Assembly: GCA_963743635.1 (NCBI GenBank)
Contig: CAVUQO010000003.1
Coordinates: forward strand, 448,001-512,000
Origin: Candidatus Babeliales bacterium
GTDB lineage: Bacteria; Babelota; Babeliae; Babelales; Vermiphilaceae
DNA: 64,000 bases
Direction: 5' to 3'
The number at the start of each line of letters is the position of its first letter. Within the stretch, counting starts at the first letter, position 1. The translations under genes and the position numbers were made by a program. Shown piece by piece: positions 1-64,000 of this stretch. The notes below the pieces were generated by a model. That model was not told where the DNA came from and ran no database searches. It saw only the letters and a list, made by a program, of their open reading frames with translations.

Positions 1-1275
1 CCACTTTCTGCACGACGCAGACGTAACGTTATTTTACATTCAATGTTAAAACTGAATGTGATTGCGCAGGATGAGTATGCGGCGGCTCGTGCGCGTGAGG
101 TTTGCGTTATTGAAGCGCAAAACAAGCAGTGTGCGGTTCATTTAAAGGAAACGATTCGACAATGGTTGGAAGAGCAGTTTGGCAGAGAAGCGCTGTATAG
201 CGGTGGCTTAGTAGTACAGACGACGCTCAATCGTGAGGTGCAGCAAAAGGCAGAAGTTTCTTTTCATGAAACGATTGCGGGTCTTAAGGAGACATTGTTG
301 CCAGAAATTGATGGCGCGCTCATCACAATGGAAACGGAAACGGGCGCGATAAAAGCGATGATTGGTGGATTTGATTTTACTGCCTCGCAATGGAATCGTG
401 CATTACAAGCAAAGCGGCAGGTTGGTTCTACCTTTAAGCCGCTCATTTATGCGGCGGCGGTTGCGCAAGGAAAACGGTTTGATGATCGAGAGATTGATGA
501 GCCGTTTGAAATGGAATCGGGAAATAGTATCTGGAAGCCTAATAACTTTAATCACAAGTTTGCGGGCGAAGTAACTCTTGCCTATGCGTTATCTCATTCG
601 AATAATATTGTAACGATCAAAACATTCTTAGATATTGGCAGCGATCCGGTGATTGAGCTTGCAAGGAAATGTCGTTTGCCTGGACCATTGCATCCTTATC
701 CTTCGTTGGCGCTTGGTTGCATCGATCATACGCTTGACGTGGTGACCGGTATGTTTAACGTATTTGCGCATGATGGCGTGTACGTTGCTCCTCATTATAT
801 GAAATGGGTCAAAGATAAATGGGGCAGTAAAGTCTGGCGCCATACGCCGGTGCAGGAGCGAGTAATGCCATCGGAAGTGGTGGGCCAAGTTGCGAAAGTA
901 TTGGAACATGGATTGCAGCGGGTGCGTGCCATCTATGCACATAAATGGTTTGCGGGTGATGCGATTAGTAAAACGGGTACCACTAATGATTCGCGCACGT
1001 GTTGGTTCATCGGCTCAACGCCGCGGCTCACGACGGGCATCTATGTTGGATGTGATGGTAATCAATCGCTGGGACGGAACGTTTTTCCATTGCGAACAGC
1101 CTTTCCCATTTGGTTATCTCTGTATCATGCGCTACAACCAGCGCCCGAACGATTTACGTTTGATTCGAGCTTGAAAGAATATTATATTCATGAAAAGACT
1201 GGCTTGAGCGTAGCGAGCTTAAAAGAGCCTGGAGCGGTAGCCATTTTACGTAAAGATGAATCGTGTCATGCATAA
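1..1275 (+). CDS. mrcA: Penicillin-binding protein 1A family, C-terminal transpeptidase part (5' end outside the window)
   Basis: Motifs RQVGSTFKP (SxxK), SNN (SxN) and KTGT; VQTTLN; the reading frame is open from the window start. Confidence 0.9.
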   Translation, partial: PLSARRRRNVILHSMLKLNVIAQDEYAAARAREVCVIEAQNKQCAVHLKETIRQWLEEQFGREALYSGGLVVQTTLNREVQQKAEVSFHETIAGLKETLLPEIDGALITMETETGAIKAMIGGFDFTASQWNRALQAKRQVGSTFKPLIYAAAVAQGKRFDDREIDEPFEMESGNSIWKPNNFNHKFAGEVTLAYALSHSNNIVTIKTFLDIGSDPVIELARKCRLPGPLHPYPSLALGCIDHTLDVVTGMFNVFAHDGVYVAPHYMKWVKDKWGSKVWRHTPVQERVMPSEVVGQVAKVLEHGLQRVRAIYAHKWFAGDAISKTGTTNDSRTCWFIGSTPRLTTGIYVGCDGNQSLGRNVFPLRTAFPIWLSLYHALQPAPERFTFDSSLKEYYIHEKTGLSVASLKEPGAVAILRKDESCHA

Positions 1276-2410
1276 AAAAACTATATTCAGATCGCTTATC
1301 CAGCAAATTGTGGATTTCATTATTGGCATACGTCTTTCCTGCGGGCTGTTGACCGCATCATTACGTTCAATACATACTGTTTTCGCGCTCATTATTTTGG
1401 GCGTGATTTCATTCCTCTATTATATCGACGTCATTATTGGCACCTTGTGCGGCGGCGGCTCAGCCCTTTCATGGGGTATCATTAATCTGTTCAGGCGACG
1501 TGGTCTGAAAGTGAATATGGAAATTCCCGGCATGCAGTGGTTGTTTCATCTTCCTGAATCATTGATTCTTTTTTCACTCTTTGGACTGATTAGTCTCATC
1601 TTCATGCATATTTTAAAAAGTAACTTGAATGGCGAATCATGCGGCGTCGGGCGCGCTTTCTTTCGTGCGCTGCGATCGTGGCGCTTTATTATATTCTATG
1701 CATTGTGCACGGGTACCGTTGCCTGGTGTATTGGTGATATGTATCTTATAGTGCTGCGATGGGTATTTGCCAGAGTTGGTGAATCGGCATTATTAGTGAG
1801 TTGGATCTATTATCCGGTCTACGGTACGAAAGTTATTGAAAAGATAGCGACGACTCCCTACTGGTTGCCCGAAGCCGTGCGATTGGGAATTGGCGGCCTT
1901 TGGTATTTTGGTACCTTCTTATTATTTCCGGTTCTAGTGAGCAAGGAGGGCACCTTCTTTGAGTGTGTGTATCGTTCATTCCGGTTGGCGTTTTGCAATA
2001 TTGGCTTAGTCTTGAGTGCAGCGCTGACATATATTTTGATATATGCGAGCCTTTTGGGAGCAGCAATCTATCTTCAGATCGTTACCTTGCCTTCTTTTGA
2101 ACGGTTGAGTATGACTCTTGCGGCAACAGGAAGGCCTACTCCATTAGAGCTATTGGAAATAAGTATTAAGATGTCCGTGCTGTCGGCTGGGCCCTTGCTC
2201 CTTTGTGCGGTCCATAGCGCGTTCGTTATCAGCGGGTCTTTAATCACCGCCTTCATGATCTATCGAATTTGCACTGAGACCTTGGTTTCTTACCGCAACC
2301 AGTTTTTTGTCGAGCGCCCCTATCGATCGTTCTTTATGTATATCCTGTTTTTTAGCTTGTACTGGATCGTAGTACGGTGCGGGATTTACTTGCTTATGCC
2401 GACCATTTAG
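1256..2410 (+). CDS. Hypothetical multi-pass membrane protein
   Basis: 384 aa with many hydrophobic segments; overlaps the end of the PBP gene. Confidence 0.7.
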   Translation: MNRVMHKKTIFRSLIQQIVDFIIGIRLSCGLLTASLRSIHTVFALIILGVISFLYYIDVIIGTLCGGGSALSWGIINLFRRRGLKVNMEIPGMQWLFHLPESLILFSLFGLISLIFMHILKSNLNGESCGVGRAFFRALRSWRFIIFYALCTGTVAWCIGDMYLIVLRWVFARVGESALLVSWIYYPVYGTKVIEKIATTPYWLPEAVRLGIGGLWYFGTFLLFPVLVSKEGTFFECVYRSFRLAFCNIGLVLSAALTYILIYASLLGAAIYLQIVTLPSFERLSMTLAATGRPTPLELLEISIKMSVLSAGPLLLCAVHSAFVISGSLITAFMIYRICTETLVSYRNQFFVERPYRSFFMYILFFSLYWIVVRCGIYLLMPTI

Positions 2411-2504
2411 GAAAAAATATATCTAAACTATTGCTTTTTGGGGGCCGGTCTTGGTAAAACAAGTACTGTATGTTATTTAAATCGTTTCAAAGGAAGGGTA
2501 AACG

Positions 2505-2729
2505 ATGAAGAAATTATTATCATTAGTAATGCTTGTGGCATTAGTTACATCAGTAAGAGCAGATGAAGCAGACGATCGTTGCAACTGCGGTAAACCACCA
2601 AGACCATCAAGAGAAGAAGTAAAACAAGTTGAAGCGCCAGCAGCAGATGAACGCGGCGGTTGTTGCCAAAAGCCATGCGAAAAACCGTGTGGTACACCAT
2701 GTGGCCAAAAGCCATGTTGTGGCAAGTAA
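2505..2729 (+). CDS. Small secreted cysteine-rich protein
   Basis: RBS aaggaagg; signal peptide MKKLLSLVMLVALVTSVRA; 9 Cys with xPC repeats; followed by a terminator. Confidence 0.8.
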   Translation: MKKLLSLVMLVALVTSVRADEADDRCNCGKPPRPSREEVKQVEAPAADERGGCCQKPCEKPCGTPCGQKPCCGK

Positions 2730-2753
2730 TCTAAAATAGATTTTTAGATCTCC

Positions 2754-2785
2754 ACAGAGCCCGGGATTTCGATCTCGGGCTTTGT
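2754..2785 (+). terminator. Intrinsic terminator
   Basis: Hairpin acagagcccggga-tttcga-tctcgggctttgt followed by a T-rich tract. Confidence 0.7.
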
Positions 2786-2929
2786 CTATTTTAATGCCTA
2801 GATAAATGCTCATTTGAGCCTCTGAATAGTGGCGAAGTAAAATAACCCGATAAATGTTGAGTGCTCACTCTTTTCTTGATATAGTCTGGAACTTATTAAC
2901 ATTTTTCTTTTCAACATAAAGGAAGTTCC

Positions 2930-3784
2930 ATGAAAAGATCATTATCAATACTCTCATGTATGAGTGTTTATGCCAGCATGTATGCATGTTGTCCAGGCGG
3001 CAGTTGCACACCTCCGACTGAAAGCGTCTCAGTGGCAAAAACAACCAAAGAAGTTATTCAGCAAGCATATGGTACCGTTGCTGAAAATGGCGGTGTATGC
3101 AGTTTATTTGGCGGCGGTTGCTGTGGTGGCGGTGAAGAAATTTCAAAAATGATTGGCTATTCAAAAGAAGAGCTTGATGCGCTAGCAGGAGCGAATCTTG
3201 GACTTGGATGCGGTAATCCCATTTCGTTGGGCGATATGCCTGCAGGCGCCGTGATTCTCGATCTTGGTTCTGGTGCTGGGCTTGATTGTTTGCTCGCAGC
3301 AAAGCGAGTTGGTCCAACAGGTAAAGTCATCGGCGTTGATATGACGGATGCGATGCTCAATAAAGCACGAGAAAATGCTAAACAGTATGGCTTTAAAAAC
3401 GTTGAATTCCGTAAGGGAGACATCGAAGCATTGCCAGTGGATAGTAACTCGATTGATATTGTAATCAGCAATTGCGTAATTAATCTTGCACCAGATAAAT
3501 TGAAAGTGTTCAAAGAAGCGCATCGAGTCCTTAATACGGGCGGCAAGATGTATGTTTCTGATATTGTATTGCTCGCTGATCTTACTCCCGCACAGCAAAA
3601 AGATGAAAAACTTCTTTGTGCATGTGTCGCCGGGGCATTATTAAGATCTGATTATATCGCTCAGCTTGAACAAGCCGGATTTGAAGTCAATGTTGTTGGC
3701 GAAGATTTTGGCATTGGTAAAACGTGGTTTAATGATGCCTCATTACCTATTTCAAGCTTGAAGTTTATTGCTACGAAAAAGTAG
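2930..3784 (+). CDS. arsM: Arsenite S-adenosylmethionine methyltransferase with N-terminal signal-like extension
   Basis: NLGLGCGNP, LDLGSGAGLD, IGVDMT, ISNCVINLAPDK and CVAGA motifs typical of ArsM. Confidence 0.88.
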   Translation: MKRSLSILSCMSVYASMYACCPGGSCTPPTESVSVAKTTKEVIQQAYGTVAENGGVCSLFGGGCCGGGEEISKMIGYSKEELDALAGANLGLGCGNPISLGDMPAGAVILDLGSGAGLDCLLAAKRVGPTGKVIGVDMTDAMLNKARENAKQYGFKNVEFRKGDIEALPVDSNSIDIVISNCVINLAPDKLKVFKEAHRVLNTGGKMYVSDIVLLADLTPAQQKDEKLLCACVAGALLRSDYIAQLEQAGFEVNVVGEDFGIGKTWFNDASLPISSLKFIATKK

Positions 3785-3816
3785 TAGCTAGATATTGCAA
3801 ATCATCTTACTCCGCT

Positions 3817-3873
3817 TCCTTCCGTCTTCGCTCCTTTCCGAGCGTAGCTCCGAAAGGAGCGAAGACGGAAGGA
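3817..3873. repeat. Long perfect palindrome (REP-like)
   Basis: 22-bp perfect stem tccttccgtcttcgctcctttc / gaaaggagcgaagacggaagga with inner gagc-gta-gctc. Confidence 0.85.
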
Positions 3874-4020
3874 TACAGCGCCGTTTTACTTTAATGCATA
3901 TGCATTAGTAAGTAAGGCAGTAACGCGTTTTTTGCCACATCTTATTTTTTTGTAGGGAATATTATTCTTTTTATATAGAGTGGGATACGGTTTAAAAATA
4001 TTTCATATAAAGGGTGTCAG

Positions 4021-4839
4021 ATGAAATACATACCGTACGGACTATTTGCTTACACATTATTGAGTGCGCTCTCTCTGCATGCAATGGACGATCAATGCAT
4101 GAAGTGGGCTTCAAGGATCAACATAATAGCAGATCGGATGCCAAAATTGGCTGAGGATGTTTTAGGAATGATAACCAACGATGCGTTTACGGTAACAGGA
4201 GATTTGAAAACGCTGGGTAATGATCTCAAATGCATTTCATCTGAAATGCTGAACAAGTATAAAATTCCAGTCATTGAGCAAGACATACTTAAAAAAACAA
4301 CAGACTTATTTGAGTACGAAATCAAATGGTTGCGTCCAGAAAGTCCCGATCTAGCAGGCAAAGATCGTGTTTACATAAAAGATCTTCTTCAAAAGCTGTT
4401 TCGAAATAATAATCATCAAAATTGGCGGAGCATGGCCGAAAAAGACGTGCCCTATATCCCCAATCTTATTGATGCTATGCTTGCCAATAGAAAACTCAAT
4501 GAGAGGGCCACAATAACCTTAGACAGAGCTAAACGCGTATCGGAATTTCATCCACACGATCTTGATTTAAAGATCATAGCCGTGTGTCTTAAAACTCATT
4601 TAGAAGGCGTACCTGATCTTCTTGCTCAGCAAATCACCAATACTATCCAGCATCAACGAGGGCCTCGTTATTATGCCGTTCAGGCAGCGCACCAGTGGGC
4701 GAATGACACGCAAGGAGATGGTGGTGCAGGCGATGATGATGCCGATGAGGATGATGATCAAGATGGTCATAGGCATCATTGTGAATCGCCTCGTCCATTC
4801 AAAAAAATGCGAAAAGCTAAAAGCAATGATGATCAGTAA
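4021..4839 (+). CDS. Secreted hypothetical protein with acidic tract and basic C-terminus
   Basis: Signal peptide ending SLHA-MD; DDDADEDDDQD; PRPFKKMRK. Confidence 0.75.
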   Translation: MKYIPYGLFAYTLLSALSLHAMDDQCMKWASRINIIADRMPKLAEDVLGMITNDAFTVTGDLKTLGNDLKCISSEMLNKYKIPVIEQDILKKTTDLFEYEIKWLRPESPDLAGKDRVYIKDLLQKLFRNNNHQNWRSMAEKDVPYIPNLIDAMLANRKLNERATITLDRAKRVSEFHPHDLDLKIIAVCLKTHLEGVPDLLAQQITNTIQHQRGPRYYAVQAAHQWANDTQGDGGAGDDDADEDDDQDGHRHHCESPRPFKKMRKAKSNDDQ

Positions 4840-4859
4840 TCATAGTGAACTATAGTCTG

Positions 4860-4885
4860 AAATGGCGTCTTAAAGGCGCCATTTT
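4860..4885. terminator. Bidirectional terminator between convergent genes
   Basis: aaatggcgtct-taa-aggcgccattt. Confidence 0.65.
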
Positions 4886-5901
4886 TACTTTACAGCCAGT
4901 TGGATAGCCCGTAATAATCGCGAATCATCCTTGAGCTCGTCTTGCTCAATAACCTGCACCAGTTCCGGATGTCGTTCGTGCATGGCCTGTGCATTCGCTC
5001 GTTGATGGTGGGTGGTGCTGGTGATAAGAGGAATCACGATACATTGTTTTTTTAGATACATCATTTCATGTAAACTACCTGATCCTGCGCGGGTGATAAT
5101 GCAATCAGCAGCAACATAATAGCGTACTAATTGAGGATCGTAGGCAAATGCATGCGCTTTAATGCCGTGCTGCGCATAGAGCCCATTCCAATCGGTGGCG
5201 TCCGAAGATCCAGTTTGATGAATAAATTGCAGGGAACGTGCTGCATCAGGATGTGCCATAATGAGTGTTTGTATTGCACGATTTAATGATACTGATCCTT
5301 GTGATCCGCCCACAATGAGTACCATTTTTTTGTCCGGGTCAAAACCAAGTTCTCGAGAATTCTTCACGTGTATCGCGTAATGAGCGAATTATAGTGCTCA
5401 GTGGATATGGGCGTAGCATGCATTGCTTGCGTGGAAAGTATTGGCTTGTTTGAGTAAAGCAGATTGAGATATTCGTTGCAAGTGGCGGAGAGCGAGGAGC
5501 GTTTTTCCGGGCTCAACATCAAGCGCAATGAGTTCTATGGGAATACGTAAGACCCATGCGGCTGCGCATACTGGAAATGCAAGATGGCTGCCCGTTGTAA
5601 TGACATGATCTGGTTTGGCTCGTAAGAATAAGCCGTATGCTTTTAAAGAAAGTGGCAATAATTGATATACAAAGTGCGGAAGTTTGTACCACATGCGATA
5701 GGGCACAGGATTAGATCGAAAGCATGTGTTCAATGCCGTGAGCATCCTGCATAATTTTGATATCAAGTTCGGCTATCAGTCGTGATAAATATGATGCGTG
5801 CATTGAGGATCTTGATGTTGATAATCGTGTGCAAGGTTGAGGGCCGGTAAAATATGCCCGCCCGACGCACCTGCTACAAAACAGTAGGTTTTTGATTTCA
5901 T
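4885..5901 (-). CDS. murG: UDP-GlcNAc:lipid I GlcNAc transferase MurG (several frameshifts, probably sequence errors)
   Basis: N-terminus MKSKTYCFVAGASGGHILP read from 5901; GGSQGS, ITRAGSGS and HQRANA in the C-terminal fragment. Confidence 0.88.
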
Positions 5902-5904
5902 AAG

Positions 5905-7491
5905 TTATGAGGTTTTTGGAAGTTGGGTTTTAATATATTCGTCAGCAATATCATATGAGTGATGATCAATGAGCCTGGATTGGAAGCGCATAATGCGTGC
6001 TTCTAAGCGTATTCAACGCATCATCATACGCGCCGGTCAGTTGAAATAAACGTGCTTGCGTAATGCGATAGTATGGATTTGCAGGATCATTGTTTCAGTA
6101 CGACATCGAGTAATTCTTGAGCACGGGTTACATTTTCTTCATACGTCAAATAATGATATGCGAGTAAATGTAATGCGGGCATAAAATCAGGAGATTTTTT
6201 CATGATGATTGCGAGGAGGGATTTCATGCGATCATAGTTTTCTACTTGCTCATATAGGCAGGCAAGATTATACATAATGTGTGTTTCAAGATTGGTATCA
6301 TCAATAGATTCAAGGGCTCGTTGATAGTGAAATATGGTTTCGAGAGGCGCATCCCCTTTTTTTCATACAATTCTGCGATATGTAGATGCACCAGTGGAGA
6401 GTCTGGATGCATGAATGACGTCATACAGGAGTGTAAGTGCTTTTCGTAAAGAAAGACCATTCAAGCAGAGAGCATGCAGTTGTGTGTATGCTATTTCATC
6501 ATGGGGATCTTTATACAAGCATGTAGTAAAGTCTGTATTGCTTGGCGATGTTTTCCCATCACGCCAAGCATATTTATTTTGATGATCGTTGCATCTTTAT
6601 TATCAGGTTTTTTTTCAAGACATTTATTAATTGATTGCATACCTTTGCGATATTCTTTTTGTTGAAAGAGCGAGAGGCCTTCAAGAAAACATTTATTATC
6701 AACAGCCATTGCATTTTGTTTTGCTTTCGAGCATGTGCCGTTTCATGAGTAATTCAAGCAGATGTTTTTCCAGTTGTGGATTCTGGTGCCGGAAAGCTCT
6801 AGAAAATTGGTATATCCTTTAATGGCATCATCTAATTTTCCTGCATTTTCTTCAAGCATGCCAAAAAGGAGCCATCCTTTATCAAAATGAGGATACAATT
6901 CTAAACTTTTCCCGACGCTTGTCGCGTGCATTAGTGGGATCATTTAATTCAGTAAAAAGTTGTGCTTTCATGAAATGAAAAATGAAATTATTTGGTTTGC
7001 GTGATGAATTATTGAGCATGTCATCAATGAGTTTGAATTGCATTTTCTCGCTCTTGATTGCGTCGATAACTATTGACTGCTTGATATATAATTTCTTGAT
7101 GTGTTTTAAATTGACGGCTCAGTTTAATGTAAAGCTGATCGGCTTCCTTTTGTTTGCCAGAATATTCGAGTGCTTGCCCAAAAAGTAATTGAATATCAGG
7201 ATCATTGGCAAAGTGTTCTTGCAGTTGCGGAATGAGTGCAACAATTTGTTGATAATCTTTGAGTGCAGCAAGCAGCGGGAGATATCCTTTATAAACGTGG
7301 ATGGGATGCGTCGACTGAAAGAAGTAATCGTTGATATCCTTTTTGTGCTTTTTGAAGATCGCAAGTTTTCCATTTGATTGTTCATAATTAGCAAGAAAAA
7401 AATTATGGAAAATATCCGTTTCATTCTTGCGTGCATGCGATTGATGATCATGATTGATATAACAAAAACAATATATATTGAGCTTTTTCAT
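5905..7491 (-). CDS. Tetratricopeptide-repeat protein, fragmented by frameshifts; 3' end approximate
   Basis: Consecutive TPR-like fragments (LFGQALEYSGKQKEA, LLFGMLEENAGKLDDAIKGY, YNLACLYEQ). Confidence 0.7.
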
Positions 7492-7925
7492 TCTTGCTCC
7501 TGATAACAACGGATTAAAAAGTCTTCTAATGCTTGCTGCAATTGTGGATCTTTAATATGCGTTAATGCACTTTTTTCTTTAGGTGTTAGTGCGACGCTTG
7601 ATGCGTATGCGTGGTTTTGGTTTTGTATAGGTTTGATTTTTTTACGGGTCGTATTCCTATTTTTTTAAAGCGTAACTGTTTAATGCGTGGTCTGATCTAG
7701 TTTTTCATTAATAACCGTAATATAACATTTGAAAGCATGTATAATTCTTGCAACCAACAGGAATCGGTAACGCCGAGCACGAGCGTGTCATCAGCAATTT
7801 TTTCAAGATAGACTTTGGTATTGAGATTTCCTATGATGCTATCCCAATTGCGCAGGAGATCGATCTTCCAATTGTCTTGGCTGATCAAAGACGGCATGAA
7901 TGAGTTGTTTAATGGGCTGTGCCAT
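7488..7925 (-). CDS. dciA: DciA / DUF721 family protein (frameshifted)
   Basis: WDSIIG...TLVLGVTDSCWLQEL pattern; stop codon overlaps the TPR gene start (ATGA). Confidence 0.65.
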
Positions 7926-8045
7926 GCAGATACTCTACGTAATTATGAATTGTTGGATACGTTTGATCTTATTATACAATACATGCATGTATAATACATC
8001 AATATCTATATGCATGAACGTTAAATATTAAGTAGGAAAAAAATA

Positions 8046-8487
8046 ATGAGAGATTTTGAACTCATAGATCATACGGCAGATTTAGAAATTCGTGTGTATG
8101 GTGCAACGCTTGAAGCTATTATTTCATAATGCGCTATGCGGGATGTTTCAGGCAATTAAGCCAGAAATTCCCGGATGCAGTATTAAAAATGATCGAGTGT
8201 TATGCAAAGAATTATCTCGCCATCATAAACTGCATATTGAATCTCCTGATCGTGATGCATTGCTCGTTGATTTTTTATCGCAAGCGCTTTACTTATCTGA
8301 TGTGCATAATGAAGCATATCTTGATGTTACCATTCATGCATTGAGTGATACGATGATCGATGCGACAATCCATGGCGCGCCAATTACCGGATTTGCAGAT
8401 GTCGAGATTAAGGCAGTTACGTATCATGATATGAAGATTGAAAAAGTGGATGACATATGGCAGGTCGATATAGTGTTTGATATTTAA
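8046..8487 (+). CDS. Archease (one frameshift near 8115)
   Basis: MRDFELIDHTADLEI at 8046; EIKAVTYH; terminal FDI; upstream of rtcB. Confidence 0.9.
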
Positions 8488-8572
8488 CCATTCGACTTAA
8501 GAAGTTATATTTTAACGCCAACTTGATCTAAGGAGTTCATGTTAAGTGATGTTTTCATTATAGAAATAAATA

Positions 8573-8773
8573 AAAATCCCCTCCCCCGTTCGTCCCGAGT
8601 GTTGGTAATTTCCGAAGGAAATGACCAATGTGCGAGGGATTGTGGATAAAAATAATATTCCTTATAAATTTTGATGAAAATATGAATTATCTGATTTGAA
8701 ATCCCTCGCACATTTCTATCCTGCGCTTCTCGCAGGAATAGAAACACTCGGGACGAACGGGAGGAGGGATTTT
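8573..8773. mobile_element. REPIN/MITE-like element made of two inverted REP-like units
   Basis: 31-bp terminal inverted repeats (28/31 match) and a perfect inner 15-bp inverted repeat at 8627-8641 / 8700-8714. Confidence 0.75.
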
Positions 8774-8844
8774 ACGATTTTTATGATGTAGGCGCCATTA
8801 ATAGGGTTTGTTTAGATCGAGTTCGCACTATTTAAGGATATGCA

Positions 8845-10293
8845 GTGATACGAAAAGAAGATTTAATTAAAATTAACGAATATACCTACGAAATTTCAGA
8901 TGCATTTCGCTCTGATATGCGCGTTCCTGCGCGTATTTTTACGCATGAAACCATGCTGCAATCAATTACGCAGGATCGATCATTGAGCAGTTAGTCAACG
9001 TGGCGACGTTTCCAGGTATTCAAAAATATGCATTTGCAATGCCCGATATTCATCAAGGATATGGATTTCCGATTGGTGGCGTTGCCGCAATGTCAATTGC
9101 TGATGGGGGCGTGATATCGCCCGGCGGCATTGGATACGATATTAATTGTGGCGTGCGTATGTTGACCGTTGATATTTCGTATGACGAGATCAAGCCATAT
9201 TTAGAAGAATTAGCGAGAGCACTATTTGATGAGTTCCTTCGGGTGTTGGGCGTGGCGGATTAATGAATTTAGATACGCATGAACTTGATAAAGTGCTGCA
9301 GTATGGTGCGAATCGTATGGTAGAGCAGGGATATGGCAATGACCGAAGATTTGCTTTTTTGTGAAGAGCATGGACGTATGCATGACGCGAATCCAGAGCT
9401 GATAACGAAAGAAGCAAAAAAACGCGGTAAAGATCAGTTAGGGACACTTAGGATCAGGCAATCATTTTCTTGAAGTGCAACGTATTACTGAGATTTATGA
9501 TGAACGATAGCAAAGGTGTATGGCATAAAAAAAGATATGATAACGGTGATGATTCATTGCGGTTCGCGCGGATTGGGTCATCAAACATGCACCGATTATG
9601 TGCGGCTGCATGATGAAGGCATTGCCGCAATGGAATATTCAGTTGCCTGATCGTGAATTAGTTTGTGCGCCATTTCATGCAGATATTGCGCAAGAATATT
9701 ATGTGCTATGGCAGCAGCGGCAAATTTTGCATGGGCAAATCGCCATACCATTGGCCATTGGCGTCGTAAAACATTTAAGAAATTATTGGGCGAAAGGTAA
9801 CGATGTAAAAACACTTTATGATGTTTCTCATAATATTGGCAAACGTGAAAAGCATATGATTTATGGCAAAGAAGTTGACGTGATCATGCATCGCAAGGGT
9901 GCAACGCGCGCATTCGGCCCCGGCACGATTGAAACGCCAGAGCCATATCGTTCTATTGGACAACCCGTGCTTATTCCTGGTACAATGGGCACCGCTTCAT
10001 TCATATTATCGGGAACATCTGAGAGTATGAACGTTGCATTTGGCAGCTCTTGCCACGGCGCAGGGCGTAGTATGTCCCGCGCTGCAGCACAAAAAAAGGT
10101 GAGTGGTAATCAGTTACGTAAAGAGCTTGAATCGCGTGGTATTATTATTCGCTGTGATTCAAATAAAGGTCTCGCAGAAGAGGCTCCATTTGCGTATAAA
10201 GATGTACAAAATGTAGTTGACGTCGTACAGGGCGCCGGGCTTGCGCATAAAGTTGCACGCATGGAGCCGATGGCGGTGGTTAAAGGTGGCTAA
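8845..10293 (+). CDS. rtcB: RNA ligase RtcB (several frameshifts)
   Basis: [44 protein letters not shown] and EEAPFAYK motifs. Confidence 0.93.
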
Positions 10294-10302
10294 CTCAGAA
10301 AG

Positions 10303-10346
10303 AATCCTTCGTGACGGCCGTACCGGCACTCCTCAGGATGAAAGGA
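10303..10346 (+). repeat. REP-like palindromic unit
   Basis: ccttcgtgacggccgtaccggcactcctcaggatgaaagga; close match at 39335-39376. Confidence 0.6.
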
Positions 10347-10386
10347 AATAATTGTGAATAAAAAAATAACGAGCAAAGGAACAATC

Positions 10387-10779
10387 ATGAACTATAAAAC
10401 AATGTTGCTGTGCGCGGTAATTGGTGCATCGATGCAGAATGCATGGGGTATGGATGAACTACAAAAAAGAGCGGAAGAAGTACGAAAAAAAATAATTGAT
10501 TTGCGGACGAAGATCGTGAATGAGGAAATCACACAAAGAACGAGCGGGATGCTTAAGTTGGAAGGCTTGGTCAGACAGAACAGCACAATTATTTGTAATG
10601 AACCAGAATTCGCAACGATAAGGCCTAAGCTGGCCGCATTTCACAAGACTCTCAAAGAGTCTGATAGTGCGGATATAAATTATGAAATGGCTTCAACGGC
10701 AACAGCATTGGCAAACGAGTTTGAAGCTGCGTTGAAAGAATATCAAGAGAACAGGAACGTAACGAATAATAATAACTAA
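10387..10779 (+). CDS. Secreted protein, leader family A (copy 1)
   Basis: MNYKTMLLCAVIGASMQNAWG-MD; RBS aaagga. Confidence 0.85.
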   Translation: MNYKTMLLCAVIGASMQNAWGMDELQKRAEEVRKKIIDLRTKIVNEEITQRTSGMLKLEGLVRQNSTIICNEPEFATIRPKLAAFHKTLKESDSADINYEMASTATALANEFEAALKEYQENRNVTNNNN

Positions 10780-10789
10780 TGGGAGTACC

Positions 10790-11290
10790 ATGAACTATAA
10801 AACAATAATGATATGTGCAGTAATTGGTGCATTGATGCAGAATGCATGGGGGATGCAAGGTGGAAATCCACAATACATGCCGAGCGCGCCATTAATGAGT
10901 CCTTCGAATTCTATTCGCCCCAGCAATAATCCGCCGCCATATTCGAATAATAACGCAACGCTGCCAGCTGTAAATAACAATAATAATTCAGTATCAAGAC
11001 AAGAGGTCAGTGAAATTGCTCAATTACTTGCTGCGATTCAAACACTGAATCTGAATGTCGAAAATATGAACGAGCAGCTGAATGCTAGAATGGCCAAGAT
11101 GGAGAAAAAAATAGGCACAGTAGAAGAAAAAGTTGAAGGGATGACGAAATATTCGCAGTACATTAGTCTCTCCGATCTTAAAAAAAGCATTGAGGAGGTT
11201 AAGCACAAAGTTGATCATACTGAAAAAGTCGTTGATGGCGTGAAGTCGAAAGTAGACAATATTTGGTACAAAGTAGACAGAATCAAATAG
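10790..11290 (+). CDS. Secreted coiled-coil protein, leader family A (copy 2), with PSAP and PPPY motifs
   Basis: MNYKTIMICAVIGALMQNAWG-MQ; heptad-rich C-terminus. Confidence 0.85.
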   Translation: MNYKTIMICAVIGALMQNAWGMQGGNPQYMPSAPLMSPSNSIRPSNNPPPYSNNNATLPAVNNNNNSVSRQEVSEIAQLLAAIQTLNLNVENMNEQLNARMAKMEKKIGTVEEKVEGMTKYSQYISLSDLKKSIEEVKHKVDHTEKVVDGVKSKVDNIWYKVDRIK

Positions 11291-11370
11291 ACGTCGTCTT
11301 ACTTCTCAATATAAAATAAGAACATAACCATGCTGTCGTACGTGTGGCGGGTTTTTTGAAGGGAACAATC

Positions 11371-11766
11371 ATGAACTATAAAACAATAATGATATGTGCA
11401 GTAATTGGTACATCGATGCAATCTGCGTGGGCGATGGATGCGAATCAGAATGCGAACGATAACAACAAACCAGTCGAGATCAGTGAAATTGCTCAATTAG
11501 CAGCTGCGATGGCGGCAGCCTTTAAAGGTCTAGAGACTACTATTGTTGAAGATCTTAGGGAGATTCGGAAAGATCTTCGGGAAGTTCGGCAAGATCTAAA
11601 GACTACTATTGTTGAAGATGTTCGGGAGGTTCGGAAAGATCTTCGGGAAATTCGGCAAGATCTAAATACTATTAATGGGGGTAATCTGCAACTGCAGGAA
11701 GATCTAAAGGCTATTAATGCGCAACAGCAGAAGTTAATCGATGCGTTTGGAAAAAAGATAGAATAA
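11371..11766 (+). CDS. Secreted coiled-coil protein, leader family A (copy 3)
   Basis: MNYKTIMICAVIGTSMQSAWA-MD; 22-aa tandem repeat. Confidence 0.85.
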   Translation: MNYKTIMICAVIGTSMQSAWAMDANQNANDNNKPVEISEIAQLAAAMAAAFKGLETTIVEDLREIRKDLREVRQDLKTTIVEDVREVRKDLREIRQDLNTINGGNLQLQEDLKAINAQQQKLIDAFGKKIE

Positions 11767-11859
11767 AATTCGAAGAGAGAGTCATGGCGCTTCCGTTTAC
11801 GTTTAACAACTACCTCGGACTTCGTCGATACGTGCTTGCAGCACTACTCCCATGCTTCG

Positions 11860-11935
11860 CCATCCTTCGACAGGCTCAGGACGAGCGGATCCGTTCATGG
11901 TAGTCCTGAGCGAAAAGCGAAGGGTCGAACCACGC
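11860..11935. repeat. REP-like doublet
   Basis: ccttcgacaggctcaggacgagcgga followed by the inverted unit ccgttcatggt...gtcgaacca. Confidence 0.65.
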
Positions 11936-11970
11936 AGGGCAGGCAGGACTAAAGACCGAAAGGAAATATC

Positions 11971-12429
11971 GTGAACTATAAAACAATGATATTGTGGGCT
12001 TTGCTCGCAGGAACGATGCAAAATGCGTGGGGGATGCAAGGTGGAAACCCACAATACATGCCGAGCGCGCCATTAATGAGTCCTTCGAATTCTATTCGCC
12101 CCAGGAATAATCCGCTGCCATATTCGGATAATAATGCAATGCAGCCAGCTGTAAATAACAATAATAATGCAGTATCAGAACAAGTAATCAGTGAAATTGC
12201 CCGATTAACTGCTGCATTAGAAGCATTGAATACGAGAGTTGCGAATATGCATAGTCAGCTGAATGGTAGAATGACTTGTATGGAGCAACAAATTAAAGAT
12301 GTAACAAAATCGGTAGAAGAGTTGAAAGGCAGCCTTGATCGTATTGGAGAAGCAGTTGCTTACGTTAAGCACAACGTTGAGCGCGGAGAAGACAACGGCG
12401 CCAACATACGTTATCCAAGTCCCGAGTGA
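11971..12429 (+). CDS. Secreted coiled-coil protein, leader family A (copy 4)
   Basis: GTG start; leader family A; N-terminal mature region nearly identical to copy 2. Confidence 0.85.
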   Translation: MNYKTMILWALLAGTMQNAWGMQGGNPQYMPSAPLMSPSNSIRPRNNPLPYSDNNAMQPAVNNNNNAVSEQVISEIARLTAALEALNTRVANMHSQLNGRMTCMEQQIKDVTKSVEELKGSLDRIGEAVAYVKHNVERGEDNGANIRYPSPE

Positions 12430-12519
12430 GAAGTAGAAGGTTGCCCTTATTAGACATTAAGAAAATAATTGTGCCGGTCGTTCACAAGCGGCCGGTTTCT
12501 CGATAACAAAGGACGTAAG

Positions 12520-13074
12520 ATGAACTATAAAACAATAATGATGTGTGCAGTACTCGCGGGATCAATGCAAAGTGCATGGGGAATGGCAAATCTGCCCATG
12601 GAATCACAAAAAGGAGTCCAAGTTTTAGCCGGTGCATTAGACGCATGCGATAGGGAGTTTGGCGACTGGAGTAAAATTCCAGAATTTCAAGAACCATTGC
12701 GGAAATATGATATTTTTAAGCAAGGCGATTTTTCTCAGATGACGTCTGATCCGCATATTTATGCAAAAGATCTTGCACAGCAATTAGATGCTATGCGTGC
12801 CGCATATCGCTCAAAAGTAGATCGAGCATTGGTCGGTGCTAAACTTTTCACAGTCGTGAGGTTGAAATACAAGAGCGCAGGCATCGGATTTGAACAATCT
12901 CGAGAGTTTAGGGATGTCGCTTCCAACATTGCAAAGGTTGATGAGATACGATCTAGACTCATGAGCTTAGATCCGGTGGAGGTCATTGATCTTGGCATTG
13001 CAGCTGGTTATCTTGCGAAAGAAATGGACGCCGCGCTTAAGGTATATGAGATAAATAATAATAACAAAAAATAG
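12520..13074 (+). CDS. Secreted protein, leader family A (copy 5)
   Basis: MNYKTIMMCAVLAGSMQSAWG-MA. Confidence 0.85.
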   Translation: MNYKTIMMCAVLAGSMQSAWGMANLPMESQKGVQVLAGALDACDREFGDWSKIPEFQEPLRKYDIFKQGDFSQMTSDPHIYAKDLAQQLDAMRAAYRSKVDRALVGAKLFTVVRLKYKSAGIGFEQSREFRDVASNIAKVDEIRSRLMSLDPVEVIDLGIAAGYLAKEMDAALKVYEINNNNKK

Positions 13075-13105
13075 AGCGTTATAATGATTTAAAAAGGAGA
13101 ATGTT

Positions 13106-13528
13106 ATGACCTATAAAACAATCTTATTGTCCGTAGTAATTGGTGTATCAATGCAGAATGCGCATGCGATGGATGCGAATCAGCCGAATGGTAACGAGAC
13201 TTTAATCGCGAGACCAGCTGCAGATGAAAAGAGCATTACAGAAAAACACCATCTCGATTATCAAAAGGAACGGCTTGTATTTTGGAGCAACTCATTTTTG
13301 AGGGATGATCCGAAATTAAAAGAGATGTTTCAGGAAATTAATGGTGATGCCATTAAGACTTATATCGACAACATGCTGCAGGCAAAAAAGGATGCGGCTG
13401 ACAGTAGGGATAAGATATTAGAAAAAGAGCACCTTGAAAAAATCTATCTAGAGGAGCAGGGATTTAAGGATTACAGTACTGAACTTCAATCATCAACCTC
13501 TGCCTATCCAATCTTCAATTTGCGATAG
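13106..13528 (+). CDS. Secreted protein, leader family A (copy 6)
   Basis: MTYKTILLSVVIGVSMQNAHA-MD; RBS aaggag. Confidence 0.85.
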   Translation: MTYKTILLSVVIGVSMQNAHAMDANQPNGNETLIARPAADEKSITEKHHLDYQKERLVFWSNSFLRDDPKLKEMFQEINGDAIKTYIDNMLQAKKDAADSRDKILEKEHLEKIYLEEQGFKDYSTELQSSTSAYPIFNLR

Positions 13529-14222
13529 GCTCCTCTATATACTGGATCTTATTCTCATTAAGCCACTTTTTCCAACAAGGGGTGATTGGTTGTTTTGAGT
13601 GTAACACGAATGATTTTCCGTGACCGCTACGTTGAGAAAACTTTTGATATTTTTTGAGTTGTATCGCGATTTTGATTGCGTCTTCCTCTTTATAGAGTGC
13701 CCAATTAATATTCTTACATTCAATGAATTGTGATTCCGTCGCCAGATCAATAGAGCGCGTCGTTCTGCCTCGCTTAGAACTAAATTCATAGCCAAAATGA
13801 GTGATGGTTTCACCGTGCTGGTCGAGCTCAATCGCTTTTTCCAATTCGTACATGTGTCCTTGTATAAATGATTCGTTATCTGCGTTAGAAATCAATTCAT
13901 ATATTTTATGTGAAAAGCCAGGCGTTTTGCTAAAGCGCTCAATTGCCCCATAGAGCGTGTGAGAATGTTTGCAATACAATAAGGTTGGATTGTCATAATG
14001 ATATGCAGTTACAATGGTTGCTAATGTTTTAGCATGGGTTGTGGGATTTTCTTTGAATTCTTTGAGCAATGCATAGCGAGCGCTATTTGCTGCAATTTCA
14101 TGATTTGCAGTTGTGATGGCCAGCGCGAGTTCGATGAGTGTTTTGTGTCCCTGTAGCAGAGACGAGAAAGAACTGAGTAGAAAAATACACAGCGTTGTAT
14201 TACGTATACATATATGTTTCAT
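13515..14222 (-). CDS. Secreted protein with a putative PD-(D/E)xK (restriction endonuclease-fold) C-terminal domain
   Basis: Signal-like N-terminus; GHMYE...SIDL...FIECKN...IQLKKY. Confidence 0.55.
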   Translation of the reverse strand: MKHICIRNTTLCIFLLSSFSSLLQGHKTLIELALAITTANHEIAANSARYALLKEFKENPTTHAKTLATIVTAYHYDNPTLLYCKHSHTLYGAIERFSKTPGFSHKIYELISNADNESFIQGHMYELEKAIELDQHGETITHFGYEFSSKRGRTTRSIDLATESQFIECKNINWALYKEEDAIKIAIQLKKYQKFSQRSGHGKSFVLHSKQPITPCWKKWLNENKIQYIEEPIAN

Positions 14223-14320
14223 TAATGCCCCCTTGCACTATTCCATTACTACACATGCAATGTCACGAGTACTATAAGAGAGGCATTAGGAAAATGCAAT
14301 AATATTGCGTTAGGTTTGAG

Positions 14321-15049
14321 TTATTGCATGCGCAAAAACAAATTTTTCCAAAAAAGTTTTGCACTTCCCGGCATTGGGGGGGATAGTAGGGCGTCCTCAA
14401 AAATATGTACCATCTTTTGAGCGTGCTTGATTGCCTTGGGATTATTCTTATGCAATGCATCTTTAAGTGCATGCATCCAATAGGCAAAAAGATGATCAAC
14501 TAAATCAATGCTTTGCCGTTCCGTAATTAATGAACGATCAAGATCTTGTAAGAAATCGCGGGGATTATACGGTTTGATACCGTTAAAGTAACCCAAAAGA
14601 GGGTGTTCGTCAGGAATGTCATCATGTTTGTAGAATGAGGTGACGATGGCTCGTGAACGAATGGTTGGCAAAATGTCGTCTTGCCGTTCTGCAAGAAGCA
14701 GGAAATGATAACCCGTTGGGGGTTCCTCCATTACTTTAAGAAGGCTATTGGCGCATGCCGGAGTCAGTGCATCTGCATGTTCGATCACAAAGAAGAACTG
14801 TTCATCGGGCGATAATTGCAGTGAAATTGTTTCAAAGATCGGTTGCAGCTGGGGTAATGTATAATTTTTTTCAGGTGTCAGCCACATAATTGTATGATGC
14901 TGCTGCTGACGAATGTTTTGGCAATTCAGGCACGTACCGCAATTATTTTTTTTGCACAAGGTGCGTTGCAGAAATTCTTGTGCTCGTTCGAGGAGCTCTT
15001 GATGATAACCGAACCAAAGTTGCATGGGAGGAATGGGATGCTTGTTCAT
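14321..15049 (-). CDS. holB: DNA polymerase III delta-prime subunit
   Basis: CGTCLNC zinc motif, ANSLLKVMEEP, ILPTIRSR; follows tmk. Confidence 0.88.
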   Translation of the reverse strand: MNKHPIPPMQLWFGYHQELLERAQEFLQRTLCKKNNCGTCLNCQNIRQQQHHTIMWLTPEKNYTLPQLQPIFETISLQLSPDEQFFFVIEHADALTPACANSLLKVMEEPPTGYHFLLLAERQDDILPTIRSRAIVTSFYKHDDIPDEHPLLGYFNGIKPYNPRDFLQDLDRSLITERQSIDLVDHLFAYWMHALKDALHKNNPKAIKHAQKMVHIFEDALLSPPMPGSAKLFWKNLFLRMQ

Positions 15050-15052
15050 ATA

Positions 15053-15697
15053 CTACTGCTTAAAAAGAGGAGTGATTGCTTGGAGTGCTTTATTGGTTAG
15101 TTCTTCAACCGGAAGCATAGCATCGAGGGTGACGACTGTTTTGCGTTTGGCAAAGATTGCTTCAAAGCCTTTGACTAATCGTTCGCGAAAACAATCAACT
15201 TCCTGTTCAAAAGCGGTCAGTTGCTTTGAGCGTTGTTCAAGGCGCTTACGGGCCTGTTCGGGGCTTATTTTGAGATAAATCGTAAGATCTGGCTTGATGT
15301 CATCCATGGCCCAGCAATTGACCATTTCAATAAAATCAAGGTTAAGGCCGCGCCCATACCCTTGGTAAACCAGCGATGAATCGGCCATGCGATCTGAAAT
15401 GATGATTTTATGTTCCTGTAAATGAGGAATAATCACATCATGGATATGCTGTGCCCGATCTGCAGCAAAAAGGAGATATTCAGCTTTAGGGCAGAGCGGT
15501 ACGTGCCGCTCTTGCAGCATGGTCCGCAGATGTTTTCCCAGATCACTACCACCAGGTTCGCGGGTGAGAATAGTAGGGATATTTTTTTCCGTGAGGGCTG
15601 CATGTAATGCTTTGGCTAGAGTACTTTTCCCTGAACCATCGATGCCCTCCAGCGTAATGAGTAGACCGTTTGCTTTGGTATTCATGCGCTCTTTCAT
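15053..15697 (-). CDS. tmk: Thymidylate kinase
   Basis: EGIDGSGKST, TREPGG, LFAADRAQH, SDR..SS..YQG. Confidence 0.96.
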   Translation of the reverse strand: MKERMNTKANGLLITLEGIDGSGKSTLAKALHAALTEKNIPTILTREPGGSDLGKHLRTMLQERHVPLCPKAEYLLFAADRAQHIHDVIIPHLQEHKIIISDRMADSSLVYQGYGRGLNLDFIEMVNCWAMDDIKPDLTIYLKISPEQARKRLEQRSKQLTAFEQEVDCFRERLVKGFEAIFAKRKTVVTLDAMLPVEELTNKALQAITPLFKQ

Positions 15698-15805
15698 AGT
15701 AGGATTATGAGCTCTAATGGCTCAAACCGCTTGATTATTTCCTACACTAGTATACCTTAAGATAAACGAGATGTCCCCATCTTTTAGAGGTTGATATTAA
15801 AAAAT

Positions 15806-17365
15806 ATGCAGTATTTAGATTCACAAGCACGTCACGAAAAAGCGCTTTATGAACGGTATAGCCGTGAGTTAACCAAGGATGGTCAACTCATGTATATCGG
15901 TCGGTTGCTCGAACGAGCTAATCAAAAAAATCCTCACCGAACCGCGCTTATATGTCGCGATAAAACAATTACTTATCAAGAACTCTATCGCCGTGCATCG
16001 GCGTTCGGCGCTGTGCTCAAACAACATGGCGTTAAGCCGCGCGATCGCGTTCTTTTATTTTTTGAAAACTCAATAGAATTTTACATTGGTTATTTTGCAG
16101 TATTGCAAGTGGGTGCGGTAGTTGCACCGTTAAATACATTCCTTGGTGAACGTGAATTAACGCATATCATGACCGATGCGCAACCAACATTGATGATAGC
16201 AGAATATGCATTACTTGAACGCATCAAAAATAAGTCATCGAATATTCCGATACTCACCGAAAAAGATATGCTCATTGCGGGTGCGGATGAAGTAGCCAAT
16301 GATGATACCATTATTGAATGTAAGCCGGATGAACTCGCGGCATTGCTTTACACATCAGGAACCACCGGATTACCAAAAGGCGTTATGCTCAGTTCGCGTA
16401 ATATGATGAGCAATGTATTGCAAGGTCTTACTCGGTATGAACCGGGGACGCATGAAGTTGTTTTTGGCATATTGCCACTCTTTCACAGTTTTGCGCAAAA
16501 CACGTGTGTCTGGGCAAGCTTATTTAGAATGTATACCGTCATTTTAATACCGCACATTGATCGCCGTGCTATTTTAGAGGGACTAAAACATAAACCAACA
16601 CTCTTTTTGGGTGTGCCGGCATTATACGGCTTTTTGTGTCTGCTCAAAACGGCGCCACTTGATTCAGTGCGTTTATTTATTTCTGGTGGCGATGCATTAC
16701 CCGATAAAATTCGTGCCGGGTTTGCACTCATCTATCGTCGCAAAATTTGCAGCGGTTACGGATTAACCGAAACCAGTCCATTAGTGAGTGTTGATCTTGA
16801 CGATGAAACGGTACCAACGAGTAATGTGGGAAGACCATGTTATGGTGTTCACGTAGAAGTACGTGATGCTGAAGGTGTTAAAGTTCCGCAAGGCAAAATT
16901 GGGCAACTCTGGGTTTCTGGTGATAACGTTATGATGGGTTATTATAATGCGCCTGAGATGACTAACGAGGTACTTAAAGACGGTTGGTTTGCAACAGGGG
17001 ACTTGGGCTATTTAGATACCAAGGGCCGCATTGTGATTACCGGTCGTTCAAAAGATCTGATCATCAATAAAGGATTTAATATTTATCCGCAAGAAGTTGA
17101 AAACGTCATCATGGGTCATCCAAATGTAATTCGTGCTGCCGTCATTGGTATTCCAGATGAAGCTGGTGGTGAAATTGCGGTTGCATATGTTCAAGTCCGT
17201 GAAAAAAATGAAAATATGGATCGTGAACTCAAAGCATTATGCATGCGAGACCTTGCGCCATACAAAGTTCCGCGTACTTTTATCTGTGATACACGCGATT
17301 TACCGACCACCGCAACAGGCAAAGTAGATAAGAAAAAAATTAGGGCTGAACATAGTTCATTATAA
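15806..17365 (+). CDS. fadD: Long-chain fatty acid-CoA ligase
   Basis: YTSGTTGLPKG, GYGLTE, GWFATGD, GRSKDLI. Confidence 0.88.
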   Translation: MQYLDSQARHEKALYERYSRELTKDGQLMYIGRLLERANQKNPHRTALICRDKTITYQELYRRASAFGAVLKQHGVKPRDRVLLFFENSIEFYIGYFAVLQVGAVVAPLNTFLGERELTHIMTDAQPTLMIAEYALLERIKNKSSNIPILTEKDMLIAGADEVANDDTIIECKPDELAALLYTSGTTGLPKGVMLSSRNMMSNVLQGLTRYEPGTHEVVFGILPLFHSFAQNTCVWASLFRMYTVILIPHIDRRAILEGLKHKPTLFLGVPALYGFLCLLKTAPLDSVRLFISGGDALPDKIRAGFALIYRRKICSGYGLTETSPLVSVDLDDETVPTSNVGRPCYGVHVEVRDAEGVKVPQGKIGQLWVSGDNVMMGYYNAPEMTNEVLKDGWFATGDLGYLDTKGRIVITGRSKDLIINKGFNIYPQEVENVIMGHPNVIRAAVIGIPDEAGGEIAVAYVQVREKNENMDRELKALCMRDLAPYKVPRTFICDTRDLPTTATGKVDKKKIRAEHSSL

Positions 17366-17368
17366 GTT

Positions 17369-18502
17369 ATGAAAAAAGATAGTCCCACGCTCGTTCACCT
17401 TACCTCAAGCCTTAAAATCGGCAGTGCAGAAAGTGTTCTTTGTAGCATCATTGATCATCTCGATCCTGCGCAGTTTCATCATCATGTGATTTATTTTCAT
17501 GATGGGCCGTATAGCGAGCGCTTGCGCGCTAAAGGCATTACGCTGCATCAAGTAAAAGGTTTCTTCTTTTTATATGATCCAGTTTTTTGTGTACGATTGT
17601 ATCGCCTCATTAAAAAATTGCAGCCAAATTGCATTCACGCTCTCTTATGGGCAGGCAACATCTATGGCAGAATCATAGGGCGCATGCTCCATATTCCCGT
17701 AGTTTCCGCTATTCATAACACCATTGACCAAGAAGGTTCGGTTCGTACGTTCCTTGATCGATTTACCGCCTTATTTGCCCAAAAAATTGTAGTGGTATCT
17801 GATGAAGCAGCACATATTCTTCGTACGCGCAATAGTTGGATCCCTGCAGAACGCATTCAGGTGATTCGCAATGGGGTGAATGCGGATGAAGTGCGCGCGC
17901 GAGGTATGCAGTCTCAAAAGAGTCGCTATGATTTGGATCTTTCCGATGAACATTTCGTGATTGGCTCAGTTGGAAGGTTTGAGGCAATCAAGCGGTATGA
18001 TTTGTTGCTTGAAAGTTTTGCCTTGGTTAATAACAATTATCCGCTGACCAGACTCGTCCTTATTGGAATGGGGTCTCAAGAACAGTATTTACGTTCAAAG
18101 GCGCATAGTCTTGGAATAGAACAGTACGTTACCTTCATAATTGGAGAAAATGCCCAGTATTACTACTCAATATTTGATTGTTTTGTACAATCCTCAGACC
18201 GAGAAGGCATATCGATAGCGCTTCTGGAAGCAATGAGTTTTTCCCTACCTTGCATCGTCACCAACGTATCAAAGCAACATAGCGTCATAACCTCTGGTAT
18301 TGATGGCATCGTGGTTCCTGCGGGTAACATGCGCAATTTAGCCGACGCAATAACCCAGATAGTACTGGATGAAACCAAGCGAATTTCTTTGGGGTATAAT
18401 GCCCAACAAACGGTACGCGAACGATTCAGCCTGGATACCATGATTACTGCCTATCGGAATGTTTTTGTTGCCGCTTCGAGTCTCAAAAGTCTTGGTAAAT
18501 AG
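17369..18502 (+). CDS. Glycosyltransferase family 4
   Basis: GSAE, VGRF...KR and EGISIALLEAM (EX7E) motifs. Confidence 0.9.
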   Translation: MKKDSPTLVHLTSSLKIGSAESVLCSIIDHLDPAQFHHHVIYFHDGPYSERLRAKGITLHQVKGFFFLYDPVFCVRLYRLIKKLQPNCIHALLWAGNIYGRIIGRMLHIPVVSAIHNTIDQEGSVRTFLDRFTALFAQKIVVVSDEAAHILRTRNSWIPAERIQVIRNGVNADEVRARGMQSQKSRYDLDLSDEHFVIGSVGRFEAIKRYDLLLESFALVNNNYPLTRLVLIGMGSQEQYLRSKAHSLGIEQYVTFIIGENAQYYYSIFDCFVQSSDREGISIALLEAMSFSLPCIVTNVSKQHSVITSGIDGIVVPAGNMRNLADAITQIVLDETKRISLGYNAQQTVRERFSLDTMITAYRNVFVAASSLKSLGK

Positions 18503-18631
18503 GCTTTGCAATCAATACTTAGTTGCTTTTTAAAACACTTTGTGTAAAATCATTACTGAACTTTATTTCTGATAACCTCCATTTCCCCTATCTATGACGC
18601 TCTGTCTGGATGGGGGTTTCTTTTTATTCTA

Positions 18632-18845
18632 TTTCATAAAAACATCCCCCGTGAGCTCAGAGTATTGGTTGAAATAGAATAATCCGACCGTAGTTTGCCA
18701 AGCCGGAAGGCCTGGACAAACGTAGACGGATAAGTCCTATGCAAGTTTCATAAAAACATCCTCAGTCAGCCGATTTTTCGACTCTTTGCTCGCTCATGGT
18801 CTCCTCGACGTTGCTCCGGGATGAGCGGGTAGCGTATCGAACCAT
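18632..18845. repeat. Cluster of REP-like palindromes with a 16-bp direct repeat
   Basis: tttcataaaaacatcc at 18632 and 18746; hairpin atccgaccgtagtttgcc...caaacgtagacggat; ctccgggatgagcggg. Confidence 0.5.
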
Positions 18846-19006
18846 AATTCTGCACAAATTTTTCAAATTACCCCCCCAGCGCCCCCTCAAACCTCCTCAT
18901 TTTCATTCTATGTGAAAAATAATATTACCGTTATCATTGATATTGAATTTCTGTTTGTACTATAATGGAACTATGGCAAAACAAAGAATGAGGGGAAGGA
19001 AGGGCT

Positions 19007-19975
19007 ATGGTTTCGGGATTTAGGATTATAATTTTGGGCGTGTGCGGGCTAATTACCAGCGGCTGCTACGCCTTTATTTACGAAATTAAAGTGCTCAGAA
19101 AATGGAATGATGCAACGAATGGTTATCAATATTTTATAGGGTGTAGCGATTTTCATGATAAACGCCATGATGCTACGGAATCCCAACTTGAGGCAATTCA
19201 AGAACTTTTAAGGTCACTGCCACGGACGAAAACAAAGGTGATAGTCGAGGATTTAAGTACCGAAAATAATTGTGGCCGTCGCGTTTGTGGTCGCTTTTTT
19301 CTCAATTCTCGGGGGGGGATTTTGGGCGGTCTTGCTCAAAAGTGCCAGTCTTGCCGTTTGGAAGTGGATAATATTGAGTATCGGTATTGCCGCGTCATTG
19401 CCTTGGGGCCGCTGCTGCATAACTTAAAAGCTGATGTTTCAACTATTCCATCGCTCAAAGGCATTCGCATGCAGGATATTATGCAGGAAATGCAGGGAAC
19501 GGTTGATGAAATCACAAAATATAATGATGGTGAGGTGCTCACCGCATGGTATCGCAAGATGCTCAAGGAGTTTACTCCTCAACTGCAGCAGATGCAGTTG
19601 CAGCGGCAAGGGATTGATACAATGGCCGATTATATAGCCAAGTATACTACGCTGGAAACTCGTCTTAAAAAACTCAAATATTTGCTGACGTTTGACAGCG
19701 CGCTTCTTGATGCACTGTTGATGCATAGCGTGCAGGCTGCTGCGAGCAAGGAACGTATAGTTGCCTTCGCGGGCGGAACGCACATAGCGCGTGTTGTTGA
19801 AATGCTGAAAAAAATGGGATATCAAGAAATATACGGTACGGAATCACGATATTTTCGTGAACATGACTTAGATAAATGTCTCGGGTCTCATATTACCGAT
19901 GGTAACTTTTGTGTACGTCCGCATGCAGTGAAGAACGAGGTTTTTAAAAGAATAGCTAATCCAGAAGCTCTTTGA
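19007..19975 (+). CDS. Secreted hypothetical protein
   Basis: 322-aa ORF with signal peptide (GCYA) and strong RBS. Confidence 0.75.
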   Translation: MVSGFRIIILGVCGLITSGCYAFIYEIKVLRKWNDATNGYQYFIGCSDFHDKRHDATESQLEAIQELLRSLPRTKTKVIVEDLSTENNCGRRVCGRFFLNSRGGILGGLAQKCQSCRLEVDNIEYRYCRVIALGPLLHNLKADVSTIPSLKGIRMQDIMQEMQGTVDEITKYNDGEVLTAWYRKMLKEFTPQLQQMQLQRQGIDTMADYIAKYTTLETRLKKLKYLLTFDSALLDALLMHSVQAAASKERIVAFAGGTHIARVVEMLKKMGYQEIYGTESRYFREHDLDKCLGSHITDGNFCVRPHAVKNEVFKRIANPEAL

Positions 19976-20080
19976 TTGATTTATTTCTATTGTGAAACAC
20001 GATGTGCTATACTTAGCATACATATTTTCATTATCGAAAAGGTTAAGCTCTCCAAGAGCTGTTTAAAGTGGATTATTCAT

Positions 20081-20758
20081 ATGCGCAGTGCGTACATATA
20101 TAGTTTGGTCTTGTGTCTAGCTGGGGTCTCGTTTGGGTATGCCATGGACCGTCCAATAGGCAGGAAAGAAATGGCACAAAGAATGGAAGCGGTCATTGCT
20201 GAATTCGAAACTGGGGCAATACGCACAGAAGATGAATTCATAAAAAGAGCTTATGCCATTGCTCCATCTATCGCTCAAGCGGCAGGAATGTCAGATCGTG
20301 AAGAGATTATAGCCAAATCAATCATTTACGCCAAATATCATCGTGATTATGCCAAGAAGGAGTCGGTATTCCTGCAGAATCATGCGCAGTCTCAGCAGAA
20401 AGAATTGAAGCGATTGTGTCCTTATTTATTTGTTGTTGTGCCCTATGATTGCACCGTGATCATTAAGAAACAATATGAAAATGGTGTGACAGATAGTGGT
20501 GAGTCTCATACACTATACGCAGGCAAATATACCATTCAAGAGGCGCAAAAGGTTATATCGACTGCTATTTCAAATTATACCCGTGACTATAGCAAACGGT
20601 CTGATGGCAGATTGAATCCAGATCAGGTCATAGAATGCACTCTGCGCTATGGTAAGCCACACACATGTAGGCATTCGTCTTTGATCATTCGCGCCAATGA
20701 CGCGTGGATGGAGATTGAAAGGTGTATGAAAAACCATCTTGCAATGGGTTTAGAGTAA
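20081..20758 (+). CDS. Secreted hypothetical protein
   Basis: MRSAYIYSLVLCLAGVSFGYA-MD. Confidence 0.75.
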   Translation: MRSAYIYSLVLCLAGVSFGYAMDRPIGRKEMAQRMEAVIAEFETGAIRTEDEFIKRAYAIAPSIAQAAGMSDREEIIAKSIIYAKYHRDYAKKESVFLQNHAQSQQKELKRLCPYLFVVVPYDCTVIIKKQYENGVTDSGESHTLYAGKYTIQEAQKVISTAISNYTRDYSKRSDGRLNPDQVIECTLRYGKPHTCRHSSLIIRANDAWMEIERCMKNHLAMGLE

Positions 20759-20765
20759 GAATAAT

Positions 20766-20797
20766 AAAGCGCACCCTTTTTATGGGGTGCGCTTTTC
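20766..20797. terminator. Bidirectional terminator
   Basis: aaagcgcaccc-ttttta-tggggtgcgcttt between convergent genes. Confidence 0.7.
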
Positions 20798-20838
20798 ATT
20801 TTCAATAAGACTCGTTGTTCAGTGATGAAATATACTAT

Positions 20839-21246
20839 TTATCTTTGTTGAATAGCAGCTTTTAGTAGCAGTACATACGCTTGGAATGCAGCATGTGCTT
20901 TTTCTCGGGTAGCAGCATTTTTAGTGTGTGCAAACACGAGACTTTCTTGCACTATTGCTTGTTCAAGGTAATCATTTTCTTGGAATGACCTTGTTTCGGC
21001 TGACCATTTAGTAGTAGAAGGTATAAGAGGTTTTAGTAGTTTTGCATACTCTTGGAATGTTTCATGTGCTTTTTCTCTGGTAGCAGTATTTCTATTTTGT
21101 GTAAACACGAGACTTTCTTGCGCTTCTAAGTTTTCAAGTAGTGAGAGTGCTCTTTCCCTTTTCGCCATATCCTCTTTGTAACTTGCAAACACCGATGATC
21201 CGCAGCATACCAATGCCACGAGGGCGACTAATTTTAGATTTTTCAT
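20839..21246 (-). CDS. Secreted protein with internal duplication, related to leader family B
   Basis: VALVCCGSSVFA leader; two QESLVF...ATREKAH..FQ.Y..LLK repeats. Confidence 0.8.
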   Translation of the reverse strand: MKNLKLVALVALVCCGSSVFASYKEDMAKRERALSLLENLEAQESLVFTQNRNTATREKAHETFQEYAKLLKPLIPSTTKWSAETRSFQENDYLEQAIVQESLVFAHTKNAATREKAHAAFQAYVLLLKAAIQQR

Positions 21247-21464
21247 ATTTTCTTACTCCTTTTTATGAAGATTAATACTATTAACAAGTACCAGCATAAA
21301 GTAAGTAGAGGCTAAAAATCAATAGTTTAGCGCATTTAGTTGTGTGCCAATGCGCTATGAAGCGATCTGGATGGTGAATGCGAGAATAGAGGGCTATTAA
21401 GTGGGCTTTGTGTGCTTATTGGAGGGTGCAGGGATGGCCAGGTAGCCATCCCTGTAGAATGAAT

Positions 21465-22373
21465 CTAGTAGAAATTCTTAGTCAGATACGCGCGGCCAGA
21501 ATCGCCAAAGATCATGACTGAGTAGGTGTCTGGTCCGAGGTTTGCGGTGTATTTTTGCGCAGCAGCAGCAACAGCTCCACTGCTTGGCCCTGCCAAGAGC
21601 CCGTATTTGCGGGCAAGGACTTGGAGCATGCCAAGCGCTTCATCATCAGTTACCTCTACAAACTCATTAATAGCCGATTCATCAAGCACTGGCGATTTGA
21701 AATCGATGCCCATGCCTTCAACTTTATACGGTTTTGGATTACCGCCCGTTGCGCGGAATGAATTATTAGAGTCAACTGCAACGATAGTGACGTCAGGATT
21801 TTGTTGTTTTAAATAGCGTCCCACACCGCTGATAGTTCCGCAGGTGCCGGCTGCAGCGAAAAAGTGGGTAATTTTGCCGTCAGTTTGTTTCCAAATTTCT
21901 GGTCCAAGGAGTGAATAGTGGGCAACGGCGTTAACCGGATTGAAATATTGATTTGGCATGAATGAGTTTGGTGTTTTTGCATGGATCGCTAATGCTTGGC
22001 TGTGATAACTGACTGGATCTTCGATGAATGCCGTTGGAGGACACATTACAATTTCAGCGCCATAGGCTTGGATCGTTTGTAATTTTTCTTTACTGATTTT
22101 TTCTGAAACGCACATGATAACTTTGTAACCTTTGACTGCGCCAATCATAGCAACGGCGACCGCATGATTACCGGAAGATGCGTCAACGATAGTACCACCC
22201 GGTTTGAGTATGCCTTTTTTTTCTGCATCTTCGATTAAAAATTTGGCAGAACGGTCTTTTACGCTACCACCGGGATTGAGATATTCCAGTTTTGCATAAA
22301 GCGGTGCGGAATGGAATCCGACTCGTACGAGTGGCGTGTTGCCGATGGCATCAATGGGATTGGCATATATCAT
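21465..22373 (-). CDS. PLP-dependent cysteine synthase / cystathionine beta-synthase family protein
   Basis: IGNTPLV, KLEYLNPGGSVKDR, SSGN, GTCGT, GPSSG. Confidence 0.92.
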   Translation of the reverse strand: MIYANPIDAIGNTPLVRVGFHSAPLYAKLEYLNPGGSVKDRSAKFLIEDAEKKGILKPGGTIVDASSGNHAVAVAMIGAVKGYKVIMCVSEKISKEKLQTIQAYGAEIVMCPPTAFIEDPVSYHSQALAIHAKTPNSFMPNQYFNPVNAVAHYSLLGPEIWKQTDGKITHFFAAAGTCGTISGVGRYLKQQNPDVTIVAVDSNNSFRATGGNPKPYKVEGMGIDFKSPVLDESAINEFVEVTDDEALGMLQVLARKYGLLAGPSSGAVAAAAQKYTANLGPDTYSVMIFGDSGRAYLTKNFY

Positions 22374-22478
22374 GTGTGAGAACCTTTGTTGATAATTATT
22401 GTTTTCTATCAGCAGTATACTATACAGTAATCCTAAGACGAACAAAAGAGTGTTTTGATAGAAAGAAAGGGTTTGTGC

Positions 22479-22973
22479 ATGGAACAGGTGATGGGCGGGT
22501 ATTCACTGCAAACTTTTTTGCCATTAATTACTATTTTTTCAATAGTGATTGGCATAACGGTAATTCATCAGTGGTATTATGGTTTTAATCTACACGAAGC
22601 ATTACGCATCTTTATGGCATCATTTTTTTTGGTGTTTGGATTTTTAAAGGTGATCAATATTGGGGAATTTGCAGAAGCATATTCGATGTACGATATCATT
22701 GCAAAGCGGATCTATTGGTATGGCTATGTCTACCCGTATATAGAAGTTGCGCTTGGTATTGCCTATCTTCTTAATTGGCGCCCAAAAATGGTCAACATGT
22801 TTACTTTGTGCATGATGATTGTGTGTGCAACGGGAGTGTTTATCGAATTGCGCGCAGGCAAAAAAATGGTATGCGCATGTCTTGGCGCGATCTTTAAAGT
22901 GCCGATGACCTACGTTACATTGCTTGAAGATTTACTCATGGCCGTTATGGCCGGCCTGATGCTGCTGTTGTAA
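22479..22973 (+). CDS. MauE/DoxX-like membrane protein
   Basis: FFLVFGFLK, YSMYDIIAKR, YPYIE, CACLG, EDLLM. Confidence 0.75.
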   Translation: MEQVMGGYSLQTFLPLITIFSIVIGITVIHQWYYGFNLHEALRIFMASFFLVFGFLKVINIGEFAEAYSMYDIIAKRIYWYGYVYPYIEVALGIAYLLNWRPKMVNMFTLCMMIVCATGVFIELRAGKKMVCACLGAIFKVPMTYVTLLEDLLMAVMAGLMLLL

Positions 22974-22983
22974 TATTCGTTGG

Positions 22984-23937
22984 CTAAAACAAATATATGA
23001 GCATAAGTGAAATAAGCAATGAGTAAATTGCGCAGGTATCAATGAGCCCTTGAGCAAATATGCTGACTTTGGAAAGTAGTTCATGCTGGTCGGGATTGAG
23101 TGCAATTTGTTCGCAGGCAGCAGAAGCGGTGATGCCCGAGCTTATGCCTGGTCCGAATGTTCCGAGGCCTGTAGAGAGCGCTGCAGCGAGTAATGCAATA
23201 CTTTTCGCAAGAGCATGATCTGCGGGAAGTGGTGTGAGTAAAATGAGCATTGCAATGACAAGACTAAAAATGATCGGCGTTTCAATCATTGCTTCACTGA
23301 CTAACATAAATGAAAACAATTTATTATATGCTTCGCGATTGATACCAACGCCGCGACACGCTACTTTAGCAAATCGCGCAAGTCCAATGGCAGGTCCGAT
23401 GCTGCCAAGCCCAATGCATAATCCTGCGGCAATTAATTTTAAACTTTCTTCAAACGTCTGTATCGTAGCCGCTTGATTTATGATCATGACTGCAACGATA
23501 AATCCAAAGATGATGGGCGTTTGTAAGATTGATTGAGTAAGGAGCATGAAGCGCAATATCTTTTGGCTGAAGAAAGGCTGACGTGCAATAGCATAACATG
23601 CTTCACGTGTTGGTAATGCAGAAATGAGTCCGATTGTAAGGCTAGAAAAACAGACCGCAAGCATAACGCCGAGTTCCGCATAATAGCCATAAATAGATGC
23701 CGGTTGGCTACGCAATAAAATAATTGCGATTGCAACACCCATGATTGCGGCAGTTTCGATGAGTGCCATGCCAAGTATCGCAGCTTTTGAGATATCGTCT
23801 TGCGCGGCGGGTTGTTGGTTGATGGCATCCAGCGCAGCGCCGCTTGTCATCCCCTCGCCAATACCAACGCCAATAGAGCTGATACCAACTGTCAGAGCGA
23901 TGGTGCTATAGTGTATTAATTCACCCAGTTCTATCAT
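22984..23937 (-). CDS. atpE: ATP synthase F0 subunit c, four fused hairpins
   Basis: Four Gly-rich helix/loop/helix repeats; ion-site residues E61, Q139, E219, D300; directly downstream of atpB. Confidence 0.9.
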   Translation of the reverse strand: MIELGELIHYSTIALTVGISSIGVGIGEGMTSGAALDAINQQPAAQDDISKAAILGMALIETAAIMGVAIAIILLRSQPASIYGYYAELGVMLAVCFSSLTIGLISALPTREACYAIARQPFFSQKILRFMLLTQSILQTPIIFGFIVAVMIINQAATIQTFEESLKLIAAGLCIGLGSIGPAIGLARFAKVACRGVGINREAYNKLFSFMLVSEAMIETPIIFSLVIAMLILLTPLPADHALAKSIALLAAALSTGLGTFGPGISSGITASAACEQIALNPDQHELLSKVSIFAQGLIDTCAIYSLLISLMLIYLF

Positions 23938-24674
23938 TATGATATTCCTTTTGGCTCGTGTTGAGTGGCAATGGCAAGATACGTAATCGTTAACATGGTA
24001 AATACAAATGCTTGTAAGAAACCTTCAAATAACCCAAAAAAAAGATATATCACCATATTGACTGAGCAAAGACCAATGAGTTGATAAATCCATGAACCGC
24101 TGATTGCATTGAAATATATTGATGAAATGGTGAAGCCGCCATAAATATTACCAAAAAGTCGAAACGCAATTGAGACGATTGTGGCGAGTTTGCCGACGAC
24201 GTGGAGCGGGAACATGAGAAAGAATGGTTCACAAAATTCTTTGAGATATTCCTTAATGCCGTGCGTTTTTATTGCGTAAAATTGTGTGTAGATAAATGCG
24301 ATAATGCCGAGCGCAAGCGTAGTATTTAAATCTTTCGTTGGTTCTTCAATCCAGGGGATGAGTGAGGCGATATTGCAAAAGAAGATAAAGCAAAAAAGGC
24401 TCGTAATAAAATTAAAATGGATTGAGGCGAGATGCCCGAGCGCTTGGTGGGTAAGATCCATAAAAGAAATGATGAATGAAGCAAGCAGATGGCGCAGAAC
24501 ACTTCTTTTCTGAGATAAAATATATTTGATGGGGAGTGAAAGCACAACCAAAAGTATGATTACAATCCATGTATCGAGGATTGTGTGGGCATTAAGAGAC
24601 CAAAATGGATTCGTAAATCCATAGGCCAATAGAGGCTGCCATTGATTATCACTCAGAGCGTGCGCTTCTGTCAT
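23937..24674 (-). CDS. atpB: ATP synthase F0 subunit a
   Basis: PTKDLNTTLAL, FRLFGNI (essential Arg), LQAFVFTML. Confidence 0.95.
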   Translation of the reverse strand: MTEAHALSDNQWQPLLAYGFTNPFWSLNAHTILDTWIVIILLVVLSLPIKYILSQKRSVLRHLLASFIISFMDLTHQALGHLASIHFNFITSLFCFIFFCNIASLIPWIEEPTKDLNTTLALGIIAFIYTQFYAIKTHGIKEYLKEFCEPFFLMFPLHVVGKLATIVSIAFRLFGNIYGGFTISSIYFNAISGSWIYQLIGLCSVNMVIYLFFGLFEGFLQAFVFTMLTITYLAIATQHEPKGIS

Positions 24675-24975
24675 ATGGTTTGGCCTTATCCTTAAGTATT
24701 ACCAGCCAAAAGGCTGTTAAAAATGATACCAAAACCAGTATAAGATGAATTGATGGGGATCGCAATAAGAAGAAAAAGAGTGTGAGCAAAGTTATGATGC
24801 GCATGAAAGAATACGAAAATGAGGAGTAGGGGTTGCGCTTAATGAGTGGCTGTCCGGCAGGATTTGATTCAGAAGAAAGGACTCTTTTCTTGCAATGAAA
24901 CAAGAAAAAGAGTCCATATATAATTCCAAGACCAAAACCGGCAGCCAACGAAAGCGCGACGGTATAGAGTTCCAT
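24649..24975 (-). CDS. AtpR/AtpI-like small membrane protein
   Basis: Small hydrophobic protein (AGFGLGIIYG) immediately upstream of atpB. Confidence 0.6.
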   Translation of the reverse strand: MELYTVALSLAAGFGLGIIYGLFFLFHCKKRVLSSESNPAGQPLIKRNPYSSFSYSFMRIITLLTLFFFLLRSPSIHLILVLVSFLTAFWLVILKDKAKPYDRSARSE

Positions 24976-24984
24976 TACAGTATG

Positions 24985-26403
24985 TTAGAACTTCTTAAGG
25001 CCTTTGTGGCGCCAGAATTCAGTAACAATGCCGGTTGAACCAGTAACAACGACTAAGCCGTTACGTTCATCGACTGTTTTCTGAGCAGCTTCAAATGCTT
25101 CTTTGAAGTTTGCGCACGCCTTAGCTTTTATTTTCATGCTCTTAATTTCATTCGTTACTTTTTCAACATCCCATGATGGGGCATCAACGTGACCTGGAAT
25201 TGATGCAACGGGGCATACAAATACTTGGCCAGAAGTCTTTTTGAAGAAGTAGCGTAGAAGCTTAAGGAATTCAGCAACATTTAATTCAGGATTATTACAT
25301 CCGACAATGAGCGTGAGTCCTTTCAGCGGTCGTTGATAATGTAAGAGACGAATACCAAGCAACAGATTCTTAAATGCGTCGAGATTGTCGGCGCTATCAA
25401 TTAAGAGGCTTGGCTTTTCTTTTTCTAGTAATTGAAAGCGTCCTGCAATAGTGCATTCGCTATCTTTCCAGAATTGATCAATAGTTTTCTTAGGATTCAG
25501 TTCTGATTGACGTTTTGCTTCTAGAGTAGGGCGACCACGTTGACCTTTTTTCTTGGTTAACAAGGTACCACTTACTACGATTGCATCTTTATCAGTAAAT
25601 GAATTGACATAAATAGAGGCGATGCGTTCAGCAAGTGCTGCGCAACGTCCATGAAGTTGTTCAAAAGGATATGCAAGCGGTGAAAGCTTACGAATTGGCA
25701 TTGCCCAGATACCTTTTTTAGCTTCGACCATTTCAAGCATTGTTTGTAAGTTTAATTTGCTTTGGTCAGCAGAAACAAGGTGAGTTCCAGGTTTGACAAT
25801 AGAAACCATTTGTTGGATAAAATCTTTTATTTCTTCAGCATTCGCATCGACATTGTCTGGCGTAACGCGTGTGATAGCGGCAACTTTTGGTGAACAAATA
25901 TGGGTTGCCATGTGTAGGCCGGTGTTATCAACTTCTAGAATTGCAACATCAAAATTTTGTTCTTTAAAATAAAGGAGCGCCATCATAACCAATACATCAT
26001 GAGATGTTGGTTTGAGAGCAAGTGAATCGGCAGTGTTTAATACTTCATTACCAAGTTCGGTGAATGATTTATTGGAGATGATCTCGCCATTGCCAGTAAT
26101 AAGTTCATTGTAGGTCAGTATGTGTGGTTCTTGGAATGTACCAACGGTAAGACCTTCTTCTCTCAGCAATTTTGCTGCGAAATGTATTGTTAACGATTTG
26201 CCGTTAGTACCTGTTACCAAAATGGTATTAAGCTTATCAGCGACGTTATTGAACGCAGCATTAAGTTTTTTAATGCACGTAAGCTGCTTATCACCCTTTT
26301 TTACGTTCCAATGGCTATCCAGGAACTCAACGATTTCGTTGTAATTACGCTGCTTGCCAAGGGTAACCGGGCTTTTGTCAGACTGTTTAGTGATGTCTTT
26401 CAT
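24985..26403 (-). CDS. Divergent FolC / Mur-ligase-fold protein
   Basis: VTGTNGKS P-loop, EPHI, AILEV, GRFQ, VVTGS; several FolC motifs are degenerate. Confidence 0.75.
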   Translation of the reverse strand: MKDITKQSDKSPVTLGKQRNYNEIVEFLDSHWNVKKGDKQLTCIKKLNAAFNNVADKLNTILVTGTNGKSLTIHFAAKLLREEGLTVGTFQEPHILTYNELITGNGEIISNKSFTELGNEVLNTADSLALKPTSHDVLVMMALLYFKEQNFDVAILEVDNTGLHMATHICSPKVAAITRVTPDNVDANAEEIKDFIQQMVSIVKPGTHLVSADQSKLNLQTMLEMVEAKKGIWAMPIRKLSPLAYPFEQLHGRCAALAERIASIYVNSFTDKDAIVVSGTLLTKKKGQRGRPTLEAKRQSELNPKKTIDQFWKDSECTIAGRFQLLEKEKPSLLIDSADNLDAFKNLLLGIRLLHYQRPLKGLTLIVGCNNPELNVAEFLKLLRYFFKKTSGQVFVCPVASIPGHVDAPSWDVEKVTNEIKSMKIKAKACANFKEAFEAAQKTVDERNGLVVVTGSTGIVTEFWRHKGLKKF

Positions 26404-26634
26404 GTCGATCTCCGCTTAATGGTGAACTGCTTATCGAGGTTTAATTAGTTAAAACCTTAAATATCTATTATGCATTTGGCTTGAGCCACTCATAATGGTA
26501 TATAGGGTATACATAATCAACTATACCAGATCAATACAAAATGTCAAAGAAGAAATTTTTTGCCTTAATTGAATCTTGAAATTACAATAAGTTAAAGTAA
26601 ATGATCGATTTTAAGCCCTATTAATAGGATTTTC

Positions 26635-27270
26635 ATGGAAAATAAGCGATTCTCGTGGTTTGATGATGAAGCGTTAAAAGTTGCAGTTAAAGCTGTAAAT
26701 GAGGGAAAAATAGGGGTTGGAGACACCGATACGGTCCCTGGACTTTTTGCCGGATGTACTTCTATGGGGGTTGCCCAGCTGAACGCGATAAAAGAGCGGT
26801 TTGATAAGCCTTATTTGATCTTATTGGGGTCTCGAGACTCGGTCTTTTCCTTCATAAAACAGCCTTTATCTATACAAATAGAAACTTTGATGAAAAAATA
26901 TTGGCCGGGGCCGTTGACCCTTATTTTGCCGGCACAGGAGGATATTCCTGCCTATTTGCAGTCAAAGCAGGGGGGAATTGCGATCCGAATCCCAGAGCAT
27001 CCTCAGGTTCGTGCCCTGGCGCTTGCCTGTGGTGGCGTGCTTTCAACGAGTGCTAATTTTGCCGGAAAGCCAACCCCCAAGACGCTTGGTGAGGTTGAGC
27101 CGCATATGTATGAGGTATCAGCATTTGTGTTGTATGACCCTCATCATCAGGCAAGTGATCAGCCATCAACTATTTTGGATGTAACGGGAAATCAGATTCG
27201 CGTAGTTCGCGAGGGAGCGATTCCTGTAGAGGAGCTTGAAGCCGTGGCTGGCTGCTCCTTTATACGTTGA
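26635..27270 (+). CDS. tsaC: Threonylcarbamoyl-AMP synthase (YrdC/Sua5)
   Basis: TDTVPGL, K.R..KP, WPGPLT, STSAN, PSTILD, REGAI. Confidence 0.92.
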   Translation: MENKRFSWFDDEALKVAVKAVNEGKIGVGDTDTVPGLFAGCTSMGVAQLNAIKERFDKPYLILLGSRDSVFSFIKQPLSIQIETLMKKYWPGPLTLILPAQEDIPAYLQSKQGGIAIRIPEHPQVRALALACGGVLSTSANFAGKPTPKTLGEVEPHMYEVSAFVLYDPHHQASDQPSTILDVTGNQIRVVREGAIPVEELEAVAGCSFIR

Positions 27271-27335
27271 TTCTTGACTTTGATCATTGCATAGAGCGTA
27301 TGATCAAGTAAAAATCATTGCTGTAAAGGAGTGTC

Positions 27336-27812
27336 ATGAAGGCAAAAGGATTCACTTTAATCGAAGTGATGGTGGTGATTGCGATTATTGCATTGCTTGC
27401 CATGATCAGTGTACCAAGTATTATGCGTTATTTGGCTAAGGCAAAACGGACTGAGGCGCACGTAAACCTGCGAGCGCTCTATACGGCAGAGAAAGCATAT
27501 TGGGCAGAGCATGGCACATATTCGAGCGTATTGAGTGGCCCCAATGGTATTGGTTGGCAACCGGAAGGATATAGTGGTGGTGGCGCAAAAGAAAACTTTT
27601 GTTACACCTATGGCTTTCCCGGAGCAGAAGGAGTCAATTACTTCACGGGTAATTTAGGAACGCCAGCTTCCAATTTGAGCAAGGCTCAAGCAGGTAAGAC
27701 AGGCTTTCTTGCAATAGCAGCAGGAGATATTGATGGTGATGGTAAACCAGATATTCTCGCCATTGATCATATGGGAAAAATTGTATTGCTCGATGATGAT
27801 TTAATGGATTAG
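27336..27812 (+). CDS. Type IV pilin / pseudopilin
   Basis: Prepilin cleavage motif KG/FTLIEVMVVIAII. Confidence 0.9.
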   Translation: MKAKGFTLIEVMVVIAIIALLAMISVPSIMRYLAKAKRTEAHVNLRALYTAEKAYWAEHGTYSSVLSGPNGIGWQPEGYSGGGAKENFCYTYGFPGAEGVNYFTGNLGTPASNLSKAQAGKTGFLAIAAGDIDGDGKPDILAIDHMGKIVLLDDDLMD

Positions 27813-27825
27813 CCCTTCGATTACG

Positions 27826-27875
27826 TAAAAAAAGAAAGAGACGAATGCTTTGTGTATTCGTCTCTTTCTTTTTTA
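27826..27875. terminator. Bidirectional terminator
   Basis: aaaaaaagaaagagacgaat / attcgtctctttctttttt. Confidence 0.75.
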
Positions 27876-27876
27876 G

Positions 27877-28287
27877 TTACTTCTGAGTTTTTTCCGATTC
27901 AGAATTGAAGATTGCATTTTTTACTCGTTCGCAAGCAGCAATAAGCGCTTCTCTTGCTGCTGGATCAGCAAATCCGATGTACGTAAGTGCAGAGAGAACA
28001 ACAATAACTTTATTTTTGTGTCTGTTGCGTGAGAGCTGTGTAGCTATCTTGTTGAATCCATCTTTATGCGCTTTTTCCAAATCATTCATTTTTTTATTTA
28101 ACTCAATGACATCTTTTCCTATTTCATTGATTCTGGAATCAGAGCGCACAGGAGCCGATTCTGCTGTGGTAGTAGATGAAGAAAAGCGTATCGGTGTATC
28201 GGTGAATGGGAATGCGTGCGTCGTTGCAGCACAAAGAATTGAAAATGCGCAGAGCAATTGAATGTTGAAATATTTAACCGAAATCAT
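27877..28287 (-). CDS. Secreted or membrane-anchored hypothetical coiled-coil protein
   Basis: Signal peptide ending THA; coiled coil; hydrophobic segment. Confidence 0.65.
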   Translation of the reverse strand: MISVKYFNIQLLCAFSILCAATTHAFPFTDTPIRFSSSTTTAESAPVRSDSRINEIGKDVIELNKKMNDLEKAHKDGFNKIATQLSRNRHKNKVIVVLSALTYIGFADPAAREALIAACERVKNAIFNSESEKTQK

Positions 28288-28391
28288 GCATGTTCCTTCA
28301 TAGTGAAAAAATATATTTTTATAATATCGGTTTATCAGTATAGCAACATTTGATCAGAAGTTTAGGAAATTATATTTTTTCGAATCAATTT

Positions 28392-29144
28392 CTATGAAGC
28401 AAGAAAAGTAAGAATGTCGTACTGAAAGAGTACGTAAATGATCGCGCCGATTGCAAGGAATGGTCCGAATGGAATGCGCGTTCCTTGTCCTTTACCTGCG
28501 TAAAGAAGATATGCAATACCCATGCAGCTGCCGAGTAATGAGCCGATAGTCAGTGATAACCAGCACCCGATGATGCCGGTGCATGAGCCAATATATGCGA
28601 GCAGATCGATATCGCCATCACCCATACATTCTTTGCCAGTGAGCGTGCGAAAGATAAAGCTGAGGAAATACAAAAACGCATAACCGCCAGCGGCGCCCAT
28701 CATGCTTTCAAGCGGCGTAATCGGAAGCAAGTCAAAGTATGCGCAGAGAATGCTCAGTGGAATCAGATATACATTCATGTATTGAGATAGGAGCATATAT
28801 TCAAGATCGGTTCGTATCGAAACGATGAGGGCTGAGAAAAAAACGAAATATGCAAACCAATATGTAGGTTCTATATGCGTAATGAGCAGGAGCCCTGCAA
28901 CCACCGTCAATAGTTCAATCAAGGGATAGAGATAGGAAATTGGTTCTTGGCAGTAACGGCAACGGCCGCGTAACCAGATCCATGAAAAGAGCGGTATGAG
29001 ATCATACCAGGCGAGTGTTGTTTTACAATGTGGACAATGTGAACGTAAAAATACAATATCTTCGTTGGTAATTAAACGATGTCCCACAACATTTAGAAAT
29101 GATCCCCAGCATATAAATAAGGCGATGAGGAACAGGATCATCAT
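28392..29144 (-). CDS. pilD: Prepilin peptidase
   Basis: GSFLNV, RSHCPHC, RGRCRYC, MGDGD, IPFGPFL. Confidence 0.95.
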   Translation of the reverse strand: MMILFLIALFICWGSFLNVVGHRLITNEDIVFLRSHCPHCKTTLAWYDLIPLFSWIWLRGRCRYCQEPISYLYPLIELLTVVAGLLLITHIEPTYWFAYFVFFSALIVSIRTDLEYMLLSQYMNVYLIPLSILCAYFDLLPITPLESMMGAAGGYAFLYFLSFIFRTLTGKECMGDGDIDLLAYIGSCTGIIGCWLSLTIGSLLGSCMGIAYLLYAGKGQGTRIPFGPFLAIGAIIYVLFQYDILTFLAS

Positions 29145-29503
29145 TCTTGTGCTTTGATCTCGTTGAAAATGTTTTCAAGCTTCATTTGCTTTTCAAACTT
29201 ATCATCATATTTAAAGACGATGTTTGGCACATGGCGAGAAGGAACGCGTTGCGCGAGCGCTTTGCGCATTGATGGTTTATAGAGGATCAGCACTGAACGG
29301 ATTGGATTAAATGCCTCAAGTCCGCCCGGAATATAAAAGTATATATCGCATACACTTTTATTGGGGGAAAGTTTTACGTGTGTTATGAATGCCCCAACAA
29401 GACGAGGGTCATCCATAGAGATTTGGAGAAAGAGTTGAGAAAGCTCTTTGAGTAAAAGAGCTTCTTTTTGAGCTTTTCGTATTTCAGGTAACTTGTTATT
29501 CAT
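29141..29503 (-). CDS. rbfA: Ribosome-binding factor A
   Basis: DPRL...ITHVKLS...P...FKYD pattern; 120 aa. Confidence 0.8.
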   Translation of the reverse strand: MNNKLPEIRKAQKEALLLKELSQLFLQISMDDPRLVGAFITHVKLSPNKSVCDIYFYIPGGLEAFNPIRSVLILYKPSMRKALAQRVPSRHVPNIVFKYDDKFEKQMKLENIFNEIKAQE

Positions 29504-29509
29504 AGAAAG

Positions 29510-29728
29510 TTACTTTAAAAGCCCTTGTGCTGCTAAACGGATGAAGTTCTGCTTAATAGCGCGAACCAAGCGTTTGCGACGTTTTTGGGTAGGAGCTTCG
29601 AAATAAACGGTACGTTTCATATCGCGAACAACACCTTCACGTTCAATTTTTTTCTTGAGCTGGCGGAGTGCGCGTTCAATGTTTGAACTGACTGAAACTT
29701 CGATATTTGCTTTACGGGACTTTGACAT
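29510..29728 (-). CDS. rpsU: 30S ribosomal protein bS21
   Basis: IERALRQLKKK.EREG...FEAPT.KRRK. Confidence 0.9.
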   Translation of the reverse strand: MSKSRKANIEVSVSSNIERALRQLKKKIEREGVVRDMKRTVYFEAPTQKRRKRLVRAIKQNFIRLAAQGLLK

Positions 29729-29855
29729 AGTAACCTAAAAACCTTCCTCATTATCAGGGATAGACGTAATATAACTGGGGAATAACACTATTATAGCCTC
29801 CATGATACGCAATTTTGCCTGATTTGTCTATGGTTATATACGAGATGGCCTTGAA

Positions 29856-31292
29856 TTAGAACATGGCATTGAAGCCAAACATAATGGTGGTGCTGCGGAA
29901 GGCATTGTACTGGGATAAAGGTGCCTGCCAGAGGAAGCCAAGGGATATCTGAGGGGAAATGTCGTAATTGAAGCCCATGTTGGCCACTTGTACCCTGAAA
30001 GTAGACAGTTTTTCAAGAATTTCTGGCTTGAAAGCGCAGCCGGGATTTGGCTGATCAAGCTTAATGCTATCATCCTTATGGATTACCAGTACGTATTGGA
30101 AGTAGAAGGAGAGCATGCCCATAAAATGGTAGGCGTTCATTTTGGCAGTGAAATGGATATTTGACCCTGGATTTATGTTAACGCCGGTAGTGAAGGGGTA
30201 AATTCCTGATTGGTATATGCTGGTGGGTACGTGATAATTATTGAAATGTCTGCTAAAAAAGTGGGTTAAACCAGCTTCGCCGCCAATTTCGATGGTATCA
30301 GCAAAGTCTACGTTAATACCAGCGGTAAAGCCTACCGAGTCGTGATTTTGGTTACCAAAGGAAAGGGCAAAGGTTTCATTCGGGTCATATTTCTTATTGG
30401 TCGATACGGTACCACCAAATTTAAAGAATGGTATGAGAAGGAAGTTCATCCATTCATCCCGATAGGTATTCATAGGATATGCATGGCGCCAGTACAGAAA
30501 TGCCCGAATATCTTCAACCGAGAAGGCGTTAAAATCGCTGATATCATAGCAAATTTCACGCATAATAATTTGGTAGGGTCCCATTAAATATTGATCGATA
30601 TTTGCTTTGGTAAGATCTGGATTGAAACAATCGGTATTGGCCGGATTGCAAGGATTGAGTGGACTTGGCAAGGGATTTCCGTATACGTCTTCAATCGTTA
30701 AGTTAATGAAATTGCAGGGGACTTGTGAAATATTAGCAAGGCCTACATCAAGCGAGAAGCCGACATCGCCAACGATTTGCGTTTCAAGATTAAACCGCAC
30801 GCCATATTTGCGATAGGTGGCAGGTATCGTGAAAAAACCATTGAGTTGTTGAGGGTCAACTGCGTAAGGATCAGTAATTGGTTCGCCAGCTGGCTGGTTA
30901 GGAAATAGTTTTTGACGTGCCAACTCCAAAGCAGGCGGCAATGAATAGCCTTCAGGAATAGGCCCCATTAAAAGTCCGACCATGCTCCAGCGGCCATTGA
31001 TGTCGCCCAAGGGAACGATGTTTTGACATTTATCACGCCCAACTTTTGCCTGTTGACCGAAAGGAGATATTGAAAGCGTAACGCGTTGCGGTTTGTTGTC
31101 GACAGCATAACCATTGAGCAATTGTTTTTCGCGGGTGAGTACAAAAGTTTGCGGATCGAGTGTTTTAAAGATTGGGAAAGGATCATTCCGATTATCTTCA
31201 GTCATTGCATGGACTGTTTGAATACTGACACTTAATCCGATCAAGAGGATTAACCGTGTATATAAGTGGTATGCGGTGCTTCTCACTAACAT
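29856..31292 (-). CDS. Putative outer-membrane beta-barrel protein, lineage-specific
   Basis: Signal peptide VHA-M; alternating aromatic beta strands; C-terminal Phe (FGFNAMF). Confidence 0.55.
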   Translation of the reverse strand: MLVRSTAYHLYTRLILLIGLSVSIQTVHAMTEDNRNDPFPIFKTLDPQTFVLTREKQLLNGYAVDNKPQRVTLSISPFGQQAKVGRDKCQNIVPLGDINGRWSMVGLLMGPIPEGYSLPPALELARQKLFPNQPAGEPITDPYAVDPQQLNGFFTIPATYRKYGVRFNLETQIVGDVGFSLDVGLANISQVPCNFINLTIEDVYGNPLPSPLNPCNPANTDCFNPDLTKANIDQYLMGPYQIIMREICYDISDFNAFSVEDIRAFLYWRHAYPMNTYRDEWMNFLLIPFFKFGGTVSTNKKYDPNETFALSFGNQNHDSVGFTAGINVDFADTIEIGGEAGLTHFFSRHFNNYHVPTSIYQSGIYPFTTGVNINPGSNIHFTAKMNAYHFMGMLSFYFQYVLVIHKDDSIKLDQPNPGCAFKPEILEKLSTFRVQVANMGFNYDISPQISLGFLWQAPLSQYNAFRSTTIMFGFNAMF

Positions 31293-31362
31293 TCCTTAAT
31301 CCTTTCTTCTCCTAGTCCTTCATATCGTTATAGCCCGTTAAAACTCAAACGTCAACGGCTTG

Positions 31363-32577
31363 TTACATAACCTTGATAATTTCCCCTATGAGACCTTCAA
31401 TGGCGAAAAATAAGATTACGGATGCGGTAATAATACCTAGGATTGTTTTAATATTTTGCTTCGATTCCCATTCTGATTTCAGGGTAAGCAACGTAATCAT
31501 AGACATAATATATGAAGATACTATGAAGAGTGATGTTAAATAGAAAAAGAGATCAAGATTATGCAAATGTGTGTAGCTGAGGGATATGCAGACGCCAACA
31601 AAAAGCACTGCAAAATGCTGATCTAAAATACCAGAATCGACTAATTTTTTGCCAAAAGCACTGTGACTATTTTTTACCAGCAGCGTGAGCAAATTGCTTG
31701 AAGCCCAAATCATTGAATGAATAGTTCCCAAAATGGCAGACAATATAGAAATGTGAATAATCGTAATGATCCATTGTTGATCTGGGAAATACCAATTGAA
31801 GCGTATCAGAAAGCGGCATGCGCGGATCGGTGAAATAAGAAAGTGGCGTAGAAAGTAAAATGGATCCGACAAATAATATGTAAAGAGTGCCGACCAATGC
31901 AATTGAGTAGGTAAGTGCGCTGCGGTACATTTTTTTGTGGTTCTTTGACGATATTAAATAAGTGAGCGTTGCGCATTCAAAACCAAAGAAACCAAAGATG
32001 ATCACGCGCGTAGCCTTGAGTACATTGGTAAATCCATGGGGAGCAAAGGGAACTAAATTGTTGAAATCAGCTTTGGTGAAACACATAATGGTGGTGGCAA
32101 TGAGTGGAAACACGGTGCACACAATTAAAATATGTTGTCCCATTTCAGAAAGCACCACACCAAAAGTATTTAAAATAACCAAGGCGAGCAGCGCAGCGAG
32201 TCCGAGCGTATATGCTGAATAGGAGGAAAGAGGTATGTAAATAGGTGCCAGCCATTTGCGAGAGCAAGCCCATCGCAATAAGAAGTCCGACAAAATATGC
32301 AGTGCTTGCAATCATGCCTCCGATATGTCCGCTCCATTGTTTTGCATAGGTGTAAAAGGCGCCTTCTTCAGGATAGAGTTCTGCAACGCGCGCAAGGGAT
32401 TGAGCCATAAACCAGACCGCGAACATCACAAAAATAAAAGCCAAAATGCCTGCGGGGCCAACATTGGCTGCTAAAGCAGCCGGGGTCAGTGAAAATACCA
32501 GAACCGATCATGGCATTCATGCCAATAATGGTGGCGGTTGCTACTCCTATTTTTGTGCCGGGTGTTTGTTGCGACAT
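31363..32577 (-). CDS. APC family amino acid permease (frameshifted)
   Basis: MNAMIGSGIF, PEEGAFYTY, FAPHG, FFGFE spread over four frames. Confidence 0.85.
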
Positions 32578-32674
32578 GTGGGAAATCCTTTATGGAATGC
32601 GGTAAATGTGATAGAATGCTGTAATAATGTTCTATTTTTACATATTAGATTTCATTTAACAAGAAAAAGCACGT

Positions 32675-32914
32675 ATGCAATATTGTATGTATTATCAAGC
32701 GCATATTCCTCGTGAATATTGTTGGTTTCTGACCGCCACGCTCAGAAGCTATGAGCATGTGGCCTTCGATCGCACTCTCGATAAAGAGCGCAGCATTTTC
32801 GAATTTTTCGTCCCTGAACCCATGGAACCCCTCTTTTCTAAAGGTCATGGCCGCTTTGAAAAAGAAGGCGTCGTCCAAGATCTTAAGAAACTTCCCAATC
32901 GGTTCATTGCCTAG
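32675..32914 (+). CDS. Small hypothetical protein (DUF4911-like)
   Basis: LRSYEHVAFDRTLD pattern. Confidence 0.5.
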   Translation: MQYCMYYQAHIPREYCWFLTATLRSYEHVAFDRTLDKERSIFEFFVPEPMEPLFSKGHGRFEKEGVVQDLKKLPNRFIA

Positions 32915-32981
32915 TGTTTATAGTTGTGCAAAACTTCTCTTCGACGTTTAAAATAAGTAATCGTTGTAAAAGGATTTTTGT

Positions 32982-33850
32982 ATGAAGAATATCATTGCAT
33001 GCATAGTACTGGTGCTTTATATCCCTTGCATAAGCGCTATGGATCTCTTGCTGCATGCCGCTATAAATGCAAAAAATGGTTACGGCATGGCATTAATGCA
33101 GGGTCGTCGTAAAACGATGGAAGATCGGGCTGAATGTCATTGGGAGTATAATGATAATGATCGCGATCATGAATTCTATGCCGTGTATGATGGCCATGGT
33201 GGTTCCGGGTTGCTCTTATAGCGCAATATATGATGCGCAAAGTGTGTCGCCTTGATCAAGCCGAAACGGATGAGCGATTAAGGATGCATTGCAAACAGGT
33301 TTTTTGACGTTGCATAATAATCTTGGACCTAGGGTAAACACTATGGGTTCTACCGCAACGGTAGCTGTCATCAAAAATGCAAAAATATTTGTTGCCAATG
33401 CTGGTGATTCTCGTGCCGTCCTCTGCCGGGACGGAGAAGCGATACCACTTTCAAAAGATCATAAGCCATCGAGGCAGATGAAGTGGCAGCGTATCATAAA
33501 AGCATTTGGGCTATGTGACGTGGTTCTTGGAGATCGTGTTCAGGGCGTCTTAGCGGTTTCTCGTGCTTTAGGCGATAAAGTATTAAATCCTTACGTAATT
33601 CCAGAGCCAGAGATTACGCAGACAAGAGTAGATCCGCAGCATGAATTTTTGATTCTTGCATGCGATGGTGTATGGGATGTTTTTCTAGTCAAGAAGCAGT
33701 GAATAATGTAAGAGAGCACTCAAAGTAAAGCCAGGTGATTGTGAAATGCGGCTACAAGCATTAATAGAATGCGGCATTAAGCACTACAAGGCAGCAGGAT
33801 AATATTAGTGTTATTGTTGTCGGATCTTAAGCACAATAACAGTCATAGCT
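32982..33850 (+). CDS. Secreted PP2C (PPM) Ser/Thr phosphatase, eukaryote-like (frameshifted; 3' end approximate)
   Basis: QGRRKTMED, YDGHGG, GSTA, NAGDSR, DHKP, AVSRALGD, LACDGVWD, DNISV; signal peptide ending CISA-MD. Confidence 0.88.
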
Positions 33851-33912
33851 AATAATATAAAAAAGGCGGCCTCAGACATTAATCTGAGGGCGCCTTAATT
33901 ATTTTGATAAGG

Positions 33913-35349
33913 TTATGCAACCATCTTCAATCGCTTGCGCGCTTCATCGGTACCAAGCATGGTGATCAGTTCAAGAATCCCAGGGCCTTGTGGGGCATCC
34001 ATCAATGCAATACGCAGATACGTAAAAAATGTTTGATTGAGATGCTGGTGAGCTTTGCTTCACGTTTAATGTTTTCAACAAACAGTTTCGCATCATCAAT
34101 TTCAGGAAGATGTTTTGCAACCAATGCATTGAGCTCAGCCATCACTTCATGCGGAATGTGTTCTTTGAGCAGTGCGGCAGTGTTTTGCGGCGCATTGAAA
34201 TAGAAGTTCAGCAAATGCACTACGTCTTTCAAGCAGATGATATCAGTCTTGATCGTTTGAATGAGTGTGGTTAGTGTTTCATCGCTGAGCGTAGCTGCTT
34301 GCGGGATATGCGGCAAAGATAAATGGTTTGCGTATGCGGTGAGCGTGCAGGCTCAAGACGTTCAATCCATTTATGATTGATCCAGCGCAATTTTTCAACG
34401 TCGTATCTAATATGGCCAGTGCTGCTGATATTATCAAAATTATATGCCTGTGCGAGTTCAGGCAAGTGGACATAATTTCTTCTGCAAAAACGCCGCCACC
34501 AATAATCGTTAGATAATTTAAAATTGCTTCAGGCAAATATCCAGCATTTTGCAAATCATCGAGTGCAAATCCAAAATCACGTTTTGATAGTTTCTTGCCA
34601 TCGATATTACATATGATCGGTAAATGATAGTAGATCGGCAGTTTGAGTTTATAGATTGTATAGAGCGCTGCTTGACCAGCAGTGTTACTCAAATGATCTT
34701 CACCGCGGAATATGTGCGTAATTTTCATAAGCATATCATCGACGAAGTTGGCAAACATGAAGGTAAAGCTGCCATCTTGGCGAGTGATTGCAAAATCAGA
34801 AAAGTTTTTAAGTTCGAAGTTAATGTCGCCATGGCCGAGATCATGAATGGTGATCGTTTGGTCATGATCCAGCTTTACGCGCCAAATAAATGGCACTTTT
34901 TCTGCAAGCAGTTCCGTAATCTCTTCTTTAGATTTATGAAGGCAGGTGCGATCATAGCGTGGCGGTTGCTTGAGTGTGATTTGGCGTTGACGCTTTTTTT
35001 CAAGATCTTCGGTGGTGCAAAAGCAACGATATATTGCGCCTAGATCTTCAAGGTGATGAATTTGCTCTTGATAGAGATCAGTACGTTGGGATTGGAAGTA
35101 TGGCGCATAGGGTCCGCCTTGAATGGGGCCTTCATCGGGTGTTAAGCCAAGCCAGTTAAGATCATGAATAATTTTCTGTGCATTAGGATCGCAGTTGCGT
35201 TCTACATCGGTATCTTCAATGCGAAGTACAAAAGTACCATGATTTTTATGGGCAAACAGATAATTCATTAATGCAGCGCGGACGTTTCCAAGATGCATGA
35301 GGCCTGTTGGCGAGGGAGCAAAACGAACACGAGGGACAATAGGGTCCAT
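33913..35349 (-). CDS. gltX: Glutamate--tRNA ligase (3' half frameshifted)
   Basis: RFAPSPTG, HLGN, RIEDTD, RGEDH, KLSKR. Confidence 0.95.
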
Positions 35350-35505
35350 TGCGATCTCCAATGATAATCAGATAATTCAGATAGATTATAGAGATAGTGT
35401 AACCGTAAAGGATTTATACGTCCAGTGCATGACTTTTTTGACACATGCCGGGATGTTTTGATAAGGTGTGGTTTATTAAAAAAAGAGAGTAGATAAGGAG
35501 CTTTC

Positions 35506-35784
35506 ATGAATAAGTGTCTAAAAATCACGTTTGTAGCAGAATTACCTGATAATTTTTTGCGGGATTTTGTCCAAAAATATGCAAAAAAATATAATATCGA
35601 GGGGACCGTTCAGGTTGCCTCCGATGATTCTATTAAAATCATTGCCTGCGGCAAGAAGGAAAACGTCGAATCTTTTCTTGATGATATCCATAAGGGCACC
35701 GCAGAAGTTCAGTTCGATGACCTGGTGGTCGAGCCTTTTCTCAAGGATAAAGATTACCGCGGCGTCTTTCGCGTCATCGAGTGA
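35506..35784 (+). CDS. Acylphosphatase-like protein
   Basis: 92 aa; R.FVQK.A...I.GTV; divergent catalytic loop. Confidence 0.65.
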   Translation: MNKCLKITFVAELPDNFLRDFVQKYAKKYNIEGTVQVASDDSIKIIACGKKENVESFLDDIHKGTAEVQFDDLVVEPFLKDKDYRGVFRVIE

Positions 35785-35810
35785 GGCATTAGTCGCCACG
35801 AAATCAAACC

Positions 35811-35843
35811 AGGGCTCCTGACGAATAATCAGGGGCCTTTTTT
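35811..35843 (+). terminator. Intrinsic terminator
   Basis: agggctcctga-cgaataa-tcaggggcctttttt. Confidence 0.7.
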
Positions 35844-35847
35844 GTTT

Positions 35848-36300
35848 TTATTCGCTCTTAATATCTTTAATGAAATGCACCAGCTTATTATAGATCTTAA
35901 AGCCTAAACGGTGATGCGCATCAATGCTTGTGGCATTGGCTTGCTCAGCGTCTGAGGCGATTTGGGTGCATCCGTGTTCACGTGCCCATTGCTCCGCAGC
36001 ATGCATAAGAATCCTTCCAACGCCTTTGCGGCGATATGCCTCATCGACAAACCAGCCTTCAATATACCCAACGGGGCTTTGTGTACAGCCTTCTGCATAG
36101 TCGCGCAGCGATACTTCAATAAAACCAACGGGGGTGCCGTCATCGGCGTACGCTATGAAGGCGTGTTTTTTCTTCGAGGTGAGATACTCTTGGATTTCAC
36201 GTAAATGTTTTTCTTCGGGGCATGTATGCCAGAGTTTTTTTCTGAGCGCGAGCCATGTTGGGATCGTCTTAGGCGTCGGGGATTGGATTGAAATATTCAT
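35848..36300 (-). CDS. GNAT acetyltransferase, AAC(6')-I-like
   Basis: W..LR..LW, GFIEVSLRDYAEGC..SPVGYIEGWFV, IASDA...N..S..AH..LGF. Confidence 0.85.
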   Translation of the reverse strand: MNISIQSPTPKTIPTWLALRKKLWHTCPEEKHLREIQEYLTSKKKHAFIAYADDGTPVGFIEVSLRDYAEGCTQSPVGYIEGWFVDEAYRRKGVGRILMHAAEQWAREHGCTQIASDAEQANATSIDAHHRLGFKIYNKLVHFIKDIKSE

Positions 36301-36400
36301 CTTTTACCACATCTTTTTTATCTAATCATGGCCATTTATGTTATAATGATCAACAATTCTATTAAAAACTAACGATTTTATTATCCTACTGCGTGGTCAC

Positions 36401-39334
36401 GTGAAGAGACGTTTCATATCATATCTGCTGTGTGCCGGAGGCATACTTCTGACTACTCTCACGATGAGTGTCAGGGGGATGGATGAGCATGACGTCGACC
36501 AATCACAGTTCATTGAATTTACGATTGATGCAAATCATACCGATTACGCCGAAATTATTGATCACGCGTTCACGGAACCGTTCTTTCTTAAAACTCTGAC
36601 CTATGAAAGTGATGTACTTTTCCAGGAAGTAGAATTTCGCTATTTAATGGATATGCCTGAAAATACGGAGGTAACGCCCGCGCAGCTCAAGCAGGGATTA
36701 TCCTATCTTATGAAAAAGCGCCAGTTTGAGGAGGTCACCGTTTCTTTAAGGCGGGGGACAGAGGGTTGTCATGTGCATGTGCAGATCAAAGGCGGCTGGA
36801 TCTTATACAAATTAGTCCTCCATGGCATTTTGCTCGGCAAGGATCGCTATCGTCAATATTACACCATGGAGTCGGGCGAATTATTTGATAATGCAGCGCA
36901 TCAACGATCATTACAAAAAATGAAAGAGGCGTTTGCGCAGCAAGGTTATTTTGATGCGCGGGTAGAAAGTCGTCTTGATTATGATGAGCCAGCTAAAGCG
37001 GTTACCGTGCATGTATGGCTCGGGCATAATAAGCAATTCACGATTCAGGGTGTTGCGCTTGATATACAGGGTGAGGTGTACGTCGATGCAGAGGAAAAAG
37101 AGCTTTTACAGACAAAAATTAAGAAACAGTTTTTGCAAAAATTGGAAAAAGCAGCATACACCAAGCAGCTGATTAATGATCAGTGCGCTGAGCTGAAACG
37201 ATATCTGGCGCGTGAAGGGTATGTGAATGTTGATATTGAGTTGACGGAAAAGATAGAGCGAGATCATCATGCTATTGCGCTGACCTTGATCATTCGTTTG
37301 CATAAAAAACGATTATTTGTGTTTGTGGGTAACTCATTCTTTTCACATGATCAGCTTCTTGATAGCACGTTAGTCTTTGGACGCTCTTCTTCTTTATTAC
37401 CTGCATCGTTTTTATCTGAAGAGATTATAAAAATGTATAAAAATAAGGGGTTTTGGGATGTAACGGTTGAATCGCGCGAAGAGCAAGATCGTTATTTTTT
37501 CATCATTCAAGAGGGGCAGCGCGCTCGTATAACGGACGTGCACTGCTCTGGTATATCTCATATTTCAAATCTTGATCTGAATAAACGCTACTTTACCGAG
37601 TTGCTTAAAGCAGGCTGGTATGATGAAGAGATGATTAAACATGCGCTCGACGATTTGGTTGATTGGTATATTAAAGAAGGATTTCTTGAATGCCGCATTG
37701 TAAAGCGTGACTATGTTCCGCGCGATGATCATTGCTATCAGTTGGCAATAGTGCTTGATGAAGGAACGCGCAGTTATTTTCATGACGTGATTATTGAGGG
37801 ATATCCTGCATTGCATGATATGCTTCCTTTTCGTGCAATCACGAGTAAAAAAGAGCGTATTCCTTTCAATATGCAACTGGTGCAGGCACAGCGAGTTTGG
37901 CTGCTGAATTATTTTCGTGCACAAGGATATCTCACGATAGATTTAAATCCGGATATCACGAGAGATGGCGATGCAGTGACATTGCGATGGCGGGTTGATA
38001 CTGGTGCGGAAGAAGCGGTACGCTTTGGTAAGGTTGTGGTGCAAGGTGCTGGTAACTTCCCGTTCAATTATCTGTTGCGAGAAATGAATTTTAAACAGGG
38101 CGAACTCTGGGATCGCAATAAAATTAAAAATTCATCAGAAAAAATTAAAAAATTAAATGCTTTTGACTCAGTGCATATGCAGCCGTATGACGTTGTAAAA
38201 CATGAGCGTGAAAAGGCGATCATGGTAAAAGTGCAGCCAGATGAACGCTATGAGATTCGTACGCGTGCCGGGTTTGCAATGCAGCAAGTGAGTAAAGAGT
38301 TTAGTTTTTATAAAATGACCTATCGAGCGGGTGGATCATTCTGGATAAAAAATCCATTCAATTGCGGTGACCGCCTAGGATTGGATGTTGATGCCTCGTT
38401 TGCCGAGCGTAAGCTCGTAGCGGAGTATCGTAGGCCATGGTTAGGATCGGTACCGATAGAAACCGTCGTGCAGGCTTATAGTAACCAGTTTCAGCAGCCA
38501 GGTGCTGTGGGTAATCGTAAAAACCTCTATCAAGTGAATCAAACTGGCAGTCTGTTTGGACTGCGCAAGGAATATGAGCATATTAATGGGGGTGGCAATA
38601 TCGGTTTTGAATGGATGGAAACCAAAATTAGCAAAAGCGAGCAGTTTGCTGATCGAGTAGCAGTTGCTATTAATTTTGAGCCGGACTTGGTTGATAAAAG
38701 AATTCCCTATTTCACGTTTGAGCCAACCGTAACCGTTGATTACGTGGATAATCGCCTGACTCCAAGAAAGGGGGTATTTATGCTGTATAGCATTAAAGGG
38801 ATGATTCCCGTAGATCGGTTAGGTTTGCAGGGTTATTTTGTGCGCATGCTGCTTGAGCAGTCATTTTATGTGCCCTATGATCCGATTGTATTCGCGTTTC
38901 GCGTGCGGCTTGGCCACATCTTCCATAAAGATTTTAGCAGTATTATGCCGTCAGAACGTTTTTATTTGGGGGGGGGCAATTCGATTCGTGGCTATGAATG
39001 GTACATGGCGCCGCCATTGGGGGTCTATCATGATGAAAAGCGAGGGCCGCAATATGTCCCGCAAGGGGGAAAATCGATGTTTAATATTATTCTCGAGGCG
39101 CGATTTCCTTTGTATAAGAAATTGGGCTTGGTGATATTTGAGGATATTGGTGCGCTCAGTGCGAATGCCTTTCGTGATATTCAGGAGCGCGGCGTCCTTT
39201 CGGCGACCGGCTTTGGCTTGCGCTATGAGACGCCGATGGGTCCACTTCGTTTTGATATTGGCTGGCGTTGGAAAGCTACCGATCCAGTACGGCCATCCTA
39301 TGCCTGGTTTGTAACCCTCGGACAAGCATTTTAA
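36401..39334 (+). CDS. BamA/TamA (Omp85) family outer membrane protein
   Basis: POTRA-like repeats; RFYLGGGNSIRGY; GFGLRYETPMGPLRFD; C-terminal GQAF. Confidence 0.9.
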   Translation: MKRRFISYLLCAGGILLTTLTMSVRGMDEHDVDQSQFIEFTIDANHTDYAEIIDHAFTEPFFLKTLTYESDVLFQEVEFRYLMDMPENTEVTPAQLKQGLSYLMKKRQFEEVTVSLRRGTEGCHVHVQIKGGWILYKLVLHGILLGKDRYRQYYTMESGELFDNAAHQRSLQKMKEAFAQQGYFDARVESRLDYDEPAKAVTVHVWLGHNKQFTIQGVALDIQGEVYVDAEEKELLQTKIKKQFLQKLEKAAYTKQLINDQCAELKRYLAREGYVNVDIELTEKIERDHHAIALTLIIRLHKKRLFVFVGNSFFSHDQLLDSTLVFGRSSSLLPASFLSEEIIKMYKNKGFWDVTVESREEQDRYFFIIQEGQRARITDVHCSGISHISNLDLNKRYFTELLKAGWYDEEMIKHALDDLVDWYIKEGFLECRIVKRDYVPRDDHCYQLAIVLDEGTRSYFHDVIIEGYPALHDMLPFRAITSKKERIPFNMQLVQAQRVWLLNYFRAQGYLTIDLNPDITRDGDAVTLRWRVDTGAEEAVRFGKVVVQGAGNFPFNYLLREMNFKQGELWDRNKIKNSSEKIKKLNAFDSVHMQPYDVVKHEREKAIMVKVQPDERYEIRTRAGFAMQQVSKEFSFYKMTYRAGGSFWIKNPFNCGDRLGLDVDASFAERKLVAEYRRPWLGSVPIETVVQAYSNQFQQPGAVGNRKNLYQVNQTGSLFGLRKEYEHINGGGNIGFEWMETKISKSEQFADRVAVAINFEPDLVDKRIPYFTFEPTVTVDYVDNRLTPRKGVFMLYSIKGMIPVDRLGLQGYFVRMLLEQSFYVPYDPIVFAFRVRLGHIFHKDFSSIMPSERFYLGGGNSIRGYEWYMAPPLGVYHDEKRGPQYVPQGGKSMFNIILEARFPLYKKLGLVIFEDIGALSANAFRDIQERGVLSATGFGLRYETPMGPLRFDIGWRWKATDPVRPSYAWFVTLGQAF

Positions 39335-39376
39335 CCCCTCCTGACGGCCTGACGGCACTCCTGGGGATGAGCGGAA
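39335..39376 (+). repeat. REP-like palindromic unit
   Basis: cccctcctgacggcctgacggcactcctggggatgagcgga, matching 10303-10346. Confidence 0.6.
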
Positions 39377-39550
39377 TGTCTTTTTTCGTTTATCTGCAAC
39401 TGGGTGAAGGCATATCAGAATGAATTAGGTTGTATTATATAGGTGATTAATTGCATATATACCATAAAGTCGCTATTATTAGGAAATAATCAAATCATGC
39501 CCTTAAATGGAGCATTTTCAAATATTAGTCGCGGGGTTAAAGGAGACATT

Positions 39551-40261
39551 ATGAAGGATCATAATTCAATGATTCAAAAAAATACTTTAGAACATCAGCA
39601 TGGTCATAGTTGCGGAGAAAATGGCAATATCATAGACGAGCTCGCATTTCATTTTCCCTATGCGGTCTACGCAGTAGCGCTTACCATAGCGATCACAAGC
39701 TTTGTAGTTCTAGGCGGCAATGAGGTTTCTCATCGTAACCTGGATTTCTTATTCCATAGCTTTCACTTCATGCATATCGTATTTGCGGCTACCGGAACGC
39801 TCATTACCTATTTCAGATTCTCGCGTAATATGCTGGGCGCATTAGTAGTCGGACTTATTGTACCGAGCATCTTTTGTATACTTTCAGACGTGGTGATGCC
39901 TTATTATGGCGGAAAAATGCTGGGCCTCGACATGGACTGGCATATTTGCTTTCAATCGGAATGGCATAATGTACTTCCCTTTCTTTTTATGGGGATGCTC
40001 AACGGGTTTGTGTTGAGCCGTAATGGTGCCGATCATCAAGAGATGTATTCAATCACTTCTCATTTTACTCATATTTTAGTTAGTTCTCTTGCTTCCGCAT
40101 TTTATTTGATTGCACACGGGTTTGATACGTGGTATTTGAATATTGGAAGCTTTTTTCTTTTTTTAATTATTGTTGTTGTAGTACCATGTACGCTCGGTGA
40201 TGTAGTAGTGCCGATGTTTTTTGCGAGGATGAAACAAAATAATGAGGAGCATACGGCTTGA
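39551..40261 (+). CDS. His-rich multi-pass membrane protein, hypothetical
   Basis: RBS aggag; HQHGHS, FHSFHFMH, SHFTH; several transmembrane segments. Confidence 0.7.
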   Translation: MKDHNSMIQKNTLEHQHGHSCGENGNIIDELAFHFPYAVYAVALTIAITSFVVLGGNEVSHRNLDFLFHSFHFMHIVFAATGTLITYFRFSRNMLGALVVGLIVPSIFCILSDVVMPYYGGKMLGLDMDWHICFQSEWHNVLPFLFMGMLNGFVLSRNGADHQEMYSITSHFTHILVSSLASAFYLIAHGFDTWYLNIGSFFLFLIIVVVVPCTLGDVVVPMFFARMKQNNEEHTA

Positions 40262-41318
40262 TAATGTTACTAAATCATATGATGGTGACATTGTTATTGA
40301 GAACCTTTCGTTAACGATTCCTTCGGGTAAATTTTTTGCATTGCTTGGACCCAGTGGGAGTGGCAAGACAAGTTTGCTGCGTCTTATTGCGGGCTTTGAA
40401 ACTGCCGATTCGGGATCAATCTTTCTTGGTAATGAAGATATTACGCATATGCCCATTCATAAGCGTAATATCAATACCGTATTTCAAAACTATGCACTGT
40501 TTCCACACATGGATGTGTTTGATAATGTGGCATATGGGTTGACCATTCGCCGCGTGCCAAAGGATATTATCGAGCAAAAAGTTATTAAAATTTTAAAAGC
40601 CGTTGATCTTGAAAAGCAGATTTATAAATCGATTCATCAACTTTCTGGTGGGCAGCAGCAGCGTGTAGCGCTTGCGCGCGCGATCATTACTGAGCCAGAT
40701 GTTTTACTCCTTGATGAGCCGTTGGCAGCGCTTGATCTTAAATTGCGTGAAAAGATGTTAATCGAGCTTATTGAACTGCAAGACAATCTCAAAACAACGT
40801 TCGTCTACGTTACACACGATCAATTTGAAGCACTGACCGTCGCTGATTACATGGCAATCATGAATCATGAAGGTCTCATTGAGCAAATTGGTACTCCCAA
40901 AGAAATTTATGAATTTCCTACTTCATCATTCGTTGCTCAATTTGTTGGGTCGACCAACATTTTCTCGGGCGTAATAAAAGCAGGTGGATTTGAAGTCCAA
41001 GATCTTGGTTTGCTGCAAGCAGCAATTCCGGATAAATCATGGGCTGTTGAAGGTGCGCAAGCACTCATGAGTGTACGCCCTGAAAAAATTGAAATCAGCA
41101 AAACTAAGCTCGAAGGCTTTGCAAATGAGCTTCAGGCAAAAGTTGAAGCGATTGTATATCATGGACGTTCAACTCAATATAACGTGCGACTTGCAAATAA
41201 TATGCTGTTGCAGGTGTTTGAACAAAATGAAGAACATTTTCCTCACGAAGTGATCGACTATGATGATATCGTGTATTTGTATTGGCAGAAAGAAAACGTG
41301 GTGATGTTAGAACAATGA
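40242..41318 (+). CDS. potA: Spermidine/putrescine ABC transporter ATPase
   Basis: GPSGSGKT, VFQNYALFPH, LSGGQQQR, LLDEP; TOBE-like C-terminus. Confidence 0.92.
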   Translation: MRSIRLDNVTKSYDGDIVIENLSLTIPSGKFFALLGPSGSGKTSLLRLIAGFETADSGSIFLGNEDITHMPIHKRNINTVFQNYALFPHMDVFDNVAYGLTIRRVPKDIIEQKVIKILKAVDLEKQIYKSIHQLSGGQQQRVALARAIITEPDVLLLDEPLAALDLKLREKMLIELIELQDNLKTTFVYVTHDQFEALTVADYMAIMNHEGLIEQIGTPKEIYEFPTSSFVAQFVGSTNIFSGVIKAGGFEVQDLGLLQAAIPDKSWAVEGAQALMSVRPEKIEISKTKLEGFANELQAKVEAIVYHGRSTQYNVRLANNMLLQVFEQNEEHFPHEVIDYDDIVYLYWQKENVVMLEQ

Positions 41319-42226
41319 AACAGTGGCAAGAGCATAAAAAGCTTTCTCAGTTACGCTCATTTTTTTGGGCAGTTCCCGCATTAGTGTGGCAAGTATTGCT
41401 GCTCTATATTCCACTTTTTTTTGTGCTTATGAGCAGTTTTGTCGATAAAAGCAATCAGTTCACCTTGAGCCATTATCTTGAGCTTCTTGATGCAACGCAT
41501 GGTATCATTCTCTTGCGTTCATTATTGCTTGCGACTACAACGGCCATTGTCTGTTTATTGATTGCCTATCCCGTGGCCTACTTTCTTGCATCATATGTGA
41601 GCCGTTTTAAAAACGTGTTTCTGTTTTTTTTAATTATACCATTCTGGACGAGCTTATTAGTGCAGCTTTATGCATGGTTCTCCATTCTTGATAAGCATGG
41701 ATTTCTCAATGTGCTTTTGCAGAAATTGGGCATTTTGAGTGAGCCATATCATCTTTTAAATACGCCATTTGCGATCTATTTGGTATCGATCTATTGTTAT
41801 ATTCCATTCATGATCATGCCGATCTATTCGATTCTTGAAAAACTTGATGTTCGTCTGCGTGAAGCATCGCTTGATTTGGGCGCAACACGCTGGGAAACCT
41901 TCATGCGCGTGACCGTTCCGCTTTCGATGCCAGGCATTAAAACCGGATTTTTTCTAGTATTTATTCCGGCATTTGGCGAATTTGTAATCCCGGTATTATT
42001 GGGTGGGGGCAAGCAACTTTACGTTGGTTCTTTAATTACCCATTACTTCTTAGTTTCTCGATCGCCTGGATTGGGCGCTGCATTTACTTGGTTGAGCAGT
42101 GCGATATTGATCGTATCAACCGTGGTGATGCAATGGTTGTTTATTCGTGCAATTACACCTCGTAGAAAAAGGCGGGCAGCTCTTCGTCTCTTCGTCAATA
42201 ACTCCGAGCTCAGGGGACCTCTATGA
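41315..42226 (+). CDS. potB: Polyamine ABC transporter permease
   Basis: IPFWTS, PFMIMPIY, EASLDLGA. Confidence 0.9.
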   Translation: MKQWQEHKKLSQLRSFFWAVPALVWQVLLLYIPLFFVLMSSFVDKSNQFTLSHYLELLDATHGIILLRSLLLATTTAIVCLLIAYPVAYFLASYVSRFKNVFLFFLIIPFWTSLLVQLYAWFSILDKHGFLNVLLQKLGILSEPYHLLNTPFAIYLVSIYCYIPFMIMPIYSILEKLDVRLREASLDLGATRWETFMRVTVPLSMPGIKTGFFLVFIPAFGEFVIPVLLGGGKQLYVGSLITHYFLVSRSPGLGAAFTWLSSAILIVSTVVMQWLFIRAITPRRKRRAALRLFVNNSELRGPL

Positions 42227-43008
42227 AACAAAGTAATTCATCAGTCTCATATCTCTTTCCGTGCATGGTTGCCGCTTTCTATATGTTCCTCTATGTGCCG
42301 ATTATTATTTTGATTGTCTCATCCTTTAATGCGTCAGCCTATTCCTATGAATGGCGCGGATTTTCACTTACCTGGTATCACCAGCTTTTGGAATCGGTCG
42401 AAGTGTGGGAAGCATTACGTAACTCATGCATCGTTGCTACTACGTCAGTCGTACTCAGCTTAGTGCTCGGTTTGATGTTTGTGGTTTTTGCGGCAAATAC
42501 ATGGCTCGATCGCATGCTGCTAACCTTTTATGGCAGTCTTGCGGCACCAGAAATAGTGCTTGCGGTTGGATTACTCAGTTTCTTCTCATTTTTTTCAGTA
42601 CCACTTGGATTGACGACGCTCATTGCGGGACACACGCTTATTGGGCTTGGCTACATGGTGCCGTTATTGCATAGTCGATTTCACGAGCTGAACTATGCGC
42701 TGACCGAAGCGTCACTCGATCTTGGTGCTGATTATCGCACCACCTTTTTCCGCGTTATCTTGCCGCTGCTTTCACCGGCATTAGTAGCGGGTGCATTATT
42801 GACGTTCATTTTATCATTCGATGATTTTATTATTTCATTCTTTTGTACCGGCGGTACCACGCAAACATTGCCGCTTTACTTTTTTTCCGTAATTCGTTCG
42901 GGCGCTTCGCCAATTATTAATGCACTTTCATCAGTGTTTTTGTTGGTCAGTAGTATTGTGGTGCTGCTCTTTTCATCACTCAAAATACGCAACATAGATT
43001 TTTTTTAG
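42223..43008 (+). CDS. potC: Polyamine ABC transporter permease
   Basis: GFSLTWY, EASLDLGA, LSFDDF, TLPL. Confidence 0.9.
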   Translation: MKQSNSSVSYLFPCMVAAFYMFLYVPIIILIVSSFNASAYSYEWRGFSLTWYHQLLESVEVWEALRNSCIVATTSVVLSLVLGLMFVVFAANTWLDRMLLTFYGSLAAPEIVLAVGLLSFFSFFSVPLGLTTLIAGHTLIGLGYMVPLLHSRFHELNYALTEASLDLGADYRTTFFRVILPLLSPALVAGALLTFILSFDDFIISFFCTGGTTQTLPLYFFSVIRSGASPIINALSSVFLLVSSIVVLLFSSLKIRNIDFF

Positions 43009-43014
43009 GAGTGC

Positions 43015-44085
43015 ATGTATATGATCAAATTTCTTATTAAACGTCTAACCGTCGTCTGTTTTTGGACCTTTGTTTTATTTACGTTTTTATATAGCCCTGT
43101 GATTATGCGTTGGTTTCGTGAACGGGAAAAAAGCATTACGGTATTTACATGGCCATTAATTATTGATGCGAATTATATTGCGGCCTTCGAAAAAGAAACC
43201 GGCATCAAAGTGTATCTCAGTTATTATGAGAGCAATGAAGAATTGCTCACTAAGCTAAAAGCAACGCAAGGCGGAGGCTATGACTTGGTGATTCCTTCTG
43301 ATTACACCGTGGAACAGCTCATCAAAGAGCAATTGGTTAAAAAAATTGATATGAGCAAACTTGATTTTGTCGATCGTATTTATCCCTTTTTAAAAAATAA
43401 TTATTATGATCCGAATAACGAATATTCACTTGCTTATTTTTGGAGTGTGTACGGTTTAGGAATTGATCTCAGCACCTTTGACGGTCAAATCCCGGAAGCA
43501 TCGTGGTCACTCATATTCGATAAAAAATACATCAAGCCTGGCACGCGCATCGGCATGACCGATAGTGCACGTGAAGCGATTATGATTGCAACGCAGTATC
43601 TCTATGGATCGATTGACGCGCTTTCAAACCCAGGTGCACTTGAAGCCGTGCAACAGCTTTTGCTCAAACAAAAACCGTGGGTAGAAGTATATAGTGATGT
43701 CCGTTCGGGCGATTTACTGGCATCAAAAAGTTGTGCCGTGGTGGCCGCGTTGAGCCCTGATATTACGCGCCTTAAGAAAGAGTATCCCAATATTGTATTC
43801 GTGCTGCCCAAAGAGGGAAGCTTTATGCTGATTGATGCGTTTCTTATTCCTAAACATTCCCATAAAGAAGATCTGACCTATCAGTTCTTAAACTATTTGT
43901 ATCGCCCTGAAGTAGTGAAACATAATATTGAACGGTACGGATTCTGTTCTCCCGTCATTGACGTTACTGCCGATGGAGATATGGAATGCCCAATCGGCAA
44001 TCATGCCAAAAATCTTGAATTCTTCAGGAGCGTTATTCCTGAAGCGATGATCAATGATATCTGGATTTCTCTAATGGCTCATTAA
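43015..44085 (+). CDS. potD: Polyamine ABC transporter substrate-binding protein
   Basis: FEKETGIKV, YESNEEL, YDLVIPSDY, PKEG. Confidence 0.9.
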   Translation: MYMIKFLIKRLTVVCFWTFVLFTFLYSPVIMRWFREREKSITVFTWPLIIDANYIAAFEKETGIKVYLSYYESNEELLTKLKATQGGGYDLVIPSDYTVEQLIKEQLVKKIDMSKLDFVDRIYPFLKNNYYDPNNEYSLAYFWSVYGLGIDLSTFDGQIPEASWSLIFDKKYIKPGTRIGMTDSAREAIMIATQYLYGSIDALSNPGALEAVQQLLLKQKPWVEVYSDVRSGDLLASKSCAVVAALSPDITRLKKEYPNIVFVLPKEGSFMLIDAFLIPKHSHKEDLTYQFLNYLYRPEVVKHNIERYGFCSPVIDVTADGDMECPIGNHAKNLEFFRSVIPEAMINDIWISLMAH

Positions 44086-44089
44086 AAGT

Positions 44090-44161
44090 CCAGGGAACGC
44101 AACCTGTGCTAAGCCTGTGATCTTATAAGCCCCACTTGATTGGCCTTTCTGATGAATCTGA
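44090..44161 (+). repeat. About 70-bp intergenic direct repeat, copy 1 (copy 2 at 46461-46532)
   Basis: ccagggaacg...taagcctg...ccacttgattg.cctttct.at.aatctga in both copies. Confidence 0.8.
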
Positions 44162-44288
44162 CACGCGCTGAAGCACGTGGTATTCTGCGAAATAGAAATA
44201 ATGTTTTTGAGTATTGATTTTTATATTCATATTTTTTTAATCTTGGCCTGATAATAGTTAATTTTCATACCAATAAGGAAAAAAGCAT

Positions 44289-45152
44289 ATGAAGCTGTTA
44301 AGAAATATGATGATCGTGGCACTGGTGTGCTATGGGCAATCAGTGCTGGCCATGGATTTGAAAAAACTACAAAAGGATGTGAAAAGCGCATTGGGCATAG
44401 ACTCAAAAATGTCGCGTGAAGAGGTAGACAACATAAAAAAAATAGGCGAAGAGTTAAAGCTGCGCGTCGATGCAATAAAGAGCGATGGCCTCAAGAATGA
44501 GATAAAGAATATGACCGGGCCGAACCAACAATATCAGCTTGAACAGCTGGATATTCAAAGGATCGAGGATTACATCAAAACATATTTTAGTCGATTCGAT
44601 ACTGCTCTTAAAAACTTTAATGATGCTATTGTAATGCTTAAAGAAAAAAAGAACGAAAAAGCCGCAGAAAATATGCGGACACTTCTTTATAATCAGATAA
44701 AAATTGTGCTTGATGCAAAAAAACAAGAATTTAATGAGATTAAAAATGCATCTATAGCCAAATCTGAGGAAGCTAAGCAAAAACAACAAGAACTAGCGCA
44801 AAGAAATATAGAGGCTGCAAAACTAAAAAAAGAAGAACAGAAGAAACGAAGAGAAGAAGAACTAAAAATAAAAATGGCAAAAGAAGAAGAAGAACTAAAA
44901 ATCAGAGAAGAAGAAGAACAAAGACTCAGAGAAGCAGCAGAAAAGAATAAAACGCCAGAAGAAAAAGCAAAAGAGAAACAAGCACTTGAGGAAAAAATAC
45001 GTGAAAAGCAAGAATTGATTAATCGCTTGTCTGGCGCTCATGATTATATGTCGGAGCAACGTAGAAGAGATGCACAAGACACCTTAGAAAGACATAAAAG
45101 AAAGTTCCGTGAGAAATATGGCACTGATTGGGTGGAAAATACAAAAAACTAA
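44289..45152 (+). CDS. Secreted coiled-coil protein, leader family B (copy 1)
   Basis: MKLLRNMMIVALVCYGQSVLA-MD; K/E-rich C-terminus. Confidence 0.85.
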   Translation: MKLLRNMMIVALVCYGQSVLAMDLKKLQKDVKSALGIDSKMSREEVDNIKKIGEELKLRVDAIKSDGLKNEIKNMTGPNQQYQLEQLDIQRIEDYIKTYFSRFDTALKNFNDAIVMLKEKKNEKAAENMRTLLYNQIKIVLDAKKQEFNEIKNASIAKSEEAKQKQQELAQRNIEAAKLKKEEQKKRREEELKIKMAKEEEELKIREEEEQRLREAAEKNKTPEEKAKEKQALEEKIREKQELINRLSGAHDYMSEQRRRDAQDTLERHKRKFREKYGTDWVENTKN

Positions 45153-45192
45153 AGCAATCAGAACTCGCACAATAAACTTTTAACGGTGTAAT

Positions 45193-45224
45193 CAAAAACA
45201 GGTGGCCTTGGCTGCCTGTTTTGC
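45193..45224 (+). terminator. Repeated terminator hairpin (other copies 46402-46433, 47120-47150, 47381-47413)
   Basis: caaaaacaggtggcc-tt-ggctgcctgttttgc. Confidence 0.8.
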
Positions 45225-45369
45225 ATTTAAGGCATTTTTCTTTATTGAATCGTGTTTTGTTCATAATATAAACGTGAAATAATGTTTTTGAGTATTGCTT
45301 TTCATATTCATATTTTTTTAATCTTGGCATATAAGAGTTAATTTTCATACCAATGGAGGAAAAAAGAAT

Positions 45370-46215
45370 ATGAAGCTGTTAAGAAATATGCTGATTGTGG
45401 CGCTGGTGTGTTATGGGCAATTAGTGTTGGCCATGGATTTGAAAAAACTACAAAAGGATGTGAAAGGCGCATTGGGCATAGACTCAAAAATGTCGCGTGA
45501 AGATGTAGAAAAAATAAAAAATTACGGCGAAAAGTTAAAGCTGCAGGTCGATGCAATAAAGAGCGATGGCCTCAATAATGAGATAAAGAATATGATCGGG
45601 CCGAACCAAATATATGACTTTGATAGGGTGGATATTCAAAGGATCGAGAATTATATAACAACATATTTTAGTCAATTCGATGTTGCGCTTAAAAACTTTG
45701 ATGACCATATTATAATGCTTAAGGAAAAAAAGAATGAAAAAGCCGCAGAAAACATGCGGACACTTCTTTATAATCAGATAAAGCTTGTGCTTGATGCAAA
45801 AAAACAAGAATTTAATGCGATAAAAAATGCAGCTATAGCCAAATCTGAGGAAGCTAAGCAAAAAAAACGAGAACTAGCGCAAAAAGATATAGAGGCTGCA
45901 AAACTAAAAGAAGAAGAACAGAAGAAACGAAGAGAAGAAGAACTAAAAATAGAAATGAAAAAAGAAGAAGAGAAAGAACAAATCAGAGAAGAAAAAAGAC
46001 GAAAAAACAGAGAAGAAAAAGAAAAAAATAAAACGCCAGAAATAAGAGCAAAAGAGAAACAAAAACTTGAGAAAAAAATACGTAAAGCGGAAGAAATTAT
46101 TGGGGCCTTGTCTAGGGCTACTGATTATCCATCAGAGCTACGTAGAAGAATCGTACAAGAAGAGTTAGAAGAAGATCTAGAAAAGTTCAACGAGAGATAT
46201 GGGACTGATAAATGA
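45370..46215 (+). CDS. Secreted coiled-coil protein, leader family B (copy 2; tandem paralogue; may extend to 46384 across a frameshift)
   Basis: Highly similar to 44289-45152 including the upstream region; ENRKK in the shifted frame aligns with ENTKN of copy 1. Confidence 0.85.
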   Translation: MKLLRNMLIVALVCYGQLVLAMDLKKLQKDVKGALGIDSKMSREDVEKIKNYGEKLKLQVDAIKSDGLNNEIKNMIGPNQIYDFDRVDIQRIENYITTYFSQFDVALKNFDDHIIMLKEKKNEKAAENMRTLLYNQIKLVLDAKKQEFNAIKNAAIAKSEEAKQKKRELAQKDIEAAKLKEEEQKKRREEELKIEMKKEEEKEQIREEKRRKNREEKEKNKTPEIRAKEKQKLEKKIRKAEEIIGALSRATDYPSELRRRIVQEELEEDLEKFNERYGTDK

Positions 46216-46673
46216 AAATAGAAAAAAGGTGAAAGATATAGAATCATCTCTAAGATCTATAGTGGAAGACGCTCCTCATGGTGATATATTTCAAATAAGA
46301 CCATTGCAGGAAGAGTACAACAAGAAAGACTCTGAGATAAAAGCGCTTGAAAAACAACTACAGCAATTAAATATCGCAGAATAAACTTTTAACGGTGTAA
46401 TCAAAAACAGGTGGCCTTGGCTGCCTGTTTTGCGTTTAATGCATATGTAACTAAGCGCCTCCAGGGAACGTACTCTGTGTTAAGCCTGCGGTCCTATAAG
46501 TGCCACTTGATTGACCTTTCTCATAAATCTGATCTGTTAAATCGGCTCTAGTTGCCTGATTTGAATCAGGAATGGCCAGAATATGCCCTAAATCATTGAC
46601 TTTCGGCTTGCCGTTGTTGTAGGCTGGTAAATAATAATAGTATTAATCTTCATGCAATAAGGAGAAAAAGAAT

Positions 46674-47048
46674 ATGAAGATGTTAAGAAATATGATGATT
46701 GTGGCACTGGTGTGCTCAGGTGCATCGGCAATGGCGATGAGTGAAGAGGATAAGAGAGTGCAAGAACTTACTCATCAGATCGAGCAGGATGAACAAACTC
46801 TAGCCTCTTTGGGATATGGTGGTGAAGGGAGTTGGTCAAAGAACATTATCAAAAAGGCAATTGAAGAGCGTACGCCCGAGTTAAAGAAGCAGCTGAAACA
46901 AGCAATACAACAAGCAATCGCAGTAAAAGAAACTAGGATACAATCTTTGGGATATGGTGGTGAAGAGAGTTGGTCAAAGAACATCATTAAAGAACAAATG
47001 CAAAAGGATATAGCTGGCTTACAAAAGCAGCTTGCTGAACTTGAATAA
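46674..47048 (+). CDS. Secreted protein, leader family B (copy 3), with internal duplication
   Basis: MKMLRNMMIVALVCSGASAMA-MS; SLGYGGE.SWSKNIIK occurs twice. Confidence 0.85.
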   Translation: MKMLRNMMIVALVCSGASAMAMSEEDKRVQELTHQIEQDEQTLASLGYGGEGSWSKNIIKKAIEERTPELKKQLKQAIQQAIAVKETRIQSLGYGGEESWSKNIIKEQMQKDIAGLQKQLAELE

Positions 47049-47171
47049 GAATTATTTGGTGTAATATGTAAGGTCATTAATAAGCATTGAATTACGACTT
47101 TAGATTATATAAAGAATATAAAGACAGGTGGCTTTGGCTGCCTGTTTTGCGTTTAATGCATATGTAACTAA

Positions 47172-47294
47172 GCGCCTCCAGGGATCAATTACAATTTACG
47201 CTCGGAAGAATCCTCTAGATCACGAGAAAAGCGGAAACAAGCTCTCACTCAAAGATCAGCAGCGATCAACAAGGAGTTAGAAAAGCTCCAATAA
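47172..47294 (+). pseudogene. Orphan 3' gene fragment (coiled-coil tail, no start codon)
   Basis: Frame reads INYNLRSEESSRSREKRKQALTQRSAAINKELEKLQ*; a family terminator follows. Confidence 0.45.
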
Positions 47295-47514
47295 TCATTG
47301 CAATATAACAGGGTTCCATTAACCATTATTGACGTTGGCAATAGATACTGAAATTTCAAATGTGTATAGATTGTTACGAAGAAGCAGGTGGTCCAATCGA
47401 CTGCCTGTCTTGCGTTTAAGGCATTTATCGTCCATTTTATTGATTTTGGTACGAGCATTCCATTAGGTTTGTAACGTTAATATAATAATAATGCTTTTTC
47501 ATTAAGGAGTAACG

Positions 47515-48372
47515 ATGAAGAAAAGCATACTATTGGTGGCGCTGTTGAGCGTCAGTGGAATCGAAGCAATAACCTTTTTAAACATTTCGCGCCATGAGTG
47601 CAACGTTGAAAATACTGCAACCGGCAGGAGCTATACCATTGAACCCAAGAGCAGGCAAGAAATTCCAGGAACGGAATTCTCTGTGGTAGACTTAGCTTCG
47701 GCTCAATCAAGTGACCCGCTTGCAGGCATTACGGGTGTGGTTACCGTCATAACAAATGCAGAAGAACCTACAGCTGGCAAAAAATATCCGAATGTTGTGT
47801 ATGCAAGACCAGCGCAAACGGTCCTGGTTGTGGACATAGGTAATATTAGTGGGGGCAAAACGTATCTTAAAAAAACAACGACCGTTACACCCGTAACTCG
47901 TGAAGAAGCAAAACAAAAATATCCTGCCATGTTTGTACATGCAGAAGAAAAAACGGTCTCAGAAGAAAAAGCGGTATCAGCAGAAAAAAATATGAGAGAG
48001 TCAAAGAAAGACGTGGCAACGTTTTTGAATATTTCTAAAGATAAATCTATACGGGTACAGCCATTGCAAGAAGAGACAAAAGCTACGTGGGGGCATAGGG
48101 CATTAACGCTCATCTCTCCGCTCGGCCGGGAAAAAGGTACAGGTATTGCTCAAATTCAAGCTCCTGAAGAAGGAGGATCAGTTACTATAACTGCTGCTAC
48201 AAAAGATGGCGATATGATTGGTCGCATCGAAACATTCATACTTGAGGATGTAAGGCCTGGTGTTGCATATATAGTAGATGTAAAAGATGATGTAATTACT
48301 GCTACACCTATGATGGAAGTTCACGCTAAAAGACAGTATGGCAAATACTATAAAAATCTCTCTCAGGAATAA
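47515..48372 (+). CDS. Secreted hypothetical protein with two repeated domains
   Basis: Signal peptide ending GIEA; TFLNIS twice; TP...AK..Y twice. Confidence 0.8.
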   Translation: MKKSILLVALLSVSGIEAITFLNISRHECNVENTATGRSYTIEPKSRQEIPGTEFSVVDLASAQSSDPLAGITGVVTVITNAEEPTAGKKYPNVVYARPAQTVLVVDIGNISGGKTYLKKTTTVTPVTREEAKQKYPAMFVHAEEKTVSEEKAVSAEKNMRESKKDVATFLNISKDKSIRVQPLQEETKATWGHRALTLISPLGREKGTGIAQIQAPEEGGSVTITAATKDGDMIGRIETFILEDVRPGVAYIVDVKDDVITATPMMEVHAKRQYGKYYKNLSQE

Positions 48373-48486
48373 GCAAATTGAAGCACACAACAGGTTGAAC
48401 CCGTTGTGTCGCACAGAATTAATTGGACCCAGGCTACGCTAATACTTCGAAGTAATACCTCAGGAAGTGTTTTGCTTCGTCGGGTT

Positions 48487-48537
48487 CTATTCGCTTCCAT
48501 CCACACGCTAAAGCATGTGGTTTTTCGCGAATAGATA
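48487..48537. repeat. Palindromic element; degenerate copy at about 44160-44196
   Basis: tctattcgc...ccacacgc-taaa-gcatgtgg...gcgaataga. Confidence 0.55.
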
Positions 48538-48543
48538 AAACCA

Positions 48544-48574
48544 GAAACGGGGGCTTCGATGAGGCCCCCGTTTC
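48544..48574. terminator. Terminator-like hairpin
   Basis: gaaacgggggcttc-gat-gaggcccccgtttc. Confidence 0.65.
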
Positions 48575-48658
48575 ATTCTTTCGTCCGTATAGCAAAAAAG
48601 TCGTGCTCATGTTATTATGTTATGAACGATTTTTTGTTTCGAATTCAGGGATATTCTC

Positions 48659-50620
48659 ATGGCTGCAGAGCACAAATGGTATGTAACCACGCCGATTTAT
48701 TATGTTACGGCACGTCCTCATCTTGGTTCACTTTATTCAACCCTTATTGCTGACGTTATTACTCGTTATCATAGGCTTAAGGGCGACAAAGTCTTTTTCC
48801 TTACCGGTACCGATGAGCATGGGCAAAAGGTTGCGCAGGCTGCTGAAAAAGCAGGTAAAGCCCCCAAGGCCTTTGTGGATAGCTTCATAAATGCCTATAC
48901 CGATACCTGGAAATCCTATCATATTGAATACAATAAATTTATTCGCACCACCGATGATTATCACGTGCGAGCAGTGCAAGAGTGGCTCAAAGTATTAAAA
49001 GATAAGGGCGATATTTATAAGGCTCGCTATGAAGGTTGGTATTGCACGCCGTGCGAAACATTTCTGACCGAGACTGAAGTCCGCGAACATACTCCGACCC
49101 ATTCGCTACGCTCCGCTACTCAGGGCGAGCGGGGAGAAGTCCCCGTCTGCCCCTCATGTAGCCGCGCAACATCGTATGTGTCAGAAGAAACCTATTTCTT
49201 CAAACTCTCTGCATATCAAGATGCGCTTCTTGCATTCTATGAAGAGCATCCTGATTTTATTGTGCCTAAAGAGCGCTTTAAAGAAGTGATCAACTTTGTC
49301 AAAAAGGGTTTAAAAGATCTCAGTATCTCACGCACAACCGTGACGTGGGGTATTCCATTTTCGGATGATGAACATCACGTTACCTATGTCTGGGCTGATG
49401 CGCTCAACAACTATATTACCGGTGTTGGATACGGTCAGAAAGATCGAGAAAAAGAGTTCAATTTCTGGTGGCCGGCAGATGTGCATGTTATGGGCAAGGA
49501 TATTGTGCGTTTTCATGCAATATATTGGCCTGCATTTTTAATGGCATCTGGATTAGCATTGCCAAAACAGCTCCTCGTGCATGGCTGGATAAAAATGGAC
49601 GAACAAAAAATGTCTAAATCCCTTGGTAACGTCGTTGATCCGCAAGATTTATTACAGCGCTATGGCGCCGATCCGGTGCGTTATTATTTGATGCGTCAGA
49701 TGGCGATCACGCACGATGGCAATTTTAGTATCAAAGATCTTGAGCAGTCGATTTCGTCTGATTTGGCAAATGATTTGGGTAACTTACTCAATCGTATGGT
49801 GAGTCTTGCGCAGAAGAATGATCTCATGATCGTTCCGAAGGAAGCCGTCTGGTCAGAAGAGGCGCTTGGTTTGCGTGATGAGTGTTTGAACATGCTTGAA
49901 GATACGCAAAGTTATATGGATGAATACCTCTTTCATATGGCGCTTGCGCGTGTCTGGAAATTCATTCACCAAACGAACGTGTTTTTCCATTCTCGAGAAC
50001 CATGGAAATTGGTTAAAGAAGATCGTGCTGCCTTTAATCAGATCATTGCTGCAACGTGTCATGCGCTGCGCGCCGTTGCATACATATTGTGGCCGTTCAT
50101 GCCAGAAAAAATGGCTATCCTACTTTCTAGCTTAGGTCAATCTGCGGATTTGCATAATAATACGCTTGAACAGCTTGAACTCGGCTATTGGAATCAATCA
50201 TTCACTCTTACGCACATTGAGCCATTATTTCAAAAACCAGAACCTATAGAGGAAAACGTGGAACCAGTTAAAGAAATCGTCCCGGCGGTCGATGAAATCA
50301 CCATTGATGACGTGGTCAAAGTACATCTCGTCGTTGGTACTATTGAAGCATGTGAGCCGGTAGAAAAATCGGATAAGCTCTATAAAATGCAAGTTAATTT
50401 TGGCGATAAAGGTACGCGCCAAATTCTTGCAGGTATTCAAAAATATTATAAGCAAGAAGATCTGATCGGTAAGCAGGGCGTGTTTGTGTACAATCTCAAA
50501 CCACGCAAAATGGTTGGCTTAGAATCGCAAGGCATGATGCTCCTGGCTGAAGGTGCTGATGGCAATCTCCAAATGACCACCGTTGCCCACCCAGTACCGA
50601 ACGGTACTCGCCTGCGGTAA
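48659..50620 (+). CDS. metG: Methionine--tRNA ligase with C-terminal tRNA-binding domain
   Basis: YVTTPIYY, HLGS, TGTDEHG, YVWADAL, GKDIVRFH, KMSKS. Confidence 0.97.
   Translation: MAAEHKWYVTTPIYYVTARPHLGSLYSTLIADVITRYHRLKGDKVFFLTGTDEHGQKVAQAAEKAGKAPKAFVDSFINAYTDTWKSYHIEYNKFIRTTDDYHVRAVQEWLKVLKDKGDIYKARYEGWYCTPCETFLTETEVREHTPTHSLRSATQGERGEVPVCPSCSRATSYVSEETYFFKLSAYQDALLAFYEEHPDFIVPKERFKEVINFVKKGLKDLSISRTTVTWGIPFSDDEHHVTYVWADALNNYITGVGYGQKDREKEFNFWWPADVHVMGKDIVRFHAIYWPAFLMASGLALPKQLLVHGWIKMDEQKMSKSLGNVVDPQDLLQRYGADPVRYYLMRQMAITHDGNFSIKDLEQSISSDLANDLGNLLNRMVSLAQKNDLMIVPKEAVWSEEALGLRDECLNMLEDTQSYMDEYLFHMALARVWKFIHQTNVFFHSREPWKLVKEDRAAFNQIIAATCHALRAVAYILWPFMPEKMAILLSSLGQSADLHNNTLEQLELGYWNQSFTLTHIEPLFQKPEPIEENVEPVKEIVPAVDEITIDDVVKVHLVVGTIEACEPVEKSDKLYKMQVNFGDKGTRQILAGIQKYYKQEDLIGKQGVFVYNLKPRKMVGLESQGMMLLAEGADGNLQMTTVAHPVPNGTRLR
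49098..49135 (+). repeat. REP-like unit inserted in-frame in metG
   Basis: cccattcgctacgctccgctactcagggcgagcgggga matches the intergenic CCYTCG...CTCAGGRYGARCGG units. Confidence 0.7.
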
Positions 50621-50703
50621 GATTCCGATCATTGCGTATTATTCTTGAACTATTTTATAATATCCCAAAATAGTTGAGGCATGTACGTAATGGGGGGATC
50701 ATT

Positions 50704-52284
50704 ATGAAGTCCGTAAAAAGAATAAAATTGCTTTGTCTCTTATTGCTTGCGAATCACGGTCACGTGATGTACGCAGACAATTTGGTATTCACGGTCACAG
50801 CGCTGTGTGATGATGAATGCGAAGAAAATCTGCATGATACCTCTGCTCGTAAGAGCGATAGCGCATTATGCAGATCACGCAAGTCTGATGAACAGGCTGA
50901 ACGTCGTTATATCAATACGGTCACCGTTAAGAGCGTTGAGGCTCCTACGCTTGATTCCAATGGGAATTTAACCGAAGAATCGGCCAAAATTCTTTTAGCG
51001 CAAGCGTATAACGAAGGAAAATTGCAAAATTCCGCTTTTAAGGATATCAATTCTTTAAAGGTCACCGATATCAAGAGCCGGGAACAAGGTAATTTTACCG
51101 AACAACTTTTCCTGGTGGAATCTACTTGCGGCAATCCCGCAGAAAAAACATTTATTTTTAAGGGCATCGGTGAAGCTGATGAAATTGAGATGCTGGTGAA
51201 AGGATCTCGTTATGAAGATTTTCAGCCGCTTGTCTATCCGAATGCACAAGATGGGTATCCTCAAATAGTTTTCCCGTTGGCCTACTTCTCATACAAAGAT
51301 CAGCACGGCCGAATTCGATCTCTTTCTTTAATGAATGTTGCATCAGGGAAGAAAGTGTTAGCGCTTATGGGACACTTTGGCAGCATTTCGAGCGCTCAAG
51401 AACGTGAGTCTATGCATGGCATGATCAGCGCTGCCTATTTTCAGTTTGGTTCTCAAATGGCAAGATTCTATAGAAGGTATGCGAGATTCTGGCCTGGCGC
51501 GATTCCTATGGGTATACGGCATGGCGATCTGCATATCGGTAATGTTTTTTACGATCACGATAGCAAGCAAATAACGCTTATTGATAATAACCGTATCGCA
51601 AAAACCATAGGGCAACCAGAGAATGTGTGGCGAGATTTTGTGCCGTTATTAATAAGAAGAGAGCCTCGCGTAAAAATTGATGACGCGGTGTATGGAGAGT
51701 GGCTTTCTTTGTCAGTGCCAGGCTTTATGATTGGTTTTTTGAGTGCGTATCCGGCATCTGAGCAGCTGAAGGTTTTTGACGAAATTGAAAAGGGTATCTC
51801 ATCGTATCAAAAATATGAAAATACAAAAATGCGCTATCAAGTGGGCGTTGTGCATCAAGCATTGTATGCACTGGGTAAGAATATCAAGTCATGCTTGTAT
51901 GAAGGCGATATGCTTAAAAGGGTCAAAAAGTGGATGATCAAAAGACCCTTGGTAGCCAATGATGTTGGGGTGAATGCAAAAGGTGAGCATGGCGCAACGG
52001 TATTGCATGAGGCAGTTGAAGCGCATGAACGATTGATCGTGTGGCCGCTCATTGCAGCAGGAGCAGATCTGAATATGCGGGACAACAATGGTCATACACC
52101 ATTGCATATCGCAGCACGATGTAATAATACTGACGCCATAAAAATATTAGTTGCTGCAGGCGCTGATATGAATGCGCGAACGCGCAATGGCCATACGCCG
52201 CATGATGTGGCGGTAAGTAGCAAGAGCAAGGATGCGATTGCTGCATTGCGCGCCTTTGGAGCAAAAAAGGGCGCCGGGCGGTGA
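50704..52284 (+). CDS. Secreted kinase-like (APH/protein kinase fold) plus ankyrin repeat protein
   Basis: Signal peptide; FIFK, RHGDLHIGN, LIDN; GHTPLHIAA ankyrin repeats. Confidence 0.8.
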   Translation: MKSVKRIKLLCLLLLANHGHVMYADNLVFTVTALCDDECEENLHDTSARKSDSALCRSRKSDEQAERRYINTVTVKSVEAPTLDSNGNLTEESAKILLAQAYNEGKLQNSAFKDINSLKVTDIKSREQGNFTEQLFLVESTCGNPAEKTFIFKGIGEADEIEMLVKGSRYEDFQPLVYPNAQDGYPQIVFPLAYFSYKDQHGRIRSLSLMNVASGKKVLALMGHFGSISSAQERESMHGMISAAYFQFGSQMARFYRRYARFWPGAIPMGIRHGDLHIGNVFYDHDSKQITLIDNNRIAKTIGQPENVWRDFVPLLIRREPRVKIDDAVYGEWLSLSVPGFMIGFLSAYPASEQLKVFDEIEKGISSYQKYENTKMRYQVGVVHQALYALGKNIKSCLYEGDMLKRVKKWMIKRPLVANDVGVNAKGEHGATVLHEAVEAHERLIVWPLIAAGADLNMRDNNGHTPLHIAARCNNTDAIKILVAAGADMNARTRNGHTPHDVAVSSKSKDAIAALRAFGAKKGAGR

Positions 52285-52364
52285 GCTGAGACTCATAAAC
52301 TCTTGTAATTTGAACTCCTAATACTTTATACTCCCCAATAGAACTTACTATCTTCGGGGGGAGT

Positions 52365-52829
52365 ATGGGAGTTACAATACGATCGCTTACGGACGGCGAT
52401 CTCGACGATTATGAACGATTATTCACGCCACTCGTCAGAGAGGCATTGCATGTTTCATCGCCTGCAATAGAGCGCATCTACATTAAAGAGCGCATTGCGC
52501 AGCATGAATCAGGCACTACCTTTTTATTTGGGGTCTTTTCAAATCATGAGCTGATTGGCGCGCTCGAAATACGATCGGCGAACACATCTCGCGGCCAACT
52601 CTACTGTTGGCTGAACGAACAATTCTGGGGCAACGGTTATTTCCAGGAAGCACTTCAGCTTGCCGCTTCTTTTTATTTCAATCATACGCAGGAACGCTAT
52701 ATCACTGCACACGTCGATTGCGAAAATCTGCGCAGCTATCGCGCGCTTAGGAAAGCTGGTTTTGTCGATGCAGGCTTTCAAAACGGGCCGCACGGCAAGC
52801 AATTCGAATTGATTTACCGAAAAAAATAG
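52365..52829 (+). CDS. GNAT acetyltransferase (RimJ/RimL-like)
   Basis: FWGNGY, N.RS...L.KAGF. Confidence 0.8.
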   Translation: MGVTIRSLTDGDLDDYERLFTPLVREALHVSSPAIERIYIKERIAQHESGTTFLFGVFSNHELIGALEIRSANTSRGQLYCWLNEQFWGNGYFQEALQLAASFYFNHTQERYITAHVDCENLRSYRALRKAGFVDAGFQNGPHGKQFELIYRKK

Positions 52830-52938
52830 TAATGTGAGTTTGCAATGCATTGAGTCATTGCATTTCGCAGTTGAGATTCGATAGATTGGTCTTCACCGTA
52901 ATAAAAATCTTATTTTGCTGTATGAAGGAAAGAACGAT

Positions 52939-53679
52939 ATGAAAATATTGAAAAAAATAACGCTGATAATGCTTGCATGTGCTCTCTGCAGTCAACCGAT
53001 ATTGGCGATGAGTGAAAAAATGCTGGAAAAATATAAAAAACAAGAACAGGAAAAAAGGGAAGCGGAAGCAAGGCGGGAAGCTGCAAAAAAAAGAGAAGAA
53101 GAGATAAGTAAAGAATGCGCAATCTGCTTGGAGGGGATGAAAGAATCTGATGATCTTGCAACTTTATCGTGCAAGCATACGTTTCATAAAGAATGCATTA
53201 AGGATTGGTTAAAGCGGCAAACAACGTGTCCGGTATGCAGAAACCCTATCTCTCAACAAGATCAAGACGTTATTAATGCAGTAAAAAAGATTGAAAAAGG
53301 TAAACAGCCTGCTCGAGCGGGTGAATCATCACGTATGGGTGAGCAACGAGGTCAACGGCAAGCGGCAGTTGAGGATATCGAAGCAAGGGATCAGTATGGT
53401 AGGACTGCATTGCAAAGAGCAGCGATAGCGGGTGATTTTGATTTAGTAAAGACGCTGATCGCGCGTGGTGCGAATGTTAATACGAGAGATAATCACCAAA
53501 ATACACCATTACATGATGCTGCATGGTACGGTCACAACTTTGTCATAATAGCACTTGCAAACGCCGGAGCCGACGTTAATGCCCGCAATAGACATGGTCT
53601 TACACCGCTCGGTAAGGCTCATGCTAATAATAAGACAAGAGAAGAGCGCATTTTGCGGGATATATATCACGCGCGATGA
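52939..53679 (+). CDS. Secreted RING-H2 plus ankyrin repeat protein, leader family C
   Basis: CAIC...CKHTFHKECI..W.....CPVCR; NTPLHDAA ankyrin repeats. Confidence 0.92.
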   Translation: MKILKKITLIMLACALCSQPILAMSEKMLEKYKKQEQEKREAEARREAAKKREEEISKECAICLEGMKESDDLATLSCKHTFHKECIKDWLKRQTTCPVCRNPISQQDQDVINAVKKIEKGKQPARAGESSRMGEQRGQRQAAVEDIEARDQYGRTALQRAAIAGDFDLVKTLIARGANVNTRDNHQNTPLHDAAWYGHNFVIIALANAGADVNARNRHGLTPLGKAHANNKTREERILRDIYHAR

Positions 53680-53787
53680 GAAATTTCTTGAGAACGGGAT
53701 ATTCGCGTAACAGGGCGTTTTGAAAGAGCGTAAGCTGATAAGTTTGAATAATGAAAAAATATGTAAATAGCCGATGAAGCGGAATGG

Positions 53788-54040
53788 GCCGGAGCATCAG
53801 CTAATATCTCGGTATATTATCGCACTCCTGATAACAAACTCATGAAATATCATTATGAGCACAAAGAACACGAAAAAGAAATAAAAGTACCAGAAGACGA
53901 TATAACTAATTCGTATGAAGCGGCTGCTATTGAAACAATGATTAATGGCGTGAAAGAAAGTATCTCAAAAGAAGAATTGCTTTAGCATATTCATCGCGAC
54001 TAATAAAAATACGTGTCCTGCCTATCCTGGTGGGGCACGT
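53788..54040 (+). repeat. About 250-bp direct repeat: orphan copy of the 3' end and terminator of the next gene (56266-56519)
   Basis: Near-identical DNA encoding ISVYYRTPDNKLMKYHYEHKEHEKEIK...ESISKEE; stop at 53983-53985. Confidence 0.9.
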
Positions 54041-54087
54041 TAAACATAATGAAAACCATAATATTTATGTATAAAGGAAGGAGCGAT

Positions 54088-56463
54088 ATGAAGATGTTCA
54101 AAAAAATAACGCTGATAATGTTTGCACTTGCTCTCTCTACTCAGCCGATGTTGGCGATGAGTGAGAAGGCGCTAGCAAAATGGAAAAAAGCAGAGCAAGA
54201 AAAGAGAGAAGTGGCGGCCGCAGCAGCGGCGAGAACAACTCCAATCGCAAGTAGCTCATCAGTCATCCCGGCAGCACCTCCTGCGCCCGCTCTAAAACCA
54301 TCGTCTCCTGCTGTAAAACAAAAAGTAAAAGTGGCAGTGCAGCCAAAACCAACGCAGTATACGGGTTATCGTAAACTCGCGATTTTATTGACTTCAGATG
54401 AAGAAAAATTGTCCAATGAAGCACTCAAAACGTTATCGGATCATGAGGATATTGATGATCCGTCGTTTCAGTCGGCATTCACCAATTTATTGGCAGATAT
54501 TCTTTGCCAAAAAGCAATTCCGGTCTTGGTTTGTGAACCCTGCATTTTGGAAAATATTTTCCTCTTACAATATGCAACGGCAAAATTCAGTGAAAAAAAT
54601 GACTATGATAGTGCAGATCTAAAACAGACATTGCGTGATGACGCTGAGATGAGAAAAGATGCACAGAATATGAAGAAGTCAAACCCTGGTCCGATCTCAG
54701 AAAAATCTCCCTTCTTTATTCGTTATAAAGAGCTGTATTCTCCAAGAGACAAAGATGAATCAGAAGATGGGGCAGAGTACATTTCGAGCATACCAATAGA
54801 TTTTCCACTTGATGTTATACCGAATGGGTGGGCTCTTTTTGAATATCATGATACGCATCCCAGTGAGAAAGCATACCTTTTAATTCCATCACCTCAAAAA
54901 TCCGATCCAATGCAATTGCTTATTGCGCATGGATTTAATCCTGCAGTATTTAGATATAAACCTTTTGCCGTTTTTATGAAAGAGTTGAAGGAAAAATCAG
55001 ATTATTCTGACTATGGCAAAAAAGGCAGCAAGAAAGAAGTAATGAGCTCTCAAGAAGTGAAAGCGGCATTGCATGCTTTCTCGCTGAGCGCGCTTACTAT
55101 TATTAATCAATCACTTACCGATGATGCCACTAAACCTTGGACATTATTAATTGGAGGCCATGGACAGATAAAAACTTCAGAGTTGAGTGATGCTAGTATC
55201 GCTGGGATGTCAGCGGATGTGCTGACTAAGGGATTATTGCCGCTGCTGGTAGATAAAAATAGTCGATTTTGTTATTTCTGGACGTGTGATATCGGGGGGG
55301 GTAATAGAGATCTTATTCGCGAAGTATTTGCCAACGTACATATAGCCAATGAGTTGTTGCCAGAGCTTAAAAGCATGCTGAAAAAAAAGACGCCTCAGTA
55401 TCCAAATAATCTCATTACGGTTGTTGGAGGCATCTCGGATATTACAGTATTGTCGATGACGCCAGTGCCTATACCAACCGATAGCATTGCATCTTTTAAT
55501 AAGGTATGGACGAGCATTGATAAGGATGATCCCATTGCCATGCATTTCTTACCATTAATTCCAAGCGTGCGCTATGATCTCTTTTTTAAGGGCCTTGAGC
55601 AGCATTTAAGGGCTGAGGATCAAAAAGGTAAATCTACCAAAGAATTAGTGACGCCATGGAAAGAGCTGCTTAAGTATGTAACGCCATACAATTTTGCAAA
55701 AGGAGAGTATTTCTATAGCAATATTCCGCAAATTCGTTTTCCAACGCACGATGCAGCATTTAATGCTCTTGAGGTGGATGGACGGATTCAGGTGTTGACG
55801 TACGTTGACGTAAAAGCGCGCGAGTTTGAGGCAAAGTTGAGAGGTCAAGCTGCTGCGAAACCAATCATCGTTGATAATAAAGATATGCTCATTGTGTATC
55901 CATTAAGCGTTAATGCGCCGGTTGAAATGATGCAAAAGGATCCTGCAATCGTTCCCGCTCGAGCAGAAACTATGGGCATGTTTTTCAAAAAGATCACGTG
56001 TCCGCCGAGCAAAAATTTGCAAAATACCATCCACACTCTCTTTACCTATGAAGCAATGGGCGGCAGAAAAATCGCACGTTCGTTTTTAGTGGAAGAACTT
56101 GGTCTCAGCAATAGGGTGTATAAAGACGTCTTGGTAACGAGCAAATCGGTAGAGCCAGAGGGTGTATGGAACGAAGAAACCAAGGAATATGACTATCCGG
56201 CCTCTGCATGGGTGTGGAATGAGCAAACGCAAGAGGAGGGGTCTGAATCCAGTGAACCGGAATTCGCCGGAGCATCAGTTGATATCTCAGTATATTATCG
56301 CACTCCTGATAACAAACTCATGAAATATCATTATGAGCACAAAGAACACGAAAAAGAAATAAAAGTACCAGAAGACGATATAACTAATTCGTATGAAGCG
56401 GCTGCTATTGAAGCAATGATTAATGGCGTGAAAGAAAGTATCTCAAAGGAAGAAGCGCTATAG
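54088..56463 (+). CDS. Large secreted protein, leader family C, with putative clan CD cysteine protease domain
   Basis: Family C leader; WTLLIGGHG...IAGMSADVL...FCYFWTC. Confidence 0.8.
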   Translation: MKMFKKITLIMFALALSTQPMLAMSEKALAKWKKAEQEKREVAAAAAARTTPIASSSSVIPAAPPAPALKPSSPAVKQKVKVAVQPKPTQYTGYRKLAILLTSDEEKLSNEALKTLSDHEDIDDPSFQSAFTNLLADILCQKAIPVLVCEPCILENIFLLQYATAKFSEKNDYDSADLKQTLRDDAEMRKDAQNMKKSNPGPISEKSPFFIRYKELYSPRDKDESEDGAEYISSIPIDFPLDVIPNGWALFEYHDTHPSEKAYLLIPSPQKSDPMQLLIAHGFNPAVFRYKPFAVFMKELKEKSDYSDYGKKGSKKEVMSSQEVKAALHAFSLSALTIINQSLTDDATKPWTLLIGGHGQIKTSELSDASIAGMSADVLTKGLLPLLVDKNSRFCYFWTCDIGGGNRDLIREVFANVHIANELLPELKSMLKKKTPQYPNNLITVVGGISDITVLSMTPVPIPTDSIASFNKVWTSIDKDDPIAMHFLPLIPSVRYDLFFKGLEQHLRAEDQKGKSTKELVTPWKELLKYVTPYNFAKGEYFYSNIPQIRFPTHDAAFNALEVDGRIQVLTYVDVKAREFEAKLRGQAAAKPIIVDNKDMLIVYPLSVNAPVEMMQKDPAIVPARAETMGMFFKKITCPPSKNLQNTIHTLFTYEAMGGRKIARSFLVEELGLSNRVYKDVLVTSKSVEPEGVWNEETKEYDYPASAWVWNEQTQEEGSESSEPEFAGASVDISVYYRTPDNKLMKYHYEHKEHEKEIKVPEDDITNSYEAAAIEAMINGVKESISKEEAL

Positions 56464-56620
56464 CGTATTCATCGCAATCAATAAAAATACGTGCCCTGCC
56501 TATCCTGGTGGGGCACATTTACTATCATGAACAGTCATTCATTACGGGAAGTATTGCGATGCATCGTGAACTATTGGTATGGTATTTCGAAAAGCATGAA
56601 CTATAAAACAAGGAAAAGAT

Positions 56621-59600
56621 ATGAAATTATTAAAGCAAATCGTTTTGATACTCGCCGTTGTATATAATCAATCAATAGGTGCAATGGAAGAAGCTATTCC
56701 TAAAGTGCCAATGCCACCTGCCCTAAAACCAACGTTGCCCGTGCGTATCCCACGAAAGAAAAAGTCCCAACCGCCGCATCTCAATCAATGCCTAAGACGT
56801 ATCGTAGATTGACGGCATTGATTACGCATAATGAAGAAAAATTTCCTACATCAGAACTTTCGGGCATATTTGAAGGCAAAAGTATTACGATTAATTCAGC
56901 ATTGACCAGCGATATGGCAGACCTTTTGAGCCAAAAAGCAGCGCCCATTTTGGTGTGTGGTTCATATCTTTTTGAAAACATCTTATTGTTAAAAGTTGCA
57001 ACCGAAGCATATATTAAAAAAGATGCAGCATGGGCAAAGGGTGCTGTAGCAATTAAGCAAATGAAAGAAAAGATACAAAAAACATATGCAACGCTCTATA
57101 AAAATAAGCCGATCCAAAAAGAGGATCCCTTCTTTACTGAGTATCAAGAACTTCTCAGTCTTGCTCCCGAGAAATATTCTACAGAATCGTTTAATGAGTT
57201 ATTTGTGTGGGAAATACCAGCATTATATCCCCTTGATGACATTTCGAAGGATTGGTTATTATTTGAGTATCATAGTGGACAGCAACCCGGTCCTGCATAT
57301 CTTTTAATACCCTATGAAAATGCGGATGCAAGAAAACCGATGGGAGATGCATTGCGCGGTATATTGATTGAGCATGGCTTTAATCCAGGAGTATTGCGTG
57401 CAGTATCGATCAAAGATCTCGAAACTGAATTGATCAATAATAAGGGCTATTCGTTTTATACCAACAGTATGTCTAATCAAGATTTTGCGCAGTTTTCATC
57501 CGGTGTTTCTACCGTATTTAATCAGATAATGACTGATGATCCGAATCAACCATGGATACTCTGGATGTCTGGACACGGAATAGTTACTCAAAATGTTCGG
57601 GAAAATAGAGTAGCTGGGATGTATTTAAGCGATTTTACGCAAGATCTACTACCGCTCTTAGTAGATAAAAATAGTCGTTTTTGTTATGTAAGCTCGTGTC
57701 AAATAGGGCTCACCAACAGAGACATGATTCGTACTTATTTTTCAGGTATTCGTGTGGCAGGCGGTTTAGGACCAAAATTTAAAGGTAAACCAGTTAAATA
57801 TCCGAATAATCTTATTCTTGTTCTGGGAGGTATATCAGATGTTTTGACAAGAAGCATGCAACTTACTCCAATACCGGCGACGAGCATTGAGAAATTTAAT
57901 AAGGTATGGGCAGGCATTGATAAGAATGATCCCGTTTCGCTCCATTTTTTGCCATTTGTGCCAGCAGTCCGTTATGATAAATTTTTTGGTGCTCTTGCAA
58001 AGCAGTTAAGCGCAGAGGAATTACCGGCATCATCAAAAACGATGCTGTCTCCATGGAAGGATGTCTTGAGGTATACAACCCCGTATGATGTTAATAAGGG
58101 TACGTATATCTATAATAATATTCCTCAAATTCGTTTCCCGACATACGATGCAGCATTTAATGTTATTGACGTTGATCAACATATTCAGACTTTACGGTAT
58201 GTTGAGGTAAAAGCACGCGAGCTTGAGGCACAATTATCGGGTAAGCCGCTTGAGAATTATCCAATAAAAATCGATAACAAAGATATGGTGTTGATCTATC
58301 CATTAAGCATTAACGTGCCGCTTGATATCACTGGAAAATGTCCTGCAATGGTCTCTGCACGTGCAGGATCATTCAAAATGTTTTTCAAAAAAATTGTATG
58401 CGATGTTGAGGGCGATTTGCCGAATGTATTAGATACACTCTTTGCATACGAATTAAAAAGTGACTTTCCTCTAGAAGCATTGCCAGAAGAAACATTGGTT
58501 CGTGAGGTGTTAGTTGAGGAGTTACTACTCAATGGTATTTCTTTTTATAACATTCGTATGCTTGGCAGTGCCGATACCATAACGGTTTATTACCACGATC
58601 AAGATAATAAGCTTATGGGATATAATTATGAAACGCAGTGGGAGCAAATGAAGCTTAGTTGGGCCTCTCTCTTTCGAAGGGGAGCAAATGAGCTTCGAAC
58701 AAACTCTTTGCCAATAACTGACCCCCTTGCTATCGAACAGCGATTTAATGAAAGCAAGGAAAGTATCTTAAAAGAAGAGGGACTGCCAGCAGGGGTATCA
58801 CGAGAAACGGCGACCAAGCAAGAGCAGTTTTCTTTTGATGTGTTAAAAAAACGCATAGCTGATTTGCACTCGGCCTTCGAGCAAAAGCAGGCTTCGCTCA
58901 TTAAAGAATCTGCGCAAACGATTGCCTATATGTTGGCATCCGATGCTTCATTGCAGTTGTTACAAGAAAATAATGCAGAAATGATTGCGTTACTTAAGAG
59001 CATCGATCCGAGTATGAAGCTTGTTATTTATGCGCAAATGCCAGGAGTAGCATGGGAAGAGCGATTTGAATTCTCTTCTCAAGAAAATCAACTGTTATCA
59101 CTCGCCTACTTCCCTGATGGAAATCGGCTGCTGATTAGTGGGTCTAAAGGCGCGAAAATATGGGATGCGTCTAATGGAACAATGATACAACAAATAACAG
59201 CTGGCAAAGTCAGAGCAACACTTTCATTCGATGGAACTAAGATAGTTGCCCCATATGGTTTTTTCACCGCGCAAATATGGGACGAGTCCGGCAAGGAGCT
59301 CTATAAAATTCAGCATGAGATCGAGAGCCATTATTTTGACATTGAAAAGGCGGTATTTTCATCTGATGGAATGAAGATAGCAGCTGCTTGTAGCGATGGT
59401 ATTGCAAGAATATGGACGTTGAATAATGGAGTACCACAGTTTGATCGTGCCTTGAAACAGGGAGAATTAGGTGATTCAGCGCGTGCAATAGCATTTTCGC
59501 CGAACGCAGATCGTGTGGTAGTTGGAAATGATGTAAGCCATGTAAGAATATGGAATGCACTCAATGGGCAGTTGGAGCATGACCTTAAGGCTCATCTCGG

Positions 59601-60096
59601 TGTCGTTTATTCAGTAGCATTTTCACGCGATGGAAGAAAGATAGTGACGGCGTCTTCGGATAATACGGCGAAGATATGGGATGCAGATACTGGCACATTA
59701 TTGCATACGCTGACGCATCCAAATCAAGTTTATTCAGCAGAATTTTCAGCAGATGGCACGCAAGTGTTGACGGCGTGTAGGGATGGTAATGCAAGAATAT
59801 GGAATTCAATAAGCGGTATCATTGTCTTCACATTGGATTGCGGAGATTCTGACAGAGCAGCAGCGTTTTCACGCAGTGGTCATGAGATAGCGACGGGTAC
59901 CGGTGATGGAAACGTGAAAATATGGACGTTAGGCGTTGCATTTAATTTTGATCAAGCATTGTTAGCGCAACTCTTAGCATGGGCAGCGCAGCATGATAAA
60001 AAAATAAGCATTAGGCTAAATACATGGGCTGGGGATGCTTGGAACATGGCCCATAAAGAATTGCGTGAAAAGTATCAGAGCGCGGTGCAGAAATAA
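56621..60096 (+). CDS. Large secreted protein: putative clan CD protease domain plus WD40 repeats (frameshift near 56745 separates the signal peptide)
   Basis: SIGA-ME leader and PALKP linker as in the paralogue; WILWMSGHG...FCYVSSC; VYSVAFSRDGRKIVTASSDNTAKIWD. Confidence 0.85.
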
Positions 60097-60124
60097 TATG
60101 TTATTCGATTGCAAGGAGATAACG

Positions 60125-61099
60125 ATGAATATGTTGAAAAAAATAACGTTGATAATGTTTGCATGTGCGCTGTACAGTCAATCGATGTTGGCGATGAGTG
60201 AGAAAGCGCTGGAAAAATGGAAAAAAGTAGAGCAAGCAAAGAGAGAAGCGGCAGCCACAGCTCGTAAGCAAACCGTATTATCATTTGATATTGATGACGT
60301 TATCAGTGGAAAAGCAAAAATAGGAATTAGTGATTATCTTACGTTGGTGCTGCGCATGATGCTTTGGAATCCGATGGTGGTCACCGCACTCTTTCCTGCT
60401 AACCAAGCGGCAATGAGTCAGTATGTTACTGAAATACAAAAAACGGTGAATGGTGGTTCAAACGTCGTGCACGAAATCATAGGATATTTAAAAAATAACG
60501 GCTATGGCGATCTTTCTTGTTACGAGCCTGAGATTATTGAACGTTCGCAAAAGCCATATCCCGTAACGCGTATGATTGATGATATTAAAAAGCTCAAAGC
60601 AGCAGGTTACAGCGTTATAGGTGCGACCAATCAGGATTATATGCAGCATCAGGCATATCGGCGGTATATGAAAGACGTCCATGGTATCGATCTCAATACA
60701 CTCTTTGATGCTGTGTTGACGACGTGCGTGTATCATGCTGCGCAACCGGCTGGTGATGATTTATGCTACCGACTCAATGCAACAGACAATATCTATGTAG
60801 CGCGCAATCGTGAAGCTTATAAACCGCATTCCAGTTATTTTACCGTCGTTCAAGAATTGGCCAAAAAAGTTGAGCCAACAAGTACGCGCGTTATACATAC
60901 TGACGATAGAAAAGAGAATATTGACGCGGCGGAACAAGCGGGCATAGAAGGCATTCATTTTAATCTGCCAGGAGAAAGTGTCCGCAAAACAACTCCTGCT
61001 GATCTGGATAATAGTATCAATGCCTGGGAAGCTGAGCTAAAGGGTTTGGGCATTCAGGGGTTAGCCGTCCAACAAAATTCCCAAGCGGCATACGTTTAA
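60125..61099 (+). CDS. Secreted HAD-superfamily phosphatase, leader family C
   Basis: FDIDD (motif I), ATN, KP, TDDRKENIDAA..AGI.GIHF. Confidence 0.85.
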   Translation: MNMLKKITLIMFACALYSQSMLAMSEKALEKWKKVEQAKREAAATARKQTVLSFDIDDVISGKAKIGISDYLTLVLRMMLWNPMVVTALFPANQAAMSQYVTEIQKTVNGGSNVVHEIIGYLKNNGYGDLSCYEPEIIERSQKPYPVTRMIDDIKKLKAAGYSVIGATNQDYMQHQAYRRYMKDVHGIDLNTLFDAVLTTCVYHAAQPAGDDLCYRLNATDNIYVARNREAYKPHSSYFTVVQELAKKVEPTSTRVIHTDDRKENIDAAEQAGIEGIHFNLPGESVRKTTPADLDNSINAWEAELKGLGIQGLAVQQNSQAAYV

Positions 61100-61136
61100 G
61101 CGGATCAGTACATCATTATCTAAAATGGCTCATCGT

Positions 61137-61994
61137 ATGAAAAAAAGAATTATTCTTTTTATTGTAATCGCATCGCATTATGTCCATTCATGCGGCGTGG
61201 TGGGCTATGTGGGTAATAGTATGGGGCAGTCTTTTATTGTTGAGGGGCTCACTCGTATGCAACATTTGGGACATGATTCGGCGGGCTTTGCATACATAGA
61301 TAAAGAGCTGAATACTATAGTATGTATCAAAGCCATCGGGTATATCGATGCGCTCAAAAAAAAATTAAAAAAAGACACGGATGATGGGCATCTTGGTATT
61401 GGCCATACGCGGCGTGCATCGCAGGGGAGGGTAAGTGAAAGAAATGCGCATCCGCATTTAAGCAATGATGGCTCGGTTGCAGTGGTTCACAATGGTAACC
61501 TCCAAAATTATCATCAACTCAAAAAAATATTGATGCAAAAAGGATGTCAATTCAAGTCGGAGACTGATACTGAAGCAATAGCGCAATTGTTTGCAGATCG
61601 TTATGGCGAATCTCAATTGCTGTATGATACTACTCTCGACGTGGTGCAGATGTTGCGTGGCTCGTATACGAGCATCCTTATGCATGGACAGCATCCTGAT
61701 ACGCTCATAGTGATCAGAAAAGGCCCAGCTATTTATCTAGGCATTGGCGATAATGAAATATGCGTAGCGACCCTCGTGATAGCACTGAGAGGTAAAGCTG
61801 ATCGCGTTATTGCATTGCCAGATGAAAGTTTTACATTGATTAAAAAAGATGGTGTGGAGATTTACAATTTTCAGGGAATGCCTTTGATCATTCATCCGCG
61901 TAAGATTGGCATGAAGCGCTCGCTGTATGATTATCTAGAATATGCGGCGTGTATAGGCAGGAATGCCTTAAGCAAAAATATACAATGTGATTGA
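61137..61994 (+). CDS. Stand-alone class II glutamine amidotransferase (GlmS N-terminal-like) domain behind a signal-like peptide
   Basis: CGVVG, DSAG, GHTR, NAHPH, VVHNG, SETDTE; no SIS domains. Confidence 0.88.
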   Translation: MKKRIILFIVIASHYVHSCGVVGYVGNSMGQSFIVEGLTRMQHLGHDSAGFAYIDKELNTIVCIKAIGYIDALKKKLKKDTDDGHLGIGHTRRASQGRVSERNAHPHLSNDGSVAVVHNGNLQNYHQLKKILMQKGCQFKSETDTEAIAQLFADRYGESQLLYDTTLDVVQMLRGSYTSILMHGQHPDTLIVIRKGPAIYLGIGDNEICVATLVIALRGKADRVIALPDESFTLIKKDGVEIYNFQGMPLIIHPRKIGMKRSLYDYLEYAACIGRNALSKNIQCD

Positions 61995-62140
61995 TATGAA
62001 AATGCTTTATTTCAACGTTTTTTTCTAAAAATCTTGTTTTTTATACTATGCATAGGACATAATGGGCGCCAACGGTACGTGCGTTATCACATAAGGGATG
62101 TGATGCACGAAGAATACCACAGTAACCATTGGGGGGTGCT

Positions 62141-63202
62141 ATGAAAAATAGACTGTATGGGATTGTCTTATTGTTGGCGTGGTCTGGGCAGAGTGAGGCC
62201 ATGGAGTCACATTCGAATGCCCATGATCTCGTTGCACTTACGAACATTGGCTTATCAAAAGCAAAAAGGCGTCTTGCGAGCATGCGTCGCCACGAAAAAA
62301 CTCCTGAGAATATTAAGCAGCTTTTTGAAAGCGCATTTACTGATAGCATTCAAGAACGTGGAGTGACCTCTGATGTGCTTCCCGCTATGCGTGCCATCAT
62401 AGAGGAAGAATTTAAAATTGGTCCGCGGATATATGATACGATTACGCTTGACGAGTGCAATGATGTGGTGACTGCAGTTGATATGAGCTCAGATGGAGGA
62501 ACTATTCTTGCCAGTGTTGGCAATACGGCATACTTATGGACTAAGGGTGATTCATGGATAAAGCATGAAGATGCGATACGGCATGGATCACGTATTGCTG
62601 CAGTGTGTTTGGCGGCGAACAGGAGAGTAGTAACGCTGGGTAATAACGGAACTGTCTTTGTACAGAGTTATAATGATTGGGAGATAACGCAAGAAACAGC
62701 TTTTTGTGTATTTGAGCGAGATATAAACATAATCGCGCTCAATGATGCAGGGGATCGATTAGTTTGTGGAAATGCGAACGATGGTACAGCAACGCCGTTA
62801 TCTATTTACAAGCGCACTGCTGCGCATTGGCATAAAGAGGAAGCGGTAATACCGGCCTATAAAAAAATGAGCGCACAATCGTTATACTGGGGAAGGGATG
62901 ATACGATTGTTGTCTATGGAAAGCCAAATGATGCTGGGCAAGATGATAGGGGTATGCTTACCGAATGGAAACGTATTGCGGATCGTTGGTATTGTATTAA
63001 AAATCATGAATGGCTCCGTGATGATGAGCATGAGATTCTGGCGATTTATGGGATTACGCTTACGCGCAGAGAAGCAAGAAAAGCATTCGATGCCTGGGGA
63101 GAATCGTTCGTTACATCTTCAGGCCATATGATTTCAATAGGCAAGCAACGTGCGCCCACCTATGATAACATCATTAAGTATTATGCAGAAAAATGGGATT
63201 GA
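62141..63202 (+). CDS. Secreted WD40/beta-propeller-like protein
   Basis: QSEA-ME leader; VTAVDMSSDGGTILAS...AYLW. Confidence 0.65.
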   Translation: MKNRLYGIVLLLAWSGQSEAMESHSNAHDLVALTNIGLSKAKRRLASMRRHEKTPENIKQLFESAFTDSIQERGVTSDVLPAMRAIIEEEFKIGPRIYDTITLDECNDVVTAVDMSSDGGTILASVGNTAYLWTKGDSWIKHEDAIRHGSRIAAVCLAANRRVVTLGNNGTVFVQSYNDWEITQETAFCVFERDINIIALNDAGDRLVCGNANDGTATPLSIYKRTAAHWHKEEAVIPAYKKMSAQSLYWGRDDTIVVYGKPNDAGQDDRGMLTEWKRIADRWYCIKNHEWLRDDEHEILAIYGITLTRREARKAFDAWGESFVTSSGHMISIGKQRAPTYDNIIKYYAEKWD

Positions 63203-63228
63203 TTGAATACATGAAACGCTAAAAAATT

Positions 63229-63262
63229 GGGCCTCTGATTATGAGTCAGAGGCCCTTGCTTT
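63229..63262. terminator. Bidirectional terminator
   Basis: gggcctctga-ttatgag-tcagaggccc. Confidence 0.7.
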
Positions 63263-63289
63263 TTTAAACAACTAAAAGTCAGCGTTGTG

Positions 63290-63856
63290 TTAGTTTTTTT
63301 CTTCTTTTTCAAATGAATCTAAAATGGCTTTGAACCATTGTAATTCGTATGCTATCGAACAAGTAACGGTACTGCTGCCATCATCGTGCACCGCTCGCGT
63401 ACATTGCGTCAGTGCGTGTTTATCCGGATTAGTTGCTTGTCTGATGATGACGTATTCTTTGATTCGTTCACTGAGTTTTTCTTCAAATGAGGCAAGAGAT
63501 GTTGTGCCAACTAAAAGCGACCCTTCCTTAGGGTATTCGGTAGTGCTCGTTACGATTACCGCTTGAGGCGTTGCAGTGAGCCGCAGTAAGCGCCCGATAC
63601 GGGTGAAAATACCGATGCCGCCAATTTCACTTTTAAAACTGGTATTCCATGAGGGTATGGTTACTTGTGCACTGAGTGGGTCTGCAGATTGTGCTGCGCA
63701 TTGCAGGGCGAAGGCTGCAAGAAATGCTTTGTCAATTGTGTGCAATGGGCGTGGTGTTGTTGTATCAGAATTCGGTTGAACATTATTTGCATGAGTGATG
63801 TGCGCGATAGAAAGGAGTGATAGAAGGCTGTAGGTAAATAAACTGGATCGTAACAT
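63290..63856 (-). CDS. Secreted hypothetical protein
   Basis: Signal peptide ending ITHA; RBS aaggga. Confidence 0.7.
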   Translation of the reverse strand: MLRSSLFTYSLLSLLSIAHITHANNVQPNSDTTTPRPLHTIDKAFLAAFALQCAAQSADPLSAQVTIPSWNTSFKSEIGGIGIFTRIGRLLRLTATPQAVIVTSTTEYPKEGSLLVGTTSLASFEEKLSERIKEYVIIRQATNPDKHALTQCTRAVHDDGSSTVTCSIAYELQWFKAILDSFEKEEKN

Positions 63857-64000
63857 AGAGATTTCCCTTTTTGATTAAAAATAATAATATTTCGCTTACA
63901 TAGCATTCCCATTTACGATCACTGTTGTAAAGATTTGAGGTTTTATGAAACGTAAGAGTCTGTTAATAAGCGCATTCTGTATGGCGACGATAAGCTACTA

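Follow-up and report, generated by a model that had tools for sequence, protein, structure and literature searches.

Within the window, a 64,000-nt stretch of the genome of a Candidatus Babeliales bacterium, positions 10387-13528 hold six genes that open with a common leader and then carry differing protein segments, here called cargo. As the initial annotation had it, all six open reading frames are present at these coordinates and co-oriented on the + strand. The array, its flanks and two features lying within it are listed here by window position.

8845..10293, + strand: upstream flank, rtcB, spread over several reading frames in this assembly (ORF fragments); syntenic in the relative L015
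10387..10779, + strand: A1, leader at 10387-10452, then class I helical cargo
10790..11290, + strand: A2, leader at 10790-10855, a P/N/S-rich linker, then the SEIAQL motif and a coiled coil (class II)
10856..11019, + strand: probable gene-conversion tract of A2 with A4 (A2 positions 67-230; A4 counterpart from 12037)
11371..11766, + strand: A3, leader at 11371-11436, followed by MDANQ, SEIAQL and a coiled coil with internal repeats; weak class II
11864..11950, no strand assigned: small repeat element, rich in G+C, between A3 and A4; the genome has five more partial copies (78-102 nt, 74-92% identity)
11971..12429, + strand: A4, GTG start, leader at 11971-12036, class II cargo; paralogue of A2
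12520..13074, + strand: A5, leader at 12520-12585, followed by two class I modules in tandem, one at about 12610-12813 and one at about 12814-13065
13106..13528, + strand: A6, leader at 13106-13171 (MTYKT...AHAM), MDANQ, then class III cargo with the motif FW...LxLxxEGF
13515..15049, - strand: downstream flank, an ORF of 235 aa that itself has a signal-like N-terminus, followed by a holB-like gene for DNA polymerase III delta'; syntenic with L014 and L016

The upstream flank is identified by an RtcB Pfam match for 9598-10293 (E = 2.4e-67). For A1, A3 and A5 the earliest possible start lies upstream of the ATG of MNYKT, and their start was set at that ATG by family consensus. Each of the six copies has its own start codon, a Shine-Dalgarno-like AGGA/GGAG motif and a full leader. 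A scan for promoters and terminators gave numbers not above chance: six promoter-like sites where 9.0 were expected, and four terminator-like sites where 2.6 were expected. BamA and a RING-ankyrin protein with a signal peptide are encoded in the window too.

The leader is 22 codons long, with the consensus MNYKTIxxCAVIGxSMQNAWG-M. Among the six genes its 66 nt are 67-89% identical in pairwise comparison (41-82% as protein), and the 30 nt 5' of the starts are 27-53% identical when aligned without gaps; cross-genome alignments likewise begin just 12-21 nt before the ATG. A profile built from the six leaders gives 55.3-68.2 bits on its own members, and when it was run against the genome and its relatives, a check proposed with the initial annotation, the next best match reached 14.7 bits in this 1.45-Mb genome and 17.0 bits in 40 related genomes, which bears out the leader as specific to the family. 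In metagenomes, 20 proteins carry the leader, and it is present in at least 84 protein clusters (50% identity, E <= 1e-3), 37 of them at E <= 1e-10. All 65 newly returned proteins matched the leader profile (12.1-62.6 bits); in six of them the leader lacks its start, and the match begins no earlier than model position 6. A neighbouring TPR gene was considered as the donor of the leader and rejected: only the L013/L014 copy begins MNYKTT, and the orthologue in this genome does not.

The leader had been described as an export tag, a reading that its sequence features support. In an alignment of the 26 leaders for which DNA is available, lysine at position 4 is found in 25, giving the short positively charged n-region that Sec signals have, and positions 5-15 form an uncharged 11-residue hydrophobic core made up of I, L, M, V, C, A, G, S and T. 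By a rule-based reading, small residues occupy position 19 (-3; A in 23, S in two, T in one) and position 21 (-1; G in 20, A in five, S in one). The leader thus fits a Sec/signal-peptidase-I signal as judged by its residues, and signal peptidase I probably cuts it after AWG; the proteins would then be exported and cleaved, and would act at the surface of the cell or on the host cell. Two Peptidase_S26 ORFs, which are tandem signal-peptidase-I genes, are present in the genome, as are secretins and SecY, the last in split frames in this assembly. Three other signal types were rejected. A lipoprotein signal does not fit, the cysteine at position 9 (21 of 26 leaders) being preceded by I, L or M rather than standing in a lipobox, and being replaced by W in A4 and S in A6; a twin-arginine (Tat) signal does not fit six leaders that have no R at positions 1-8; and a double-glycine bacteriocin leader does not fit a hydrophobic core with the endings WG, HA, HG or WA.

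What keeps the leader constant can be read from the way it varies. The share of non-consensus letters is 0.15 at first, 0.12 at second and 0.27 at third codon positions (26 leaders with DNA), so that third positions are about twice as variable as first and second positions, and the variation also consists of conservative hydrophobic swaps. Leader identity is flat whatever the relatedness of the cargo, at 0.57 across 3517 pairs without cargo similarity and 0.57-0.67 across 175 pairs with 20-95% cargo identity, the pairs not being independent of one another. From the third-position excess and this plateau, it appears that leader conservation is mainly due to selection on the peptide, with about 12 of the 22 positions probably under purifying selection and the first codons probably kept at the nucleotide level as well. 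Synonymous codon identity within the leader amounts to 0.68, where the codon usage of the genome predicts 0.40; the excess is strongest in codons 3-7 and indicates some constraint on the nucleotides. The two-fold codon positions 9 and 17 stand at the codon-usage expectation, and leaders are thus not generally homogenised. The initial annotation had called the conservation of the leader over the mature region the reverse of expectation; this holds between paralogues only, since in the two closest homologue pairs it is the leader that diverges faster (68% leader and 77% cargo identity for A1 and P0006; 55% and 74% for A6 and P0005).

The nucleotide-level constraint would also be expected if the block were not a Sec signal at all, but a bacteriocin- or RiPP-type leader with a dedicated peptidase or transporter, or a regulatory element in RNA or DNA that overlaps the gene starts. 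Bacteriocin precursors typically form tandem arrays with a conserved leader and a variable core, and the form of the array recalls them. Against this, the excess in codons 3-7 fits the A/T-rich bias usual in the start regions of genes; the variation falls mostly on third positions and conservative hydrophobic swaps; the uncharged core of about 11 residues and the small -3/-1 residues come with no terminal Gly-Gly; and the mature parts, at 60-235 aa, are far above the size of RiPP cores. We consider this explanation very improbable, and continue with the leader as a putative Sec signal.

Behind the leader, the cargo had been described as a patchwork. The shared pieces that were listed do exist, but profiles built from relatives only resolve the cargo into three families: class I in A1 and A5, class II in A2, A4 and weakly A3, and class III in A6. 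With the proteins of this genome left out of the profiles, A1 scores 74.4 bits and A5 76.5 bits against class I, and A2 scores 116.2, A4 92.2 and A3 18.7 bits against class II; A3 reaches 45.7 bits against an enlarged class II profile that includes own members. The class I modules of A5 are two domain matches (52.8 and 75.2 bits), and A6, when left out of the class III profile, scores 66.7 bits against it. Scores across classes do not exceed 3.8 bits, and no homology between the classes was detected by hhalign (probabilities <= 0.5%). The pieces reported as common to several genes were recovered, namely SEIA(Q/R)L in A2, A3 and A4 (A2/A3 block of 35 nt at 88.6%, A3/A4 block of 29 nt at 86%), MDANQ in A3 and A6, and the tail LAxExxAALKxY..NNNN of A1 and A5 (25 aa at 44%). 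The statement that A2 and A4 share about 55 further residues did not hold: their alignment covers 123 aa with 58.5% identity, which makes them plain paralogues.

Searches of the six full proteins against Pfam returned generic coiled-coil matches below the cut-off, or none. An AlphaFold2 model of A5 is all-helical (mean pLDDT 81.4), and the core of the A6 model (residues 38-117) is a helical bundle. Foldseek found no match for A5 in the PDB at E <= 1e-3. The best VIA-align (wide) match of A5 is the N-terminal domain of Borrelia BB0323 (Z 9.3, 150 residues aligned, rmsd 4.7), and the best VIA-align matches of A6 are CARD and bromodomain-like bundles (Z 5.8); as helical bundles attain such Z values in the absence of homology too, we assigned no fold to either. 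A5 and A6 cargo gave no usable match in the protein atlas. Across 150 other genomes of the order, the class I profile had no match, and the class II core gave weak matches only (21-30 bits) in six of the 150, which probably reflect coiled-coil likeness.

Classes I, II and III could be one family that has diverged past detection, and the whole array might have arisen by tandem duplication of one secreted gene, whose helical cargo drifted beyond recognition under relaxed or diversifying selection with the signal peptide alone constrained and no shuffling. Every cargo part is indeed small and helical, A2/A4 and A1/A5 are ordinary paralogues, leader identity forms a flat plateau, and leader codon positions 9 and 17 are saturated, all as simple duplication would have it. 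We nevertheless find this unlikely. Profile-profile signal is absent between classes, and cargo modules occur in combination in relatives (class I joined to a GGWLLNT module, class I joined to an IIFEGGS tail, a double class I). Leader remnants are retained in the in-frame fusion genes P0022 and P0026, which have the internal leader ends QNAWGM and ARGM. Class II cargo also stands behind a different signal peptide elsewhere in the genome (G000 C3:769442-769828), and the MDANQ extension of the leader is found on both class II (A3) and class III (A6).

We think it probable instead that the genes belong to a clade-restricted family in which one Sec-type signal peptide of single origin precedes at least three mutually unrelated cargo families in a hypervariable array. 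Its members are small (80-260 aa), mostly helical and putatively exported proteins of a Dependentiae/Babeliales-type bacterium, and relatives hold further types of cargo. MetRS of this genome is nearest, at 52-62% identity, to that of MAGs titled Dependentiae, Babeliales or Babeliaceae. The array itself is a hypervariable position between conserved flanking genes, changing by tandem duplication, by leader-bordered gain and loss of whole genes, by segmental gene conversion and by in-frame fusion, probably with some homogenisation of leaders within an array.

The array content of relatives was compared as well. The syntenic locus holds 11 genes in L014, six here and probably three in L015 and L016 together. 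Homology with L015, 89.5% in the flank, stops at the last codon of the first leader, after which L015 continues with class II rather than class I cargo. Within the array, A2 and A4 show 13 differences over the 164 positions of the probable conversion tract, compared with 17 over 63 positions of the leader (Fisher p = 0.00035); further 3' they differ at 37 of 100 and then 57 of 121. The conversion tract, the break of homology at the leader end, the fusion genes and the variable array size speak in part for the earlier description of the array as recombination-diversified, with the qualification that recombination has a secondary role. Homogenisation within arrays at the synonymous sites of the leader is modest: synonymous codon identity is 0.763 for pairs from the same array and different classes against 0.698 for pairs from different arrays and the same class (permutation p = 0.0002 for the array effect, the pairs not being independent), an effect that could partly reflect differing codon usage of the source organisms. 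Whole-leader DNA identity gave no significant sign of concerted evolution (0.760 versus 0.744, p = 0.095).

The initial annotation had gone further and made the leader a homology arm, which implies programmed variation, the leader being a recombination site selected for the swapping of cargo; systems of this kind include Mycoplasma vsa, Neisseria pilE/pilS and the in-frame joints of phage internal-protein loci. Such a role would suit the leader-bordered gene gain and loss, a 39-nt identical stretch within the leaders of A2 and A3, array-specific synonymous variants and the presence of an intact recA in the genome. However, all copies are co-oriented and complete, reading the sequence showed neither an invertible segment nor silent 5'-truncated copies, and the leader is conserved in the manner of a translated peptide. 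Across 10894-14300, contigs from two studies match the window without a difference and contain no leader-to-leader joints, and none was found in the contigs of four public sequencing runs, in which rare variants are dropped and which break at leaders, as repeats do. No RNA run was listed as holding this DNA. In the vsa locus of Mycoplasma pulmonis, an N-terminal coding segment is joined to alternative cargo genes by recombination (PMC4534519). That system works with a single expression site, with silent genes truncated at the 5' end and with inversions that are site-specific, in contrast to the six complete, co-oriented genes here; a vsa/pilS-type cassette system or shufflon was rejected on these grounds, six of six copies being leader-bearing and on the same strand. 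The leader is a possible homology arm, and selection of it for that purpose strikes us as quite improbable; a signal peptide of single origin on unrelated cargo is the reading retained.

As analogues, the Erp proteins of Borrelia and the SVM proteins of phytoplasmas come closest. In Borrelia burgdorferi, Erp proteins (OspE/OspF/Elp) are described as having a leader of single origin, cargo of several independent origins and frequent recombination (PMC10016077). The same combination of a single-origin leader and multi-origin cargo is suggested here by leader specificity, class profiles and hhalign. Erp proteins are also exported host-interface proteins of a host-dependent bacterium, a likeness that for the present family is predicted from sequence. 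The two families have no sequence relationship. Erp proteins have lipoprotein leaders that include a sorting sequence, whereas the leader here is of signal-peptidase-I type without a lipobox; the Erp promoter and operator are conserved (upstream homology box), whereas upstream conservation here reaches only about 12-21 nt; and erp genes occupy allelic sites on cp32 prophage plasmids, whereas here there is one chromosomal tandem array. Phytoplasmas have no outer membrane and carry their SVM genes in mobile-unit regions; the present genes, by contrast, stand in tandem between housekeeping genes of a diderm, as BamA in the window indicates. The SVM (sequence-variable mosaic) signal, PF12113, is described as a conserved signal-peptide motif on unrelated secreted effectors such as SAP11 and SAP54 (PMC8026896), and its bearer, too, is an obligate host-associated bacterium. 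Pfam, PF12113 included, matched none of the six 30-residue N-termini (0 families at E <= 10).

Secreted peptides of animals offer a looser parallel. Conotoxins have a pre-pro region that is conserved and a mature part that is hypervariable. These peptides are eukaryotic, have exon structure and keep a common cysteine scaffold, whereas the cargo classes here are unrelated. For Mytilus CRP-I and frog skin peptides, greater conservation of the signal region than of the mature one is described among paralogues (PMC4558851).

One leader on unrelated cargoes is thus known from Lyme-disease spirochetes and phytoplasmas and is apparently new for this phylum, where it would be an independent parallel to the Erp and SVM families. 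A search on signal peptides and effectors found no paper title on a conserved-leader family in Dependentiae, and a search of the Babeliales literature found nothing relevant. Dependentiae are obligate associates of protists. In one cultured example, signal peptides are reported on 44% of coding sequences, most of these being of unknown function (PMC6561590). The family-specific leader could serve as a simple search key for exported, fast-changing proteins, as the clusters recovered with it suggest, and perhaps as a marker of candidate effectors; it also marks a hypervariable locus at which relatives differ by whole genes, and the locus may offer a natural system for the reuse of a signal peptide on new cargo. 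The practical value of the family at present is that of a lead.

Family A is one of three such leader families in this genome. A second leader family, MKILKLMALVALV..., has nine members, and a third, MK..KKITL..., has five, including one RING-ankyrin protein; in neither is the cargo alignable. These Sec-type leaders, together with the two tandem signal-peptidase-I genes, might amount to a lineage-specific sorting or processing code, a suggestion drawn from sequence that we hold to be rather doubtful. Were it true, the code would send classes of exported protein further, perhaps from the cell into the host, and each leader would be a portable module recruiting new cargo. Across the genome, signal-like N-termini ending in (A/G)-M and followed by Q, D, E or N number 129 of 417, against 57.7 expected.

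Six ORFs in the same orientation (A1–A6) occupy 10387–13528 of the window, and their first 22 codons (66 nt; the leader) are similar, with pairwise identities of 67–89% in DNA and 41–82% in protein; the 30 nt 5' of the leaders are at background level (27–53% ungapped identity), with the exception of an SD-like AGGA/GGAG motif. The best-supported reading is that this leader arose once, is under functional constraint as an export signal, and sits on several unrelated families of small helical cargo, i.e. the mature part behind it. A search of the genome and its relatives with a profile of the six leaders, suggested in the initial annotation, gave 55.3–68.2 bits for A1–A6, only 14.7 bits for the next best match in the rest of the 1.45-Mb genome, and nothing above 17.0 bits in 40 related genomes of other genera. 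Thus the leader block is real and specific, is limited in this genome to the six genes, and belongs to a family restricted to a narrow clade. All of the shared pieces originally named were located in A1–A6, but the stretch common to A2 and A4 is not just the ~55 residues first proposed: 123 aa align at 58.5% identity.

The nearest relatives of the methionyl-tRNA synthetase in the window (52–62% identity) are from MAGs titled Candidatus Dependentiae, Babeliales or Babeliaceae, and the presence of BamA in the window indicates a diderm. The assembly probably has indel errors: rtcB, directly upstream of the array (8845–10293), is fragmented over several reading frames, and SecY is split over three (genome contig C2:374519–375510); for SecY, which is essential, the split points to indel errors rather than a pseudogene. 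A1–A6, unlike these two genes, are intact, and contigs of two independent studies show zero differences to the window where they cover 10894–14300.

From its residues, the leader appears to be a Sec-type signal with a signal-peptidase-I cleavage site. Of 26 leaders, 25 have K4; the core is hydrophobic and free of charge, and small residues are found at -3 and -1 in all 26, so that cleavage is predicted between AWG and M. We rejected a lipoprotein signal and a twin-arginine-type signal, as the leader has neither a lipobox nor an RR motif; against Pfam it had zero family matches, the phytoplasma sequence-variable mosaic (SVM) signal (PF12113) included. The genome codes for SecY, two secretins and two signal-peptidase-I ORFs, the latter being tandem Peptidase_S26 ORFs (contig C3:523091–524866), in the first of which the model matched in two stretches of one 350-aa frame. 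Genome-wide, (A/G)-M at positions 15–30 was found in 129 of 417 crude signal-peptide-like N-termini (57.7 expected from shuffles), followed mostly by Q, D, E or N; the leader's invariant M22 thus conforms to a preference seen throughout the genome at predicted cleavage sites.

Why is the leader conserved? Variation at codon positions 1, 2 and 3 (0.15, 0.12 and 0.27 across 26 leaders) is heaviest at the third, as in a translated peptide held by purifying selection. Retention of the leader for its earlier suggested use as a homology arm is not supported. Synonymous codon identity is 0.68 vs 0.40 expected from genome codon usage, peaks in codons 3–7 and falls to the expected value at codons 9 and 17, a pattern that fits an extra constraint on the mRNA start and argues against general homogenisation of the leaders. 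The leader had also been thought to be better conserved than the cargo, in reversal of what is usual for signal peptides. Among 87 family members (3741 pairs) this stands across unrelated cargo: mean leader identity is 0.57 in the 3517 pairs without detectable cargo similarity, and 0.57–0.67 in the 175 pairs with 20–95% cargo identity. It is reversed in the two closest homologue pairs, A1 with metagenome protein P0006 (leader 0.68, cargo 0.77) and A6 with P0005 (0.55, 0.74). This flat leader identity, together with the close-pair contrast, suggests that ~12 leader positions are fixed while the others drift; the reversed expectation reflects unrelated cargo behind one constrained leader, not an unusually slow leader.

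The cargo 'patchwork' of the initial annotation resolves into three families. On clustering, the mature parts fell into two large groups, and profiles built from relatives alone, with the own-genome proteins left out, assigned A1–A6 as follows:

Cargo classes (relatives-only profiles)
Class I: A1, 74.4 bits; A5, 76.5 bits
Class II: A2, 116.2 bits; A4, 92.2 bits; A3, 18.7 bits (weak)
Class III: A6, 66.7 bits

Cross-class scores were ≤3.8 bits, and profile–profile comparison among the classes found no relation (probability ≤0.5%). A5 contains two class I modules, the 'tail' common to A1 and A5 corresponds to the conserved terminus of that module, and SEIAQL is the class II signature. In relatives, a GGWLLNT module is fused to class I, and an ...IIFEGGS... 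tail occurs alone or behind other parts. AlphaFold2 models of A5 (mean pLDDT 81.4) and A6 (71.0, with a confident core) are helical; structure and family searches with the cargo returned no match pointing to function. Elsewhere in the genome (C3:769442–769828 (-)), a cargo of class II type, with a P-rich linker, a ETARLTAAIEELN motif and a coiled coil, stands behind an unrelated signal peptide, MSTLKKYLAISALSLTIFSQ...

Searching with an alignment of the six proteins brought up 20 metagenome proteins that combine this leader with differing bodies. A profile run against 1.84 billion cluster representatives returned 84 clusters at E ≤ 1e-3 (37 at E ≤ 1e-10), 80–257 aa long throughout; all 65 newly returned proteins score with the leader profile, although in six of them the match begins at model position 6 or beyond. 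Array content, which it had been proposed to compare between strains, was followed on seven fetched metagenome contigs of relatives, whose flanks share 70–90% DNA identity with our genome and which carry leader genes at the same chromosomal position:

Syntenic arrays
L014: 11 tandem leader genes, between a TPR gene and the holB side
Own genome: 6 leader genes
L015 plus L016 (overlapping in one gene): probably 3 leader genes

At another locus, L019:5079–5654 carries a lone leader gene (159 aa, weak class I) on a 575-nt insert, and the corresponding blocks in our genome (window ~24959–24985) lie just 26 nt apart; leader–cargo units thus occur outside the array too. A small G+C-rich repeat lies in the A3–A4 spacer (11864–11950), with five further partial copies genome-wide, and another multi-copy repeat lies at L014 ~9987–10105.

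Several traces of recombination were apparent. Between A2 and A4, 17 of 63 positions differ in the leader vs 13 of 164 in the linker next to it (Fisher p = 0.00035), and farther downstream the counts are 37 of 100 and then 57 of 121, which indicates a probable conversion tract in the linker; the A2 leader is nearest to those of A3 and A1 (88–89%), not A4 (73%). Homology between our genome and L015 spans rtcB and the first leader and ends at the leader's last codon, beyond which the cargo is class II in L015 and class I in our genome. Metagenome proteins P0022 and P0026 arose by in-frame fusion, with the final codons of a leader retained inside them. The class II-type cargo at C3:769442–769828, with its unrelated signal peptide, is a further such trace. 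The TPR gene adjoining the L013/L014 array starts MNYKTTIISALLAGT (L013:6700–7045 (-), L014:1–567 (-)), resembling leader residues 1–15; its orthologue in our genome starts differently. Leader codon identity follows array more than cargo class:

Codon identity where the residues agree
Within one array, between classes: 0.763
Between arrays, within one class: 0.698
Between arrays and between classes: 0.631

Permutation gave p = 0.0002 for array and p = 0.028 for class, with pairs that are not independent and an array effect to which organism-specific codon usage could add; in whole-leader DNA identity the key contrast (0.760 vs 0.744) was not significant (p = 0.095). The recombination-diversified array envisaged initially is partly supported by the A2/A4 tract, the L015 cargo switch and the fusions. 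Leader-to-leader joints were absent from contigs of four runs, where rare variants may be missed. recA is intact. In the best-supported reading, the array's locus is hypervariable, and the array would grow, shrink and be reshuffled through ordinary homologous and illegitimate recombination; as the sole sequence common to all members, the leader would be the natural site at which whole genes are gained or lost. A sharp strain-level recombination boundary appears to lie at ~10280, at the array's upstream edge. Over the 3' part of rtcB (9802–10293), contigs of three public runs (X1–X3, two studies) depart from the window at 25 of 323 positions in 9802–10124 and at 22 positions, mostly every third base, in 10125–10279; they equal it from 10280 through the array where covered.

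The leader–cargo family is new, its evolutionary pattern already known; our literature searches on the phylum (Dependentiae, Babeliales) found no description of such a conserved-leader pattern. The closest analogue is the Borrelia Erp family, in which a single-origin leader precedes cargoes of several origins and recombination is frequent (PMC10016077), although Erps are lipoproteins encoded on prophage plasmids with conserved promoters, none of which A1–A6 share. Phytoplasma effectors have a common SVM signal motif (PMC8026896), a model that the A1–A6 leader does not fit. In Mycoplasma vsa, one N-terminal segment is moved onto silent genes by inversion (PMC4534519), whereas every copy in A1–A6 is complete and all are co-oriented.

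Proteins of the A1–A6 type are plausible candidate effectors, though the context for this is thin: signal peptides abound in host-dependent relatives (PMC6561590), and a RING-plus-ankyrin protein, encoded in the window along with a WD40-rich protein, begins with a signal-type N-terminus that is among those conserved in the genome. At least two further families genome-wide combine such an N-terminus with non-aligning mature parts: the MKILKLMALVALV... family (nine members; identity 0.61 in the leader, 0.11 in the mature part) and the MK..KKITL... family (five members; 0.52 and 0.08), which includes the RING-ankyrin protein. The remaining leader-sharing families are ordinary paralogues. Members of the further families in the window are:

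20839–21246 (-)
46674–47048 (+)
52939–53679 (+)
~54088–56463 (+)
~60125–61099 (+)

Follow-up and report, generated by a model that had tools for sequence, protein, structure and literature searches.

What kind of rotor is built from a c subunit that carries four hairpins in one polypeptide, and to which enzyme does it belong? The question is raised by a locus in a stretch of 64,000 nucleotides from a Candidatus Babeliales bacterium (the whole stretch analysed, hereafter the window), in which atpE(4) (22984..23937, minus strand) encodes an F-type c subunit of 317 aa with four hairpins and eight transmembrane helices. A sequence-only reading of this DNA had assigned the gene to an N-ATPase-like operon and had proposed a ring restricted to multiples of four hairpins, with at most three of every four ion sites active, as suits an energy parasite. 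The Pfam profile search identified four PF00137 stretches in the protein (E 4e-38), and each hairpin alone exceeded the Pfam cut-off (44.2, 26.8, 47.1 and 47.1 bits), which bears out the claim that the repeats are c subunits. The residues reported then were also correct, namely E61, Q139, E219 (with the additional E215) and D300 at the four ion sites, as well as GIGEG at 25-29 (including E28) and QQP at 41-43 of hairpin 1. Hairpin 1 (residues 2-76; 23710..23934, minus strand) carries E28 and E61-T62, the carboxylate side of a Na+ site, and never the Tyr. Hairpin 2 (residues 82-156; 23470..23694, minus strand) contains S106, P109, Q139-T-P and F144, the carboxylate being absent in the clade of the source genome. 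Hairpin 3 (residues 162-234; 23236..23454, minus strand), with L186, E219-T-P and F224, has a conserved acid without the other Na+ ligands, and hairpin 4 (residues 242-315; 22993..23214, minus strand), with S267, D300-T-C and Y305, keeps the Thr/Tyr side of the site. The AlphaFold model, built on a 115-sequence alignment, comprised eight long helices (pLDDT 97.8). The hairpins are only 20-33% identical to one another, which indicates that the four-hairpin fusion is old. The best natural match in the fold search was c1 of Acetobacterium woodii (4bem_J; rmsd 1.5-1.6 over 156-158 residues), again the top match in a sequence search against the PDB; helical-repeat designs were also matched in the fold search, a generic resemblance.

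The start of atpE(4) is overlapped by the stop of atpB (23937..24674, minus strand; subunit a, 245 aa, PF00119), the sole subunit a gene of the genome. Upstream of atpB lies a gene for a small membrane protein (24649..24975, minus strand) that is AtpI-like, AtpR being possible; its AtpI match (E 0.005) is under the cut-off. Among 40 Babelota copies of this upstream protein, 13 matched PF03899 (AtpI) and one matched PF12966 (AtpR), all under the cut-off. Babelota subunit a has R172 and N176 in 94/94 copies and Q221 in 93/94. No further ATP synthase gene adjoins the trio, in agreement with the earlier statement that only these three genes are present; the rest of the enzyme is encoded elsewhere in the genome. 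A FolC-like Mur-ligase gene (window 24985-26403, minus strand; under the TIGR01499 cut-off) was also observed, and such a gene lies directly upstream of atpI-like/atpB in most loci of the three-acid clade described below, none having been seen there in the four-acid clade.

The source genome (Babelota/TM6; 85% complete) encodes the complete canonical F1Fo set (a, b, c, alpha, beta, gamma, delta and epsilon), distributed over four clusters, I-a-c4, c1-b'-b-delta-alpha, gamma and beta-epsilon, with one copy each of a, alpha, beta, gamma and epsilon, plus a single c. The check for another atpE, advised by the sequence-only reading, was positive: a second, single-hairpin atpE is located at C2:143965, where it heads the atpE-b'-b-delta-alpha cluster. 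The possibility that such a gene forms the ring had been foreseen as well; the gene exists, and its product probably takes part in the ring. The b, delta and alpha genes of this cluster are broken by frameshifts, and the indels do not appear in the short-read contigs from two runs, which come from two studies (one possibly of the source sample) and whose contigs also hold the window stretch. Relative to these contigs, the region (L048:5700-9300, contig C2 of G000) contains assembly indels together with 2-4% substitutions, so that single residues of the source-genome single c are uncertain, and the breaks on this contig, being assembly indels, are not to be taken as pseudogenes. True decay of b, delta and alpha was rejected, as the indels are missing in two runs and alpha is intact in 17 of the 18 relative loci that reach it.

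The assignment to N-ATPases did not survive the inspection of these partner genes. The beta subunit scored 689 bits on TIGR01039 (cut-off 463) versus 541 on the N-type model TIGR03305 (cut-off 752), and gamma 176 on the F-type versus 82 on the N-type model, the N-clade grouping being judged for both by profile score alone; alpha also scored better on the F-type model. Delta was recognised by PF00213 at 22.6 bits (cut-off 22.3), and in the loci of relatives an ORF of 180-220 aa occupies the place of delta between b and alpha. V-type subunit I was not found in the source genome, and the F-type enzyme is the only rotary ATPase found in this genome at 85% completeness. Since beta is canonical and delta is present, the enzyme is not an N-ATPase; the single subunit a and the split operon led to the same rejection, and neither the atpDCQRBEFAG order nor a second ATPase was found. 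The pair E28 and E61 is reminiscent of the two Glu residues in N-ATPase c (PMC2881411, partial text), and one of the 40 upstream proteins weakly matches AtpR. Position 28, however, is Glu in the source genome and Gln in 51/94 fused proteins, and the F-type c of Fusobacterium also has two Glu (PMC3692424, partial text). We consider it scarcely credible that the three window genes encode an N-ATPase Fo. The claim that hairpin 1 is of Na+ type was sustained in one part, the E..E/T half-site being present, and contradicted by beta and delta in the other, the kinship with N-ATPases.

The four-hairpin c subunit is real and conserved across the phylum Babelota. With the fused protein as the query, 259 of 261 phylum genomes gave a match, and 249 of them gave at least two (counted by eye from the match table). 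The exceptions were five genomes with a weak match to the single c only, two with none (53-78% complete) and five with the fused gene only. A true loss of the single c in the last five is unsupported, as the C-terminal domain of alpha is also missing from four of them, and in the fifth alpha is close to where a contig begins. From chosen subsets of the 261 genomes, the fused gene was extracted in 83, the single c in 99 and both in 80; the survey of AtpE suggested earlier revealed two c genes in most genomes of the phylum. Of 81 genomes, 80 contain one gene for subunit a; in the other, this gene is split. Among full-length relatives in named genomes, 12 of 17 titles read Babeliales, Dependentiae or TM6, the others merely bacterium or Pseudomonadota. 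In every fused-gene locus read, subunit a is just upstream, and two clusters recur, [I-a-c4] and [c1-b'-b-delta-alpha], the two c genes being adjacent in no locus read.

The presence of a canonical single-hairpin atpE in the source genome and across the phylum speaks against a ring in multiples of four. A rotor of fused copies only (8, 12 or 16 hairpins), with three of four sites active and tuned for pumping, would be in keeping with the translational coupling of the fused gene to atpB in every locus read, and hairpin 4 of one copy (T/Y) would be complementary to hairpin 1 of another (Q/E, E). Such a ring, however, leaves unexplained a single c that has Glu in 99/99 sequences and has been retained as the first gene before b'-b-delta-alpha; moreover, one clade has four acids, and relatives with one acid in 4-6 hairpins always have a single c downstream where the contig allows (best 80 of 266 loci). 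We therefore regard this ring as improbable.

The ligands T67 and Y70 of a Na+ site come from the neighbouring hairpin, as does S66. In the published site, one hairpin contributes Q/E32 and E65 and its neighbour S66, and T67 and Y70 are ligands as well (PMC3692424, partial text). A strict Na+ motif has been defined as Q/E in helix 1 together with E[STQ][STQ]xxY, and in double hairpins Glu pairs with S/T and Y of the preceding hairpin (both from the partial text of bioRxiv 10.64898/2026.10.01.756066). Over 94 distinct Babelota fused sequences, hairpin 1 has E/D in 94/94 and Q/E at helix-1 position 28 in 75/94; the residues found at its position +5 are L, I, M, F and V, with Tyr in 0/94. The ion-site residue of hairpin 2 is Q in 59/94 and E in 29/94; hairpin 3 has E in 89/94, P(+2) in 91/94 and F(+5) in 88/94; and hairpin 4 has D in 50/94 or E in 41/94, Y in 88/94 and mostly Ser in helix 1. 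An acid is not conserved at position 215, where Q occurs in 46/94 and E in 33/94, and on these counts E215 was rejected as a second functional acid. According to the state of hairpin 2, the phylum falls, with one exception, into two clades, one with four acids and one with three, the latter including the source genome. Among 99 single c sequences, Q occurs in 90, E in 99, S/T in 94 and Y in 85, and the strict Na+ motif is present in 59; the single c of the source genome has F instead of Y, in the region prone to assembly error. No lone hairpin of the fused protein contains the strict motif, the halves of which are supplied by its two ends. With E and the helix-1 Q/E in hairpin 1 and Y in hairpin 4, these ends thus keep complementary half-sites, the direction of pairing between hairpins being read from the sequences as the likely one.

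The ligands of the two c genes have in part changed together. Among the five genomes in which the Tyr of hairpin 4 is replaced by Phe, four have a non-Tyr single c, versus 8/74 of the others, and in one subclade the helix-1 Gln was lost in both the fused gene and the single c. These co-changes amount to just two or three independent events, and they suggest shared selection on the two subunits. The Q/E of hairpin 1 was lost without a change in the single c in 12 genomes. Such observations bear on a model of two alternative rotors for one stator and one F1, a single-c ring and a fused (or fused-rich) ring, swapped by life stage to alter the ion/ATP ratio or the type of ion. No Babelota locus read has the two c genes in the same cluster, so they would be separately regulable; furthermore, the hairpin 4-to-hairpin 1 junction of two fused copies completes a site and the single c is self-complementary on paper, so that separate rings are possible. 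In contrast, the co-changes point to shared selection, the two c genes of the relatives described below are adjacent and sometimes fused in type, and the A. woodii ring is fixed at 9+1 (PMC9171764, partial text). Rotor swapping is, in our judgement, rather unlikely.

The inner helix of hairpin 2 has lost much of its Gly pattern, while the RQP loop of the same hairpin is nearly invariant. The former would suit a fused protein that serves only as a transient template, nucleating a ring of single c or docking that ring onto subunit a. Its co-encoding with the AtpI-like protein and subunit a would fit the same role, as would its faster evolution (mean identity 43-58% per hairpin within clades versus 56% for the single c phylum-wide). 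However, an acid is retained in 94/94 copies at hairpin 1, 89/94 at hairpin 3 and 91/94 at hairpin 4, and such retention, like that of the RQP loop, would be expected if the protein rotates in contact with subunit a and F1. A template function consequently seems quite improbable.

The profile search also retrieved other multi-hairpin c proteins outside Babelota. A related F-type family comprises at least 2405 proteins (E <= 1e-20), with a length of 4-6 hairpins in the 120 members listed, and the nine rows labelled with a taxon read Deltaproteobacteria, Desulfobacterales, Desulfobacteraceae or Thermodesulfobacteriota, so that these relatives belong to Desulfobacterota where a taxon is named. 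Of 266 metagenome loci, the best 80 have the gene order a-c(n)-c(1)-b'-b. The single c is no more than about 500 nt away in 65 of these and farther in four; in the other 11, the contig runs out within 175 nt. The commonest pattern, found in 38 of 72 distinct multi-hairpin proteins, is E..ESA..F, S..QTP..F, G..QTP..F, N..QST..Y; 18 of the 72 terminate in an E..EST..Y hairpin of the single-c type, in 16 cases directly behind a Q..Y hairpin. In most of the 80 loci (L237-L316), no F1 genes follow the a-c(n)-c(1)-b'-b module, which is possibly a second, Na+-type Fo using the shared F1 of the cell; in locus L244 the module runs on through alpha, gamma and beta. A second Fo set has been noted in Desulfococcus oleovorans, with the hairpins unmentioned (PMC4154653). 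Two c subunits also returned by the search, P0164 (968 aa) and P0264 (524 aa), contain numerous similar hairpins that are mostly of the ESAAIY type, the cluster of P0264 being labelled Gracilibacteria; in P0164, W at expected G positions suggested a misread genetic code. P0244 (1139 aa) is a very long multi-hairpin A-type c with Asgard labels (Promethearchaeota, Hodarchaeota).

The Babelota proteins and the 4- to 6-hairpin relatives align in register from hairpin 1 (hhalign, 32% identity). The set S, P, Q, P, F of hairpin 2 occurs in 46-50 of 53 sequences in the clade of the source genome and in 59-64 of 64 relatives, and the four-acid clade is without that Pro. In the hairpin tree, Babelota hairpins 2 and 3 are sisters (97) and join the inner hairpins of the relatives with a support of only 43; a common origin is likely, short of proof. 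The trees rooted on the relatives disagree as to whether the Glu of hairpin 2 was lost or regained: one nests the Q clade inside the E group, and after removal of the trait columns the root falls between the Q clade and the E group (support 66). The two Babelota clusters correspond to the relatives' operon cut between its two c genes.

Based on the genes and residues compared here, the fused AtpE is probably the multi-hairpin partner of a hybrid F-type rotor, which would form one ring with several single c subunits in an ATP-driven pump. We infer co-assembly together with the pairing direction, ion identity, ring size and direction of operation. One or a few four-hairpin copies would share the ring with several separately encoded single c subunits, in an arrangement modelled on A. 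woodii c1 with c2/c3. Each ion site would be formed by Q/E and E of one hairpin and S/T and Y of the preceding one. Hairpin 1 keeps the first half-site and hairpin 4 the second, so that both junctions between fused and single subunits could form Na+-type sites. Inside the fused protein, the site of hairpin 2 would be acid-free in the source clade, and those of hairpins 3 and 4 would offer an acid but no further Na+ ligands. The simplest account would be a mixed ring served by a single stator and a single F1, with host ATP driving the only rotary ATPase of the cell as a pump. The hybrid ring is supported by the Babelota clusters, which when joined reproduce the a-c(4/5/6)-c(1)-b'-b order of the relatives, and by the polarity of the ends of the fused protein, which is that of A. 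woodii c1 (h1 E..F, h2 Q..Y); counting against it are the c genes that are never adjacent in Babelota and the 12 genomes in which hairpin 1 changed alone. The fused subunit is thus probably a hybrid-rotor variant, and an all-fused ring is improbable. Under the assumption of an 11-hairpin ring as in A. woodii, where nine single and one double subunit are fixed (PMC9171764, partial text), and of one fused copy, the source-genome ring would have 10 acids and move 3.3 ions per ATP versus 3.7, and the four-acid clade would lose none. More tentatively, and with considerable doubt, one ring might pump both Na+, at the single-c and fused-end sites, and H+, at the inner acid-only sites, the inner acids perhaps having been regained from dead Gln sites. 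The idea of a regain stems from the S, P, Q, P, F set shared by hairpin 2 of the source clade with one-acid relatives and from the lack of that Pro in the four-acid clade.

The C-terminal helices of epsilon have an inhibitory role. In Babelota, the open frame around each of the 60 epsilon matches among 61 genomes measures 79-123 aa, which leaves no room for the usual C-terminal helices; in the source genome (G000:C3:27381-27626; L049:7382-7627) and 59 other Babelota genomes, epsilon consists of the N-terminal beta-sandwich only. Four TLC-family ATP/ADP translocase matches were found in the source genome, as the sequence-only reading had advised looking for, and none for COX1, complex I/Mrp antiporter or Rnf/Nqr at 85% completeness. 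ATP-driven pumping is the likely direction in view of the translocases, the lack of respiratory-pump matches in this search and the short epsilon, which upholds the earlier proposal on this point. Reverse running of the Babelota ATPase has already been proposed (PMC4776705, PMC6561590; partial texts). The reduced number of sites does not force hydrolysis, since rotors with fewer sites still synthesise ATP, at about 90 mV (PMC9171764, partial text). The three-of-four pattern also loses its appeal as a parasite adaptation because a four-acid clade exists (hairpin 2 with E in 29/94) and free-living relatives keep fewer acids. The source genome also encodes a membrane pyrophosphatase (G000:C3:312549-314582; L190:1462-3495) whose K+ position is occupied by Ala and position 6.53 by Glu, a pattern that fits Na+ or Na+/H+ pumps and also one H+ subfamily (PMC6882861, partial text). 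The Babelota pyrophosphatase is named a proton pump in the literature; its residues are also compatible with Na+ or Na+/H+ pumping.

The fused c was undescribed in the texts covered by our literature search, among them the available portions of PMC7594442, PMC7911925 and PMC2881411; the hybrid-rotor review of Brandt and Muller 2015, Matthies 2014 and the supplements (Table S5, PMC4776705) lie outside that search and may list such proteins. The accessible text of the Babelota papers (PMC4776705, PMC6561590, PMC12172432) mentions the enzyme generally or not at all, and Babel, Dependentiae and TM6 do not occur in the 2026 ATPase evolution preprint. The make-up of the ring sets the number of ions moved per ATP. 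In the literature examined, partly as incomplete texts, the described bacterial F-type hybrid is the two-hairpin subunit of acetogens; the Babelota, intracellular bacteria of protists, retain a four-hairpin partner throughout their phylum. The natural variants differ in hairpin number and have one, three or four acids, a series that would allow tests of the tolerance for dead sites, of mixed-ring stoichiometry and of two ions in one ring.

Among known systems, the fused c subunits of V/A-type enzymes (E. hirae K, eukaryotic c/c'', the 13-hairpin c of Methanopyrus) share with the Babelota protein fused hairpins, lost ion sites and the fold (Z 12.9-13.9). They differ from it in that the Babelota protein has an F-type sequence and F-type partners (a, b', b, delta, gamma, epsilon), V-type subunit I not having been found. 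Like N-ATPases, the source-genome protein has a Glu in the first helix of hairpin 1 and a probable pumping direction; unlike them, the Babelota enzyme has delta, two b subunits, a canonical beta and a split operon and is the sole ATPase, with one subunit a in 80/81 genomes instead of a second copy beside a typical enzyme. The 4- to 6-hairpin relatives are similar in their E..F hairpin 1, the S/P/Q-T-P/F inner hairpins, the Tyr of the last hairpin, the adjoining atpB and the S..RLFGN..G pattern common to both subunits a. They usually have one acid, a single c directly downstream and mostly no F1 genes after it, in contrast to the three or four acids of Babelota. The best match in both sequence and natural structure is c1 (AtpE1; PDB 4BEM chain J) of the F/V-hybrid Na+ rotor of Acetobacterium woodii/Clostridium aceticum, encoded in the order atpI-B-E1-E2 (PMC7911925, partial text). 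Both systems combine fused F-type hairpins with a separately encoded single-hairpin c, and the first hairpin has E without Tyr and the last has Tyr, as in c1 (h1 ETSGIF, h2 QTTGIY). The Babelota protein differs from c1 in having four hairpins instead of two, inner hairpins with T-P at +1/+2, and D/E in the last hairpin where c1 has Q. The two c genes of Babelota are also found in separate clusters, and the protein occurs throughout a phylum whose members are intracellular. The defining feature of the A. woodii-type hybrid rotor, multi- and single-hairpin c subunits encoded for one enzyme, is thus found in Babelota, while the adjacency of the two c genes is absent there and present in the 4- to 6-hairpin relatives.

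Follow-up and report, generated by a model that had tools for sequence, protein, structure and literature searches.

An N-terminal leader of predicted signal peptide and conserved charged helix common to ten unrelated effector-like proteins of an amoeba-symbiont-type bacterium

A common N-terminal tag is carried by ten proteins of this bacterium, which look like effectors and are otherwise unrelated. This leader is 43-45 residues long and consists of a predicted Sec-type signal peptide ending ...LA|M, followed by a helix of the form MSEKxLxK(W/Y)KKxEQxKRE. Three of the ten genes lie in the window, by which we mean the whole stretch of 64,000 nucleotides that was analysed. The features of the window referred to below are:

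52939..53679, + strand: gene 1, leader followed by RING-H2 and ankyrin repeats, 246 aa (ORF, Pfam)
52939..53007, + strand: signal-peptide part of leader 1, codons 1-23, MKILKKITLIMLACALCSQPILA (read from the sequence)
53008..53067, + strand: post-cleavage helix of leader 1, codons 24-43, MSEKMLEKYKKQEQEKREAE (exact match to the helix-only profile)
54088..56463, + strand: gene 2, leader, Ala/Ser/Pro linker and a 700-aa domain with an invariant GHG...C-x-IGG
54088..54216, + strand: leader 2, signal peptide 54088-54156 and helix 54157-54216 (profile matches, alignment)
56621..60096, + strand: tandem paralogue of the gene 2 cargo with a WD40 propeller (BLASTP, WD40 Pfam matches)
60125..61099, + strand: gene 3, leader joined directly to a predicted HAD-fold phosphatase, 324 aa (ORF, alignment, model, Foldseek)
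60125..60253, + strand: leader 3, signal peptide 60125-60193 and helix 60194-60253 (profile matches, alignment)
27336, 28392 and 36401: pilin, PilD and Omp85 genes, respectively

We propose that this species-restricted module, about 45 residues long, came through recombination to precede at least ten secreted, effector-like proteins that are unrelated to one another. The Sec signal peptide would cross the inner membrane and signal peptidase I would cut after ...LA, as judged from the residues at the site. After the cut the mature protein would begin with the helix, to which a flexible linker attaches the cargo. Once Sec export is complete, the helix could act as a common recognition tag that envelope machinery reads in a second step of sorting or export. 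By analogy with the TcpF/CofJ export signal this machinery may be that of type II secretion (T2SS), a reading to which we give a probability of roughly one in three.

The initial annotation had described a leader of about 42 codons common to the genes at 52939, 54088 and 60125, and the alignment bore this out. The open reading frames start exactly at these three positions, residues 1-46 align without gaps, and identity to the first sequence is 67-69%. A profile built from the three leaders was run against the 15,666 six-frame ORFs of the genome. The source leaders scored E values of 1e-28 to 1e-30, and eight further ORFs fell below the inclusion threshold; the match is far beyond chance. Genome-wide, the leader is carried by ten genes (the three in the window and seven more, 64-90 bits each), and the possibility that it occurs only in the three window genes can be set aside. 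An eleventh candidate, on contig C1 (E 0.0015), was rejected; it has an ordinary signal peptide, ...ILS|MQNQ, and no helix.

When the cargoes of the ten genes were compared with one another by BLASTP, no similarity was detected at E 1e-3. They include RING-H2 with ankyrin repeats, an RBR E3 ligase, a HAD phosphatase and UIM-like proteins, and what had been suggested to be a portable unit on three unrelated cargoes is thus found on ten. At the DNA level, homology of the window genes begins about 20 nt upstream of the ATG at 52939 and 54088, and at the ATG itself at 60125; it ends near codon 43. All leader members show a sharp stop of homology at about codon 43-45, and the junctions between leader and cargo lie at residues 45-58. 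The trio in the window lies within 8 kb, and two further pairs are 1-5 kb apart. No promoter cassette common to all ten genes was found, upstream DNA being common to local pairs only. A different family of small signal-peptide proteins in the same genome does have a shared promoter cassette.

In leader 1 the signal-peptide part reads as an n-region MKxxKK and an uncharged h-region of 12-13 residues, with Ala at -1 and Ile at -3. The leader alignment shows the same plan (MK..KK, 12-13 uncharged residues, Q(P/S)x(L/F/I)A), with Ala invariant at -1 and I, M, V or L at -3. From these features we infer that the first half of the leader is a cleavable Sec signal peptide processed by signal peptidase I. 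A lipoprotein (signal peptidase II) signal was rejected, since all ten leaders have Met at +1, with no lipobox and no Cys at +1; a Tat signal was rejected since the leaders contain no RR. A Cys inside the h-region is not conserved. Six of the ten leaders were scanned against Pfam at E values up to 10 and matched no family, including PF12113, which we take to be the phytoplasma sequence-variable-mosaic (SVM) signal peptide. No signal-type model was matched when six whole proteins were scanned against NCBIfam. Signal peptides like the first half of the leader form a wider, stereotyped class throughout the genome: about 140 other proteins have the same A|M junction and lack the helix, and the helix is present in just 10 of roughly 150-600 signal-peptide-like proteins.

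The post-cleavage segment, MSEKALEKWKKxEQxKRE, is highly charged with a small Met/Ala/Leu/Trp face, and an aromatic residue is present at mature position 9 in seven of the ten leaders. A helix-only profile gave seven strong matches, all of them exactly one residue past the signal-peptide Ala and none internal; the next best match had an E value of 1.2. Conservation was therefore correctly said to run beyond the predicted cleavage site, and the helix begins directly past it. In several members the charged helical character extends well beyond the conserved block. An amphipathic membrane-binding helix was considered and rejected, as the hydrophobic moment was 0.17-0.43 and shuffling gave p<0.05 in only one of eight leaders.

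In the AlphaFold model of the HAD protein, residues 2-48 form a single continuous helix (pLDDT 84-87) that runs directly into the first strand of the fold. Such an unbroken helix might be expected if the signal peptide were an uncleaved anchor that tethers the proteins to the inner membrane, with the conserved helix as a periplasmic stalk. However, the uncharged core is just 12-13 residues long, with polar Gln/Ser/Pro behind it and then a small residue at -1, which is the cleavable form and unlike a membrane span, and it is hard to see what RING, RBR and ankyrin cargoes would act on in a bacterial periplasm. We therefore regard an anchor as very improbable.

The position of the helix also bears on the idea that it only aids export and has no role after cleavage. 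At the start of the mature part it would keep eukaryote-like domains that fold fast in a state Sec can handle, or would present the A|M junction correctly. Early mature regions influence Sec export, the helix strictly adjoins the cleavage site, and in the HAD protein it continues straight into the fold. The genome also has two signal peptidase I genes in tandem, one of which A|M could suit. Nevertheless, the A|M junction is used without the helix in about 140 other proteins, and the HAD homologues have ordinary signal peptides with short linkers. Several lysines in the first 11 mature residues are, moreover, not usually favourable to Sec export. A helix that serves export alone thus appears unlikely.

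Selection was assessed on the five closest leaders, in which the helix is only 19-20 codons long. Pairwise Nei-Gojobori estimates for the helix gave dN of 0.04-0.20 and dS from 0.24 to saturation, with omega of 0.05-0.15 in most pairs, compared with 0.2-0.7 for the signal-peptide part. A conservative column count gave a minimum of 11 synonymous and 12 non-synonymous changes, corresponding to omega of 0.22-0.44 (P 6e-4 to 0.04, kappa 1-8). The helix is kept by purifying selection, with omega of about 0.05-0.4 as estimated from 19-20 codons. Since its changes are mainly synonymous, it is not neutral hitch-hiking DNA, and the neutral evolution raised as a possibility in the initial annotation was largely refuted.

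On that reading the helix would have no function, and the shared 130 nt would stem from recent duplication or gene conversion among neighbours. The arrangement of members in local pairs or trios, some pairs having common upstream DNA as well, speaks for it. Against this, the peptide has been kept although synonymous sites in the helix have diverged heavily, most pairs being saturated or close to it, and gene conversion would wipe out synonymous differences too. The synonymous excess just described and the sharp end of homology at about codon 43-45 in all members likewise speak against it, and this explanation is largely refuted.

The cargo assignments of the initial annotation fared unequally. 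RING-H2 with ankyrin repeats stood for gene 1: Pfam zf-RING_2 (PF13639) matched at 59.2 bits against a cut-off of 27.3, Ank families matched as well, and the C3H2C3 spacing CxxC...CxH..H..C...CxxC is present in the sequence. The HAD assignment of gene 3 also stood, on motif, model and Foldseek, although the Pfam HAD_2 match by itself was under its cut-off. Motif I reads DIDDV (DxDxV), and all 12 aligned sequences keep both D55 and D57. The AlphaFold model has a pLDDT of 91.9, and Foldseek matched it to HAD folds at probability 1.00. Of 102 matches at E<=0.001, 50 were listed; most of these are natural HAD-superfamily proteins, soluble epoxide hydrolase with its HAD-like phosphatase domain among them. 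Prediction from motif and fold thus confirms the gene 3 cargo as a HAD-superfamily phosphatase.

The call of a cysteine protease for gene 2 was not confirmed. Its 791-aa product matched nothing in Pfam, NCBIfam or the PDB sequences, where the best hit (E about 0.9) was noise. Only two outside homologues were found, and the model made from a four-sequence alignment has a pLDDT of 47.2, too low to be of use. In all four sequences a GHG (H358) and C400 are invariant, each past a hydrophobic stretch, and only this GHG...C-x-IGG pattern is compatible with a candidate clan CD (caspase-like) cysteine protease. The tandem paralogue downstream is 43% identical to this cargo (BLASTP 3.6e-150) and has its own, different signal peptide without the helix; a frame change in an A-run splits it into ORFs 56621-56812 and 56788-60096.

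The HAD protein provides a view of how the leader may have been acquired. Homology of its cargo to a paralogue and to orthologues starts at about residue 46. All 11 aligned homologues from other organisms have other hydrophobic, signal-peptide-like N-termini, none with the helix, and the second HAD copy in this genome likewise has another signal-peptide-like N-terminus and lacks the helix. Because these relatives already have ordinary signal peptides, the leader was grafted onto an already exported protein, and what the graft added, judging by the aligned N-termini, is the helix. The earlier suggestion that the leader turns captured domains into effectors is thus too strong for HAD, whose Dependentiae homologues and second copy already bear signal peptides.

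In 179 other genomes from its family and order, drawn from collections that held no genomes of the same genus, the leader did not turn up. A search against 1.84 billion representative proteins matched only this species. Weak matches elsewhere (the best 17, from 16 genomes) were all generic signal peptides lacking the SEKALEKWKK block and were rejected. So far a single species is known to have the leader; its spread was seen within the genome, in ten genes, and not across the phylum, given its absence from the 179 related genomes. We found no description of it in the literature on secretion and signal peptides of Dependentiae, TM6, Babela and Babeliales.

The genome encodes two secretins, two T2SS-E ATPases and a GspF-G-H-I-J-K-like operon, in which the GspI/J/K-like proteins lie at C2:7300-10150. 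VirB4, TssC and FHIPEP were looked for and not found, and no dedicated outer-membrane protein exporter other than the T2SS turned up in the genome. According to published accounts, most ankyrin effectors of Dependentiae have signal peptides and the T2SS is the sole secretion system reported (PMC4378268, PMC6561590). The pilin, PilD and Omp85 genes of the window, put forward as possible machinery, show no specific link to the leader; they lie 14-25 kb away among housekeeping genes. The HAD relatives evidently manage without the helix, which counts against a T2SS tag. As the helix is present on just 10 of roughly 150-600 signal-peptide-like proteins, it is not a general T2SS signal in this organism. 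That it is instead a linear, transferable signal by which the T2SS picks a defined set of ten diverse effectors is an analogy-based proposal that we hold to be rather doubtful.

The same observations accommodate a helix that works outside the bacterium, as a docking or stalk element that binds a host or surface partner or holds the cargo off stiffly. It would travel with the signal peptide only through adjacency, the two recombining as one block. Nothing ties the purifying selection on the helix to export, the order of helix, flexible linker and cargo is typical of adaptor modules, and the cargoes target eukaryotic systems (RING-H2, RBR/IBR E3, ankyrin, UIM-like motifs). The extension of charged helical character past the conserved block in several members and the lack of the helix in most secreted proteins of the genome also fit. 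A pure adaptor would not, however, need to stand at mature position 1 in 7/7 strong matches, although common ancestry of the block could explain this, and the leader matches no known interaction motif or Pfam family even at E values up to 10. We think a docking or stalk role nearly as probable as the export tag.

The closest precedent for the preferred reading, a second-step tag for the T2SS, is the TcpF/CofJ export signal of type IVb pilus exoproteins, which lies at the N-terminus of the mature protein, where it is read by a minor pilin (PMC10120004). There, as here, a Sec signal peptide is followed by a short segment at the mature N-terminus (PMC10120004), and the leader likewise lies at the mature N-terminus and is separable from the folded body. 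Further likenesses are a segment set apart from the folded body by a flexible linker and movable to foreign cargo, a key aromatic residue, and a machine of the T2SS/type IV pilus family, which here is predicted. The two differ in that the TcpF/CofJ signal is disordered and extended rather than a charged helix, and serves a single exoprotein per pilus system rather than ten cargoes. Its receptor is a TcpB/CofB-type minor pilin trimer, none of which was identified in this genome. There is no sequence similarity between the two signals, and the role of the leader here is a proposed one.

Other systems share single elements with the leader. In the Bacteroidetes lipoprotein export signal, a short motif past the cleavage site reportedly sorts proteins to the cell surface (PMC5080379). 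It resembles the leader in that a second sorting step, the role proposed here, depends on a motif immediately behind the point where the signal peptide is cut, but it acts on lipoproteins after a lipidated Cys, and our leaders have no +1 Cys and no lipobox. Dependentiae effectors assigned to Sec and T2SS come from the same type of organism, with ankyrin, RING and ubiquitin-related cargo and the same inferred route; the passages of those accounts on signal peptides, N-termini, leaders and secretion treat signal peptides in general and describe no shared conserved leader or post-cleavage helix (PMC4378268, PMC6561590).

Phytoplasma SVM proteins also bear a conserved N-terminal secretion leader on unrelated effectors in one host-dependent lineage. 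Their conservation is not known to extend beyond the signal peptide, however, and phytoplasmas, unlike the bacterium here, have no outer membrane. In PEXEL, RxLR and Crinkler LFLAK proteins a conserved short module past the signal peptide has been recombined onto many effector C-termini, but these belong to eukaryotic secretory pathways, with unrelated motifs and families of hundreds rather than ten.

How the T2SS chooses its substrates is a long-standing question, and to our knowledge no linear signal of general use has been described, recognition being otherwise regarded as structural. Large sets of eukaryote-like effectors appear to be delivered by Dependentiae through Sec and the T2SS only. 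A tag of 20 residues under selection, fixed in position on ten cargoes, offers a concrete peptide whose recognition by the secretion machinery or by a host partner can be probed, and the leader could be a handle with which to pick out one effector class in this organism. If the T2SS does read the helix, the leader would be to many cargoes what the TcpF/CofJ export signal is to one, and T2SS substrates would have their first simple sequence tag. If the helix is only a stalk or docking element, the leader would still document clearly, in a bacterium, the shuffling of an N-terminal module between effector cargoes, including the replacement of an existing signal peptide.

The initial annotation had described a common N-terminal leader in three ORFs of the window, and both the observation and the coordinates were correct. 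The leader (family C) consists of a Sec-type signal peptide followed by a charged helix, MSEKxLxK(W/Y)KKxEQxKRE, which lies beyond the predicted cleavage site.

ORF starting at 52939, + strand, N-terminus MKILKKITLIMLACALCSQPILA-MSEKMLEKYKKQEQEKREAE
ORF starting at 54088, + strand, N-terminus MKMFKKITLIMFALALSTQPMLA-MSEKALAKWKKAEQEKREVA
ORF starting at 60125, + strand, N-terminus MNMLKKITLIMFACALYSQSMLA-MSEKALEKWKKVEQAKREAA

When the 15,666 ORFs from a six-frame translation of the 1.45-Mb genome were searched with a profile built from these three leaders, the three were recovered with E values of 1e-28 to 1e-30. Similarity at the DNA level begins approximately 20 nt 5′ of the ATG in 52939 and 54088 and at the ATG itself in 60125, and stops near codon 43. 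The leader is not confined to these genes: the genome-wide profile search found both halves in ten genes, scoring 64–90 bits each. Those outside the window (L numbers denote loci elsewhere in the genome) are as follows.

L001:301-1023, - strand, leader gene (profile)
L002:301-1347, - strand, leader gene (profile)
L003:301-2376, + strand, leader gene (profile)
L004:1901-2428, - strand, leader gene (profile) with UIM-like motifs
L004:3285-4997, - strand, leader gene (profile) with UIM-like motifs
L005:301-1497, + strand, leader gene (profile)
L006:301-1596, + strand, leader gene (profile) with RBR/IBR cargo

The two L004 genes also have a short extra stretch and upstream DNA in common. When the ten cargoes (the parts after residue 45) were compared all against all by BLASTP, no similarity was detected at E 1e-3. 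The leader has been recombined onto unrelated cargoes. In gene 60125, homology of the cargo, a HAD-fold enzyme, begins at residue 46. Eleven aligned HAD homologues from other organisms have different hydrophobic, signal-peptide-like N-termini with short linkers, and the family-C helix is absent from all 11; one HAD homologue has the source name Candidatus Dependentiae bacterium. The same holds for a family relative and for a second HAD copy encoded by this genome (43% identical, ...LHA-MQDD): both have different signal-peptide-like N-termini with short linkers and lack the helix. The paralogue in tandem with gene 54088 also lacks it and has a different signal peptide (MKLLKQIVLILAVVYNQSIGA-MEE). 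The leader therefore took the place of signal peptides that were already there, and the helix is its addition.

A helix-only profile gave seven matches (E 7e-11 to 4e-6), all at the residue after the signal-peptide Ala; the next match had an E value of 1.2. Pairwise Nei–Gojobori comparison of the five closest leaders gave dN 0.04–0.20 and dS from 0.24 to saturation for the helix (60125 against L001: 5 synonymous differences in 9.7 sites, 2 non-synonymous in 47.3), and omega 0.2–0.7 for the signal-peptide half. A conservative column count over the 19 helix codons of these leaders yielded minima of 11 synonymous and 12 non-synonymous changes, with omega 0.22–0.44 and P from 6e-4 to 0.04 across kappa 1 to 8; the same count for the signal-peptide half was not significant at kappa of at least 2. 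The synonymous excess therefore indicates, in a small sample, that the helix peptide is kept at the protein level. The leader is shared, fixed in position and under selection. Neutral hitch-hiking is very unlikely: gene conversion or recent duplication cannot, within this small sample, yield the substitution pattern of the helix.

When the order was searched with a profile of all ten leaders, 100 other genomes yielded only weak, partial matches (best E 1.1e-4, 22.5 bits; any match at E<=0.01 in 15/100); the family search, covering 79 other genomes, had a best E of 6.5e-4 (any match in 19/79). The best 17 order-search matches were rejected as leaders, being generic signal peptides. Among 1,835,955,588 representative proteins the profile matched 7, which do not include the three window proteins; six are letter-identical to proteins of this genome and one is 429/431 identical. 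With weak or generic matches elsewhere and matches from its own species, the leader is therefore known from one species only. P0002, an outside homologue of the 791-aa cargo of gene 54088 with a probably cut N-terminus, reads ...AVCAM-KALEKKQKE, which is faintly helix-like.

The cargo of gene 52939 combines a RING-H2 finger with ankyrin repeats. The gene at 50674-52284, immediately upstream of the leader genes, codes for a protein that has a signal peptide, C-terminal ankyrin repeats and an APH/kinase-like region scoring below the Pfam cut-off (E 2.6e-4). In the HAD-fold cargo of gene 60125, both aspartates of the motif DIDDV are invariant in 12/12 homologues, and the structure model (pLDDT 91.9) matched HAD-superfamily structures in Foldseek with probability 1.00. 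The 791-aa product of gene 54088 matched no described family in Pfam, NCBIfam and PDB sequence searches, and its cargo has only two outside homologues among 5.8 billion clustered proteins. Its invariant GHG ... C-x-IGG would be compatible with a His-then-Cys protease dyad; the structure model was poor (pLDDT 47). The tandem paralogue of this cargo (56788-60096) ends in a WD40 propeller. The region 56621-60096 comprises two ORFs with a frame change in an A-run near 56757-56766, and either slippage or a sequencing error in the homopolymer could account for the split, or the gene may truly be a pseudogene. The sole further cargo named by Pfam is the RBR/IBR E3 ligase of L006. Directly after the leader, L004:1901-2428 (-), L004:3285-4997 (-) and G000:C3:629129-629980 (-) have motifs, EE[DE]AMIQEAIRLSL and EDAELREAMRLSLEQ, which, judged by eye against the UIM consensus, look UIM-like. 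Together with the RING-H2 and RBR cargoes, these motifs point to possible interference with host ubiquitin.

The genome contains two secretins, two T2SS-E ATPases, a gspF-G-H-I-J-K-like operon and one TolC-like gene; VirB4, TssC and FHIPEP were not found in it (completeness 85%). In the operon (L061, G000:C2:4000-12000) the gspF-like gene consists of overlapping ORFs, L061 1132-1440 and 1301-2389, and the gene in the GspK position had no Pfam match. In line with this genome, published work gives T2SS as the sole secretion system seen in Babela, and ankyrin effectors of Dependentiae as mostly having signal peptides (PMC4378268, PMC6561590). The pilin, PilD and Omp85 genes of the window lie 14–25 kb from the leader genes, amid housekeeping genes. 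Leader proteins would be exported by Sec and probably cleaved at the Ala-Met junction; an uncleaved leader acting as an anchor is very improbable. We favour, at roughly one chance in three, the helix as a recognition tag for a second step, by analogy with the N-terminal export signal described for mature TcpF and CofJ (PMC10120004). Counting against such a tag, the helix occurs in ten proteins only, HAD relatives manage without it, and it is charged, with amphipathicity that is not significant. The helix may instead be a host-side docking or stalk element, a possible if somewhat unlikely role, or an aid to export or processing, which we consider doubtful. Sorting motifs behind a cleavage site are already known as a kind, and so are conserved leaders common to effectors that are otherwise unrelated; in literature on Dependentiae, TM6, Babela and Babeliales secretion, no description was found of a conserved post-cleavage helix common to ten cargoes in a bacterium dependent on Sec and a T2SS.

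Iterating the profile added about 31 ORFs sharing only the signal-peptide half (MK.LK..ALVALVCYGQS.LAM). The signal peptide of the leader is thus a variant of a stereotyped type found throughout the genome, within which the helix marks a subfamily. A promoter/5′-UTR cassette of about 85 nt, with a box TATTAATCTTCATAA 11–18 nt 5′ of the ATG, is conserved among some 14 small genes for signal-peptide proteins (MK[NI]LK..ALVALVCYGQS.LAM). This is a leader family other than family C, conserved at the DNA level.

20839-21246, - strand, small signal-peptide gene with cassette
46674-47048, + strand, small signal-peptide gene with cassette
44289 and 45370, weaker cassette
L004, L007 and L009, cassette genes elsewhere in the genome

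In a crude scan, Ala-Met stood right behind the hydrophobic core in 149/601 signal-peptide- or membrane-like N-termini, against 49/943 controls; Met was the residue most often following Ala in those N-termini (151), with Leu next (98). Window examples are 52939, 54088, 60125, 44289, 45370 and 46674, and homologues from other Dependentiae, selected by cargo, have the junction too. Signal peptidase I is encoded by two tandem genes (G000:C3:523091-524866), one of which could be specialised for signal peptides of this type. Judging from the predicted junction, cleavage between Ala and Met would give secreted proteins that start with Met, like cytosolic eukaryotic proteins.
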